A stretch of 64,000 nt of DNA from Octopus sinensis (lineage: Eukaryota): NCBI RefSeq assembly GCF_006345805.1, contig NC_043001.1, positions 85,560,001-85,624,000 of the forward strand, in the 5' to 3' direction. The notes under the pieces were generated by a model. It did not search any database. It worked only from the letters and a program-made list of their open reading frames with translations, and had not been told where the DNA came from. Shown here piece by piece: positions 1 to 64,000 of this stretch. A program made the translations under genes and the position numbers. Each line of letters begins with the position of its first letter. The stretch's first letter is position 1.

Positions 1-400
1 GGTAATTGAGGTGATGTAGTTGTCCGAATATATTGACATATCATTGGCCTCTACTCGTATATAACAACAATTTGTCTCAGCGTGATTTGAGCGCTTTTAA
101 CAATGAAATAACCTGAGTCGCTGGTTCCCCTGAGAACACAAATCGCATCCATCTTGCTTTAAACGCACACACATATATATATATACAACAGACACAGACA
201 CACACATTTAAACACACATACACATATGCACGCACACGTTGAAATATTTTTTGAAGCCCAAACAATGCATGTTGCAAGTATTAATATAAGTCGATGGTTT
301 GCACTTTCACCTTATATTTAAGAGTTTCGGGATTAGGAACGATTCTTCGGGGAAGCATCAGACAAATGGTGTTATGAGATGCTTTTGCTCTTTTTTAGCT

Positions 401-455
<55 letters not shown>

Positions 456-739
456 TATATAGATAGATAAGAAAGTTGGTTTGTGAAAGAACGTGGGTGA
501 ATATATAGAAAAAGTAAAGAGTGAAAAAACTACAGAAGGCTTAAATGTTAAAACATATATATATTTGCGTCAATATGTCTGAAGAATATTAGAAAATATT
601 AAAAAAAAATTTTTTTCTCTTATAATGACATAATGACATATAAATAGAGAGAGAGAAGGATTGATAGATTGATAGATAAGTAGATAGATACATACATAGA
701 TTCATAGACAGATTAACATACATATGCACACATATTCAA

Positions 740-784
<45 letters not shown>

Positions 785-1740
785 ATATATATATATAAAT
801 TGCACTCATGCATGTATGTATGCAATGTGGTATTTGAACACAGCTAAAGAACATTAGCACAACGTCATATGTGTTATGAAGAGTTGATATAAAAGTGGTA
901 GCTTCACTACAGTAACAAAAGCCACCACGAAAGAAACCAGTTTGTAGCAGTTACTACAACTTAACAGCATCAATCACGATGACAGCGCTAGCTTCATGGT
1001 TCACGACATGTACACAGACAACATAAACTAAACTTTAACAGAAAAACAAAAACATTGTGAGCAACAATCACAGCAAGTATCACAGCTAGAAAGCAACAAC
1101 AACAACAACGAGGGTGACATTAGTAATATTATCAACAAGAGGGAAAGGTAAAGACAGTGAAGATGACTAGAATATTCTCTGGAAGAAAATCAAAATCTAA
1201 TAAGACACAGACAGTGAAGAAATGACAGAATAATTAATCATTGTAAAGTAATTGAAATGGAAATTTTCTGAGACAATCGGCAACTCAGTGAAAAGTGTAT
1301 GTCTAATGATTTTCACTAGGCAGAAGGCCAGTAGTTTATGGTAATTGAGGTGATGTAGTTGTCCGAATATATTGACATATCATTGGCCTCTACTCGTATA
1401 TAACAACAATTTGTCTCAGCGTGATTTGAGCGCTTTTAACAATGAAATAACCTGAGTCGCTGGTTCCCCTGAGAACACAAATCGCATCCATCTTGCTTTA
1501 AACGCACACACATATATATATATACAACAGACACAGACACACACATTTAAACACACATACACATATGCACGCACACGTTTGAAATATTTTTTGAAGCCCA
1601 AACAATGCATGTTGCAAGTATTAATATAAGTCGATGGTTTGCACTTTCACCTTATATTTAAGAGTTTCGGGATTAGGAACGATTCTTCGGGGAAGCATCA
1701 GACAAATGGTGTTATGAGATGCTTTTGCTCTTTTTTAGCT

Positions 1741-1800
<60 letters not shown>
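1..1800. repeat. Near-identical direct duplication 1-~455 = 1340-~1797
   Basis: Identical by eye apart from a single T indel; ends in (CT)n(TA)n. Confidence 0.9.
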
Positions 1801-1838
<38 letters not shown>

Positions 1839-1867
1839 TATATACAGAAGCTAAAAAAGCTCTTTAT

Positions 1868-2760
1868 GTCTATATAAAAGTGAAGTTGTGTGAGTGTCTG
1901 TCTCCTACGATTTAGATTCCTAACTACTCCCACATTTTGCGGTGCAGTTTAACCAAATTCGGGTATCTTATAGTCGTGATTTATATTAAGCCCGTCTGGG
2001 TATTAGCGCGCGTCTACGATGAGTCTACGATTTTAAAAATAATTTACCATAAATTTTTTCCATTTTAACGCATATTTTTTCGTGTGTCGATGGCGGCGGA
2101 GTTGGCGTCCATGCTCACACCTGCACCTGTGTTGCTTCTCCCCCTTCTTACCTCCCTCGTGAAGCCGTGGGGAAGGGAGTGTAAGGAAATCAACGTCGTA
2201 AAGCGTTGTCAAGGAGACCAGCGTTCTTTTAGAACAACGACTTCATGGCTTGAAGTCGCCAAAACAGAAATGGCTAAAAAAGCTGAAACAGATCCACAAA
2301 AACGGCAAAAACCGCCACACAGGGCAGGTTTCCTGTGCAAACAATTTGCACAACCGAATGTTTTAGTTGTTGCACAAATCTTTATATATAAAAGTGAAGT
2401 TGTGTGTCTGTCTCCTATAATTTAGATTCCTAACTACTCCCACATTTTGCGGTGCAGTTTCACCAAATTCGGGTATCTTATAGTCGTGATTCATATCGAG
2501 CCCTTCTGGGTATTAGCGCGCGTCTACGATGAGTCTACGATTTTTAAATAATTTACCATATTTTTTCCATTTTAATGCATTTTTTTGCTATTATATAAGG
2601 GAAGTAACTCTCTAAAAATGTCTACGATGAGTCAACGATTTAAAAAGAATTTACTATAATTTTTTTTCCATATTTAATGCATTTTTTGTCTATAACTCTC
2701 TAAAAATGCTTTATAGTTAATTCCCTTACAAACCCGAGCAACGCCGGGCGATACTGCTAG
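1868..2760 (+). mobile_element. Non-autonomous Helitron; complete unit 2379-2760 preceded by a second 5' segment
   Basis: A|TCTTTATATATAAAAG 5' end at 2379; 3' hairpin CCCGAGCAACGCCGGG then CTAG|T at 2760; ~200 bp of the 5' region repeated at ~1870-2080. Confidence 0.8.
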
Positions 2761-5584
2761 TATATATATATATATATGTATATAAAATTCAAATGAGGAA
2801 AGTAGCAGTCAGGTTGACAATATGTTCGTTTCCATAAACAAACGATTGTTTTATTTTAAATCTCATATCATATTCAATAGTATATAATACATTCCATACC
2901 AAGAAATGTGTAATAACGAAATAACAGTCACTTATTTAACTTCCGTGGAAGGCTTGATTTGAAATAAACAATTATCTTATGGAGTAAGTCTGCGGTGGAT
3001 ATATTTATATTACAATTTTGTGCCTGTTATTTGAAATTTGATACAAATATATGCATCACAGACTTAGACTGTAGATTAATTGTGCTTTCAGAGCTAGATA
3101 TCTGGGGAAGTGGACAAAGTATAAAATCGTTATTACATATGTCTACATATATAATGCATAACATTACCTGACATTTTATAAAAAAATGTTGTGCTTTTAC
3201 GGAAAATATCGTTTAGTTGATTTTAATTCTTTCCTCATTTGAATTCTAATAATTATTATTAACTGGACCCCTGAAAAATGCACGGAAAATATTAAAATGT
3301 AAGCATCTGTAAAGTGTGTGCTGGTGACACGAGAAATGTTTCTATATTGGTACAGTTAGAGAGAATATAGAAAGAAGAGTGAAACTGATATCCATCCAAA
3401 ACACCCCAGTTATGCACACGTAAACAGAATTACTATTTAGACTTAAAATACATCGTACATATTCAAAGAACCTTCGTATAGTGGTACGGAACGTTCTTCT
3501 GGTATTCTTTTATTCTTTAATTTATTTCAGTCATTTGACGGTGGCCATGCTTGAACACCGCCCTTCAGTCGAAGAAGTCGACACATGGACCTATTCCATC
3601 TAAGCCCGGTGCTTATTCTGTCACGCCCTTCTGCCGAAAAGCTAAGTTACGGGGGCGCAAACACACCAACGTCGGTTGCCAAACAATGGTAGTGGTGGTG
3701 AGGGACAAACGCAGACACAAACATACACAATAATATTATATATATATATATATGACAGCCTTCTTTCAGCTCTCTCACTCTCACTCTCTTTCTCTCTTAC
3801 TTCCTCTCTGTCCTCCTCTCTCTCTCGCTTTGCCACTCACTTCTTTGAAGTAAGTGTGACAAACACCACGCGTACATACGTACAAAAACAAGTAAAACTA
3901 AACGTATTAATATTATTGATGATGATTATCCCATATAAGCCGACGAGCTGGCAGAGTCGTTAGCACGCCTGACAAAATGCTTTACATTCTGAGTTCAAAC
4001 TTCGCCGAGGTCGACTTTGCCTTTCATTCTTTCGGAGATGATAAATTAAGTAAACAGTTGCGTACTGGGGTCGATCTCATCGACTTGCTCCTTCCGCCCC
4101 CAAATTTTAGGCATTGTGCCTACTGTACAAAGTACTATTATTCTTCCTTCTGCGGGGCTTGTGCTAAGCTACTGAATGTCAAGTTGGTGTAACGAAGTGC
4201 TCCCATTTATATTGTTTCGATTATTGGAATATTACGCTAGCTAGGATATTACATGGTGTTGATGAGGTAATTGGCAGTATTATAATTAACTTCCTTAGAA
4301 GAAGAAGAAGAAGAAGAAGAAGAAGAGAAGAAGAAGAAGAAGAAGAAGAAGAAGAAGAAGATATTTAAAGTGCAATATCGGTGCAAAAGCAATATGGTGT
4401 TTTGTTTATGTTGGCCTTTCAGTAACCTTAATATGGATGAGAATCTGCGTTGAGCTGTCATAAACACCCACAAAATACACCAATATATACATACGTACAT
4501 ACATACACACATACCTACATATATATGTGGCGGGTGCCGGCGCGCGTGTGTAGTTGTGTGTGTGTGTATGTGTGTATCTGTGTGCGTGTGTTTATGTGCG
4601 TGTCTGTGTTTGTGTGTGTTTCGTTGCAAAATAGTTGTGCTACAGTTTTTCAAAGATACATCTTTTAAAGCTGAATTTTTTCGATATTTCTGATAGATAT
4701 ATTTATAATAATACTCTCTTATTTAAAATAAAAGTATTACAATTTGAACTGCAATGATCTATTATGAGGTCTACATATTTTTATTACTTTATTGCCCACA
4801 GGGGGCTAAAAATTAGAGGGGACAAACAAGGACAGGCAAAGGAATTAAGTCGATTACAGCGACCGCAATGCGTAACTGGTACTTATTTAATCAACCCCGA
4901 AAGGAGGCGGAATTTGAACTCAGAACGTAACGGCAGAGGAAATGCCGCTAAGTATTTCGTCCGGCATGCTAACGATTCTACCATCTCGCCGCCCTGAGGT
5001 CTAAATATATTAGCGGTAGATAAATTGAAGAAATGGTTTCTACAATTACATTAGTGACCAGCTGAAGCAATAATTATCAGCAGCTAAGTCATTGACTTTC
5101 CAATAATAATGATGTGTCATGCAAAGTAAACATAAAAAAGCTATATTGTCTTGGCAGTATCATCAATATTAAAACATTGTTTACTTGTCTACTTGATAAA
5201 CGTGGAAGAAAAGAAAAAAAAAACGTCACAAAAAGTGAATGCACATAATTACGTCATAACAAGCATACACTACTTTAAAAAAAAATATTAAGTATGCGAG
5301 TGTCGTTAAGAAGATCACTTTAGCCCAAGGACGCTCAACAACTTGTGACTAAACCTAGTAATCAGAAACTGTGGAACGCAAACACATTCAAACCAACATT
5401 TCGCGCACACACGAAAAATCTAAGTATTTATTATTTTAAAACTCCGGCACTTAATCTATCGGTGTACTTTGTCGAGCCGCTGTGTAACAGGTCATAAAGA
5501 AACCGAGAGCGGTTGTTAAGCGGTAGAAGGGAGAAACAGATAGAAATACACACATACACACACTCACAGACAAATACGCATATT

Positions 5585-6171
5585 CCAGCGGGTACACAAA
5601 AGTGACCGGCAACGTTTGTTGGGGGACAAGTCCGTTGTGCTTCAGGCTTCTGTCGCTAGAAGTCACTTTACGCGACCCTCATGATGAAAACTTCATGAAA
5701 ATTTATGAACTAATCTTGGAGGACTGGCACCGAACAATTGACGAACTTGTTGATATGAATGGTGTCTCCTAGAGCTCCTGCTTACAAACTTTGAGTGAAA
5801 ATGAAAAGAATTGCAGTAAAATTTGTGACTTATTTACGGAATATCAAAAGCAGTCACGATTGAATGCGTGTCGTGAACTGAAAGGGCATTTGAAAGTACA
5901 TCCGGACTTTTTATCCAAGGTCATCACAGGTGAGAAACACTAATGCTACAGAATTTGTAGATGTGGAAGAGGTGAATAAAAAATCGAGGGCGCCATTAAA
6001 GTGCATCACTTCGTAAGAGTTTCAGGACTGCCTCGAATAATGGGAAACACGCGGGGACCGATGCATTGTTTCAAATGGAGAATACTTTGAAGGCGATAAA
6101 AGTATAAACATCTAATTCTAAGTAAGTAAAATTATATTGCAAAATTCCGGGTTCTTTCAGGTACTTCTCGT
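5585..6171 (+). mobile_element. Internally deleted mariner transposon relic
   Basis: Broken frames ..ILED.HRTIDELV.., QKQSRLNACREL..PDFLSKVITGE, and WETRGDRCIVSNGEYFEGD (typical mariner C-terminus); degenerate TIRs. Confidence 0.8.
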
Positions 6172-6255
6172 ACATATATCTACGTACACATGCGCGCGCC
6201 CACAGACTAACAAACATATATATATATATATTATATATATATATATATATTATAT

Positions 6256-6292
<37 letters not shown>

Positions 6293-7013
6293 GGAAACTT
6301 ATGAAATTTTAAAACATCAGAGTAATACAAATCTGTTGAATAACCGTCTGGAGTTGGGAGGATCTTGTATACATTGCACAACCCGAATGTTTGAATACTT
6401 TAAATAATAATTTTGTGAGCATTCCTATATTTTTCAAATTTTAATTCTTTGTAATAATATAAGAAGAAATATACTATACTAGCTTTCAATTTAACATTCA
6501 TAGATGACTAAAAAAATTTCACTGCAAATTTGAAATTGGAATTTTTTTCTAAATTTAATCTAGCTTAAAAATTAATAAGGCTTTCCCCCAGTTAAAAAAT
6601 ACTATGCCTACTCGTAATAATAAGAGATAGGTTTTTTCCCTTTTTTCTCTAAATTACACTCTCTGTAAATGGTATTAGGACCATTTGACATTGACCTAGT
6701 TTCTCTCACCAAATAGCAGTAATTGGCATTTATGAGTGGCAAATGCTGTCTTCAACATGAATTCCTTTTATGGGGTTCTGAAACCTCCTTGACCCCTCTC
6801 TACAATCAAAAAATCTTTATTGCTTCTAACCTTACAACAGCTAGGAACAGCCATATCTTAGTCAGTCAGTGGAAGGACTTCACTACCTCATATGTTCTTA
6901 AAAATTTAAATCCACATATTTGTCTGTATATCTACCTTCTCTATAATGTTGCCACTTGATTTGAAAATTTTTGTATTAATGGAAAAGATCTATAATTGGC
7001 TGATGAGTACTCA

Positions 7014-7055
<42 letters not shown>

Positions 7056-7057
<2 letters not shown>

Positions 7058-7437
7058 CAGGATTGGCTCTGTGGTAATTAGCTTGTTTACCAACCACATG
7101 GTTCCGGGTTCAGTCCCACTGCGTGGCACCTTGGGCAAGTGTCTTCTACTATAGTCTCAGGCCGACCAATGCCTTGTGAGTGGATTTGGTAGGCGGAAAC
7201 TGAAAGAAGCCCGTCGTATATATGTATATATATATGGGTGCGTGTGTGTCTGTGTTTGTCCCCCTAGCATTGCTTGACAACCGATGCTGGTGTGTTTATG
7301 TCCCCGTTGCATAGCGGTTCGGCAAAAGAGACCGATAGAATAAGTCCCGGGATCGAGTTGCTCGATTAAAGGCGGTGCTCCAGCATGGCCGCAGTCAAAT
7401 GACTGAAACAAGTAGAAGAGTAGAAGAGTAGAAGAGT
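7056..7437 (+). mobile_element. tRNA-derived SINE family A (CORE-like CACCTTGGGCAAGT, internal microsatellite)
   Basis: A-box TGGCTCTGTGG and B-box GGGTTCAGTCCC; AGTAGAAG tail; other copies ~3505-3770(-), 11282-11440(+), 47500-47740(-), 47972-48210(-), 56839-57030(-). Confidence 0.85.
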
Positions 7438-7479
7438 AATATGTATATATACATACATACATACATACATACATACCAT

Positions 7480-7517
<38 letters not shown>

Positions 7518-7739
7518 AATCAATATAGGGAGGCAAAAAAATTTTGTAGAATTCTTTTTGCCCCCAGCGGCCTAGTGGGAAAGAATTAAATAGTCATAAA
7601 CCATTTTCAAGTTCAATATCACAATCAAGGACGGCCATAATAGGCCATTCACCACTAGAAATAACAGCCAAAAGCTTCAACCGCAAAGTAACATTAATTC
7701 TGTAAACCAGGAGAAAATTAAAAAAACATTTACCCTGAA

Positions 7740-7844
7740 ATTCCTTATACGATGCACCGTTTCGTCTACTGTTTAGTGGTAAACTAACCTGATTAAATTA
7801 AATAAGCCAATCTACCATAGGCCCTTAGATTCATCAGTAAGAAT
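7740..7844 (-). ncRNA. Type I hammerhead ribozyme in the inverted arm (1-nt deletion in stem I 5' strand)
   Basis: TCATCAG at 7831-7837 and TTTCG/GATGCACCG/TTCCTTATAC on plus are the reverse complement of the motif. Confidence 0.75.
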
Positions 7845-8772
7845 AGCCAATCGGAACAGATATTTTTCACGAGGCATTCACGTCCATGCCTCGCCAATAT
7901 CTGACCTAAAATTTTCAAGTCGTCGCACTCGCGCCAAATTTATCGGCAGCAAATAAATATAAGCCGCCGATTCCATTACGGAACTAAACCAGAAAATTCA
8001 TAATTAATCAATATAGGGAGGCAAAAAAATTTTGTAGAATTCTTTTGCCCCCAGCGGCCTAGTGGGAAAGAATTAAATAGTCATAAACCATTTTCAAGTT
8101 CAATATCACAATCAAGGAACGGCCATAATAGGCCATTCACCCACTAGAAATAACAGCCAAAAAGCTTCAACCGCAAAGTAACATTAATTCTGTAACCAGG
8201 AGAAAATTAAAAAAACATTTACCCTGAAATTCCTTATACGATGCACCCGTTCGTCTACTGTTTAATGGTAAACTAACCTGATTAAATAAATCAAGCCAAT
8301 CTACCATAGGCCTATGGTAGATTGGCTTGATTTAATTTAATCAGGTTAGTTTTTACATTACAGTAGACGAAACGGTGCATCGTATAGGAATTTCAGGGTA
8401 AATGTTTTTTAATTTTCTCCTGGTTTACAGAATTAATGTTACTTTGCGGTTGAAGCTTTTTGGCTGTTATTTCTAGTGGGTGAATGGCCTATTATGGCCG
8501 TTCTTGATTGTGATATTGAACTTGAAAATGGTTTATGACTATTTAATTCTTTCCCACTAGGCCGCTGGGGCCAAAGAATTCTACAAAATTTTTTTGCCTC
8601 CCTATATTGATTAATTATGAATTTTCTGGTTAGTTCCGTAATGGAATCGGCGGCTTATAGTTATTTGCTGCCGATAAATTTGGCGCGAGTGCGACGATTT
8701 GAAAATTTTAGGTCAGATATTGGCGAGGCATGGACGTGAATGCCTCGTGAAAAAATCTGTTCCGATTTGGCT

Positions 8773-8877
8773 ATTCCTTACTGATGAATCTAAGGGCCTA
8801 TGGTAGATTGGCTTGATTTATTTAATCAGGTTAGTTTACCATTAAACAGTAGACGAAACGGTGCATCGTAAAGGAAT
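8773..8877 (+). ncRNA. Type I hammerhead ribozyme (1-nt deletion in stem I 3' strand)
   Basis: CTGATGA 8781-8787, GAAA 8855-8858, GUA 8868-8870. Confidence 0.75.
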
Positions 8878-9260
8878 TTCAGGGTAAATGTTTTTTTAAT
8901 TTTCTCCTGGTTTACAGAATTAATGTTACTTTGCGGTTGAAGCTTTTTGGCTTTATTTCTAGTGGGTGAATGGCCTATTATGGCCGTTCCTTGATTGTGA
9001 TATTGAACTTGAAAATGGTTTATGACTATTTAATTCTTTCCCACTAGGCCGCTGGGGGCAAAAGAATTCTACAAAATTTTTTTGCCTCCCTATATTGATT
9101 AATTATGAATTTTCTGGTTAGTTCCGTAATGGAATCGGCGGCTTATATTTATTGCTGCCGATAAATTTGGCGCGAGTGCGACGATTTGAAAATTTTAGGT
9201 CAGATATTGGCGAGGCATGGACGTGAATGCCTCGTGAAAAATATCTGTTCCGATTTGGCT

Positions 9261-9367
9261 ATTCCTTACTGATGAATCTAAGGGCCTATGGTAGATTGGC
9301 TTGATTTAATTAATCAGGTTAGTTTACCATTAACACAGTAGACGAAACGGTGCATCGTATAAGGAAT
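9261..9367 (+). ncRNA. Type I hammerhead ribozyme (intact copy)
   Basis: Stem I ATTCCTTA/TAAGGAAT; CTGATGA 9269-9275; stem II TCTA/TAGA enclosing a long hairpin; GAAA 9344-9347; stem III CGGTGCATCG; GUA triplet, cleavage after 9359. Confidence 0.85.
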
Positions 9368-9747
9368 TTCAGGGTAAATGTTTTTTTAATTTTCTCCTGG
9401 TTTACAGAATTAATGTTACTGTTGCGGTTGAAGCTTTTTGGCTGTTATTTCTAGTGGGTGAATGGCCTATTATGGCCGTTCCTTGATTGTGATATTGAAC
9501 TTGAAAATGGTTTATGACTATTAATTCTTTCCCACTAGGCCGCTGGGGGCAAAAGAATTCTACAAAATTTTTTGCCTCCCTATATTGATTAATTATGAAT
9601 TTTGGGTAGTTCGTAATGAATCGGCGGCTTATATATTTATTTGCTGCCGATAAATTTGGCGCGAGTGCGACGATTTGAAAATTTTAGGTCAGATATTGGA
9701 GGCATGGACGTGAATGCCTCGTGAAAAATATCTGTTCCGATTTGGCT

Positions 9748-9854
9748 ATTCCTTACTGATGAATCTAAGGGCCTATGGTAGATTGGCTTGATTTAATTTA
9801 ATCAGGTTAGTTTACCATTAAAACATAGACGAAACGGTGCATCGTATAAGGAAT
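9748..9854 (+). ncRNA. Type I hammerhead ribozyme (intact copy)
   Basis: Same fold; CTGATGA 9756-9762, GAAA 9831-9834, GUA 9844-9846. Confidence 0.85.
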
Positions 9855-11511
9855 TTCAGGGTAAATGTTTTTTAATTTTCTCCTGGTTTACAGAATTAAT
9901 GTTACTTTGTCGGTTGAAGCTTTTTGGCTGTTATTTCTAGTGGGTGAATGGCCTATTATGGCCGTTCCTTGATTGTGATATATATATATATATATATCAT
10001 AAGACGGTCTTTCACGCAAGATACTGGGCATTGAGATTGCACCAGAAACCGTTATGCAAACTGAGTTTCTCAACCACACAGTTATTGCCAGTATTGTCCT
10101 GCAAAATATCCTTTTTTCTAGAGATCTATGAGATGTTTCACTTGCTGACGTGTTCCAAACGCTAACTTAAAATCTATTATGTTTTTGTCCTGCTACTGCA
10201 GCGACCTCTCCGAAATTAAAAAATATTTTCAATCGCTGCCCACGTTCAAATGATTCAACTACCTTGCCTCCTTCATCACCCTACTTTGTCTCATAGATTG
10301 AAATTTTTATAAAACACTTTGCATAATTCTTTTGAACAGAGGAAACACACATTCATTAGATATATCCCTGGAGCACCAACCTATATAGGTTCAGGTTAAA
10401 CATCAATCACTTCTACCTCATTAGACTTGGCACTAGTGAAAACGTTACCGTGATTGCCCGTCTTCATCTTTACATTGTGTAAAAATTATATTAAAGATAT
10501 TTATCATATAGACTGAGTAATGGTGAATGTAAATTAATTTCATTCTGACAGTAATAGTGATTCTATACTCATGTCAGATCAAATGATTTTGGCATAGTAA
10601 AACTTCCAAAATATCGATATTTAACACTGGAACAAGACCAAGCATTTTAATGTCGATGGTGGGGATTGCAGAGTCGATAAAATTGACCCATTACAAAGTA
10701 TTTTTCCCAGAAGAATCGAAAGTAAATTTAACTTTGATGCAAATGCAAACTCTACGGAGTCTTCCATTCAACCACATCGAACCGTAAAATATTTTCATCA
10801 TTCTACCTGTCTATCTACCTGGCCTGCTGTCTCCATTCTTTCTTCCCTATTCAAATAACTATTTACATTTCAACCATGCCATTTAGATTTCTGGCAAAAT
10901 TTCTCTATGTTACTTACCAATATTGGTTTTAAATTTTGGCACAAGGTCAGCAATTTCGGGGATGGGGGGGGGGTGACTCGACCTTCATGGAATATGAAAT
11001 CAAAACGTAAAAACGGATGAAATGCCTCTAAGCATTTTGTCCGGCGTGCTGCCGATTTTACTAGCTTAGTTATTTATCAATACTGATTTCTTTCTTTTGT
11101 TTTTTTGTATATTTTTTCTCTTTTGGCAATATTACTCATCATATTTTATGATCACAAATTCAAATATCTTACATATAGAACGTATACTTATATACACATA
11201 AACGTATGCATACGTACCTACAATTATACATACATACACACATACATACATATATATATATATATATGTATGTATACATATAGGCGCAGGTGTGGTATGT
11301 AATTCGCTTCCCAACAGCATTTTTCCGCGTTCAGTCCCATTGCATAACACCTTGGGCGATTGTCTTTTTCTATAAGCACGGGCCGACCAGAGATTCGTGA
11401 GTGCATTCATTAGACGGAAACTGAAAATATCCCCTATTATATGTAATAATATATATATTATATATATATATATATATAATATATATATATATATAATATA
11501 TATATATATAT

Positions 11512-11693
11512 TAGCAATGATAGAACGGTAGCCACCACACTTATTTTTTTCTCTCATTGTTTTTCTCTTTGTTTGTTTCTGTGTTCCTTTTTGTGGAATA
11601 GCGTAGACTCGAAACGTTAAAGACTTTTTCATTTCCCGAGCGTTATACTAATACTTTTGCTTGTTTTCTACACCACCTGTCTTCGTGAATTTC

Positions 11694-11697
<4 letters not shown>
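11512..11697 (+). mobile_element. ~190-bp microsatellite-associated short element (other copies 31608-31800, 57180-57362, 58020-58140)
   Basis: Shared ATGATAGA...CCTTTCTGTGGAAGAGCGTAGGCTCGAAACGTAAAAGAC...TTCCCGAGCGTTATACT...CCACCTGTCTTCGT. Confidence 0.75.
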
Positions 11698-11728
<31 letters not shown>

Positions 11729-11730
<2 letters not shown>

Positions 11731-12498
11731 AAAAAAGTCAAGATAGAAAATGCTAAAATAATTTTATAAAAACATTTCAGTACCGGTTTCAGTCATTGAG
11801 ACTTTTTCCACTGTAACAATTAAATAATTACATTTAGAAAAATTAAAATAATTTTTTTTTAAAGAATATTTGTATAGTGTTCAAATACAAGTGGCATTTT
11901 CCTTGTTTCTGCCTGTCTCTGTCTCTCCTGTTTACTCTTGTGGATTCCAGATCCTTGTGAATTCTTGGTAGGGAAGAAGAAGAAGAAGAAAAAGGAAGGA
12001 GGAGGAGAAGAATAGGATGAATAATAATAATTTAGGAGTGCCATGATAGTAGTATTTTGAATAGTCAGTGAATGGTAGCAGTCCCTGTTCAATTCATGAA
12101 AATATTTCTTTTAGAATGTTTTGTTTATAGAATTTGCGTAGGTGTAATTCTAAAAAAGTATTAGTGATAAAGTTAGGAAGGAGAAGGGAGAAGAAGAAGA
12201 AGAAGAAGAAGAAGAAGAAAAAGAAGAGGAAGAAGAAGAAAGAGAAGGGAGAGGAAGAATGAATGTAGAAAGTAGTAAGGTGTTAAATGACTTAAAATTG
12301 ACACCTAATGGATTATAGCAATGATTGGCACTGTTTTATAATGAATTCTTGGGAATCTCTTGAGTGTATCATTTTTAATATTTGCGTATGCATTTGTGTT
12401 ATGTTATTCTAAGACCGAGGTGGATATGTCGTTTGTCGTAGAAGGGGCCTGTATTTTGTAATAAAGAGACTTTCTTTACTAATTCGTTTACTAATATA
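11729..12498 (-). mobile_element. Penelope-like element 3' remnant with minimal hammerhead-like motif (11775-11816)
   Basis: Minus translation KRISKESLFITKYRPLL resembles the GIY-YIG C-terminal E..FI....P.L motif; CAG-TGGAAAA-AGTC/GACT-GAAA-CCGG-TA-CTG; flanked by microsatellites. Confidence 0.5.
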
Positions 12499-12517
12499 CA
12501 CACACACACACACACAT

Positions 12518-12640
<123 letters not shown>

Positions 12641-12958
12641 CATACGCACACACACATTCCAGGTCTGCCTTTAATTTAAGTTAGATCGTGGAAAGTTAGT
12701 GCGTATCATTGAACAGGTCGCGAATAACGACGAAAGGAGTTTGCCAAACAAACAAGCAACCAACTAATTATTTAATAAAGACATTAAGCAAACGATCGGT
12801 TAGTCAGTTGGATAGATATTTAAAGTGACTGACTAAAAATAAAGATGTGGTACTGAACCAGTGCATGTGTTTATGATTATTAACCAAATAACACTCTGAA
12901 GAAGCTACAAGCTTTGCTTCAAAACACATCAAGAATATTCGAACAAAATACAGAAAGG

Positions 12959-12991
<33 letters not shown>

Positions 12992-13315
12992 TATGTGTGT
13001 GTGTGTGTGTATGTGTGTGTGCGCGCGTGTGTGTGTGTTTATATATAAAGAGGATAAGACCGTTATTTAAAATAATGATCATATAGAGTGGCCAGCATAG
13101 AAAAACACCTTATAGGTAATTATTATTATTAAAATTATAAGTAAGTGTATGAAAATGGATACCACCATGCTTGATATACCAGCCAAAACATGACTCCAGA
13201 GAATGATATGGTTTTAAAGTTAGGTTTTGGCTGCTGTATTCAGCATGGTTATATTCCTTTTGATACCCTTAATTATAATTATACACACACAGACACACAC
13301 ACACGCATATATATA

Positions 13316-13383
<68 letters not shown>

Positions 13384-13469
13384 ATATATATATATATGTC
13401 TCTTCTAGTTTTTAATTATTCTAAATTCTCCACTGAGGAGGGAGCCAGTTTCCAACAGAGAAAAAGGCT

Positions 13470-14035
13470 CCATCTTTGGGATGTAGTTAACGCAGACACA
13501 TTCACATTTCGAACTTGAGAAAGTCTTGTATGTTTTTACTGTTCCACTCACAGATTGGACTTGTAATGTACGAATCAGATGGTGAATTTCTCTTCCTGAA
13601 AATCCCAGTTAATCCAGATTCATTTACTAACAAAACCTAGTGTTCCACTTATTATTGATATGAAAATGAATTCTAGATATAGAAATGGAGATTTCGAAGC
13701 AGTTGTCCATAGATATCCTCTTTTTCTTTGATTTTCAAAGAGATATGTATATCTGTAGTGCAGCTAACCTTATAATGGTACATACCTTTGCCACTCTGTG
13801 CCAAAGAACAATATCCGGCGTGCTATGCTTATATTTGACAGAAGATTTGATGGGAATTGTCCAGCAGTATTCCTTGAGTTGGTGTTTATGAATGTATTCC
13901 ATAACTGAGGAATTTTCTAAGTTTATTTCAGGACAGTTTTCTTTGCAGATGGTATTGTAAACTGTTTTAGCAACAACATCTTGCCGTACAGGAGCAGCGA
14001 TTAGAGAAATCCAGTGAGTTGATATGGAAATACGG
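13470..14035 (-). mobile_element. 3' fragment of an RLE-type non-LTR retrotransposon (R4/Dong-like)
   Basis: RQDVVAK..W....KHSTPDIVLW....KVCTII, then KEKEDIYGQL in a shifted frame, matching the RHD / PD..(D/E) / K..KY restriction-like endonuclease pattern. Confidence 0.75.
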
Positions 14036-14192
14036 ATACAGATAAACACATTTAGGCTGTATATATAAAATAAGCATATAGATGAACTCACACACACACA
14101 CATAGATATATAAATACATGCATACAATTAAATATATTCAGAATATAAACACATGTACAAGGATATATGCATATAAATAGATATATATACAT

Positions 14193-14255
<63 letters not shown>

Positions 14256-15280
14256 TACATACGTAGACATCAGGGGCGTGCACTCTCAGGTATGCAAGGT
14301 ATGCGTTGCATGCCCTGTGATTTTTTTATCCATATGATCGGAAAATTAGATAAAATAGTTACTTTGTTTCAAAGAAAATCCGTCCAGTTGTATTTTGTCT
14401 CCCCTTCTCTCTCAGTGATTCTACTTCTGCTTTTAGAAGTCATGCATTGACAAGACCAGCATGTCAGACACTCCCTCTCTGTCTCAGTTTGTCCTTCCTT
14501 CCTCTCTCTCTCTCTCTCTTAGTGACTTGTTTAAAAGTGGCTCGACATGCTGTGGGAAGACCCGCATGACCTCCCTCTCTGTCTCTTAGTTTGTCCCTCC
14601 TTCCTCTCTCTCTCTTAGTGAATTGCTAAAACAGATGCTAGGAGGAAAGGTCGTTCATAATATTTTGTATCCCCTTCCTCTCTCTCTCAGTGGCATGTCA
14701 TGCTATGAGTTGACCGTATGATACCCACTCTCTGTATCTTTTTGTTTTGTTGAAATTGACTTACAATTTACGCCGGCGTTTCCACGTGTGTTCGTATATA
14801 AGAACAGCCTTTTACGAAATGAGTGAAATGTGTGTTATAAACGATATTTTGAGAAATAGTTTTTCGAAAAGAGAATTCGATGGAAAATAATTAATTATAA
14901 CGGTAGGAGACCAACACCGAAAAGGGCTAATGCATTAGATAACATTGTTAAAAAAAAGATTTCCGAAGGCAACAGCAATGGAATTACTCCTCACGGCTTA
15001 TTATTACCACAAAGGAAAATTATAATTTCATAATCAGCCTTTTTGAGCACATCATTGAAAATCCTGAAGCATGGGATGATACCACCATAAATTCAGCAAT
15101 TGGATTTTTACACACTTTAAAAGCTCCTGATTTCTTATTTTTGCTAGAAGTATTCAGAGTGATTTTTTCTTTTTTCTTATTTAACATCCTCCAGAGTAAA
15201 AGTCATGACATAGCGTATTGTAAAGATCAAATAGATAAAACTAGAACTGTACTCGAAAACAAACTTGATAATTTTTCCAT

Positions 15281-15620
15281 CTCTTTTGTTTCAGTCATTT
15301 GACTGCGGCCATGCTGGAGCACCGCCTTTAATCGAGCAACTCGACCCCGGGACTTATTCTTTTGTAAGCCCAGTACTTATTCTATCGGTCTCTTTTGCCG
15401 AACCGCTAAGTAACGGAGACATTAACTCACCAGCATCGGTTGTCAAGCAATGCTAGGAGGACAAACACAGACGCACGAACACACACACGCATATATATAT
15501 ACATATATACCACGGGTTTCTTTCAGTTTCCGTCTACCAAATCCACTCACAAGGCTTTGGTCGGCCCGAGACTATAGTAGAAGACACTTGCCCAAGGTGC
15601 CACGCAGTGGGACTGAACGC
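15281..15620 (-). mobile_element. SINE family A inserted in the hAT relic
   Basis: Reverse complement of 7056-7437; splits the transposase remnant. Confidence 0.85.
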
Positions 15621-15835
15621 GGGAGGAAAAATATGGAGTCGATGCAGGAATCGGAATTCAGAGATCCAAGAATATATCTATTGAGCCCCAACGACATTAT
15701 AAAATGCTTTATAACAAAATTATCAGTACAATAGTTGACCAAATAAAAGCACGATATTTATCCTTAGAAGAGTTTAAATTCATGGAACTTTCGAATTTCA
15801 ACAAATTTGATGAGTATTGCAAACAATTTAAGAAT

Positions 15836-16090
15836 CAGTGTTACTATTTAAGAAGAGTGGTCCCGGTGCGCTCACCCGAGCATTCCACGCCAGCTAGTCG
15901 TGACTAGTCGATCCTTACTTTGTGTTTTATTTACTTTGTTTAAAACATTATTTACTTTGTGTTTTTGTGTTTTATATATTTTGTTTAAAAAATTTATTTA
16001 CTTTGCTAGATAGTCGTAGGATCGACTAGTCACGACTGGCCAGCGCGGATGCGCGAGCGAGCACAACGGGACCACTCTTCTTAAATAGTA
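15836..16090. mobile_element. MITE with long inverted termini, nested in the hAT relic
   Basis: TACTATTTAAGAAGAGTGGTCCCG (15842) and its reverse complement ending 16090; second arm AGTCGTGACTAGTCGATCCT / AGGATCGACTAGTCACGACT. Confidence 0.8.
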
Positions 16091-16283
16091 CCAGGGCGAC
16101 GTTTTTTTTTTATTCTAGGTCATACGGGGGTGATTGCATATTCAGAATCTCCCATATGTAAATCGTAGGAATTCGAAAATTTTTTTACTGAAAAATTGCC
16201 CAGGATGGAGGGGGGGGGAAGAAATTCATTGCATGCCCAGCCCCAGAAGTCACCGCACGCCACTGGTAGATATATATATACAT

Positions 16284-16361
<78 letters not shown>

Positions 16362-16964
16362 GCACACACACTGGTGTGCATGATTGTGTATAGAAGTATA
16401 TATTACTCAAAGAAATTCCAACTTTGATTTTCACGTTTTGTTTACACTCTTATAATAATATAATATAATATAATATAATATAATATAATGGAATGATAGA
16501 ATATTAAATGTCCATTCTGATTGAACTAATACTTTCATGTATTAAACTATGCAATCTTCAGGTTTGTATACTAGTGGTGACAGTTACGTTTTACAATTTA
16601 CAACAATAGTGAGATGGCTGAAATGTGTACCTTAAATTCATTTGTATAGGCTGCAGAATGTATATATATGTATACATACACACAAGTAAATTTACATAGA
16701 TAATACTAAATACAGAATATTAAGTTGAGAATGCATAAGCTTTTGCGAATTCTTTTTACAGCTTCCATCTACTAATTATGAACCTCATGATAATTATGTA
16801 ATTCAGAGCTTTCAGAAACAGCTGCTGAATTAAAAGAAACTATGTATTCTCTCTTTGTTATTCCGTATTTTGTGTCCTCTATGTAAATTTATTAGTCCTG
16901 ATATACACAAATATCTATATGCTTGTACATATGTGTTTACCTTCTGAATATATTTAGTTCACAG

Positions 16965-18240
<1,276 letters not shown>

Positions 18241-18283
18241 CTATCTATCTATCTATCTATCTAACTATCTATCTATCTATCTA

Positions 18284-18314
<31 letters not shown>

Positions 18315-19084
18315 GTCGATGTATCTATTTATCTATCTATCTCTTTATCGATTAATATACTAACCTTTGTTTCCATCTACTTTCGTGCCTGCCTATCTAA
18401 CTGCCTTTGTTGTCTTTCTATATACATTCTTTCCTTCCTGACTTCCAAAATAATACCTCTCTGTCCTCCTGACTTCCAGCATTCCATTCCAACATACATC
18501 ATAATTTCTTTAAACTATACCGAGACACTGCTATACCTCACATCAAAGAAACAACGTGTACTTTACTCTCTTATAATAAACGCACAGTTCAAACTTACAA
18601 AATCAACTACAAATGCGAAGTCTTCCAATTTCTAATAAGTTTTCATAGTGAATTCTCTCAAATATAATTATCAAAACCACTAGACTAGTCATCCTCTTTA
18701 CATAAGAAAATATTTCAGCCATTATCAGTTGCTGACTTTCTGTAAAACTTAAATATGACCTTCAATAACATGTTATTGATCACATATCACCCAAAGTGAT
18801 ATTCCTCGATACGCAGATATATGAGACCGCATTCAAAACAGAATCAGCACGCCACGCTTGCTATCTTATCCCTATCTCTGTCTGACTGTCTCTGTCTCTG
18901 TCTGTCTGTCTCTCTATCTCGCTCTCTTTCTCTCTTTCCCTCTGCCACCTTTAATATGATTGCTTCTGCTCCTCCTTATCACTTTCCTTTAAATTCCACA
19001 TTTGTTCGATTTTCTACCTACGATCATTGTGCTCCCTGTATATCCCCTAAACTGTAAGCGTTTCCTACTCTTATTTTCCATCCC

Positions 19085-19320
19085 TTATTTCTTTATTGCC
19101 CACAAGAGGCTAAACGTAGAGGGGACAAACAAGGACAGACAAAGGGATTAAGTCGATTATATCAACCCCAGTGCGTAACTGGTACTTAATTTATCGATCC
19201 CGAAAGGATGAAAGGCAGAGTCGACCCCGGCGAAATTTGAACTCAGAACGTAACAGCAGACGAAATACGGCTATGCATTTCGCCCGGCGTGCCAACGTTT
19301 CTGCCAGCTCACCGCCTTAT
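19085..19320 (-). mobile_element. tRNA-derived SINE family B (Nin-domain-like GCCTTTCATCCTTTCGGGGTCGATAAA)
   Basis: GGCGAGCTGGCAGAA head, GAGTTCAAAT B-box; other copies ~3938-4135(+), 4785-4995(-), 27755-27970(-), 37938-38155(+), 58545-58750(+), 59260-59525(+), 59715-60040(+). Confidence 0.85.
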
Positions 19321-20143
19321 TATCTATCTCTATCCCTGTAATCCCTATATACAGAGGTAGCTACAGATGTTCACTTGAAACATTAACCACATTGCATGTT
19401 CTATTCTAGGAACTAAAATTATCATCAAGTACGTTTCCCTTGGGGCGTGGTGACTTCTTATATTCTGAGCAATAACATTGTTGATAACAAGTTTTCAACG
19501 AGTCAATCACATGTTCAGAGTATTTATGAGGGCAATAGCAACGGGCAGGTATCTTTGCAACTACATCGATATATATTTTCACCCGAAACTACCGATTTCT
19601 TGCAAATATTTACCACTGTAACTGATATATTAGGCCTAAAGATATATGCAGTCATCCATATGTATACGGATCCCCAACATCCAATCAGAAGAAATTGTTA
19701 AATCGCAATTGTGGCCTATGGATGTAAACTCTTATTCCAAACGCAAAGTGTGATCAAATCGGGAACTACGTAATTGCTGCAAAAGCACCTTGACTGTATA
19801 CAGTCTATGACAAACTATGACAATACGTTGACGAATAATGTGACACATTAATAAGTTTCCAAGAAACATAATCATAGTCATTTTTTTAAAATATATAATA
19901 AGGGACAATATTAAGCTAGGCAGTGAAATCTTGAAACAGCGTCAGTTTTTTATATATTTTTCTTTCTTGTTTTGTGTACGTATATGGAATGCAAATAAAT
20001 TGCTGATATTGTCTCAGTTTTCCAGTGTCTATCAGCTTATGCTATTATCTTCCATTGATTGTATATATATGTACTAGCAAGACAATACTATCTAATTGTG
20101 TGTTCGTAAGTTACCGCCTTAGACAACAAACTGCAATATACAT

Positions 20144-20194
<51 letters not shown>

Positions 20195-20274
20195 ATTATA
20201 TATATTATATATATATATATATATTACACGCACACACAGACATATGTATATATATATGTATGTATGTATATATA

Positions 20275-21456
20275 TTTGGTTGGCAAGGAAGTAATTTTGG
20301 ATTTTTAGTGTGAAGTAAAAATAATACAGAGAATGAACTTTAATCAATTATATATTTTCCATTATGTTAGATGACCGTTTACCATCTTTCTGACAACTTC
20401 CATGATTCCGTGCTCATAGAAATGCCCGGTTCTTATCAGCCAAAAACTAAAACAAGTGTGATTTCAGGTCATCATTATTATTGAAAGTTTTACCATTCAA
20501 AGAATTTTGCAAACTGCGAAATAAATGGTAATCCGATGGTGCAAGATCAGGGCTAAATGATATTACGAATTTGCAGAGACGTGTGTGGTCTAGTGTTACA
20601 TGGTGGAAGACGATTCCTTTACGAATTTCTAATTCTGGTAGTTTATCTTTGATTGCTCCCTCTAGTTGCATTTATTGTTGACAGTAAACATCTGAATCGA
20701 ATGTTTGGTTCCTTTTGTAATCCCACTACATTGACAGCATTACCTTTTTTTGATACAATTCAACTTTCAATGTGGTTTGTGCTGCTTCATTTTCGATTGA
20801 TGCTATTTTAGACAATCCATTTTTTATCTGCAATGATGATTCGTTAAAAAAAGATCGTTTTCATTGCATTTGAGAGGCTTGTCGCAAATATCGATTTGTT
20901 GTGTTAAGTGAATCTCTTTCAAATTATGTGGAATATCGAGATTCTTAACGGGTCCAAAATACTTTAAGTGATTTCCAATTGTTGTGTGTGATACAGTTAA
21001 TCTCTCTGCAATCTCTCGCGCAGTTATATGACAATTAGGTCCATATTCGGCTTTAATTCGGTCATCAACAACTTCAGTAGGTCGACCAGAACGTTGGTCA
21101 TCTTTGAGGGAAAAATCTCCAGAACAGATTTTTTAATACCATTTCTGACATGTGCGTTCTGTTAAGCAATCAACACCATACACTCCATATATCTCTCTGT
21201 GAGCTTAACATTTTTTTTGCCCCCTGCGGAAATAAAAAAAAACGTATCATATGGCGAAAATATTCATTTTTGCACTACATGATAAAAATAACACTGAACT
21301 AACAGTTGTAAACAAAATCACGGGCAATTTGCTTCTAAAGCAAGCTGAAACTAACGGCTATCAAGTGTCAGAAGTAAAAAATCATAATATTGACAAAGTC
21401 ATTCAAAAATATCGTAAATCTATTTGCTAAAAACGAATCTACTTTCTTGCCAATCC

Positions 21457-21458
<2 letters not shown>
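20275..21458 (-). mobile_element. Degenerate mariner (DD34D) transposon
   Basis: SPDLAPSDYHLFRSLQNSLNGKTF motif (ORF 20447..20671); TIRs TTGGTTGGCAAGGAAGTA / TACTTTCTTGCCAATCCTA within TA repeats. Confidence 0.9.
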
Positions 21459-21503
<45 letters not shown>

Positions 21504-24414
21504 ATGTGTGCGCGTGTGTGTGTGGTGTGTGTGTGTGTGTGTGTGGTGTGTGTGTATGTGTGTGTGTGTGTGTAGATACACATACATACATACATAAATA
21601 TATCTGTGTTACGCTAACGGCGGCGCACGGTGCGAAAATATTAGTCTAGATTCAAATATAACAAATCACTGTACAAAACGTCTACTTCCCTATCCTTTTG
21701 TACTTAAATTCTTTCAAAGCCTGACTTTGGATGGTATATTTTACCTGCAATGAGTAATTTCCTGTCAACTACCGTGATTGTGGATGGAGAACACTTTCCC
21801 TTTAATCTGCTAAAATCTAAATTTGTTAATATTGTTGTGGTTGTCGGTGATGATGTAGTTGTTATATTCGATCATTTTAATTACATGTAAAATACAAAAT
21901 GCTATAAAGTCACAGTAAAGAAAGTGAGTAAACGATTGAGGAAAACTATAGGGAAATTTAACTATGATTAACCTTCCAAAATACGTTTATAACTAACTCT
22001 CCAATTACAAATTTATCTATAACATTCTGTAACATGATTTTTAACCTTAGTTCGCAACTGTTATTTTTTATTTGCTTACCCCTAGAAAGTGTGAAAAACG
22101 ACTAATATTCCCTTAAAAATTTCATCTTATCACATTTAGTTCAACCCCAAAGGTCACTCTCAACACATGTATATGATACCCCCGCATCATATACAACACA
22201 TGTATATGATGCACACTACTCCTGCTCATGAGCAGAGATGCAAATGCTGCTAGCCAATTAAGGACGTGCTCAAAGGATTAAATACGAGCAACTGACAAGC
22301 AATTTTGTGGTACTGAGCAGAATATTTGCTATATTTCTGCTTCAGCAATTCAGCGTGAATCTGTTTAAAATTTAATAGAAAAAAGGTCAGTTTCAAAACG
22401 TTCATGTGCAGGTTACGAAAGCAAATTTCCAAGGGAATAGTAGTCATTTCCTTTGTTTTCTAGACAGAAGCAAATAGGAAATAACACTTTCTGACGAAAG
22501 ACAAAAATGAAAAAGATTAAATAAGATTTTTGTTACACAGTGTAAAATACTGTCTGCTATGAAAAACGAATAAAGACATATACGTAGAGGATGAACGCAA
22601 AATTATTCATGAGTAGTAGAATATGCCGCCGAAAATCCCACTGCGGCAGATCTTTCCTTCTTTTCAGGACAGTTGACGCTTCACTTAATACAGGTAACCA
22701 CATGGGACATCAGTCTCTCGACGGAAGTTGTTTACCTTTTGTAACAACACTGTCATATTGATCAATCAAAGATGACACCTAAACTCACACTCGCATTCGT
22801 CTGCTTAGGACCAGCGCAGAAATAGGCATAGATTATGATACACATACTAAAGGAAGTGTTAGAATTCCACCATCACCGGGCTCAATACTCCCCAAATTGG
22901 GGAGACGATTCGAAAACCTATAGACAGTTTTGAGCATCGAATATCTGCGTGAGTAGCGTCTGATCTCAGATTCACCTTTTGTCGCTCTGATGTTTAGTTT
23001 CATATCCATTTTATTTTGTGTTTTTTTTTTTATGGTACCCTTTAGCATTTTGAAAGCTTTCATACTATTTTTGTATGACTTAGCAAATGGTGAGTGAATT
23101 ATGTATGTCTTTGGAAAGACTACGTATTTTATTTCAGTATACATTCCATTAATGGAATATGTAGCAACAAAAATATCTTACCTCTATACTTTCTTTTAAC
23201 ATTTTAACATTTTAGCTTGAAAAAGGTTCTGCGAATAACCTGAAATGTATGCAAATAATATGAAATTTTACCGTTGGTTATCATATTCTAATTCATTTGT
23301 TTCTTTAAAAATATATCCAAATAAATTTTTATACTTGCATCAAATCCAAACCTTTCTTTTACGTAATCTGAATCTTCCTATTATCGGCTTCGTGTTGCAT
23401 TCCTTGAATTCCAAGTTCCAGCTTTAATAAATATATTTTGACGCCATACTTTCACTGCCAAGTATTTTATTTTCCTTCTTGTTTATGCTGTAGTTTTTAT
23501 ATTTATGTGTTTACACTTTACACTACATACAACACCCAATTGTACTCACACAAGCATACACTTACACATATATATATATATGACAACTATCACAATAAAG
23601 GTAAAAATACAAAATATTGGAATCACAATATATCATAATACACAGAATATAGAGTATTTGAATATGACGAATGTAAACAAACGGGATTTTAAATTCTCTG
23701 ATTACCATTGGCAAGTGGGAAAACGGTATGTGTATAGTGAATAAGTATTTTAACATCGAATTTCTTCCTAAGAACAAGGTTGGTCGAAATATTTTACATT
23801 CAAAACTTTGAATCACTTAAAGGGACGAAATATTTTCTCAGTCATCATATAAATGCAGAAAGTTGAAGATCAGTTCACATAAGACATATGCACAAAATAA
23901 TATATACATACTACATTGCTTTGTTATGTGTAAACATAAACCCGAACAGCGTTACTAGTGGCATGTATGGAGCATGTCTGTGTGTGCGCACCCTCTGCGT
24001 GCGTGTGTGTGTGTACTTGTGTGCGTGTACGTATATGTGAAGGCGTGTAGCCTCGTGGTTACGGTTTTGCTCACGCAATTTCAAGATTGTTCTTCCAATC
24101 TCTGGAACCGAGGAAGCGGGAGACATGAATTATTTTCTTAAACACAATACTTCGTTTCACGTTGCTCGGTAATTATTTCCTGTACTTTATGTGTGGCACG
24201 CCGATCACCGTACAGCACAACGTACAGCACAAACATTTCATCACAATAAAGAATTTGTTCCACAAGAGCTTGCGGAAACCTCATCTGTCCTCTACGACAG
24301 GAGAGACCGCCATTACTAAGTATGCATGCATGCATGTATGCACTCTCCCTTGAAAAAACAAGTTTAAGATTAAACTTCATCAACGGTTGCTCTACTTTGT
24401 AGCAAGAATGGTAC

Positions 24415-24605
24415 AGAATTATTAACAAGTCCTAAAGATATAGTTGGGAGATGGAAAGAACATTATGATGAATTCCTCAATAGACCCACTAAAGATGATC
24501 TCTGTTCTTGATAATATTCCTCAAAGACGAAGAAAACATCTTTTGGCAGAGGTTCCAAACCTCGCTGAATTAAAAGCCGCGATTAGGAAATTGAACAATG
24601 GAATG
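24415..24605 (+). mobile_element. RTE LINE fragment (APE-RT linker)
   Basis: RWKEHYDEFLNRP / VLDNIPQR....PNLAELKAAIRKLNNG. Confidence 0.7.
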
Positions 24606-25224
24606 GATATACGAAGATCAAGAGTATTCATTAATATATAACAATTGTAAGGTTCGTAATTTGCAAATTTCTCATTTCTATGCTTTCGGCTGGTGATCTG
24701 AGCCCGTATTCTCTCGAGTTGTCTGTTGACTGACCATGTGTCGAAATACTGTACTAAAGTTATCAATTTGTGTTTATCTCTATGGTATATTTTAGAATCA
24801 TGCAAACGGTACGTCTAACAACAAGCACATACAAATAACACGCGCGCACGCATACACACAAGCACACACGCCCTTTGCTCTCACACTCACACAAATATAC
24901 ACATATAACGCCTTAATGTACTGCATTCGGTCAATTGATTTATTTGCGTAGCTAATGCTATATGATTGATTTACAACACACCGACTATCGCGTTACGTTG
25001 TGACAAATTTAAACTGTTGTATTTCTCTTTACATGTCCCATACCAAATCTGTTTTATTTCATGTTAAAAAATACACCATTTAATATTCTCGCAGAGAGTC
25101 AAATTGACAAAACTATATATATATAGAATGCATGTATGTATGTATTACCTTTCGTTAAAAGCAATTATTAGTGCATAATTTATCAAAATATCCATTTCTA
25201 TTTATTTCTTCAAATACAAACGCA

Positions 25225-25311
<87 letters not shown>

Positions 25312-25435
25312 ATATATATATATATAATATATATATATATATATAATATATATATAATATATATATATATATACGTGTATGTGCGTTTGTGCGTGTGTGT
25401 GTGTAGAAGATTGATAAGTAACACACGAGTTGGTA

Positions 25436-25822
25436 TGTATAAGGAAAATAAGATAAGGCAGAAAACGCTAAAATATTTTATCATAAAATCAATTTTCTAA
25501 CAGTTACTACCGGTTACAGTCTTTTCGACTTTTTCAACTCAGAGTAAAACAAAGGTGGATATTAATTAAGAAAAACAACTGAATCGAAGAAAAAAATTAA
25601 ATGAAATGTTTTGTAAATATTTCCATAATCTTCAGATAGGTAGGACATTTTTCTTCTTTCTGTCTCTCTCTTATTTTCCTTTATGAATGCTCGGTAGGAA
25701 GTCGCAGACCTGCTTTTTCGTCTTAATTTATATCCACTTTTGTTTTTCTATCAGTTGAAAACTCGAATAGATTGAAACTGGTACTAACAAAATGTTTTTT
25801 ACCGCTTAAGTTATTTTCCTTT

Positions 25823-25825
<3 letters not shown>
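25436..25825. mobile_element. Degenerate inverted pair of Penelope-like pLTR fragments with minimal hammerhead-like motifs
   Basis: Ends TATAAGGAAAATAA... / ...TTATTTTCCTTTATA; TTGAAAA-stem-G(A/T)AA-C(C/T)GG-TA motifs at 25505-25540 (-) and 25750-25789 (+). Confidence 0.5.
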
Positions 25826-25853
<28 letters not shown>

Positions 25854-25854
25854 C

Positions 25855-26140
25855 AGTAATAATATAGGGTGAAATTAATCAATTTGGAATAATCATTAAT
25901 TTCACCAAGTAGATTTCGGCATGTAAAAAGCCCCATTCGAGGAAAGTTTAAGTAATACTAAGTAATTAAGGGTTTAGCAACGATTTGCCTCACCACACAC
26001 CGAATTTAGAAATAGCAGTCAAAGAGTTATAGCTATTCTTTTAGTAGAAAGAATAGCTATAACTCTTTGACTGCTATTTCTAAATTCGGTGTGTGGTGAG
26101 GCAAATCGTTGCTAAACCCTTAATTACTTAGTATTACTTA
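25855..26140. mobile_element. Fold-back element in (TA)n with perfect 93-bp inverted arms (25949-26041 / 26048-26140)
   Basis: Arms are reverse complements around spacer TAGTAG; starts AATATAGG+hairpin and contains TAGAAATAGCAGTCAAA like the 488-bp unit. Confidence 0.75.
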
Positions 26141-26892
26141 TATATATATATTAAATAGGAAAGCTATTTTCTGTGTGTCAGTGCGTCACTTTTTGACCCC
26201 ATCTCACAATTCAATGAAACTTCTACTATTGCTCATGTTGGAGTGAGAGTAATAGTAGGCACAGAGATGGTGAAGGCGGTGTCGAAGACAGACAGAGCGA
26301 GAGAGAGAGAGAAAGAGAGTGTTGATAATGTTTTATTAAAAGAAGTAGTATTGATGGTTGCGTGGGAGTAATAATAAGAGAGATAGAAAGACTGGGTATA
26401 TGAGAGAAAGAGGGACTGAACACTGAACCAACACACTCGAGTAACATACTGAACAGTGATAGGGTGATATTAATAGTATGAGCTGTAATTGTGATAGAGG
26501 CACAGGCAGTGGTGATAATGGTGGTGGTGGTAGCCGAGCGCACAAAGATGACGGTGAGAGTGAGTGAAATGAAAGACAGTGGTGATGGAGCTGGAAGGAA
26601 AGGATTCAAAGTCAAAGGTAGTGATGGTGGTGGCGTCAGAAGTCTGACTGGTGTGTGTGGCAGATGTTTTGGCGATGGTGGTGGTACTGCTGTTTATCAT
26701 GCAGCTTTGCAATAAGTCGACAAATTATATCATTGTTTTCATGAAATTTGTTCATTGCTTTAAAAGTATTGTCGAAGTTTAATAAAATGTATTATGTTCT
26801 CAATGTATGAAATGTCATTGTTGGGTCCAAAGCCAAATGAAGAGTATTCTACAGGAGCTAGCTTAAAAGTCACCCAATATATATATATATAT

Positions 26893-27096
26893 AGGAGTTG
26901 TTGCGTGGTAATTAGCTTGCTTACCAACCACATGGTTTTGAGTTCAATCCCACAACGTGGCACCTTAGGCAAATATCTTCTGCAATAGGTTCTGGCCGAC
27001 CAAAGCCTTTTGAGTGGGTTTGGTAGACGGAAACTGCAATAGCACACACACACACACACATATATATATTTACATATGTGTGTGTGTGTGGGGGTA

Positions 27097-27129
<33 letters not shown>

Positions 27130-27316
27130 ATATGTTTTTATGTCTGTCCCCCCAACATCGCTTGACAACTGATGGTGGTGTGTAATACGTTCCCTTAACT
27201 TAGCAGTTTGGCAATAGAGACCAATATAATAAGTACCAGGCTTAAACAGACTAAGTTCTGGGGTCGATGTATTCGACAAATGGCCGCAGTCAAGTGACTG
27301 TAATAAATATAAGAGT
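26893..27316 (+). mobile_element. SINE family A
   Basis: Same head, core and tail as 7056-7437. Confidence 0.8.
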
Positions 27317-28325
27317 ACAAGAATATATATATATATATATATATAGCCATTTGGGGTTAAATATTCTGAAAGAGCAAGAACAGATAATATTTTTTTATTT
27401 GCATTGTCTTGTGCAAATATGGGCGAAATATGATTTACATGGTGGTGATGCATACTTTTGAGACAATTCAGTTTTCTTATAGCTGGTCATTTAATATTGC
27501 AGCTGTTCTGTAAATACTCTTAACTGTGCAAACTGAACGAAGCAAAACTGTGCGGTATGTTTGCGACATAACAATAGGGTGTTAATTATCACCTAATTGA
27601 AATCATGATTATGAAGTTATTGATACAAGATCTTAACCCAAGAGCTATTAGACCTGAGCATATAACTAAATAATGCGATAATCTCAAATATAATTGCGGC
27701 TTTGGAATCGGAAAACTAAATTTAATAGGAATCCATTCAAGATTTTATGTATTGGTTTCACATTTTGGCACAAGACCAACAATTTCGGGGTAGAATTTAA
27801 GTCGATTACAGCGAACCCCAATGTTAACTGGTACTTATGTTACCAACCCTGAAAGGATGAAAGACAAATCCGACGTCAGTGGAATTTGAACTGCGAACGC
27901 AAAGACGGACGAAATGCCGTTAAGCATTTTTTTTCCCGGCGTGCTAACAATTCTTCGAGGTCCGTGCCTTAAATTTTCTATATATTTAGGTCATATCGTA
28001 AATGAAATGTTATCAGTACCGCTTGTTGGAATCACTATTTGGGTACCACAGTTTTTTACATGCAAGTCTAATTTACTCTGTTGACATTAGATGTTCAGAA
28101 ATTTCATGTGAAATGCGTCAGGATTTAGAAAGATACTGGTGTTTGAGTGTTTATACTACATGTTTACACTATATAGATAGCTTTTGTATGCTGGAAAATC
28201 AGGTATATAACGAATCACAAGTGTGTCATATATCGCTACGATTACTTGATAAAGAAATATATCGGAAGGTAAGCAAAAATAAACGACAAAAACACGACGA
28301 ATAGAAGCAATTAGAATTTCAACAT

Positions 28326-28331
28326 TTTATT
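28326..28331 (-). terminator. AATAAA polyadenylation signal of S-crystallin A
   Basis: About 64 nt after the stop, followed by a GT/T-rich downstream tract. Confidence 0.75.
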
Positions 28332-28394
28332 GAGAATAGTTTTTGTTAATTTTTTGTTGTTTTGAGTGGCTCAGGTAGTTTTCGATGTATTATC

Positions 28395-28559
28395 CTAGAA
28401 ATCGGTACGGCATCGTCTCTTCAGGTAGTTGCACATCTTGGGGTGGCTCATGACGCGGTTCCTCAGTGACATCAATTTGGGGTAGCTGCTGAGCATTGAT
28501 GATTCTTCCATCAGTGGGTTCTCAAGAGCGCAGTAGCACATCATATCAGCCATAGTCAT
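28395..28559 (-). CDS. S-crystallin gene A, exon 6 ([54 protein letters not shown])
   Basis: Acceptor TTTCATCGTAG; 165 nt ending in TAG; T.AD N-cap motif, YPKL..LR.RV, YLK.R..T.F terminus. Confidence 0.97.
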
Positions 28560-29593
28560 CTACGATGAAATAAATTTCAATTATATTACTCAGAATGTAT
28601 GTATTAGTGCAATAGCAGAAACTTTGCATAAAATATGACATTTAAATTCATTTGGCTTTTGTCTTCACTCTCACAGAGACTAACACTGCTTGTGTGCGAC
28701 CTATATGAGAATACTACTAACATAGCTTGGTAGTGTTACTACTTCAAATACAAATTTATTGTGCTGTAGCCAAAAAAAATAAGATTTTATTCAGCTCCTG
28801 GAAATTCTTCGACCATAGTCTATTGTATACTATCACAAAGCTAAGATGATCCCTCTTGCTATAAGAACATGAACTGGCATTTTGGAGGAGGGCGTAGTCG
28901 ATTAAATCAACACAAGCGCTCGGCTGTTAATATTTTATGAATTCCAAAGTCGGCGGAATGTAAACAGGGACGAAATGCCGTATGACATTTAATCCAGTGT
29001 ACTAATTATCAATCCAGTTCGCCTCATCAAAAACCTATAATAATACCATCGTTGTAATATTACTCACACGACTGTAACCATATTGCAACTACTTACACAA
29101 GCATATACTAGATTTAAACAAGCTATTTGACTGATTCGAAAAGTTTCATTGAACAATATACTAAACTTCTTCCCAGTGCCTCTTCTACTGATATTAGAAC
29201 GAGTATTACTTTTATAAACTGGCTATTTATATAAGACAACACCACCCAGTTCTGCATGGGAAAAGCTGCCAAAATCCGAAATTCACAAACTGCCAAATTC
29301 TTCGTGCAAATATCGATCAACGTACCCTTCTGATTACACACATACATCACCAGACGCAATGCAGGAGAATCCGGAAACGTCAAGTGCTTTACACTTCCTT
29401 TTCTCGGTATTTTTATGAATAAAACGGATCCAAGAAAGTCAGAACACAGTAAAGTAAAGCTATTTGCCAATCTCGTAGCTTAGTGTATAAGATTGATTAC
29501 GCAATGTATACACACACGGGCACGTACCTCATATTATACGCATATTATATGCGTGTGTGTGTGCGGTTGTGTGTAGGTACGTGAGTGTGAACC

Positions 29594-29643
<50 letters not shown>

Positions 29644-29759
29644 ATATATGTATGTATGTATGTATATGTACACGCAAGGGCGCACACAAACGGATGCGCA
29701 CGCACAGGCACACACACATACATGTATACATATAGATATATCATATATATATATACATA

Positions 29760-29909
<150 letters not shown>

Positions 29910-30324
29910 TGGTTCACTTAAGCATGGAAACATTTGTGATACTATATACACATAACATACATATATGTATTTATATATTTGTGTGTGTGTGCATATGTGT
30001 ATGTGTACGTGTCAGTATCTGAGTGTGTGGCTAAGTACATGTACACGCATAAACATACGTTCAGATATGTCAAAGCCAGATTTTAGCTACTTTACACTTT
30101 CGGTTGTATAATTCTTGCATATCAACTCATAAAGTCGATGATTATATTGGATTGCATACACCAATGTTGCAGTCAAACGACACTCGGTGCATTAGTTGGC
30201 GGAAGTGCAAACATGCAATTTTTTTTTTATCTGAATCGTTAAGAATTGTAAACCGTCTGGTTCAATTTCCTCTTTTCATCTGCAGAGTTCAAGGATTTGG
30301 TATTTATATCGGTGTGCGTGTGCT

Positions 30325-30595
30325 TATATGTATATGTGTGTATGTATGTACGTATGTATGTATGTATGTATGTACGTATGTATGTATGTATGTATGTATG
30401 TGCATGTATGTATGTATGTACGTATGTATGTATGTATGTATGTACGTATGTACGTATGTATGTATGTGCATGTATGTATGTATGTATGTACGTATGTATG
30501 TATGTATGTGCATGTATGTATGTGTGTATGTGTATGCATGTATGTGTGTATATATGTATGCATGTGCGAATATATGCGTTAAAATATTGTGTATG

Positions 30596-30629
<34 letters not shown>

Positions 30630-30639
30630 TGCATGTATG

Positions 30640-30671
<32 letters not shown>

Positions 30672-30880
30672 GATATGAATATATACATATATAGATACAT
30701 ATATATATATATTTCCAATTATGCATTTAATGTACGTATGCTTGTGTATGCATATTGTATATATAGACAGATAAAGAGAGAGAGATATAGCTATATATAT
30801 ACATACATATATATATATATATATATGTATATGTATGTATGTATGTATGTGTATATATATATATATATACACACACATAC
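30325..30880. repeat. Compound (TATG)n/(TA)n microsatellite in S-crystallin intron 5; representative of dozens of tracts (e.g. 16965-17080, 29600-29910, 40270-40730, 49130-49240, 55460-55566)
   Basis: Direct inspection. Confidence 0.95.
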
Positions 30881-31075
30881 ATAATAAATAGATATCCACA
30901 TGTATATATTTCCTGAATATATTTTTCTGTGTTCCTGTCTGTGTGCGTCTATGTTTGTACATGTGTGTCTGTCGATGTAGTTGAAAGTCTGCAAAAGTGT
31001 CTGTGTCTGCGCGTGTCAATGTTTTCTGCTTTCATCTGCGTTTGCATGCACATGTGTGATTGAATTATCGCTCAC

Positions 31076-31183
31076 CTGATCACCCATGAAGTACTTGCTT
31101 CCACCATTGTACATTTCCAATGTCCTCTCCATATATGGAAGGATTCTACGACAGGTCTCCTGGAATCTCATGCGCTTCTCAGA
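31076..31183 (-). CDS. S-crystallin gene A, exon 5 ([36 protein letters not shown])
   Basis: Acceptor TGTTTAG, donor GTGAGC; 108 nt; phase 0-0; GST C-domain motif NGG..YF.GDQ. Confidence 0.96.
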
Positions 31184-31364
31184 CTAAACAGAACATGAAA
31201 GAAAACAAAGTTATCAGAAAATCCTATAGCAGACCATTATGTTATAGTTTCTATAAATGTTAAACTTCAATGCCAGACATTGAACGCACACTTGCAAATA
31301 TCGATCAATGCATAATGTGGTAAGCAAATAAATGCACACAAAGCTTCGTTTCTGAAACGTGTTC

Positions 31365-31793
31365 TTTTATTCTTTCACTTGTTTCAGCCATTCGACTTCG
31401 GCCATGATGGAGTACCGCCTTTATTCGTACAAATCGATCTCAGGAATTATTCTTTGTAATCCCAGTACTTATTCTATCGGTCTCTTTTGCCGAACTGTTA
31501 AGTTACGGAGTCGTAAACACACCAACATTGGTTGTCAAGCGATGGAAGGGGGACAAACACAGAAACACACACCCAAATACACTCACCCCCCCCCATATAT
31601 TTATATATCAGACGCCATGATAGATCTTTTGGTACTACACACATTTTTCTCTCCTTGTTTTTCTGTGTACCTTTCTGTGGAAGAGTGTAGGCTAGAAACG
31701 TAAAAGACTTTTTCTATTCCTGAGCGCTATACTAATACATCTGTTTGTTTGTACACCACCTGCCTTCGTCTTTTGTTTATTTTCGTAAACTTT

Positions 31794-31831
<38 letters not shown>

Positions 31832-31985
31832 CGGGCTTCTTTCAGTGCCCGTCTACTAAATCCACTCCGTGCTTTGGTCAGCCCGAGGCTAAAGTAGAAT
31901 ACATTTGCCGAAGGTGCCACGCTGTGGGACTGAACTCCGAACCATGTGGCTGAAAAGCAAGCTTTTTACCGCACAGCCACTCTTG
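31365..31985 (-). mobile_element. SINE family A in S-crystallin intron 4, interrupted
   Basis: Tail at 31365-31580 and head at 31829-31985. Confidence 0.8.
31608..31800 (+). mobile_element. Copy of the ~190-bp short element, nested in the (TA)n of a SINE in S-crystallin intron 4
   Basis: Aligns by eye to 11512-11697; interrupts SINE 31365-31985. Confidence 0.7.
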
Positions 31986-32334
31986 ACGAAAATGACACAC
32001 ACACTCACAGACGCCCATACACAATGCTAAAACTCATATGGGTATTAACATATTCTTATAAAGAAACACAATACTTATTGTTTAATCCTTTGTCTTTTAC
32101 ACATATTGGACTGCGGCCATACTAGTGCGCCATCTTGGAATTGTTACTTATATAAATCGACTCCAGTACTTATTGTTAAGTCTGGTACTAATTCAAATTT
32201 TATTTTGTCGAACCGCTGTTATTATCATTATTATTAATAATAATAATAACAATGGCACTGATTATAGTGATGATGGGTTTTTGCCAATAATGTAAATAAT
32301 GAAGTAATTTTGCAAGAAAATAATTAGTACTCAC

Positions 32335-32364
32335 AGAACAGTTCATATCTCTGGATCTCTGGAA
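32335..32364 (-). CDS. S-crystallin gene A, exon 4: 30-nt micro-exon (FQRSRDMNCS), inserted loop peptide
   Basis: Polypyrimidine acceptor TTCTTCTGTTTTCCAG, donor GTGAGT; phase 0-0; completes a 648-nt CDS (215 aa + stop). Confidence 0.92.
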
Positions 32365-33849
32365 CTGGAAAACAGAAGAACACTTATTAGACGTACAAAT
32401 ATGAAATGCGTGTGAGTGTGTGTGTGAGTGTACATGTGTATGTCTCTTTGTGTGTGTGTATGTGCGTCTGTTTTTGTATATGCATTTGCTTGTATATACT
32501 TAGAACTTAAAGATGATAGGCAGTGTATATTTTCCCACCGGTTCTTATACTTATGTGCGTTTGTGATTAGTGTTATGTATACATAACAGATTCGTTAGCA
32601 CACCAGGCAAAATGCTTAGCAGTATTTCGTCCGTTTTTACGTACTAGATTAGTACTGAGGGCGATGTAATAGACTTAACCCCTTCCCCCAGAAACTTCAG
32701 GCATTGTGCCTATAGCAGCAATGATTATGTATGTATGCATAAAGGTAGCGAACTGGTAGAATCATTACCGCGCCGGACAAAATGCTTAGCGTCATTATGT
32801 TTTCAGTCAACTTTACCTTTCATACTTTCAGGTTCGATAAGCTAATTTATCAGTCAAGTATTGAACTCAATTAATCGACTTCCCTCTTGCCTCGAAATTG
32901 CCGGCCTTGAGACAGAATTAGAATGACTTTGTATATTTTCATAACCGGTTCATTATAGAGCGTCGGCAGAAAGACTTCGTAGTATTTGTTTTAACTCTTT
33001 ACATTCTGAGTTCAAATATCGCCGGGGTTAACTTTAATTTAATCTCGCCGGCGCTTAGTAGATAATGTACCAGTAAAGTACTGCGATTAATTTCTTCTAC
33101 TTAGCCGCTCCCCACAAGATTAACTTCATACCAATATTGATTTCAAATTTTGGGATATTGTCGGCAATTTCGGGAGGGGGATATGTTAATTACATCGACC
33201 TCAGTTTTCAGCTGGTAATTATTTTATCGATTCTGAAAGGCCGAAAGGCAAAGGCGACACCAGCCGCATCTGAAGTCAGCGCAAAGCAGACAGAATCCCG
33301 CTAATCATTTTTCTCGCCGCGTTCAAGTCTCAAACCTTATCAGTAGATATATACACGCATGCATAAAACCATACACACATATAAAGATACATACATGTGT
33401 GAACGCATATATTTGTACGTAGTGCTTTAGTTAGAAACCAAGTGTTTGTGAAACCCGTTGTACTGGAAAAGTAAATTATGTCCCATCAAGGAGCTGTATC
33501 TCAATAATAGTTTTCTATAGTGGAACTCTACTACATAGCATGAGCGAATGTCTTCACTGATGCTTTGGAAAAAGAGATCATATGTGATGAACAGATAAAG
33601 AATTTCGCCATCTGTAATAGAAAGATCAATCATCATTCGTACATATTATCATATGTACACTGGTTTATGTAGCCATTTGTATCTACGGGAATGCTTGGAC
33701 ACAGAAAATCACATAAATGTATATGGCACTCAGAGACGCAAACGCATAATGTGTAGTCAAGCCAAGTACAGGTACTCGTACTGGTGTATCAAATACGTAC
33801 ATACACTCATAGTAGACGTACAAGAGTATACAAAACAAAGTGTATATAT

Positions 33850-33926
<77 letters not shown>

Positions 33927-34353
33927 ATATACAAATACATGTGAACATACATATATATGTGTCAAAAGTGTCATCTTAAGTGCGTATACTAGATTGGAAT
34001 ACGTGTGAAATAATTATAATGTTAATTGTAAGGCTACTGGTCTTCCCATATGTCAATCACTTTATTGTAGGTATTTTTTTTCCCTGTACGCACACAGTGT
34101 ATTATGTTATCGTTCCTGATTTATTCAGAGTGTATGTGTAAGTGTGTGGGAAAGAGAGTATGTTTGGAGAGAGAGGGGGGAAGAGGTAGAGAGGGAAGGA
34201 GAGAGAGAACGAGAGGGAGAGAATGGAAGTGAAGGATATAGATAGATAGATAAATAGATAGATAGATAGGTAGATAGATGGATAGATAGAGGGAAAGAAA
34301 CAAAGAAAGAAAGAAAGACAAACAGATAGAAAGACAGACAGACAGACAGATAA

Positions 34354-34412
<59 letters not shown>

Positions 34413-34452
34413 GAAATATTCCATTATATTTTAATACTGTTAGTTTACAAAC

Positions 34453-34568
34453 CATCATTCTGCAGTTGCCATCCTGGTACATCCTCATGTAGTCATCGAG
34501 AATATCATAGAAGCAGTCTGAGATGAAATCTACTCTGGCCATCTCCATGTTGCTTCTGCCATGGTAAC
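34453..34568 (-). CDS. S-crystallin gene A, exon 3 ([38 protein letters not shown])
   Basis: Acceptor TTCCAG, donor GTTTGT; 116 nt; phase 1-0; embedded in supplied ORF 34102..34626. Confidence 0.96.
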
Positions 34569-35288
34569 CTGGAATGTCCCATTGATATATAAACAATGAG
34601 TGTACACAAATGCAGTGGTATGTCAATCAAAATATAAACACGTTTACGATGAGATTCTCCTACATTAGTTAATATAATAGAGGTAGAGGCGGTTGTGGAT
34701 TTCCATCATTCGATTATAATTATCCAGTAGTTCGTTCAATTGACTGCACCTGAATTATCATGTTCCGCAGATAGGTGTACCCTTGACATAATTCTCAGAC
34801 AGGATCAGCGAGGTACATCATATTGGTAAGAATATAACTTATGATCTATAGGTACAGACCACAAGGCAAACTTCAATACATTTTCTTTCTTCGAAATTTC
34901 ACCCATAATGTATCCGTCGATTCGATAGAAAATATTTTATATAGGAGATCACATTTACTAAACGTATCACGCAGGGCGATCAAAATCAAGATTTCGGAGA
35001 TGCGAACATCTCAACCATACATATGCATATACATATAGTTTGCAATTCTGTTAAAAAGTGCCTTTTGTGCACTAATTATGAAATCATGTGATCTCTGGCT
35101 GAGTCTGTTTTTAAGATGCTTGGTTCGAGATTTGCATTCCCTCGAGTACCGTAAAATGTGTTTATTATGGTAGTTTTGACTTTAAGAGTCCTTCGTAGCG
35201 TGAGGCATTTATGTATAGTAAGGCCCTTAATATAAATAAATAGATAGATAGATAAATAGAAACATATATATATACATACATACATACA

Positions 35289-35324
<36 letters not shown>

Positions 35325-35747
35325 TATATATTATATATATATATACATACATACATGGCATAGCATGAATGTTTTCATACTAATCTAATGCATTATCTGG
35401 AATATATTCTACGGAGTCTATGTGAAAATCTGTTCATGTGTATCGTTATAGTTTACAATTCTGTTATGTAAACTTATATGTATTTTTACCATCACCTAGC
35501 AAGGCGTTGAGCTGTTTTGAAGCAATCATGGTGTACCGTTATCATTGTCTCAATTTATAGGATTCGGGAAATCACTTTTCCCGCCGGGGGCAACGTGAAA
35601 CTAAGATGCTCACTTTGGGATCTGTCCCTCTGCGCAGCAATTAAGCAACTGACTTCAAATGTAGCTTCGGGCCGAATAATATCTCGTGAATGAGTTTTAT
35701 AGACGGAAACTGTGGGGAATATCGTCGTGTATATATGTGTGTGTGTA

Positions 35748-35788
<41 letters not shown>

Positions 35789-36581
35789 TTTTTGGGGGAT
35801 ATATGCCTGGTAGTATGCTGATAAGAGCACTTTCACTATTTAGGTTCATCCACAGTTACGATATAATTGTCACTGGATCTACCTCAGAAATTCCGCAGTG
35901 TTCATTCAGTTTATAATGAGCGAGAGAAGCGAAAAATAAAGATTCTTGCTATATCCATTTTCCTTTTCTCTCACTCATCGTAAACTCAACTAAGACTACG
36001 GAAATCCTGGCGTAAATTCAGTGACACTATTGTGTGTGTGTGCGCATGTGTGTGTGTTTGTTTGTGTTTGTGTGTGTGTGTGTGTCCTTCATTACCGCTT
36101 GACTGCTGGTTTACTTTGCTTTTCTCCAGGAACCGGTAGCATATACACGAGACTTATAAATAAGTAATGAGGTTGAATTGTTCCTTATAACTATTCAACG
36201 CAGTATCACAGTATGGCCGCAGTCCATAACTGTAACAAGTAAAATATAAATTCTAAGGCGTTTCTTTAAATGTTTTCTTGGCAATCTCTTATTTCTATCA
36301 GAGATAAAGAGTTTATTATCATTATATATTTCAAGAAATATGATTCGAACCTTATTCTTTAATAACATGAGACCGCGAAAATATAGCAGAGAATATCATG
36401 TGAAGGTAATATATTCTTATTTGCTTTACCCAAAATCTTACATAGTCAGAAAATGGGAATAACGTATGCTGTGGATATCAGACATGTTGCAGTACCCTTC
36501 ATGAACACAGTATATCAGAATTTGAAGATCTCAAAAGAAAGTGTAACAAATTTTTGGAAAAGGTCCAAAATTTCTACTCAC

Positions 36582-36677
36582 CAAATTCCCTAGCCAAATA
36601 TCTGGCCATAGCCATACTTTGGGGAATCTGGGTCCTGTTGTCCAATTCCAACATTGGCATCATGTTGCATGGCATCT
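36582..36677 (-). CDS. S-crystallin gene A, exon 2 ([33 protein letters not shown])
   Basis: Acceptor TTGCAG, donor GTGAGT; 96 nt; phase 1-1; GST G-site motif QS.A.ARYLAR. Confidence 0.97.
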
Positions 36678-36712
36678 CTGCAAGTAGAATGTATAATAAT
36701 ATTAATAATAAC

Positions 36713-36768
<56 letters not shown>

Positions 36769-36984
36769 TAGTAATAATAATTTCCTTTTCCCTTATATTT
36801 TTTATTTTCTTTCCGTTCCTTTTTCTTTGTTCCCGTTTTTTTCCCACAAACACATGTCTTTGTAAATGAACAATCTGGTGTGTTTATTTTAGTGCCCTAC
36901 CAATGTGTACAGTGAATTTCTTTCCCCTAGGTGTCAGAAACATACTTGGCAAGAAATGGAAACAAAGTTGAAAGAAGAGGATAT

Positions 36985-37520
36985 AACTGATTGGAAGTGT
37001 TATGATATACGTTGTTTTGTCTTGGTATAAAAGATGGGCTACAGCAAATATTCAGCTTAATATCACATATTTGCTTGTCAGTTGTTTGACCTTAATCAGT
37101 TGACCATGTACCTGAGTGACTGACGATATGTGTATCTCTGATCACAAGCAGAAGTAGTGGGGGAGCATCATAGCCATGTATTGAGAGGGATTCTTTGGGG
37201 TTTGGATAGGTCACCTTTGGAAACATGGGTGCTTCGTTCAACATCCTTAAACAATCCTAATTCAGGGACCTTTTGAGCGGGATGGGCTACTCGACCAGAA
37301 GAAAATTCTAACTGGGCCCCACCTGCAAGGTTATGCGCTGTTTATCTTGATATGAGATCACCATGTCACGCACATATGGTTGTGATGCATGTGCCTGGTG
37401 TACCCTTATCAGACGGGTAGTCATGATGGGTATATTGAGATTCGTATATTTTACCGCAGCGTCACTTTGATGACATGCACTGCTCCCTCACTCAATACTA
37501 ATAATAATGTTAATAATAAA
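36985..37520. mobile_element. ~520-bp interspersed repeat associated with (AAT)n; second copy 55570-56118
   Basis: Two highly similar copies (TAACTGATTGGAAGTGTTAT ... GCACTGCTCCCTCACTCAATA). Confidence 0.85.
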
Positions 37521-39255
37521 TTGCGGGAAGATCATCAACAAGGGCGACATTGCAAAAATAGCTTACAATTTGTGTGTGGTTTTACATGGAAGACGAGAGG
37601 AAACAACAGTGGGAAGAAAGAATGAGGGAGAGATAGCAAATGAGATAAAATATACCTAGTATGCATTATAATTGTACACATGGTTGATGCAGGGATGATG
37701 ACGCAAGGCAGACTCGACCGATAGTAATAATTAGTTGATAATAATTTGTACCATTGACTCCAGTATTTGCTGATTATTTATTTTATCAACCGAAAGGATG
37801 AAAGGTAGAGTTAACCCCGATGTTATTTGAACTCAGACCTTAAAGAACCAGAAGGAATACTGAAAATGACAATCATTATCATTCTGGTGACCGACAGGTT
37901 CTTCCTTCACCTTGCCGTCTTAATGATTTCTAATTTAAGAAGGTGGCGAGCTGGCAGAAACGTTAGCACGCCGGGCGAAATGTGGGGCTGTATTTCGTCT
38001 GCCGTTACGTTCTGAGTTCAAATTCCGCCGACTTTGATTTTCATGTTTTCGGGGTCGATAAAGTAAGTACCAGTTGCATACTGGGGGTCGAGCTAACCAA
38101 CTGGCGCTCCCCTCCAAAAAAGATTTCGGGCCTTGTGCTTATGGTAGAAAAGAATAATTTTTCGTTTAAGATCAAAGGCAGAAATTCTAAAGAACTACTT
38201 TTTACTTCTTACTTTCAACAAAATGAATAGCAAGTCAAGAAGAGGACATCTTCCTGACCATACGGTGGGACACACTGGGAAATGTAACCCTTGGAATTGA
38301 AATGAAATTGTATTCTAACGGCCGGAATGTAGTTTGATCATAGTTCTATTCGAGGACTAAACTGAAGTACGGATGTAAGAACAGGCATAAAGACAGAGTA
38401 AACAAAATACTAGATAACATATTGAGAACCTAAACAATGTGTAATTGTTATTGACCAATTGATTGTCAAGAACAGAATCATTATAAGATTGACTTTTAAC
38501 AAGCAAAATTTTCCAGACTTAATAATGATTTCCAGACTTAAATTGTTGTCGTGTGACCAAATACATCGTATTGATCGTGAGTAACTTATCTCAATTTCTC
38601 GATATGTTAGCAAAGCAATTCTTGGTAATAGAAATAGTGAGATCTGCAACCCACTGAGCCATGGTTATAAATTTTATCTCCATATCGTATAATCTACATT
38701 ACGATAAAATCTGTTGAAATGACCGTCTCACTAGCCGCTGCTGGTATAAGTTTTCGTCTTCCTCTGATAATTATTGTGTTTTTAACTCAGAAAGTTCATA
38801 AGAGATGATATCTCATGACAAATAGTGCTGTAACGAGTTAATCGGTAGTGTACATACATTGAGTATGACACGTAGGTGGTTACTTTGACGAAATATTGCT
38901 TCAGTAGTGTATACCAGGATTTAATTAACTAGGCGGCTATTCGCAACGTCAACAAATGTTTTATTCAATTCTCGTATATGCGAGATAACGAATTATCGTC
39001 CGGATATGTATCCTGCAGCAAGTATGTGCTGTATAAAAGGCTCAATAATGTATCTCAAACTCTCGGTAGCAGCTGTTGGAAAGAATTTTCATCTTTCTTC
39101 CGAATTCTCTGAGGTTTACTGCTTTTAGTACAGCAAGTCGATACGAATTTGCCATTAACAGACTTATCGACAGCGTGCCTATATTAAGTATGATACATAA
39201 TGGTTATCATGTTTATATATGTATATATATATATATATTATATATATATATATAG

Positions 39256-39296
<41 letters not shown>

Positions 39297-39616
39297 CACA
39301 CATATATAGCCAGATAGTAATCAACGCAAGGTTAAACTGTAGTGCTAACGAAAGTACTTGTGAAAGACGGCTAAACTGAGCAAATAGCAATTAGGTGATA
39401 TCTTCATAGCAACACTTAAATATGAAGTCCATCAAATTTTTGATAGTCAGATATCGGAGGTGCTTTAGACTTTGCCATATGCGTCTTTCCTCGTAAATAC
39501 CAATTAATTTCGTTTATATTGAACGCACTCAAAACTCTGCTAACGTATAAGCAATTATGTACGACATTTGAGATACCTTATGAATATATAACAACAGAAG
39601 ATAAAAATTCACTTAC

Positions 39617-39749
39617 GATTTCTCATACCACTCCATTCTGAAGAATCGATCCTGCGGTCATTGTACTGGACACCAGCTGCTGCAAAGAGCATACGGCAGA
39701 TCTCAGCACGGCCACGGTGGTTGAAGTAGTGGAGAGTGTAGGAAGGCAT
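39617..39749 (-). CDS. S-crystallin gene A, exon 1 ([44 protein letters not shown]+1 nt)
   Basis: ATG at 39749; GST-sigma/S-crystallin N-terminus (YF..RGRAE..R); 133 nt; donor GTAAGT at 39616-39611; phase 1. Confidence 0.97.
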
Positions 39750-39834
39750 GTTTGGTTTGGTTGTTTGTTGTTGGTAGATTTACCAAGAATAAGAATTTGT
39801 CGTGTGTTACTTTGTGTATTGGAGACAATACAGG

Positions 39835-39868
39835 AACTGCAAAGAATTTCAAACTACCGCTTTTTATA
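39835..39868 (-). promoter_or_regulatory. Core promoter of S-crystallin A: TATAAAA (39868-39862) and Inr-like GCAGTT (~39840-39835)
   Basis: TATA about 30 nt upstream of an Inr-like sequence and about 120 nt upstream of the ATG. Confidence 0.7.
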
Positions 39869-40269
39869 GCTTTGATTTTTTCGAATTTGAATAAGAATCT
39901 TACGTGTGATTCTTATTCTCAGTTGTGGGTAATATAAAGAGGAAAATTACACATGATTGTCAATTGTCTTGAAGAATCACCATAGTCATTAGAAGCACAA
40001 AAACCAACGTGATTTTTCAATGTTCTATTAATTAAAAGAAGAACTATGGGTGAGGAATATAATCTACAGCATTGTCCATTGTTTCCAAAATACTATAGAA
40101 CCGTTCATTCTTTTCCAAATTCATTGTCTTCATACAACATCCGGTGTGTTAGCCAGTTACATTGTTATAATTACTGTTAGTAAATGTCTTGTATTGCAAT
40201 ATGCTTTAGTTTTAGTTTGTGTGCGTTGTGTGTATGTGCATGCGTTTGGGTATACATGCCAAAATAAAA

Positions 40270-40303
<34 letters not shown>

Positions 40304-40318
40304 GTATATATATATGTG

Positions 40319-40350
<32 letters not shown>

Positions 40351-40365
40351 ATATGTATATATGTA

Positions 40366-40398
<33 letters not shown>

Positions 40399-40608
40399 GG
40401 GGAGAGAAGCATACGCACATTCATATATATATTATTATTTATATGCACACACATACACACATATATATACATATATACATACATGTATGCACATATATAT
40501 ATATATATATATTGTGTGTGTATATATATACTTATACGTGTGTATATATATATATATGTATGTATATATATATATATAAATACATACACACACATATATA
40601 TATATGTG

Positions 40609-40670
<62 letters not shown>

Positions 40671-41030
40671 TACACACATATGTACATATACATATAATTG
40701 TATATATGAGTGTATAATAATATACATGTGTGTGTGTATTTCTGTGCGTGTGAGCGTGTCTGTGTGTATGTTTCTGAACGTTTATGAATATATTATGTGT
40801 GTGAGGATGTGTTTTACTACAAAATATGTTCATTATTCACACGCATACGAACATAAATAGGTACGTAAATATGTAAAAAAATACAAACATACATACATAT
40901 ATTGACAGGTACATATACATGCAACCACACATATACACATACACACACATGCAAAACCACGTACCCGTCAGACGCCTCATTCTCTGACAGAAATTAAAAG
41001 AAACATACACATATATACATACATGATTAT

Positions 41031-41452
41031 AGGCGCAGGAGTGTTTGAATGGTAAGTAGCTTGCGTACCAACGATATGGTTCCGGGTTCAGTGTCACTGC
41101 GTGGTACGTTAGTGAAGTGTCTTCTACTATAGCCTTGGGCCAACCAAAAACTTGTGAATGGATTTGTTAGACGGAAGCTGAAAGAAGCCTGTCGTATATG
41201 TGTGTGTGTTTGTGTTTGTGTGTGTTGTGTGTGTGTTTGTGTGTGTGTGGTGTGTGTGTGTGTGTGCGTGTGTGTGTGTATGTGTTTGTTTGTCTGTCTG
41301 TGTTTGTCCCCCCACCATCGCTTGACAACCGATGTTGGTATGTTTATGTCCCGTAACTTAGCGGTCCGACCTAAGAGTAAGTCCTGGGGTCGATTTATTC
41401 GACTAAAGGTGGGGCTCCAGCATGGCCGCAGTCAAATGACTGAAACAAATGA
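41031..41452 (+). mobile_element. SINE family A
   Basis: GGCGCAGGAGTG head through GGCCGCAGTCAAATGACTGAAACAA tail. Confidence 0.85.
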
Positions 41453-42289
41453 AAGCAGAAAAATGGAAAAAAGAATACACACACACAAACATTTATATGT
41501 ACGTAATGTATGTATGTATATACGTATGTATGTATGAATGTGTGTATATACGCGGAAGCGTTGCTGTGTGCTTAGAATTTTGCTATTCAATAATATGGTC
41601 CTTGTTCAGTCCCTTTCATAGCCTGGCGTCGTCCAAAGAATCTTGAGCAGACAGAAGCTGAAAGAAACTCCTTGTATATATAGATAGTACTCCAGCATGA
41701 CCACAGACCTGTGACTGAAACAAGTAAAATGTTAAATGGATAATAGAATACATACACGCACCTGCATCCATACATACCTACACATACGAGTGTGCATGCA
41801 TTCGTGTCTGCGTTTAAACAACCACCCATACCATTGCTTCATAGCGAGTGCTTCCTGTCTATGTATGTATATATGTATGTGTATGTATATATATATGCAT
41901 GTAAGTATCTATATATTCAAACAACTGCTGTGAGTGTGAGTGTGTGTTTATGTACAAATTTATTTTTCTCATCTTTTATCGACCCCAGTACCAATGTCCT
42001 TTTCAATACTGCCATTTTTCGGTATCTTAGGGCCAAACAGCTAAATTACGGAGACATGAATAATCGAACCCCAGTTGTCAATCTGTGGTGGGGACGCGAC
42101 ACAGGCAGATAATACACACACTTGCATCTATGCATGTATGCATGCATACATACACGAATACATGCGTGCACACACACACACATACATACATACATACATA
42201 CATACATACATACATACATACATACATACATACATACATACATACATACATACATAGTGATTGTCTACTCCTATGCAAAGTTTCCTCAC

Positions 42290-43100
42290 TTCCTGTACCT
42301 ATACCTTAGAACAATCATGTAGCTTTTTAAACCAGACAATGTTTTGATAAGACACCCACATAGATTGCATATCCGATTTGGACAACCAAGCGCTGCAGTT
42401 AGGTTTTGATCTTTGTGGATCTTAAAATGTCTTTTGAGGGCTCCGATAGATTTCAATACCTTCTGGCATACATTGCATTGAAAGTTGTGCACAGGCATTT
42501 AGGCAGAATAGTTGTTGGAGGTTCGCTTTCCATGGGTTCGCAAATGAGATTTGAGCCCATCAAAAGAAAGGCATGGTCTGTCAAAAACTGTGGACACAAA
42601 AAGGTCATTGTGATTCACCTTCTCAATCGTAACATTCTTCATTAAATCTCTCTTGAGTTTTGCATGCGTTATCCTGACTTCTTCAAACGCTTTCACTCCA
42701 CTCCACACTTTTGCTCGCCATCCAAATCGATCCGACGCAAGGGTTTCATGACTTCATGATTGTCCTAATGTCGACCTTAAACCTTTTTTTAGGGTACACC
42801 GATGGCGTTTCCCCCTCTGCAAGCTCACCATAAAAAAAACAGCTGTTTGGGCGTGCGTTCATCCGCCATTTAAACAATATGGCCAGACCATCTAATTTGT
42901 TATTTTCAAAATCATAGCTTTAATCGAGGTGATACATGCAGATGCAAAGACAGTTGTGTTTGGAGTAAAAGAACTCCATTTAATGTTTAAAATGCGATAT
43001 ATGGCATTTATTGTGGAATTGCTCTAATAATTTGAAATGTCTTTCATAACATGTACATGTTTCAAAAAAATACAACAGGGATGGCAAGACAAACGATTTG
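42290..43100 (-). mobile_element. RTE-clade LINE 3' fragment with C-terminal C2H2 fingers
   Basis: RWSGHIV.MADERTPKQLF.YGELAEGKR; W...GVKAFEE.R; CNVCQKVLKSIGALKRHFKIH; CNLCGCLIKTLSGLKS. Confidence 0.85.
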
Positions 43101-43859
43101 TTAAGAGCTAAATTCATACATACATGCATACATGCATCCATACATAAATATATACTGATTTAAAGTGTGAGATCGAGCCTGAAGCCGTGCACCTGCAGAG
43201 CAAATACTCACAGTTATTTCGAGGTCGTGGACACACTTGGCTACTATTCTCGCTTCTAAAGCCGTAAATGTTCCTTGCTACATTATTCTGTCCAACACAG
43301 CACCTCCTTTCTGGGTCCGCGTCGCGTTTTCCATAGTGTTTTCTACGACATTCTGCGTCTAGCTTTCCGTTCGTATACCAAAGCGTGGGCAGGGTTTGTC
43401 AGTCCTGGTTGACACAATATCTAAAAGTAAGCAATCTGAGACTTAGAATTCGATCATATGGTTCCGATTCATCTAGCTATATCTTCTGCAGTAAAATCTT
43501 AAACAAGAGTCCCTTGCTTCTGTCGTCCTTGCGTTGCGATGGCCGATGAATTCTTGGTGTAAATATTGCAGATACTACTACGTAAAATGCATTTTACTAT
43601 TCTTTCAAATCCTGTCAAAAAGGAAAATATGTGAAAACACTAGATGGAGAATAAAAGACGAGGCATCCTCTCCTATTCTACGATAGTAAGTTCAAATGTA
43701 TGGGCCAACTGATGTTGGCCTTGCGTATATGACCTCACCAGAGCGAATATATAATTTTCAGAATGTATGCTATTCTTGCACAGGAGCCTAGAAAACATTA
43801 CACAACCAGATATGTTACATTTTTCCTGTTGTTGAATCGCAACGATTATCCTCGAATTT

Positions 43860-45600
43860 GCCCGAACTGTAGCAAAAGAAAGTGGACGTGTACCTCAGAA
43901 AATACGCAAGAACTCATTTTTGCATGCTGGAACGTCACTACCATGATGGATAGAGATGGTGACTGCGCAGAACAAGACTCTACTTTGGTTCTGCATGAAC
44001 TTTCAATCTGAATGCTGATATTTCTTTTCTAAATGAAACTTATTTCTAAGGAAAGGCAAGCTTCGAGAACATGTCACTGTCTATTGTGTCGACTAGCTTT
44101 ACAATCCAGCGTTAATACACATCTTTCTGGCGTTTGCATTATGCCCGGAATCCCATGAAGCACCAGCCAAAACACCATCATGGCCTTATCCACTCCATAT
44201 GCCCTCCACCGGTCAGCTCAAGCAGCGTACTTCCTTCTTCAACGTGGTCACCCCTACAATTTATGCTGACTACACAACATCATACAAAGACCCGCGTAGA
44301 CAAGATAATCATTCTTTGTCATCTCATGGCCCCACATTTTGGTGCACAAGAGAACATTTGTGACGTCTATGATGTCTGTGATACTCGAGTACTATCCTTT
44401 GCATAATGTCATATAGATCATAGGCTGGTGCACTGCAAAATTATTTTCCACTTCAAATCTAGCTAAACGAATGAGATGTTTTCAGACTAGCAATCGCCAC
44501 TGTACTATAATGATTTCGGGAGTAATCAAAGTTTAAAGATTACAGCTTTTTCATATAGATCCATCTCTAGAACTAATTTTGGAACAAATAAAATCTCTGA
44601 TAAGGATTTTTTCTGAAAAATAATTACGGTTTTCATTAAAGAAGTACAGAGAATGGTTTGATTATAAAAGTCAGAATTTTCAGGATTGTTGGCTCTGAAG
44701 AGAGTTGACTCGTTGCAACAACCTCCAGCACGGCTTTGAAGGATTCAGAATATGGAGTAAACTGAACTCTCAAAGTGAAATCAGTTTCGTACTGATATCG
44801 GATATGCAGAGGAACTTTTGCTCTTATTAATGCAGTGTACAACCCTTTGCATTAAATTCAGAATGTCTTGTGCAACCCAATATCCAGATGCTCATCACAG
44901 AAAACGCGTCCATTCTAAACAGGTGATCGTAGTATTTTTAGCACCACAGTGATCACCCATAATTTAGTCATTCTTCGCGTACCATATCAGCCGCTGAGAT
45001 TAGTACTGGCTGGAAGTTTAACATTAGAGGTAATAGCCACGCACATATTGCAACCATAAATGAAATGACAAGTTACTGGAGAAATGTGGAACATCAATCG
45101 TCATGTTAGGTTTGTTGATGGGAAAGAAAACAATTACCAAGAAACACTGTGCTGCGACTACCATTACCTTCAGCAAGAACTATAAGAAGGGTTTGATTTA
45201 TCTATCTAACGCTTTGGGAATCAATGCTGCACTTTATCGCGGGAAAAATTCTCTAAAGAAAGTACTTTTGACCTGATAGTTTGGTGTTCAAATTCAAAAG
45301 GAACACCGACATGTTATTCATTCGATCATCTTCGAGAGCAATATAGAGGAATAATCAAGAGTCTGTTATGACGTTTCTAGACCTTGCGAATTTGTTTGGT
45401 ATTTGAATCATGAACGGTTCGTGGAAAATAATGCCACTACTGAGATGCACGTTAAAATTCCTCATCATTCTCAAAACTGTACAAGATAATTATCGTTACT
45501 GACTCACTCACCACAATTATCTTTGAAGGCAGTGTGGTCTTGTAGTGCCAACATGCTTTACCATCTCCAGCTGATGTCCATAGGGGCTATACAGTATCTC
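43860..45600 (+). mobile_element. Old, heavily mutated RTE-clade LINE (APE to RT region)
   Basis: IFACWNVTTMMD (APE start), FLNET; later FLDLANLF, WKIMPLLRCTLKFLIILK and a QCGLVVPTCF-like segment resembling RT motifs. Confidence 0.7.
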
Positions 45601-48113
45601 ACCGGGGAAGAATTTCTGCATCCACTTTGGCTGTGACTTAAATGATATCGGTTACCGCTTTGTGAGACTGGGGTCATCCGTTCCTTTTGCAGTAAAGTGG
45701 GGATCAATTAATTTGTTACTATTGACCTATTACGATTATCCGGGGATTAGCGGGCTACAGCAACAGGAGACTGTGCTCTCTGAGATGACTTCTGGCGAGC
45801 TTCTCATGCGGCTCAGTAGCATCAATGCCTGTGAGCTGCATATATTGCCTTTACTCCAATCATTTCATTTAACTTAATAGAATTTTATGTCCTATTTTTG
45901 CGTCCTCACTATTCTACAACTAGTTCGTGTATTCAGTTCATTTACATGAATCATTAATCTGTGATTGATGATTCCATATCCTTCCACCTTGCAGCATATT
46001 CTGGTTGTATATTCCTGAAAGTATTTCTGTAGTATATGTTTCTTTCTCCTGAAAGATGCATGTCGTTGGTTCTAAACCGGACCATTTTGTGTAACAGTTA
46101 TAGAACCGTCAATTCTTTCACCAACAGCTATAACACTTCACCTACCCTGTTAACATGGTAGGTATGACAGCTAGTCATCTAAGTGAGAGAATGTATCTCC
46201 ACAATCTCTTATAACGAAGTATTATTCTTCAACAGTGCAGTATGCAGGATATAAACATACATAAATTCACACAGGGAGAGAGAAGGAGAGGGAAAGAGAG
46301 AGAGAGAGCATTGGCATCTACCAATTTGAAAGGAACCTTTAACTACATACTCACACACAGTAAGTCAATGTGGTTTAATCTACCATTTTCAAAAAATAAA
46401 AGCACACTGACATGCTAAATCTTCCTCAAGCTTGTAAAATACAATTATACACCAGACATAACGTGAATAAAGGTTTGACCCAATGGTACCTAACATAAAC
46501 TATTCGAAACTAACCACCATCGCCAGGAAAACCCTAGTATACACCAATAAAAAAGTAATAATTCAAACGGCCATGGTATAAAAGCACAACTAATCACAGA
46601 CGAAGAAACTACAATATCTATTTGCAAAATGTACAAATGGTAGACACGATCCTTCAATGAAATATTAGAATTTGAGTAGTTAATGTTAAAATAAGCGTGA
46701 ATGTTGAGGGTAATATATTTCTTTTATGTTTCAAGTCTATGTTAGGTCCTTTTTTTAACTTGCTGTTTGTTAACTGCTTATATTTATCAATCAGATGAAC
46801 GGTCATCTCTATATATTCCTCTCTTTTTAATGTCACATTCTCTCTTTAATGTAAATTTTCTAAATGTTTCTTCATTGATTATTGAGTACAGTCAGGGAAA
46901 TAGCATGCTTAGATGAAGTTAGAAGTTCTCTATAAAGCACATTTGTGTCTATTATATTTTTTTCAATATAAAATCACACGTACAATGTATATATTTTAAA
47001 AACACATACATTCAAGTTATACATACATACACACAAACTAACACACACACATCCTTTGGATTACACGACACACACTTTACAGATACAGTATATATTAGCT
47101 GATTTACACCGAACTTAAACTCACACATATGCATACATAACCACATACACCTGTTTGTAGATTTAGACAAATAAGAGAAAAGTACTTAACACGATCGTAA
47201 ATTGAAGAAGCTTATATATGATTATTTAGTTGCCTATTTGTCTGAAATTTCCTTGACATGTAAACAGTAAAACTGTTTTTTCTTGTCTCGGGAACTGACT
47301 ACTTCTGGGGAAAACTTCAGGATAAGTGGATACTAGAATAGATTAAATAAACGCTTTCTCTCGCTCTTTCTCCCCACCCCCGTGTTTCTTACTTTACACA
47401 TACGCATACATACATATAAACAAACATATATACATAAACTCATGCATACATACATACATATAGTCATGCATACATACAAACACATATCTTCTATGTTCTA
47501 CTTGTTTCAGTCATTAAACTGCGGCCATTCTGGGGCATCGCTTTGAAAGATTTTAGTTGAATGAATCGACCCCAGCACTTTATTTTTTTTTTGTTTTTCT
47601 TCGTCTTTAAACCTGATACTTATTCTATCGTTCTGTTTTGCCGAACCACTAGGTTGTGAGGGCGTAAGCATACCAACACTGGTTGTCAAGCGGTGGCGAG
47701 AGGACAAACACAAACACAGACACGCACACACACGCACGTATATATATGTATATATATATAATATAAGATAAAATGTTTCAAAAAAAATTTATCTGTGGCC
47801 AGCATATTCAAAAATACCTTTTAAGGTTAAATTTGTAAACAACTTATAAACAAGGACAAGAGAAAAAAATTCCAATGCCAAATATGCCGAAAATAGACTT
47901 AAATCGTCAATAACCACATATAATCCATCACTATCAGTACGCGCCCTGTGATTTTTTAGAAATTTCTCTCGGCTTGTTTCAGTCATTTGACTGCGGCCAT
48001 GCTGGAGCACCGCCTTTAATCGAGCAAATCGACCCCGGGACTTATTCTTTGTAAGCCCAGTACTTATTCTATCGGTCTCTTTTGCCGAACCGCTAAGTGA
48101 CGTTTATAAGTTT

Positions 48114-48165
<52 letters not shown>

Positions 48166-49158
48166 GCGGACTTCTTTTATGTTTCCATCTACCAAATGCA
48201 CTCACAAGGCTATGGACAAAATTTCGAAATAATTATTAAAGTTTTAGTCTTCACGCATCTTCAAACGTATTTTTATATTGGATGAAAATGAATTCGCTAT
48301 TAGGGGAAGTAACTGCTTTCAAACTAGAATTGCTTTCAAACTGAAATATATGCGAAATTTTGCTCATGACTCAAATTCCTGAGGCAACTTTCCCGTTACT
48401 TCATTGGTCATTGAGTATTGTTGCAAATGCTGATTTTGTTCTAATTATGTTCTTGTTAATGCTAATTCGCTCCAGCTCAGCTCTGATTAAGCACACCTAT
48501 GATTAAAGAAAAGCATACCGCCCTTGATTATTGCACATATTAATCTAAGGATGGCAGTAATAATTGTGGTGGCCCCCTGTAATGGTCGTCGTATATGTAA
48601 TGTAATGGTGGTAGCATTGATGATAAAGTGGTAGCCGTCGTTGTAGTGATGGTAGTGGCATTGGTTGTCGTGTTGGTAATATTGGCGTTAGCGGTGGTAT
48701 TGGGGATATAAATAAGTGTTGGCGGTGATGGTGATAGTGATGGTGCTGTTGCTGATAAAGGTAGTTATGGTGGTGATGGTACTCTTGTTATTAGTGTCAC
48801 TGGTGAATTTGCAGCTGTTGTTAGTCATTCATGTTGATAATGTTGATGTTTCGATATAGCTAGTAAGATGCACTCCGAAACTTTGAGAGAAAATCGAGTC
48901 CAAGAATATTCTGATTATAAGCGGTACATAGATTACAAGAGATGCATCGAACCCAAATATTGATTTGAAACTCAGAAAAAGAAATGCTTGCATTTATTGA
49001 AGACTAATGCGTACACTTCAGGGGAAAATTTGCCCTTAGAAAATCCATCTCGAATGATCGGGATCTACTTAATTATGGTATGTAGCATTATTGTAGTTGT
49101 TGCTAATACTAATTTTCTTCTAAACATGAAAGTAGTAGTAGTAGTAGTAGTAGTAGTA

Positions 49159-49237
<79 letters not shown>

Positions 49238-50229
49238 GGTGTTTAAGCTTGATTAAGCAAACTGAAGTCAAAAGCTTAACAAGCATGCTCGTTTTTTTAA
49301 AATTTTATATCGAGAAATACACTACGGCCTTCTTAGTGTTATTTTTCTTAAGATTTCGCAAGTACTTTTTAAAGAGATACGGCTGTTATTTCTAACAAGC
49401 TGGAACCACTTAGTGTCCTATCACATTTGGTATTATTGTCCCCCCCCCTCCCCGTTTAAAACCTACCCTTGTTACTGCTACAATTGCCGGTGAAATTAAT
49501 ATTCAGGTTGTTGGCGTGGCTGTCTCTGTCGTTTAGTAAAATATAAACTCTAATCGAATCGGAACCTAATCGAATCCAACCGCGATGATCGAATGTGTTC
49601 AAGGGTGCGTGGAACTAAATTATCTACATCGTTCTCTTTTTCAAGATGTCAATGGGCCATTTGAGGGAGATTTGGCTACTACAACTAAAAAAGTTCGAAA
49701 GACCACGGAGAAACAAGCATACTCGTTGTATCTCTTAATGCTTTAATTATAACTATTTGAATTTGTTAATTACTTTTTTCACTGCTATGACTATTGTTGC
49801 TGTCTTTGCTGCTGTATTTGTTGTAGTTGTTGCTGCACTGTTAATACCCACCTATCTTATTAACAGAGTGGCCTTAGCCTGACTACCGATGGATAGGTGC
49901 CAGTTAGTGAGTGAATGAAAACTAAAACGTCATTAAGCACTAAGTGAACTTTTTATGTTAAAATTAATCAATATGATTCGTGCACCTGAATCGAAACCCC
50001 TTACTACACCGTACCTTAGAAAAGATGTTTCGCATAATAATTTCGAACGCACACACACACATACACATTTAGCGGGGAAAATAGCCAAGTAGGCTAATAG
50101 CACGGTTTGACTATTATTTTTGTTGTTTCTTTTCGAATCCGGAAGAAAGAATGGTAAATTTGACGTGTTCAGGTTGTGAACTCAGAATGTTAAGGCGTCG
50201 ATATCTTACGGCATTTCGCAAAGATAACT

Positions 50230-51375
50230 AAGCTGACGAGCTGGCAGAAACGTTAGCACGCCGGGCGAAATGCATAGCAGTATGAGTTCAAATTCCGCCG
50301 AGGTCGACTTTGCCTTTCATCCTTTCGGGGTCGATTAAATAAGTACCAGTTACGCACTGGGGTCGATATGATCGACTTAATCCGTTTGCCTGTCCTTGTT
50401 TGTCCTCTCTGTGTTTGGCCCCTTAGGGGTAGTAAAGAAATAGGTATTTCGTCTGCCGCTACGTTCTGAGTTCAAATTCCGCCAAAGTCGACTCTGCCTT
50501 TCATCCTTTCGGGGTCGATTAAATAAGTACCAGTTACGCACTGGGGTGAATATAATCGACTTAATCCGTTTGTCTGTCCTTGTTAGTCTTCTCTGTATTT
50601 AGCTCCTTGTGGGTAGTAAAGAAATAGATATTTCGTCTGCCGCTACGTTCTGAGTTCAAATTCCGCCAAGGTCGACTTCGCCTTTAATCCTTTCGGAGTC
50701 GATTAAATAGGTACCAGTTACGCACTGGGGTCGATGTAATCGACTTAATCCGTTTGTCTGTCCTTGTTTGTCCTCTCTGTGATTGACCCCTTGTGGGTAG
50801 TAAAGAAATAGGCATTTCGTCTGCTGCTACGTTCTGAGTTCAAATTCCGTCGAGATCGACTTCACCTTTAATCCTTTCGCAGTTGATTAAATAGGTACCA
50901 GTTACGCACTGGGGTAGATGTAATCGATTTAATCCGTTTGTCTGTCCTTGTTTGCCCCCTCTATGTTTAGCCCTTTATGGACAATAAAGAAATAAGAAAC
51001 GTTAGCACGCCGGGTGAAATGCTTAGCAGTATTTTGACTGTCGCTACGTTCTGAGTTCAAATTCCGCCGAGGTCGACTCCATCTTTCATCCTTTCGGGGT
51101 CGATAAATTAAGTACCAGTTTACGCAGTGGGGTCGATATAATCGACTTTATCCGTTTGTCTGTCCTTGTTTGTCCTCTCTGTGCTTAGCCCCTTGTGTGT
51201 AGTAAAGAAATAGGTATTTCGTCTGTCTTTACGTTCTCAGTTCAAATTCCAGCGACGTCGACTTTGCTGTTCATCTTTTCGGGGTCGATAAAATAAGTAC
51301 TCGTTGCGTTCTGGGGGCGATCCAATCGATTGGCCCCCTTCCCAAAAATTTCGGGCATTGTGCCTTGTGTAGAAA
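50230..51375 (+). repeat. Head-to-tail multimer of SINE family B (six units)
   Basis: B-box AGTTCAAATTCC motif at ~50284, 50468, 50652, 50836, 51053, 51238 (periods 184, 184, 184, 217, 185). Confidence 0.9.
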
Positions 51376-51553
51376 AGAATATTTTGCAGACATCAACACA
51401 TTAATGTTCCTGCCAATCCACTATGCCTACACGGTGTATCTAATAATTGTAAATAATGGAGTCATTCAAGCTATACTCTCTCTTCTCTCTTTCCTACACA
51501 CACACGCGCTCTCTCTTTCTTACACACATACACACTCTCTCTCTCTCCCTCTC

Positions 51554-51598
<45 letters not shown>

Positions 51599-51600
<2 letters not shown>

Positions 51601-51958
51601 TCTCAAACATATAAGGGATGGCTATAATAGAACATTCGACTCACTAGAAAGAGCAGCTAAACTCCAAACCACTAATAGTTGTAATTCTGAAATGGAAAGA
51701 GAAATAAAAACGTTTACCCTTTCCTTTCTGGACTATGCATAGTTTCGGCAATCCTTTGTAAATAAATTAAATTAAATTAAATTTATTTACGACTGGCGTT
51801 GCACTAATCAGCAGAAAATCCAAGGACTACCATATATTCACGAGGCGATAACGAGCATGCCTCGAGTCTATATGCTATACATTTTCAAAATCCACCGCAT
51901 TCGCACGGTTACTCAGCAGTAAATTTTCTAGAATTTTTTGCTACCCTAAAATTTATTA

Positions 51959-52004
<46 letters not shown>

Positions 52005-52361
52005 CTCTCAAACATATAAGGGATGGCTATAATAGAACATTCGACTCACTAGAAAGAGCAGCTAAACTCCAAACCACTAATAGTTGTAATTCTGAAATGG
52101 AAAGAGAAATAAAAACGTTTACCCTTTCCTTTCTGGACTATGCATAGTTTCGGCAATCCTTTGTAAATAAATTAAATTAAATTAAATTTATTTACGACTG
52201 GCGTTGCACTAATCAGCAGAAAATCCAAGGACTACCATATATTCACGAGGCGATAACGAGCATGCCTCGAGTCTATATGCTATACATTTTCAAAATCCAC
52301 CGCATTCGCACGGTTTACTCAGCAGTAAATTTTCTAGAATTTTTTGCTACCCTAAAATTTA

Positions 52362-52366
<5 letters not shown>
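51599..52366 (-). mobile_element. Two near-identical ~362-bp copies (51599-51960, 52004-52366) of a divergent relative of the 488-bp element, each with a hammerhead fold (51725-51817, 52130-52222) carrying G8>U
   Basis: Colinear blocks shared with the 7.5-10 kb unit (CACTAGAAA..CAGC.AAA, AATTCTG, TTTACCCT, TCACGAGGC..ATGCCTCG); minus strand TTTCTG-CTGATTA-...-GAAA-CTATGCATAG-TC-CAGAAA; inside (TA)n. Confidence 0.75.
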
Positions 52367-52401
<35 letters not shown>

Positions 52402-52790
52402 CACACATTTGGCAAGTTTGTTGGAGCAAGGGAGTATTCAACAATATTTTGTAAAGAATTGGTTTTGCATCTTATAGGTATATTCGAAGCCTTATATTTA
52501 TCCGTGCAAAAAAATTTAGACATTAATTCACACACTTTCACATTGGCACTTAAATTGGTGGAGCGGTAATAAACAAGCAAGGGGTGGGCACACAGGATTA
52601 CAAGCGTTATGGAGTCGAATAACCCTCTCATAATTAGCTTATTTCGTATGCATTTGTGATAGACTTTTAACTTATTTCTTTCCTTGTAGATCTTTTTTTA
52701 TTTATTTACATTTCGATGTGAATTTACATTAGTTCAACAAAAAATATGCAATTTTCTTTCAATATATTCTTGTTCAATAGACAAATATAT

Positions 52791-53215
52791 GGGATATTTT
52801 TGGTTTGAACGGCAGTTTTTTAAAATAATTTCCACGTAACTAAACACTTTTAAACTTCGTATACTGGTAGAATGTGTTTATAAAACAACTTTTTCTCATG
52901 GCTTTATTGAGAAAATTCAATACTTTGTAAGAAATTTGTTGGTTTTTTCCTTCAATTTCTGCAATTTCAACCAATCAATGATGTCTCTTGAAGTGAAAAC
53001 ATTCTGTGCCGTTTGAATATGTCTCTCGTTTAAGAAACAGATTGGGTTTATTTACATTTCTGAAGAAAAAAGATACCTTCCCCCCACCCCTAAACCAAAC
53101 CCTAACCCTAAAACAGATTGAAATGCAATAGATCGATACTAGGGTCACAATTATGGGTGACAATTTCATATGACACCGCTCAAAAAAAAACTTCTCTTCA
53201 AACCAAAAAGATCCA
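52791..53215. mobile_element. MITE with ~30-bp TIRs and internal CCCTAA-like tract
   Basis: GGATATTTTTGGTTTGAACGGCAGTTTTT ... AAAAACTTCTCTTCAAACCAAAAAGATCC. Confidence 0.7.
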
Positions 53216-53397
53216 ATATATTTAACAATCAAATCTATAAAATAGCTATAAATTTTAAAAATATGTAATAAAAACCTTTTAATTGTTTTCATGTATTAGT
53301 ATATCAACACATATTAGGCAATAATAATCCATTTAAATACGTTTTCAAATGTGTAAATAATTTTACAAAAAAATACAAGGCTAATTCATCAAAAGTA

Positions 53398-53690
53398 GAG
53401 GCGCAATGGCCCAGTGGTTAGGGCAGCGGGCTCGCGGTCGGGGGATCACCGTTTCGATTCCCAGACCTGGCGTTGTGTGTGTTTATTGAGCGAAAACACC
53501 TAAAGCTCCACAAGGCGCCGGTAGGTGGTGGGGGGCTACCCCTGTTGTACTCTTTCTTCCTGTTTCTTGAGTAACGCTGCGATGGATTGGCATCCCGTCC
53601 AGCTGGGTGGAACACATACCCCATAGGAACCGGGAAACCGGGTCCATGAGCCTGCCTAGGCTTGAAAAGAGCGCATAAATAAATAAAATA
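53398..53690 (+). mobile_element. tRNA-derived SINE family C (Meta/V-like central domain)
   Basis: TGGCCCAGTGG A-box, GTTTCGATTCCC B-box, GCGATGGATTGGCATCCCGTCCAG, (TAAA)n tail, candidate TSD CATCAAAA. Confidence 0.8.
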
Positions 53691-54773
53691 CATCAAAATT
53701 CTTTGGTAAATGTGAAACGGCGTTTGTAACTTATTTACAAAAGATTGAATATTTCCAACCGCCACCGAATGTGTCATATAAACAGTTGCTGGTCGATACT
53801 ATTTACTCCTGCACATGAGTGACCAGAAGAAATAGCATTTAATCCGACGCATTAACGTTTCTGCTATACCCCGCTAAATGTTTCTAATAAGGGTTTCTCA
53901 TTTAAGCACCAAAACTGAAATTTGGTCGAATTTGTTGATTGATATCATAGGGCCCAATCATTACTAATAATTTATTATCTGTCCATCGACGCAAAAGGAT
54001 TAAAAGTAATTTTAAACACGCTGGGCAAAAAGGTATTGTCACTTACCATCCTGGCTCTGTTTATGTTCGAGTGGTTCTCCCACCCTATCTGTTTTGTTGG
54101 AGTCCTCTTGGAACGTCCTTAAAAACTATCTGCTGGCCGTTAGACCGGGAGATCCAATTTCAAAGAGTATCTCCACTTAATGCTCGTATAAGTCTCTAAT
54201 GTCATTCGCACGATCATTAGGCTCTACGGTACTCTCTGTCGATATAATGTTTGCAAGCGGGGTGACTGCTCCAATCTCCAGCCTTACTTGGAAACAATGA
54301 CCTCCCTTGCAAACACTATACGGACACAGACTGTGTGTCGATAGCCAGATGGAAAAGATGTTTCCTGGGGCTTAAACAACAGTAACATCGTATTTTATAG
54401 GGCCGCTCCATTCTGATAGCAAATAAACTTTACTTTTCCGTACTGTTACCGTATATCGCTCGCTAAAAGAAGTTGCTTTTCTTTATTAGTGATAATCGAT
54501 GGTGTGTCGCATAAAGAATATATAGTGTTTGCGAGTGGAGTAAGGTTTCATCGACAGCCAGTGATAATCTCACATTGAGGACGGGTATTCACCCAGAAAC
54601 TATGGTCTGTGAGATGGGAACGATGACCTCCATTACAAACACTATACGCACACAGATTGTGTTGATAGCCAGTTTGAAAAGATGTTTTCCTGAGGCTTCA
54701 ACAAGAGTAACATCCTCCTTTATATGACCGCTACATTCTGTTGGCAAATAAACTTTACCATATATATATAATA

Positions 54774-54841
<68 letters not shown>

Positions 54842-55461
54842 CGTACATATACATACAACAGTAGTTGAAACTGCGCTTGCGCGGTGAATTTGAAAAATTA
54901 TAATGTATAACAAGGAGACACGTGTTATCTGACTCTTAATTATATGTTAGTATTATGGTTCGATCACTGATGAAAGTTTCGCCTAGAAAATTATTTCATT
55001 TGCTAAAAACTTTTGAAACCTATGTTTGACAGGAATAAAATAAGGCAAAAGTCTTTTGTTTCATTCTCTTTAAAAATCACTCTTAAATGTGGTTTTGGTT
55101 GTTTTGACTACTTCTTCTAGAGTGTAAACCTGCTTGTTGAAGGCAGTTTCTCTTGTGCTTAAACGTACACTACTTTACACACTTATAAATAAGGGCAAAG
55201 GAAAAATATTTTAATGCCAAATATTAACAAAATTATCATCGAAAAGAAAAGTTAGTTAGAAACGTTGATACTATCATCTCCGGTACATCCTACTACATTA
55301 TATGTACCTTCAGAGGATTCCCTAGAAAATAGATTGAAGCAATTACTAAGATAAAGGTCGTAATCTTTAAATTTTAATTTTAAATTCGGTATCATTTTCA
55401 TGCCGTCATCTCTGACGGCACAGGGACACTAGTGATGATGACAATAATAATTACAATACTG

Positions 55462-55569
<108 letters not shown>

Positions 55570-56118
55570 GCTCTGATGCAGTACCGGGCAGTGGCTCTCA
55601 TGGCTTTTGATCTTAACTGATTGGAAGTGTTATCATGTACATTGTTTTGTCTTTGTATAAAAGATGGGCTACAGCAAATATTCTGTTCAATACCACAGAT
55701 TTGCTTGTCAGTTGTTTGACCTTAACCAGTTGAGCATGTCCCTTAGTGGCTGATGATGTTGTGGGGGAGCAGCATAGCCGTGTGTTAAAAGAAATTCTTA
55801 GAGGTTTGGATAATTCACGTTTGGAAACATGAATGGTTCGTTCAACATCATTAAACAATCCTTATTCAGGGACCTTTTGAGAAGGATGGGCAACTCGACC
55901 AGAAGAAAATTCTAACTGGGCCCCACCTGCAATGTCATGCGCTGTTTACCTTGATATGAGATCACCATGTCGCGCACATATGGTTGTGATGCACGTGCCT
56001 GGTGTACCCTTTTCAGACAGGTAGTCATGATGGGTATACAGGGCTTTGTATATTTTACCCCGGTGTCACTTTGATGGCATACACTGCTCTCTCACATAAT
56101 AATAATAATAATAATAAT
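55570..56118. mobile_element. ~520-bp interspersed repeat flanked by (AAT)n on both sides
   Basis: Homologous to 36985-37520. Confidence 0.85.
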
Positions 56119-58406
56119 GATGATGATGACGATGATGATGATGAGGAGGAGGAGGAGGATATCTTACATAGAGAAACAAAACAAAAAGGGGCCAACAATT
56201 GTTTGTGTAAAGGGTGATTCGAAAAACAAATTTGTTTCTCCCTTAGCTTTGTACTAGGCAGGAATCAAAGTTAGATCGTATAAAGCCAAACAAACAAAAG
56301 AGAAACAAATATCATAAATTGTTTCTGCTGAATCTTTCGTGACTCTTCCAATCCCACCACCACGCCTTTAGCTCTTAAATAAGTGTAATGGATACCTTGT
56401 GTTGTAAAGCACCAGCCATGCATTATAGAGGTGTACGTCTTCGATTAAATCGATTGCATAGCTTCGCTGTTTCGTATAATTAATTGTTATCCAGGGGTAG
56501 AAAGACGAAGGGTGTTTCAACTACATTTGAAACCAGAATTATTAAGGTACACAACTACGTATAAACAACCGCTGTTTCACCTTGTGCTCAGCAAATAGAC
56601 CAATTTATTTAGTTATCTGTTTATTTATTTACTGAACACTGTAGTTATCAACTAACCAATCAGTGCTATTTTGTCTGACAGTGAGAGGGCGAGAATACCG
56701 CCCCTGGATTTTCGCTTTTTACATTCTACGTTATGAATCAGCAAAGCACACACAAGCATGCGCATACACACTACTAAGTTAAACGAAAAAAGAAACGCTG
56801 AACTATTTTTTTTTTCGTTTAATTTATTTATCTACTTCAATTTTATAAGACCGCAGCCACTTTGAAGGCTATTTAATCGAAAATTTGTCCCCGAGACTTA
56901 TTCTTTGTAAGTCTAGTACCTATTATATTGCCCTCTTTTACTGAACCCCTAATTTAGGGGATATAAACATATCAACACCGATTGTCAAGCCATGACGGTG
57001 GAGAGGGAGAAACACAAAACTACACACATACTACAACTCACCCTCTCTCTTCGTTGTCACCCCTCCCTCATTACCCTCACATACACACGAGCACGCACCT
57101 TCGTTAATGGCATCACCACTACTTTATTATCTCATCTACTTCATAGCTCTCTTGTGTGACCCCCCTCTGTCCGGCATACGCTATGATAGATCGCCAGCCA
57201 TTAAACCTTTTTCTATTTTCTCTCCTTGTTTATTTCTTTGCTCCTTTCTCTCGAAGAGCGGAGGCTCGAAACGTAAGAGTCTCTCTCACTTCCCGAGTGT
57301 TAAACTAAGACATCTGTTTGTCGTTTATCCACCTGTCTTCGTCTTATGTAAATTCTCATCTATCTTTTATCTCTTTTACTTGTTTCGAGCAAATCGACCC
57401 CAGGACTTACCGGTTCGGCAAATGACTTAAACGAGTAAAGAGTAAAAGACTAAAGAGTATATTCATAAATAACGCTAAATTTTTAATTGTATTTTCTTGT
57501 AGGATCTGTTATGATCAAGCCTTCATGTTGACTGCTTACACTTGTTTAAAATTGTACGTGAAAATTGTGGATTTCTATAATGCAGTCTAAGAATACATCA
57601 ATAAAATACGACCAAGGCAGATGTCATAAATTCTAAACACGATTTGTATTCTTGTTTACACACACATACACACAAACACACATACACGCACGCATGCACA
57701 CATACACACACACGCGAGCACACACACACACACACACACATACATACATACGCGAAGGGTTGCTGAAAATTTCCTAGCATTAAAGGTTTCACTAAAGGCC
57801 TGATTGAAGGTCCAGCCATCGCAGTTCTTTTACAAGGCTTAGAAAAACTGGAGGACCGCTGTAATAAATACGTGAACTTGAGAGGCGAAGGTACTGAATA
57901 TATTTATAATTAACTAATCCTCCTATATATATTTTTTTACTCAAAGCCAGGAAATACATACATACATACATATATACATGCAAACATACATACATACATA
58001 CATATATACATATATGTATCTTTCTCTCCTTTCTTTCCGTGTTCCTTTCGGTGGAAGAGCGTAGACTCGAAACGTTAAATCTTTTTTCAATTCCCGAGCG
58101 TTATACTTCGTCTCTTGTTTTTTTCGTGAATTTTCCCTATATATATATATATATATTTATATATACCGGAGTAAACACATAAATGTGAAACAAGGTGGAA
58201 AAAAGAGTACTCAAATACTAGTGTTAGAGTAATATGCTTTATTTAAAGCAGCAGAAATTTCAACAACAAAAAAAACAAAAAAAAAGATCGGATGTTTTAT
58301 ATTTATATTTACAGATATTTATTTATATATTACATTTTTTATATATATATCATATCACTAAGATCATTAACGCTTTCTCCCATTCTAGTGGGGTTTTCAA
58401 ATCAAA

Positions 58407-58452
<46 letters not shown>

Positions 58453-60599
58453 TCACACATATATATATGCTTGTATTGAAGTGTGTGTTGTGTGCATCTA
58501 CTTAATTATGTTCAAATAACATGTATATAAGCTTATAGGGTAGAGAGCCAGCAGAGTCGTTAGCACGCCGGGCAAAATGCATAGCGGCATTTAGTCCGAC
58601 TTTACTCTCTGAGATTAAATTCTGCCGAGGCCGACTTTGCCATTCATCTTTTCGGGGTCGATAGGATATGTACTAGTTGAGCGCTGCAGCCAGTTTAATC
58701 GGCTTACCCCTTTCCAACAAAGTTGCTGGTCTATTGTTGAGATTAGAAACCAATATGCATATAAGCTTTTATATGTCAACCTATAAAACGAAGCAAGCAG
58801 TTTTCTATTTTGTTGTTTTCATTTATATATTTCTAGCACATATTTTTCTTCTGTTGTTTTCCACACTTGTGACTCATAACATTTACAACATTTGCTTAGT
58901 TCCGTGATATATACATGACAACTCTGTATTATTAATTATATTAAGACAGAAACCTATACTTGAATTTCGTATAATTATTTTAATCTTACTGAGATTATAT
59001 TGATGTGTCTATGTTAGACAAGAACATTGTCTCGATTCTGTATACATTATTCATTATATTATTATGTAACACAAATTTGCATCCAACCGAATAGATGTAC
59101 AGATAGACAACATCAGATTTCTCTACTGGGCAGGGCATATGAGTATTTTTATATTGCAATATGATTAATACTCCAACTATACTCGCCATGATTCCAGTGA
59201 TTGTCTTGTAACGTAGTTTTGTGTTGGCCAAACATCAGTCCTAAATATAACACGACTTTCTAAGGCAGCGAACTGGAAGAAACGCTAGCACTCCGGGCGA
59301 AATCCTTAGCGGTATTTCGTCTGCCGTTACGCTCTGAGTTCAAATTCCGCCGAGGTCGACTTTGCCTTTCATCCTTTCGGGGTCAATTAAATAAGTACCA
59401 GTTACTCACTGGGTCGATATATCGACTTAATCTGTTTGTCTGTCCTTGTTTGTCCTCTCTGTTTTTAGCCCCTTGTGGGTAGTAAAAAAATAGGTTTTCG
59501 CCTGCTGCTACGTTCTTAGTTCAAATATCATCATAATCACTAATGTATCATTTGGATGGTAACACTATAAGTATTGTAGCTGACATGGTGCATGGTCTAC
59601 ACTCAGTATCACTTGCACTTAAATATTTATTTTCACAATTTTAACTCCCGGAATAAATTAATACAAAAGGTTAATCTTCAAACATACAGTAATAAGCATT
59701 ATTATTTGCTTTCCAAAGGCCGCGAGCTGGCAGAAACGTTAGCACGCCGGGCGAAACGCGTAGCCGTATTTTGTCTGCCGTTACGTTCTGAGTTCAAATT
59801 CCGCCGAGGTCGACTTTGCCTTTCATCCATTCGGGGTCGATAAATTAAGTACTAGTTACGCACTGGGGTCGATATAATCGACTTAATTCGTTTGTCTATC
59901 CTTGTTTGTCCCCTCTGTGTGTAGCCCCTTGTCGATTCCGCCGAGGTCGACTCCATCTTTCATCCTTTCTGGACTCGATAAAATAAGCACCAGTGAGACA
60001 CTGAGTCCTATGTGATTGACTTGTCCCTTTGTACCTTTAGTAGAAAGGATTATCATTTGCTTTCGTGATGACTGGAAGTGTAGCTTTTAGGAGTCTATTA
60101 TCTGTTCTTGGATGTTTCAGTATGCACGTGTGTAAGTATGTTTCATTATTTAGTTCCTTTTTACACATGAATAAATTTGCTGTTTCAGTATCAATACAGA
60201 GAGATTCTATGCTAAACAACTCTTTTTCATATATTTAAACTAATCATTGATTGCAATAAGTGATTCTTCATTCTTAATGTTGTGCGTTCAGATGAGGTAT
60301 AATTAGTCTCGGGGACAAATTTTCGATTAAATAGCCTTCAAAGTGGCTGCGGTCTTATAAAATTTTAGTACAAATAACAAACCGTAGAATAATCTTGTTT
60401 AATTGTTGCCTTTAATTAGTATCGTTATATTTAGTCTATTATTCTTGATGACAAATACAAGATTTATTTATTTTGTATTAGAGGTATAGAAATGATTTAA
60501 AATGGGACTCAGCATCAACAACTACAGATAAGTACTATACTGTAGGTACACTTAATTAATTACATATAGTCTTTTCCATGGGCGCATGCCGGTAATCTC

Positions 60600-61020
60600 T
60601 AGTTGTAATTATTATTACTTCTTAGTTTGGCGTGATGATCTTCGTAGACGCAGCGAAAGTGTTGGTATTGTTGCCAAGATCGTAAAATTGGTACCGCTTA
60701 AAAAGATGGAAGCTAACGGTTGCAGAAAGACCAAATTATAGGAAGCAATTCTTGGTGGCAGAGGTTCTACAGTTAAAATTGTGTATTACGATTACTGGGA
60801 CGTTTTGGATTAGAGAAGAGGAGATGCTATGTCGAGTGTCTGATTAACTTGCTCTGCAGAACAGAATCTAATGTAGGTGTAGTAAAAGCAGTAGCAGAGA
60901 ATGTGTCCAACATGTCTGTCAGCAACAATGTATTTGAGGGTCACTTCATGCCAACCAGTTGGGTGACCTTTCATTAGAATATCTACTACACAGTATGTCT
61001 TCTGTGTAGTAGAAGCACTA
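60600..61020 (-). mobile_element. Probable CR1/L2-like LINE 3' end, very degenerate
   Basis: Patchy similarity of minus frames to CR1-type C-terminus, followed by a short TAA tail. Confidence 0.35.
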
Positions 61021-61044
61021 GCCTAAATGTGGGAATAGTACGCC

Positions 61045-61220
61045 GTGTCCATTATTTACATTTGACAGATATTTGTCCTCATCTTGTTAACACAAAGTTT
61101 CGGCTGATATAAGCCTTGGGGAAATTTTGAACCTGGGTCGAACTCGGAATCTTGGGGTTAGTTAGGAGCGCAGGTTAGTGGCCTGCGCTCTTAACCACTA
61201 CGCCATATGTCCGTGGGCAA
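61045..61220 (-). mobile_element. Element with tRNA-like head followed by a possible hammerhead 3' half
   Basis: GGCGTAGTGGTTAAGAGCGC...GAGTTCGA; downstream GGCT-TATATC-AGCC-GAAA-CTT. Confidence 0.5.
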
Positions 61221-62952
61221 TTATGGAGTGGATTTTAGGGCTTATAAATCTAATATTCTCCTATCTTTCCTTAATACCGGTTCCCATATCCTGTTTATAT
61301 GTGCACTCGGTCTGCTTAGGAGGTTGTGTCCTAGCATATATGCTGCCTCTTTTAGTTTTCGTATTCTCCTATTATTTTAACTTCATCCCACAGGGGGAGG
61401 TGGTATCCATTTTTCCATACATTCTCACGATGGTAAATAGCATTTACATTTAAACAAACATCGACATGAGAATATTTCTCTGGTGTTAGCAGCTGTAAAT
61501 TGAAAGTGTAATATAAACTGCTCATTATAGTTTGACTTATAGATGATTAAGCTCGATGAAATAAATGTGCGCATATGTGTGTATGTGTGCATTTCCGTCC
61601 TCCATAATAACATCACAGAGTATGAGTATATTTAAGAACAATATCTTGTGCCACTAGTTTCTAAAACATTGTATGTTTATCGGGATTTGATGCCGTGCCA
61701 ATATCCGTCTGTTTTTCATCAAACGATAAGACATGATATCAAGTGAACAGGCAAACGATGTGGGTATGCAATCTAATTATAAGAGTTACATGAAAGAAAA
61801 GTTCTGGAATGGTAGTTTGTTGGTTGGTTACTGGATATATGTAGTCGTAATAAGTGTAATTAGTTGGAAATGTAACTTAGTTCTCGCGCTAAAGTGATGA
61901 TAGAAAGAAAGGAAAACTTTGCATCTTCAGTCAAATTATTCGGTTGGTGTGTCGAACGAAAAGCAAGGCTGTCAACTGAATTCAAGTTGATTCTATGCCA
62001 GCTTATATAAAGTTACGTTGATGATTTAAATATATAAGCAAAGCATAGAACAAAACACGGTGGCCTAGGACTAGATTTCCTGTCTCCATATTAGATGAAT
62101 ATCGGTGATATTTGGTTTCAAATTTCGGCTCAAAGTTTGGCTAGTACCTATGTATCAACAACGAAGGATAAAAAGTAACATTGATCTTGTCGGAATTTGA
62201 AGTCAGAACATAAAGATTCGTTAGAAATATCGTTAAGCATTTTGTCTGATGCGTTTTCAATATTGCCAGGTCTCCAGCTTAAGAACTGTAATAATTGGAA
62301 CAATAGGAAAACGATCCAAGATGCACAGCGAGTGAATGGAAAGGTTAGTTGTTCGAATATCGGCAATATACGATAAGTAGTATATTTAAAACACTGGTCT
62401 CAAAATCCAGTTAATACTGGGCAATTGGTATTTCGTGGACCTATTTTACTCTTGAATAATTCTATAACAAGAGTGCCAATTTTCTGAATGATGTCTCTCC
62501 TAAACTATCAGTGACTGTCAAATATGGCATCAAATAAATCGTTGAAACGTAGCTGCGAATGTTTCTTCTGGTGTCCCCAAACATAATTTACATGGCATAA
62601 TAGCAAGACTTGCTGTATAAGTGACCAGAGGTCTCTGCTTGCGCGGGCAAGGGCCAGTGACCCCAATTTTACTCTCTTACAAATTCTGCTTCCATACTAT
62701 CATTTCAAAGAAGTATGTTAAATAAAAATAAAATTTTAATATAAAAAAGATGATAATGCAATGGATTTTATTTTCAGCATTAAAATAAAACGCAAACTGA
62801 TAACTTCATTATTACTATTTTCTGAATGTTTCTTTATTTTAAATAAAGTTCAAACGTTTAGATTTTTTGTTATATATTTTCCAATACTATTTTATATATC
62901 TATAGAAAGTATATGAACCATACACATATTTGCATATATACATACATATATG

Positions 62953-63051
<99 letters not shown>

Positions 63052-63176
63052 ATATTATTTGTATGTATTTATGTATGGGTATCTGTGCAGTTGGCGTCAG
63101 TCATAAGAATATTGGAAATCTGCATTTCTATTCTTTGATATAGTTGTTTTTCGGGTCCAGATACAGCTCCTTCAAC

Positions 63177-63341
63177 TTAGAAGTCGGTACGGCAGCGTCT
63201 CTTCAGGTAGTTGCTCATCTTAGAGTGGTTCATAACGCGGTTCCTCAGTGCCATCAGTTTGGGGTAGCTGGTGAGCATGGATGGTTCATCCATCAATGGG
63301 TTTTCAAGAGCGCAGTAGCACATCATATCAGCCATGGTCAT
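63177..63341 (-). CDS. S-crystallin paralog B, last exon ([54 protein letters not shown]); upstream exons lie beyond the window
   Basis: Acceptor TTTTCCAG; 165 nt ending in TAA; 47/54 aa identical to gene A exon 6. Confidence 0.95.
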
Positions 63342-64000
63342 CTGGAAAAGTGCGATACAAGAATACACATATATATATATGTAAAGAAGATGAGTATATA
63401 TATATATAAAGAGAGAGAGAGAGAGATAACCGAATTTTACAGTTATCCCTTTTTACCAGTGCAAAGATACAATTTCTATACAAGAACGTTTGAATAAAGA
63501 AAATTTAATAATCGAAAAATACAGAACACATCTAAATATGCACGCATAACTAATTTTTATTATGATTTTTACCGCTACAGAAAGATGAACAATTATTTCC
63601 CCTATCCACTATAATAACGATAACCAATTACCTCACCTTAATTTTTCTACTTGTTGAATCATTCATTCATGAACTCCAGGCACAACATGGACAAAGAACT
63701 TTTTCGGAAGAAAATACGTATTTAAATAAATATTGATATCATGATTAGCAAAAGCGAAACCAGTCAAGAAAACAATATAAAATATCCGTTATACTATCGG
63801 TATAATTACCTATGTTGACCCTGGACATACACATACAAGCATATTATGCACATTAAAGGCAGTAATAAAGATAAACATGAGTTTATCCGTAATCAAATTT
63901 AAATTGCACAGAAAATGGAGAAATATTGATCGACAACATTCGACTATCATCAATTATTACTTTGTGATACAAATAGACTGCATCCTATCTAACAGCTGTT

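What the first reader, a model, noticed from the sequence alone, without database searches (positions are those of the whole stretch)
51599..52366. Divergent sister family of the 488-bp element gives natural covariation for the hammerhead fold; these copies carry G8>U
Seen: colinear with the 488-bp unit, but the helices differ in sequence while staying paired. Stem I is UUUCUG/CAGAAA versus AUUCCUUA/UAAGGAAU. Stem II is GCAA/UUGC versus UCUA/UAGA. The inner hairpin is GUAAAUAAAUU/AAUUUAUUUAC. Stem III is the perfect palindrome ACUAUGCAUAGU with a GUC triplet. The CGAGGC...GCCUCG hairpin upstream is also kept. The core reads CUGAUUA. Established: G8 pairs with C3 and is catalytically required; palindromic stem III supports dimeric cleavage. 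Inference: an old, diversified structured-RNA superfamily, with these two copies probably inactive.
Basis: partly seen in the sequence, partly recalled or inferred. Interest (0 to 1): 0.75.

Follow-up and report, generated by a model that had tools for sequence, protein, structure and literature searches.

The report
Decayed copy of Penelope-mobilised hammerhead retrozyme
This stretch is one mutated, locally duplicated insertion of a non-coding jumping repeat that carries a hammerhead RNA motif (predicted to self-cut) and is likely pasted into TA microsatellites by Penelope-type retrotransposon enzymes; the kind is known, and these two copies are probably dead.

Summary
Observation confirmed. 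Both minus-strand copies carry a type I hammerhead fold and are homologous to the 488-bp element (65% identity; score 387, best of 500 shuffles 182). G8>U is private: an exact genome-wide pattern gives G8 in 74 of 78 matches and U8 only in these two. They are one 5'-truncated, 5'-inverted insertion duplicated between (TA)n tracts. The element is a ~465-nt non-coding unit in a superfamily of at least seven subfamilies (58-92% identity among those aligned). Stems I and III covary (7 of 10 pairs), and stem III stays a palindrome in four different perfect spellings. Insertions end at two fixed sites, and 54 of 57 classifiable inverted insertions have one of each end: the Penelope pseudo-LTR/'tail' signature. 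It is best filed as a non-LTR retrozyme, a known class. No ORF-bearing parent was found; cleavage and circles are untested. Side results: some amplified subfamilies carry fixed non-canonical cores (U4C; A.C or A.A at 10.1-11.1), and 9 of 14 sister-family arrays carry array-wide variants, suggesting a monomer (circle) template. The scan reported this class before on other DNA, in this and other genomes.

The parts
51556..51599 (.). (TA)n target tract, left
51600..51924 (-). Copy 1, sense arm: 5'-truncated retrozyme unit (unit positions about 94-429) ending at the 'short' fixed 3' end
   Evidence: (BLAST of full unit from L007)
51841..51864 (-). Upstream hairpin CGAGGC.../...GCCUCG, kept across subfamilies
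51725..51817 (-). Type I hammerhead fold, copy 1: stem I 51817-51812/51730-51725; core 51811-51805 with private G8>U at 51806; stem II with AU inner hairpin 51790-51758; GAAA; palindromic stem III 51743-51732; predicted cleavage after C17 at 51731
51921..51958 (+). Copy 1, inverted short arm (unit positions about 11-50) ending at the 'long' fixed 3' end (Penelope-type tail)
51959..52004 (.). (TA)n tract between the duplicated copies
52005..52330 (-). Copy 2, sense arm; same breakpoints and same substitutions as copy 1
52130..52222 (-). Hammerhead fold, copy 2 (U8 at 52211; predicted cleavage after 52136)
52327..52364 (+). Copy 2, inverted short arm (tail end)
52365..52401 (.). (TA)n target tract, right
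7513..9981 (.). Sister family A (488-bp unit): two-armed insertion, minus arm about 7513-8313 and plus arm about 8308-9981, flanked by (TA)n
54866..55170 (+). Old degenerate relative of the same superfamily (weak)
   Evidence: nhmmer E 9e-6 and 1.2e-5; covariance model only E 0.23

Best explanation
The two copies are one decayed, locally duplicated insertion of a protein-free, ~465-nt hammerhead-bearing repeat (a non-LTR retrozyme) that is likely copied into (TA)n microsatellites in trans by a Penelope-like element (PLE) protein. Shown: dispersed family, no ORF, hammerhead covariation, TA targets, two fixed 3' ends, variable 5' truncation, inverted arms pairing one short with one long end, and a G8>U private to this locus. 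Inferred: tandem transcripts self-cleave at GUC, probably helped by the 12-bp stem III palindrome pairing between two units; monomers are probably ligated into circles; a PLE endonuclease nicks both strands of a TA tract, and each strand primes reverse transcription at one of two AU-rich internal sites about 140 and 230 nt downstream of the cut site, giving back-to-back arms that may run past the cut site and round the unit more than once. After insertion this copy drifted (5 private substitutions in 322 nt, G8>U among them) and was probably duplicated by exchange between its flanking TA tracts. It likely no longer cleaves, and it no longer holds a complete unit.
For: Family census: G8 in 74 of 78 exact matches, U8 in 2 (this locus), A8 in 2. 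86 of 96 readable cores among 106 fetched core regions are CUGANGA (partly selected on the core). Covariation over 21 hand-picked representatives: 96% of cells paired vs 81+-1.4% shuffled, 7 of 10 pairs with changes on both sides, slid controls 25-49%. A model built without subfamilies E and J finds them at E 6e-12 to about 0.02. 3' ends: 106 of 117 family-B segments fall in two classes, and 86 of 117 are followed by TA-rich sequence. Inverted junctions: 54 short+long, 2 long+long, 1 short+short among 57 classifiable of 76 (the window duplicate is counted twice). This matches the PLE tail 'only on one end' (PMC8557442) and two internal RT start sites (PMC11167929). 89 of 117 B segments cross the cut site and 31 exceed one unit, so the template was not a single pass over a linear cut monomer. 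In sister family A, 9 of 14 multi-unit arrays carry substitutions shared by all units, three of them across both arms. Neptune-type and Hydra-type PLE ORFs exist in the genome. One locus joins a B unit directly to a PLE 3' end at a short microhomology (L022).
Against: No ORF-bearing element with this unit as its pseudo-LTR was found: no contiguous case in 227 element loci searched with Neptune-type and one Hydra-type ORF, and no pLTR-level homology in the Neptune or Hydra loci tested. 5' truncation points are not enriched at the cut site (3-4 of 117 B starts within 5 nt, about 3 expected), so there is no genomic footprint of cleavage. For PAc, cleavage was not needed for insertion in vitro. 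The hammerhead fold is not the predicted minimum-energy fold for most subfamilies; it lies 0-7.5 kcal/mol above it. The tail here (about 86-100 nt) is longer than the 30-40 bp described. Some amplified subfamilies have non-canonical cores. L022 could equally be a deletion between neighbouring insertions.
Confidence: 0.82

Rival explanations
1. Same Penelope-mobilised element, but the template is an uncleaved linear multimeric transcript; the hammerhead is a protein-assisted or relaxed passenger (or an RNA scaffold) and circles play no part.
For: No 5'-end enrichment at the cut site. Cleavage was dispensable for PAc insertion in vitro. U4C or mismatched 10.1-11.1 pairs are fixed in subfamilies that still amplified. 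Only 1 of 9 Xenopus retrozyme dimers cleaved in vitro.
Against: C3, G5, A6, A9, GAAA, U16 and the UGCA loop are invariant in 21 representatives, with G8 changed only in the window row. Array-wide, mostly private variants in 9 of 14 family-A arrays favour a monomer bottleneck.
Confidence: 0.25
2. A satellite or minisatellite expanded at the DNA level (unequal exchange, rolling-circle DNA element), with a hammerhead-like relic.
For: Tandem arrays; local duplications through TA tracts do occur (this locus; L026/L027).
Against: Dispersal over many chromosomes, fixed 3' ends with random 5' truncation, the short+long rule in 54 of 57 inversions, and covariation across subfamilies 58-92% alike.
Confidence: 0.04
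3. G8>U is a functional core variant, or these two copies are domesticated.
For: Both copies share it.
Against: They share it because they are one duplicated insertion. There is no compensating change at C3. It is 1 of 5 private substitutions in 322 nt, at the same rate as in other copies (1.6% vs about 1.8%); rare changes hit core columns no less than other columns (7 in 11 vs 144 in 312), and 6 of 26 copies have some core change.
Confidence: 0.03
4. The doubling (two copies 405 bp apart) is an assembly artefact rather than a real local duplication.
For: The copies differ by a single indel and are bounded by long TA tracts; no laid contig spans the locus.
Against: Similar TA-bounded duplications with shared breakpoints but differing bases occur elsewhere (L026/L027).
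Confidence: 0.15

Closest known systems
Metazoan non-LTR retrozymes (Cervera and de la Pena 2020, PMC7229834; Li, Clavereau and Pollet 2026, bioRxiv 10.64898/2026.07.22.740005)
   Same: Non-coding, low-GC (32-38%) tandem units with one type I hammerhead each; monomers, dimers and multimers; co-occur with PLEs; proposed circular template.
   Different: Unit 465-495 nt (above the 150-450 bp first described, within the 51-972 bp of Li et al.). Stem II is enlarged by an AU hairpin, and stem III is a 12-nt palindrome rather than 1-2 bp. No parent pLTR was found here, whereas 24 of 57 Xenopus families matched known TEs, nearly all PLEs.
Penelope-like elements, pseudo-LTR and tail (Craig et al. 2021, PMC8557442; Frangieh et al. 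2024, PMC11167929; Cervera and de la Pena 2014, PMC4209133)
   Same: 5' truncation, partial tandems, inverted 5'-truncated arm, extension at one end only, (TA)n targets (Neptune, Hydra, Naiad), palindromic stem III, extra nucleotide near 10.1 in some subfamilies.
   Different: No ORF. Tail about 86-100 nt rather than 30-40 bp. The hammerhead is not minimal. No homology to the pLTRs of the Neptune- or Hydra-type elements sampled in this genome.
Non-autonomous Chlamys elements such as MRC1 (PMC8557442, passage)
   Same: Non-autonomous PLE derivatives forming pLTRs and multicopy head-to-tail insertions.
   Different: Those resemble their autonomous partner at the 3' end and mostly lack hammerheads; green algae.

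Membership tests
Type I hammerhead ribozyme | Core C3 U4 G5 A6 N7 G8 A9 ... G12 A13 A14 A15.1 ... U16.1 H17 | tested here: met
   Met by family B (74 of 78 exact matches with G8).
Type I hammerhead ribozyme | C3-G8 pair intact in the two window copies | tested here: not met
   U at position 8 with C3 unchanged. The copies are mutant members, not intact ribozymes.
Type I hammerhead ribozyme | Three helices supported by covariation, ends joined in stem I | tested here: met
   Stems I and III: 7 of 10 pairs change on both sides. Stem II was read by eye only, because MAFFT misregisters its bulges.
Type I hammerhead ribozyme | Self-cleavage | not testable with these tools
   No enrichment of 5' ends at the site; contigs cannot show RNA ends.
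Non-LTR retrozyme | Non-coding tandem unit of a few hundred bp with a hammerhead in each unit | tested here: met
   133 cut-to-cut units of 440-520 nt across overlapping loci; no PLE-like ORF in units. The window locus itself holds only truncated units.
Non-LTR retrozyme | Expressed as linear and circular monomer RNA | tested here: inconclusive
   No holder on record as RNA; guessed-RNA contigs give only fragments. Array-wide variants are indirect support.
PLE-mobilised element | 5' truncation, tandem and inverted arms, tail on one end, microsatellite target | tested here: met
   54 of 57 classifiable inversions have one short and one long end.
PLE-mobilised element | Homology to the pLTR of an autonomous PLE | tested here: inconclusive
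   None found among the sampled Neptune- and Hydra-type loci; sampling was partial (30 of 150 listed GIY-YIG hits plus 7 fetched; 43 Hydra-motif hits), and Naiad and Poseidon families were not surveyed.
Autonomous PLE | RT + GIY-YIG ORF | tested here: not met
   No such ORF in or contiguous with the unit.

The most novel reading that the evidence does not exclude
The conserved 12-bp stem III palindrome dimerises the element RNA so that a dimeric PLE protein primes the two target strands on two linked RNAs, one at each fixed start site. This would explain the near-strict short+long pairing of arms. The hammerhead fold would then serve as a dimerisation scaffold as much as a cutter, which is why subfamilies with U4C or mismatched 10.1-11.1 pairs kept amplifying.
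Probability: 0.12. Interest if true: 0.75.

Novelty: new member of a known kind. Interest (0 to 1): 0.38.

Why it matters
The two copies themselves are ordinary decay. The superfamily is useful as a natural mutagenesis panel. Seven or more amplified subfamilies show which hammerhead features selection keeps (C3, G5, A6, G8, A9, GAAA, a palindromic stem III) and which it relaxes (U4, the 10.1-11.1 pair, stem II length). Its insertions give a large genomic record of the poorly understood Penelope integration step (two start sites, one per arm) and of a possible circular template, both testable with existing in vitro PLE assays.

Tried and rejected
Rfam: no hammerhead family among the 150 rows shown of 195 for the window, nor in the focused scan. 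Conserved splice acceptor 35 nt after the cut site (UUUCAG in B, UUACAG in A): rejected, because C and D subfamilies lack the AG. PLE ORFs next to family copies (L099, L098, L024) are separate insertions behind TA tracts; L114 and L136 lie over 1.5 kb away; L124, L202, L208, L231 and L233 were not read base by base. Neptune- and Hydra-type 3' UTR hammerheads are not hit by the model. By-eye likenesses to Hydra-1_Obim (9-nt stem III as in subfamily J; AGGGTA...CTGATTTA downstream in L295) had no nhmmer support and remain a lead only. Cleavage footprint at 5' ends: not found; starts at position 1-2 in families A and D are artefacts of query length; 2 E-family inversions break at the cut site (L208, L226), which is not significant. 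Whole-unit folding z-scores of -3.2 to -6.1 are not strand-specific (antisense -2.0 to -5.8; 25 shuffles). The RNAalifold circle consensus (116 pairs, 30 with compensatory types) had no shuffle control and did not contain hammerhead stem I. Expression: no RNA holder listed; guessed-RNA contigs are uninformative. DNA contigs neither span the locus nor test U8. Luense et al. (PMC5785218) is not held; the dimer claim is cited through a review.

Full report
Observation. The sequence at 51599-52366 holds two near-identical 360-bp copies between (TA)n tracts. The unit (family B) aligns colinearly with the 488-bp family A: 311 of 482 columns identical, score 387 against a maximum of 182 in 500 dinucleotide shuffles. 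Rfam names no hammerhead family here.

G8>U is private decay. An exact pattern over genome G000 gave G at position 8 in 74 matches, U in 2 (the window's two) and A in 2. Among 26 copies chosen by overall similarity, 20 have an intact core. The window copy has 5 private substitutions in 322 nt, and rare changes are no scarcer in core columns (7 in 11) than elsewhere (144 in 312). Against the full 465-nt unit, each window copy is positions 94-429 plus an inverted piece 11-50, with the same breakpoints. So this is one insertion, later doubled; an assembly artefact is not excluded. Inactivity is inferred from the C3-G8 pair (PMC3088659 section 8; PMC11167929, where G8C and C3G abolished cleavage). 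The subfamily's bulged U and the private changes also put the hammerhead fold 7.5 kcal/mol above the predicted minimum, against 0.6 for a bulge-free B copy.

Superfamily. Patterns excluding typical A and B copies gave 288 matches (1 in the reversed control) and 71 matches; a few are point variants of B. A motif from laid contigs gave family E (164 matches), and a profile hit led to the older family J. Sixteen aligned full units are 58-92% identical between subfamilies. Stem III reads ACUAUGCAUAGU (B), ACAAUGCAUUGU (C), ACGUUGCAACGU (D) and ACGGUGCACCGU (A'), all perfect palindromes; A and E have G.U versions, and J has a 9-nt version. On 21 representatives hand-picked from 62 signature groups, stems I and III are 96% paired against 81+-1.4% shuffled, 7 of 10 pairs change on both sides (25 of 500 shuffles reach that count), and slid controls give 25-49%. 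The structure was derived from these related sequences, so the held-out test matters more: a covariance model from them finds E (E 6e-12 to 1e-7 for the main hits) and J (3e-5 to 0.02), and none of the 7 other loci given. Stem II, read by eye, also varies while paired (GGCAA/UUGCC, GACG/CGUC, GGUGU/ACACC, GUGU/ACAC, UCUA/UAGA). Its closing 10.1-11.1 position is G-C, A-U, A.C or A.A depending on subfamily, and U4C occurs in 14 of the 30 loci. U4C and a U.U mismatch at 10.1-11.1 are known natural variants. The palindrome is predicted far more stable as a duplex (-15 to -23 kcal/mol) than as a hairpin (0 to -2.9). That fits dimeric cleavage as described for PLE hammerheads (PMC4209133, PMC6765202) but does not prove it.

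Insertion signature. 106 of 117 B segments end in one of two windows, about 140 or 230 nt after the cut site, and 86 of 117 run into TA-rich sequence; 5' starts are scattered and not enriched at the cut site. Of 76 inverted junctions across families, 57 had both ends classifiable: 54 short+long, 2 long+long, 1 short+short. The other 19 had an end outside both classes, many of them arrays longer than the query; the window duplicate counts twice. This is the PLE pattern of a tail at one end (PMC8557442), traced to two internal RT start sites (PMC11167929), but with a longer tail. 89 of 117 B segments cross the cut site and 31 exceed one unit. In family A, 9 of 14 multi-unit arrays carry substitutions in all their units, mostly private to the array, and 5 do not. 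This favours repeated copying of one monomer, as from a circle, but later homogenisation or uniform source arrays are not excluded.

Partner. The genome holds Neptune-type ORFs (RT plus C-terminal GIY-YIG with an upstream cysteine linker; the clade label is my reading of the motif) and Hydra-type ORFs (43 motif matches). None of those tested carries this unit as its pLTR, and none is contiguous with it in 227 element loci, apart from the L022 chimera. Mobilisation in trans is therefore inferred from the footprint, not from homology.

Comparison with what is known. It works like, and meets the testable criteria of, a metazoan non-LTR retrozyme mobilised by PLEs. Searches for a description in this animal group listed none by title or abstract; an octopus repeat annotation has no occurrence of 'ribozyme' in its main text (PMC13282606). 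Repeat libraries and bioRxiv supplements could not be seen and may already hold the family. The genome is inferred to be an octopus from its size, from recalled repeat features and from the likeness of L295 to the published Hydra-1_Obim hammerhead row. Papers seen: bioRxiv 2026.07.22.740005, parts 1-3 of 5; PMC4209133 and PMC11167929, parts 1-2 of 4; PMC7229834, passages and Discussion; PMC3088659, passages and section 8; PMC8557442 and its preprint, passages and supplement rows; PMC6765202 and PMC13282606, passages. Earlier scan notes describe the same class and the two-end rule on other DNA; I had obtained both before reading them, and they are not independent evidence.

Verdict. Real, well supported, known kind. 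The flagged copies are ordinary mutants; the value lies in the subfamily panel and the integration footprint.

Noticed in passing
window 54866-55170 (+): Old, degenerate third member of the superfamily in this window, with a worn hammerhead.
   Followed up: partly
L022:2110-2690 (G000:C6:38789490-38790070): A family-B unit breaks just before the GAAA box and continues, at a short microhomology, into a Neptune-type PLE endonuclease end and 3' UTR: template switch or deletion.
   Followed up: partly
L087, L071, L072, L085, L086 and others, 560-930 nt after the ORF stop: The abundant Neptune-type family has a minimal hammerhead-like motif with the U3-A8 core variant and a palindromic stem III.
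   Followed up: no
L284 / L314 (G000:C5:89685800-89690143, minus strand): Hydra-type PLE with a 634-codon open frame and a 3' hammerhead-like motif whose core has U4C.
   Followed up: partly
L320:3480-4410: Two-armed, TA-bounded non-coding element with a hammerhead-like motif (G8A in this copy) and weak likeness to the unit; possibly a deeper branch.
   Followed up: no
L208 and L226: Two family-E inversions whose arms both begin within about 4 nt of the predicted cut site; not significant on present numbers.
   Followed up: partly
window 50283-50994: Tandem array of about 4 copies of a 184-bp dispersed repeat just left of the finding.
   Followed up: no
window 7513-9981: All three plus-arm units of the family-A array share three substitutions not seen in the other arrays sampled.
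   Followed up: yes
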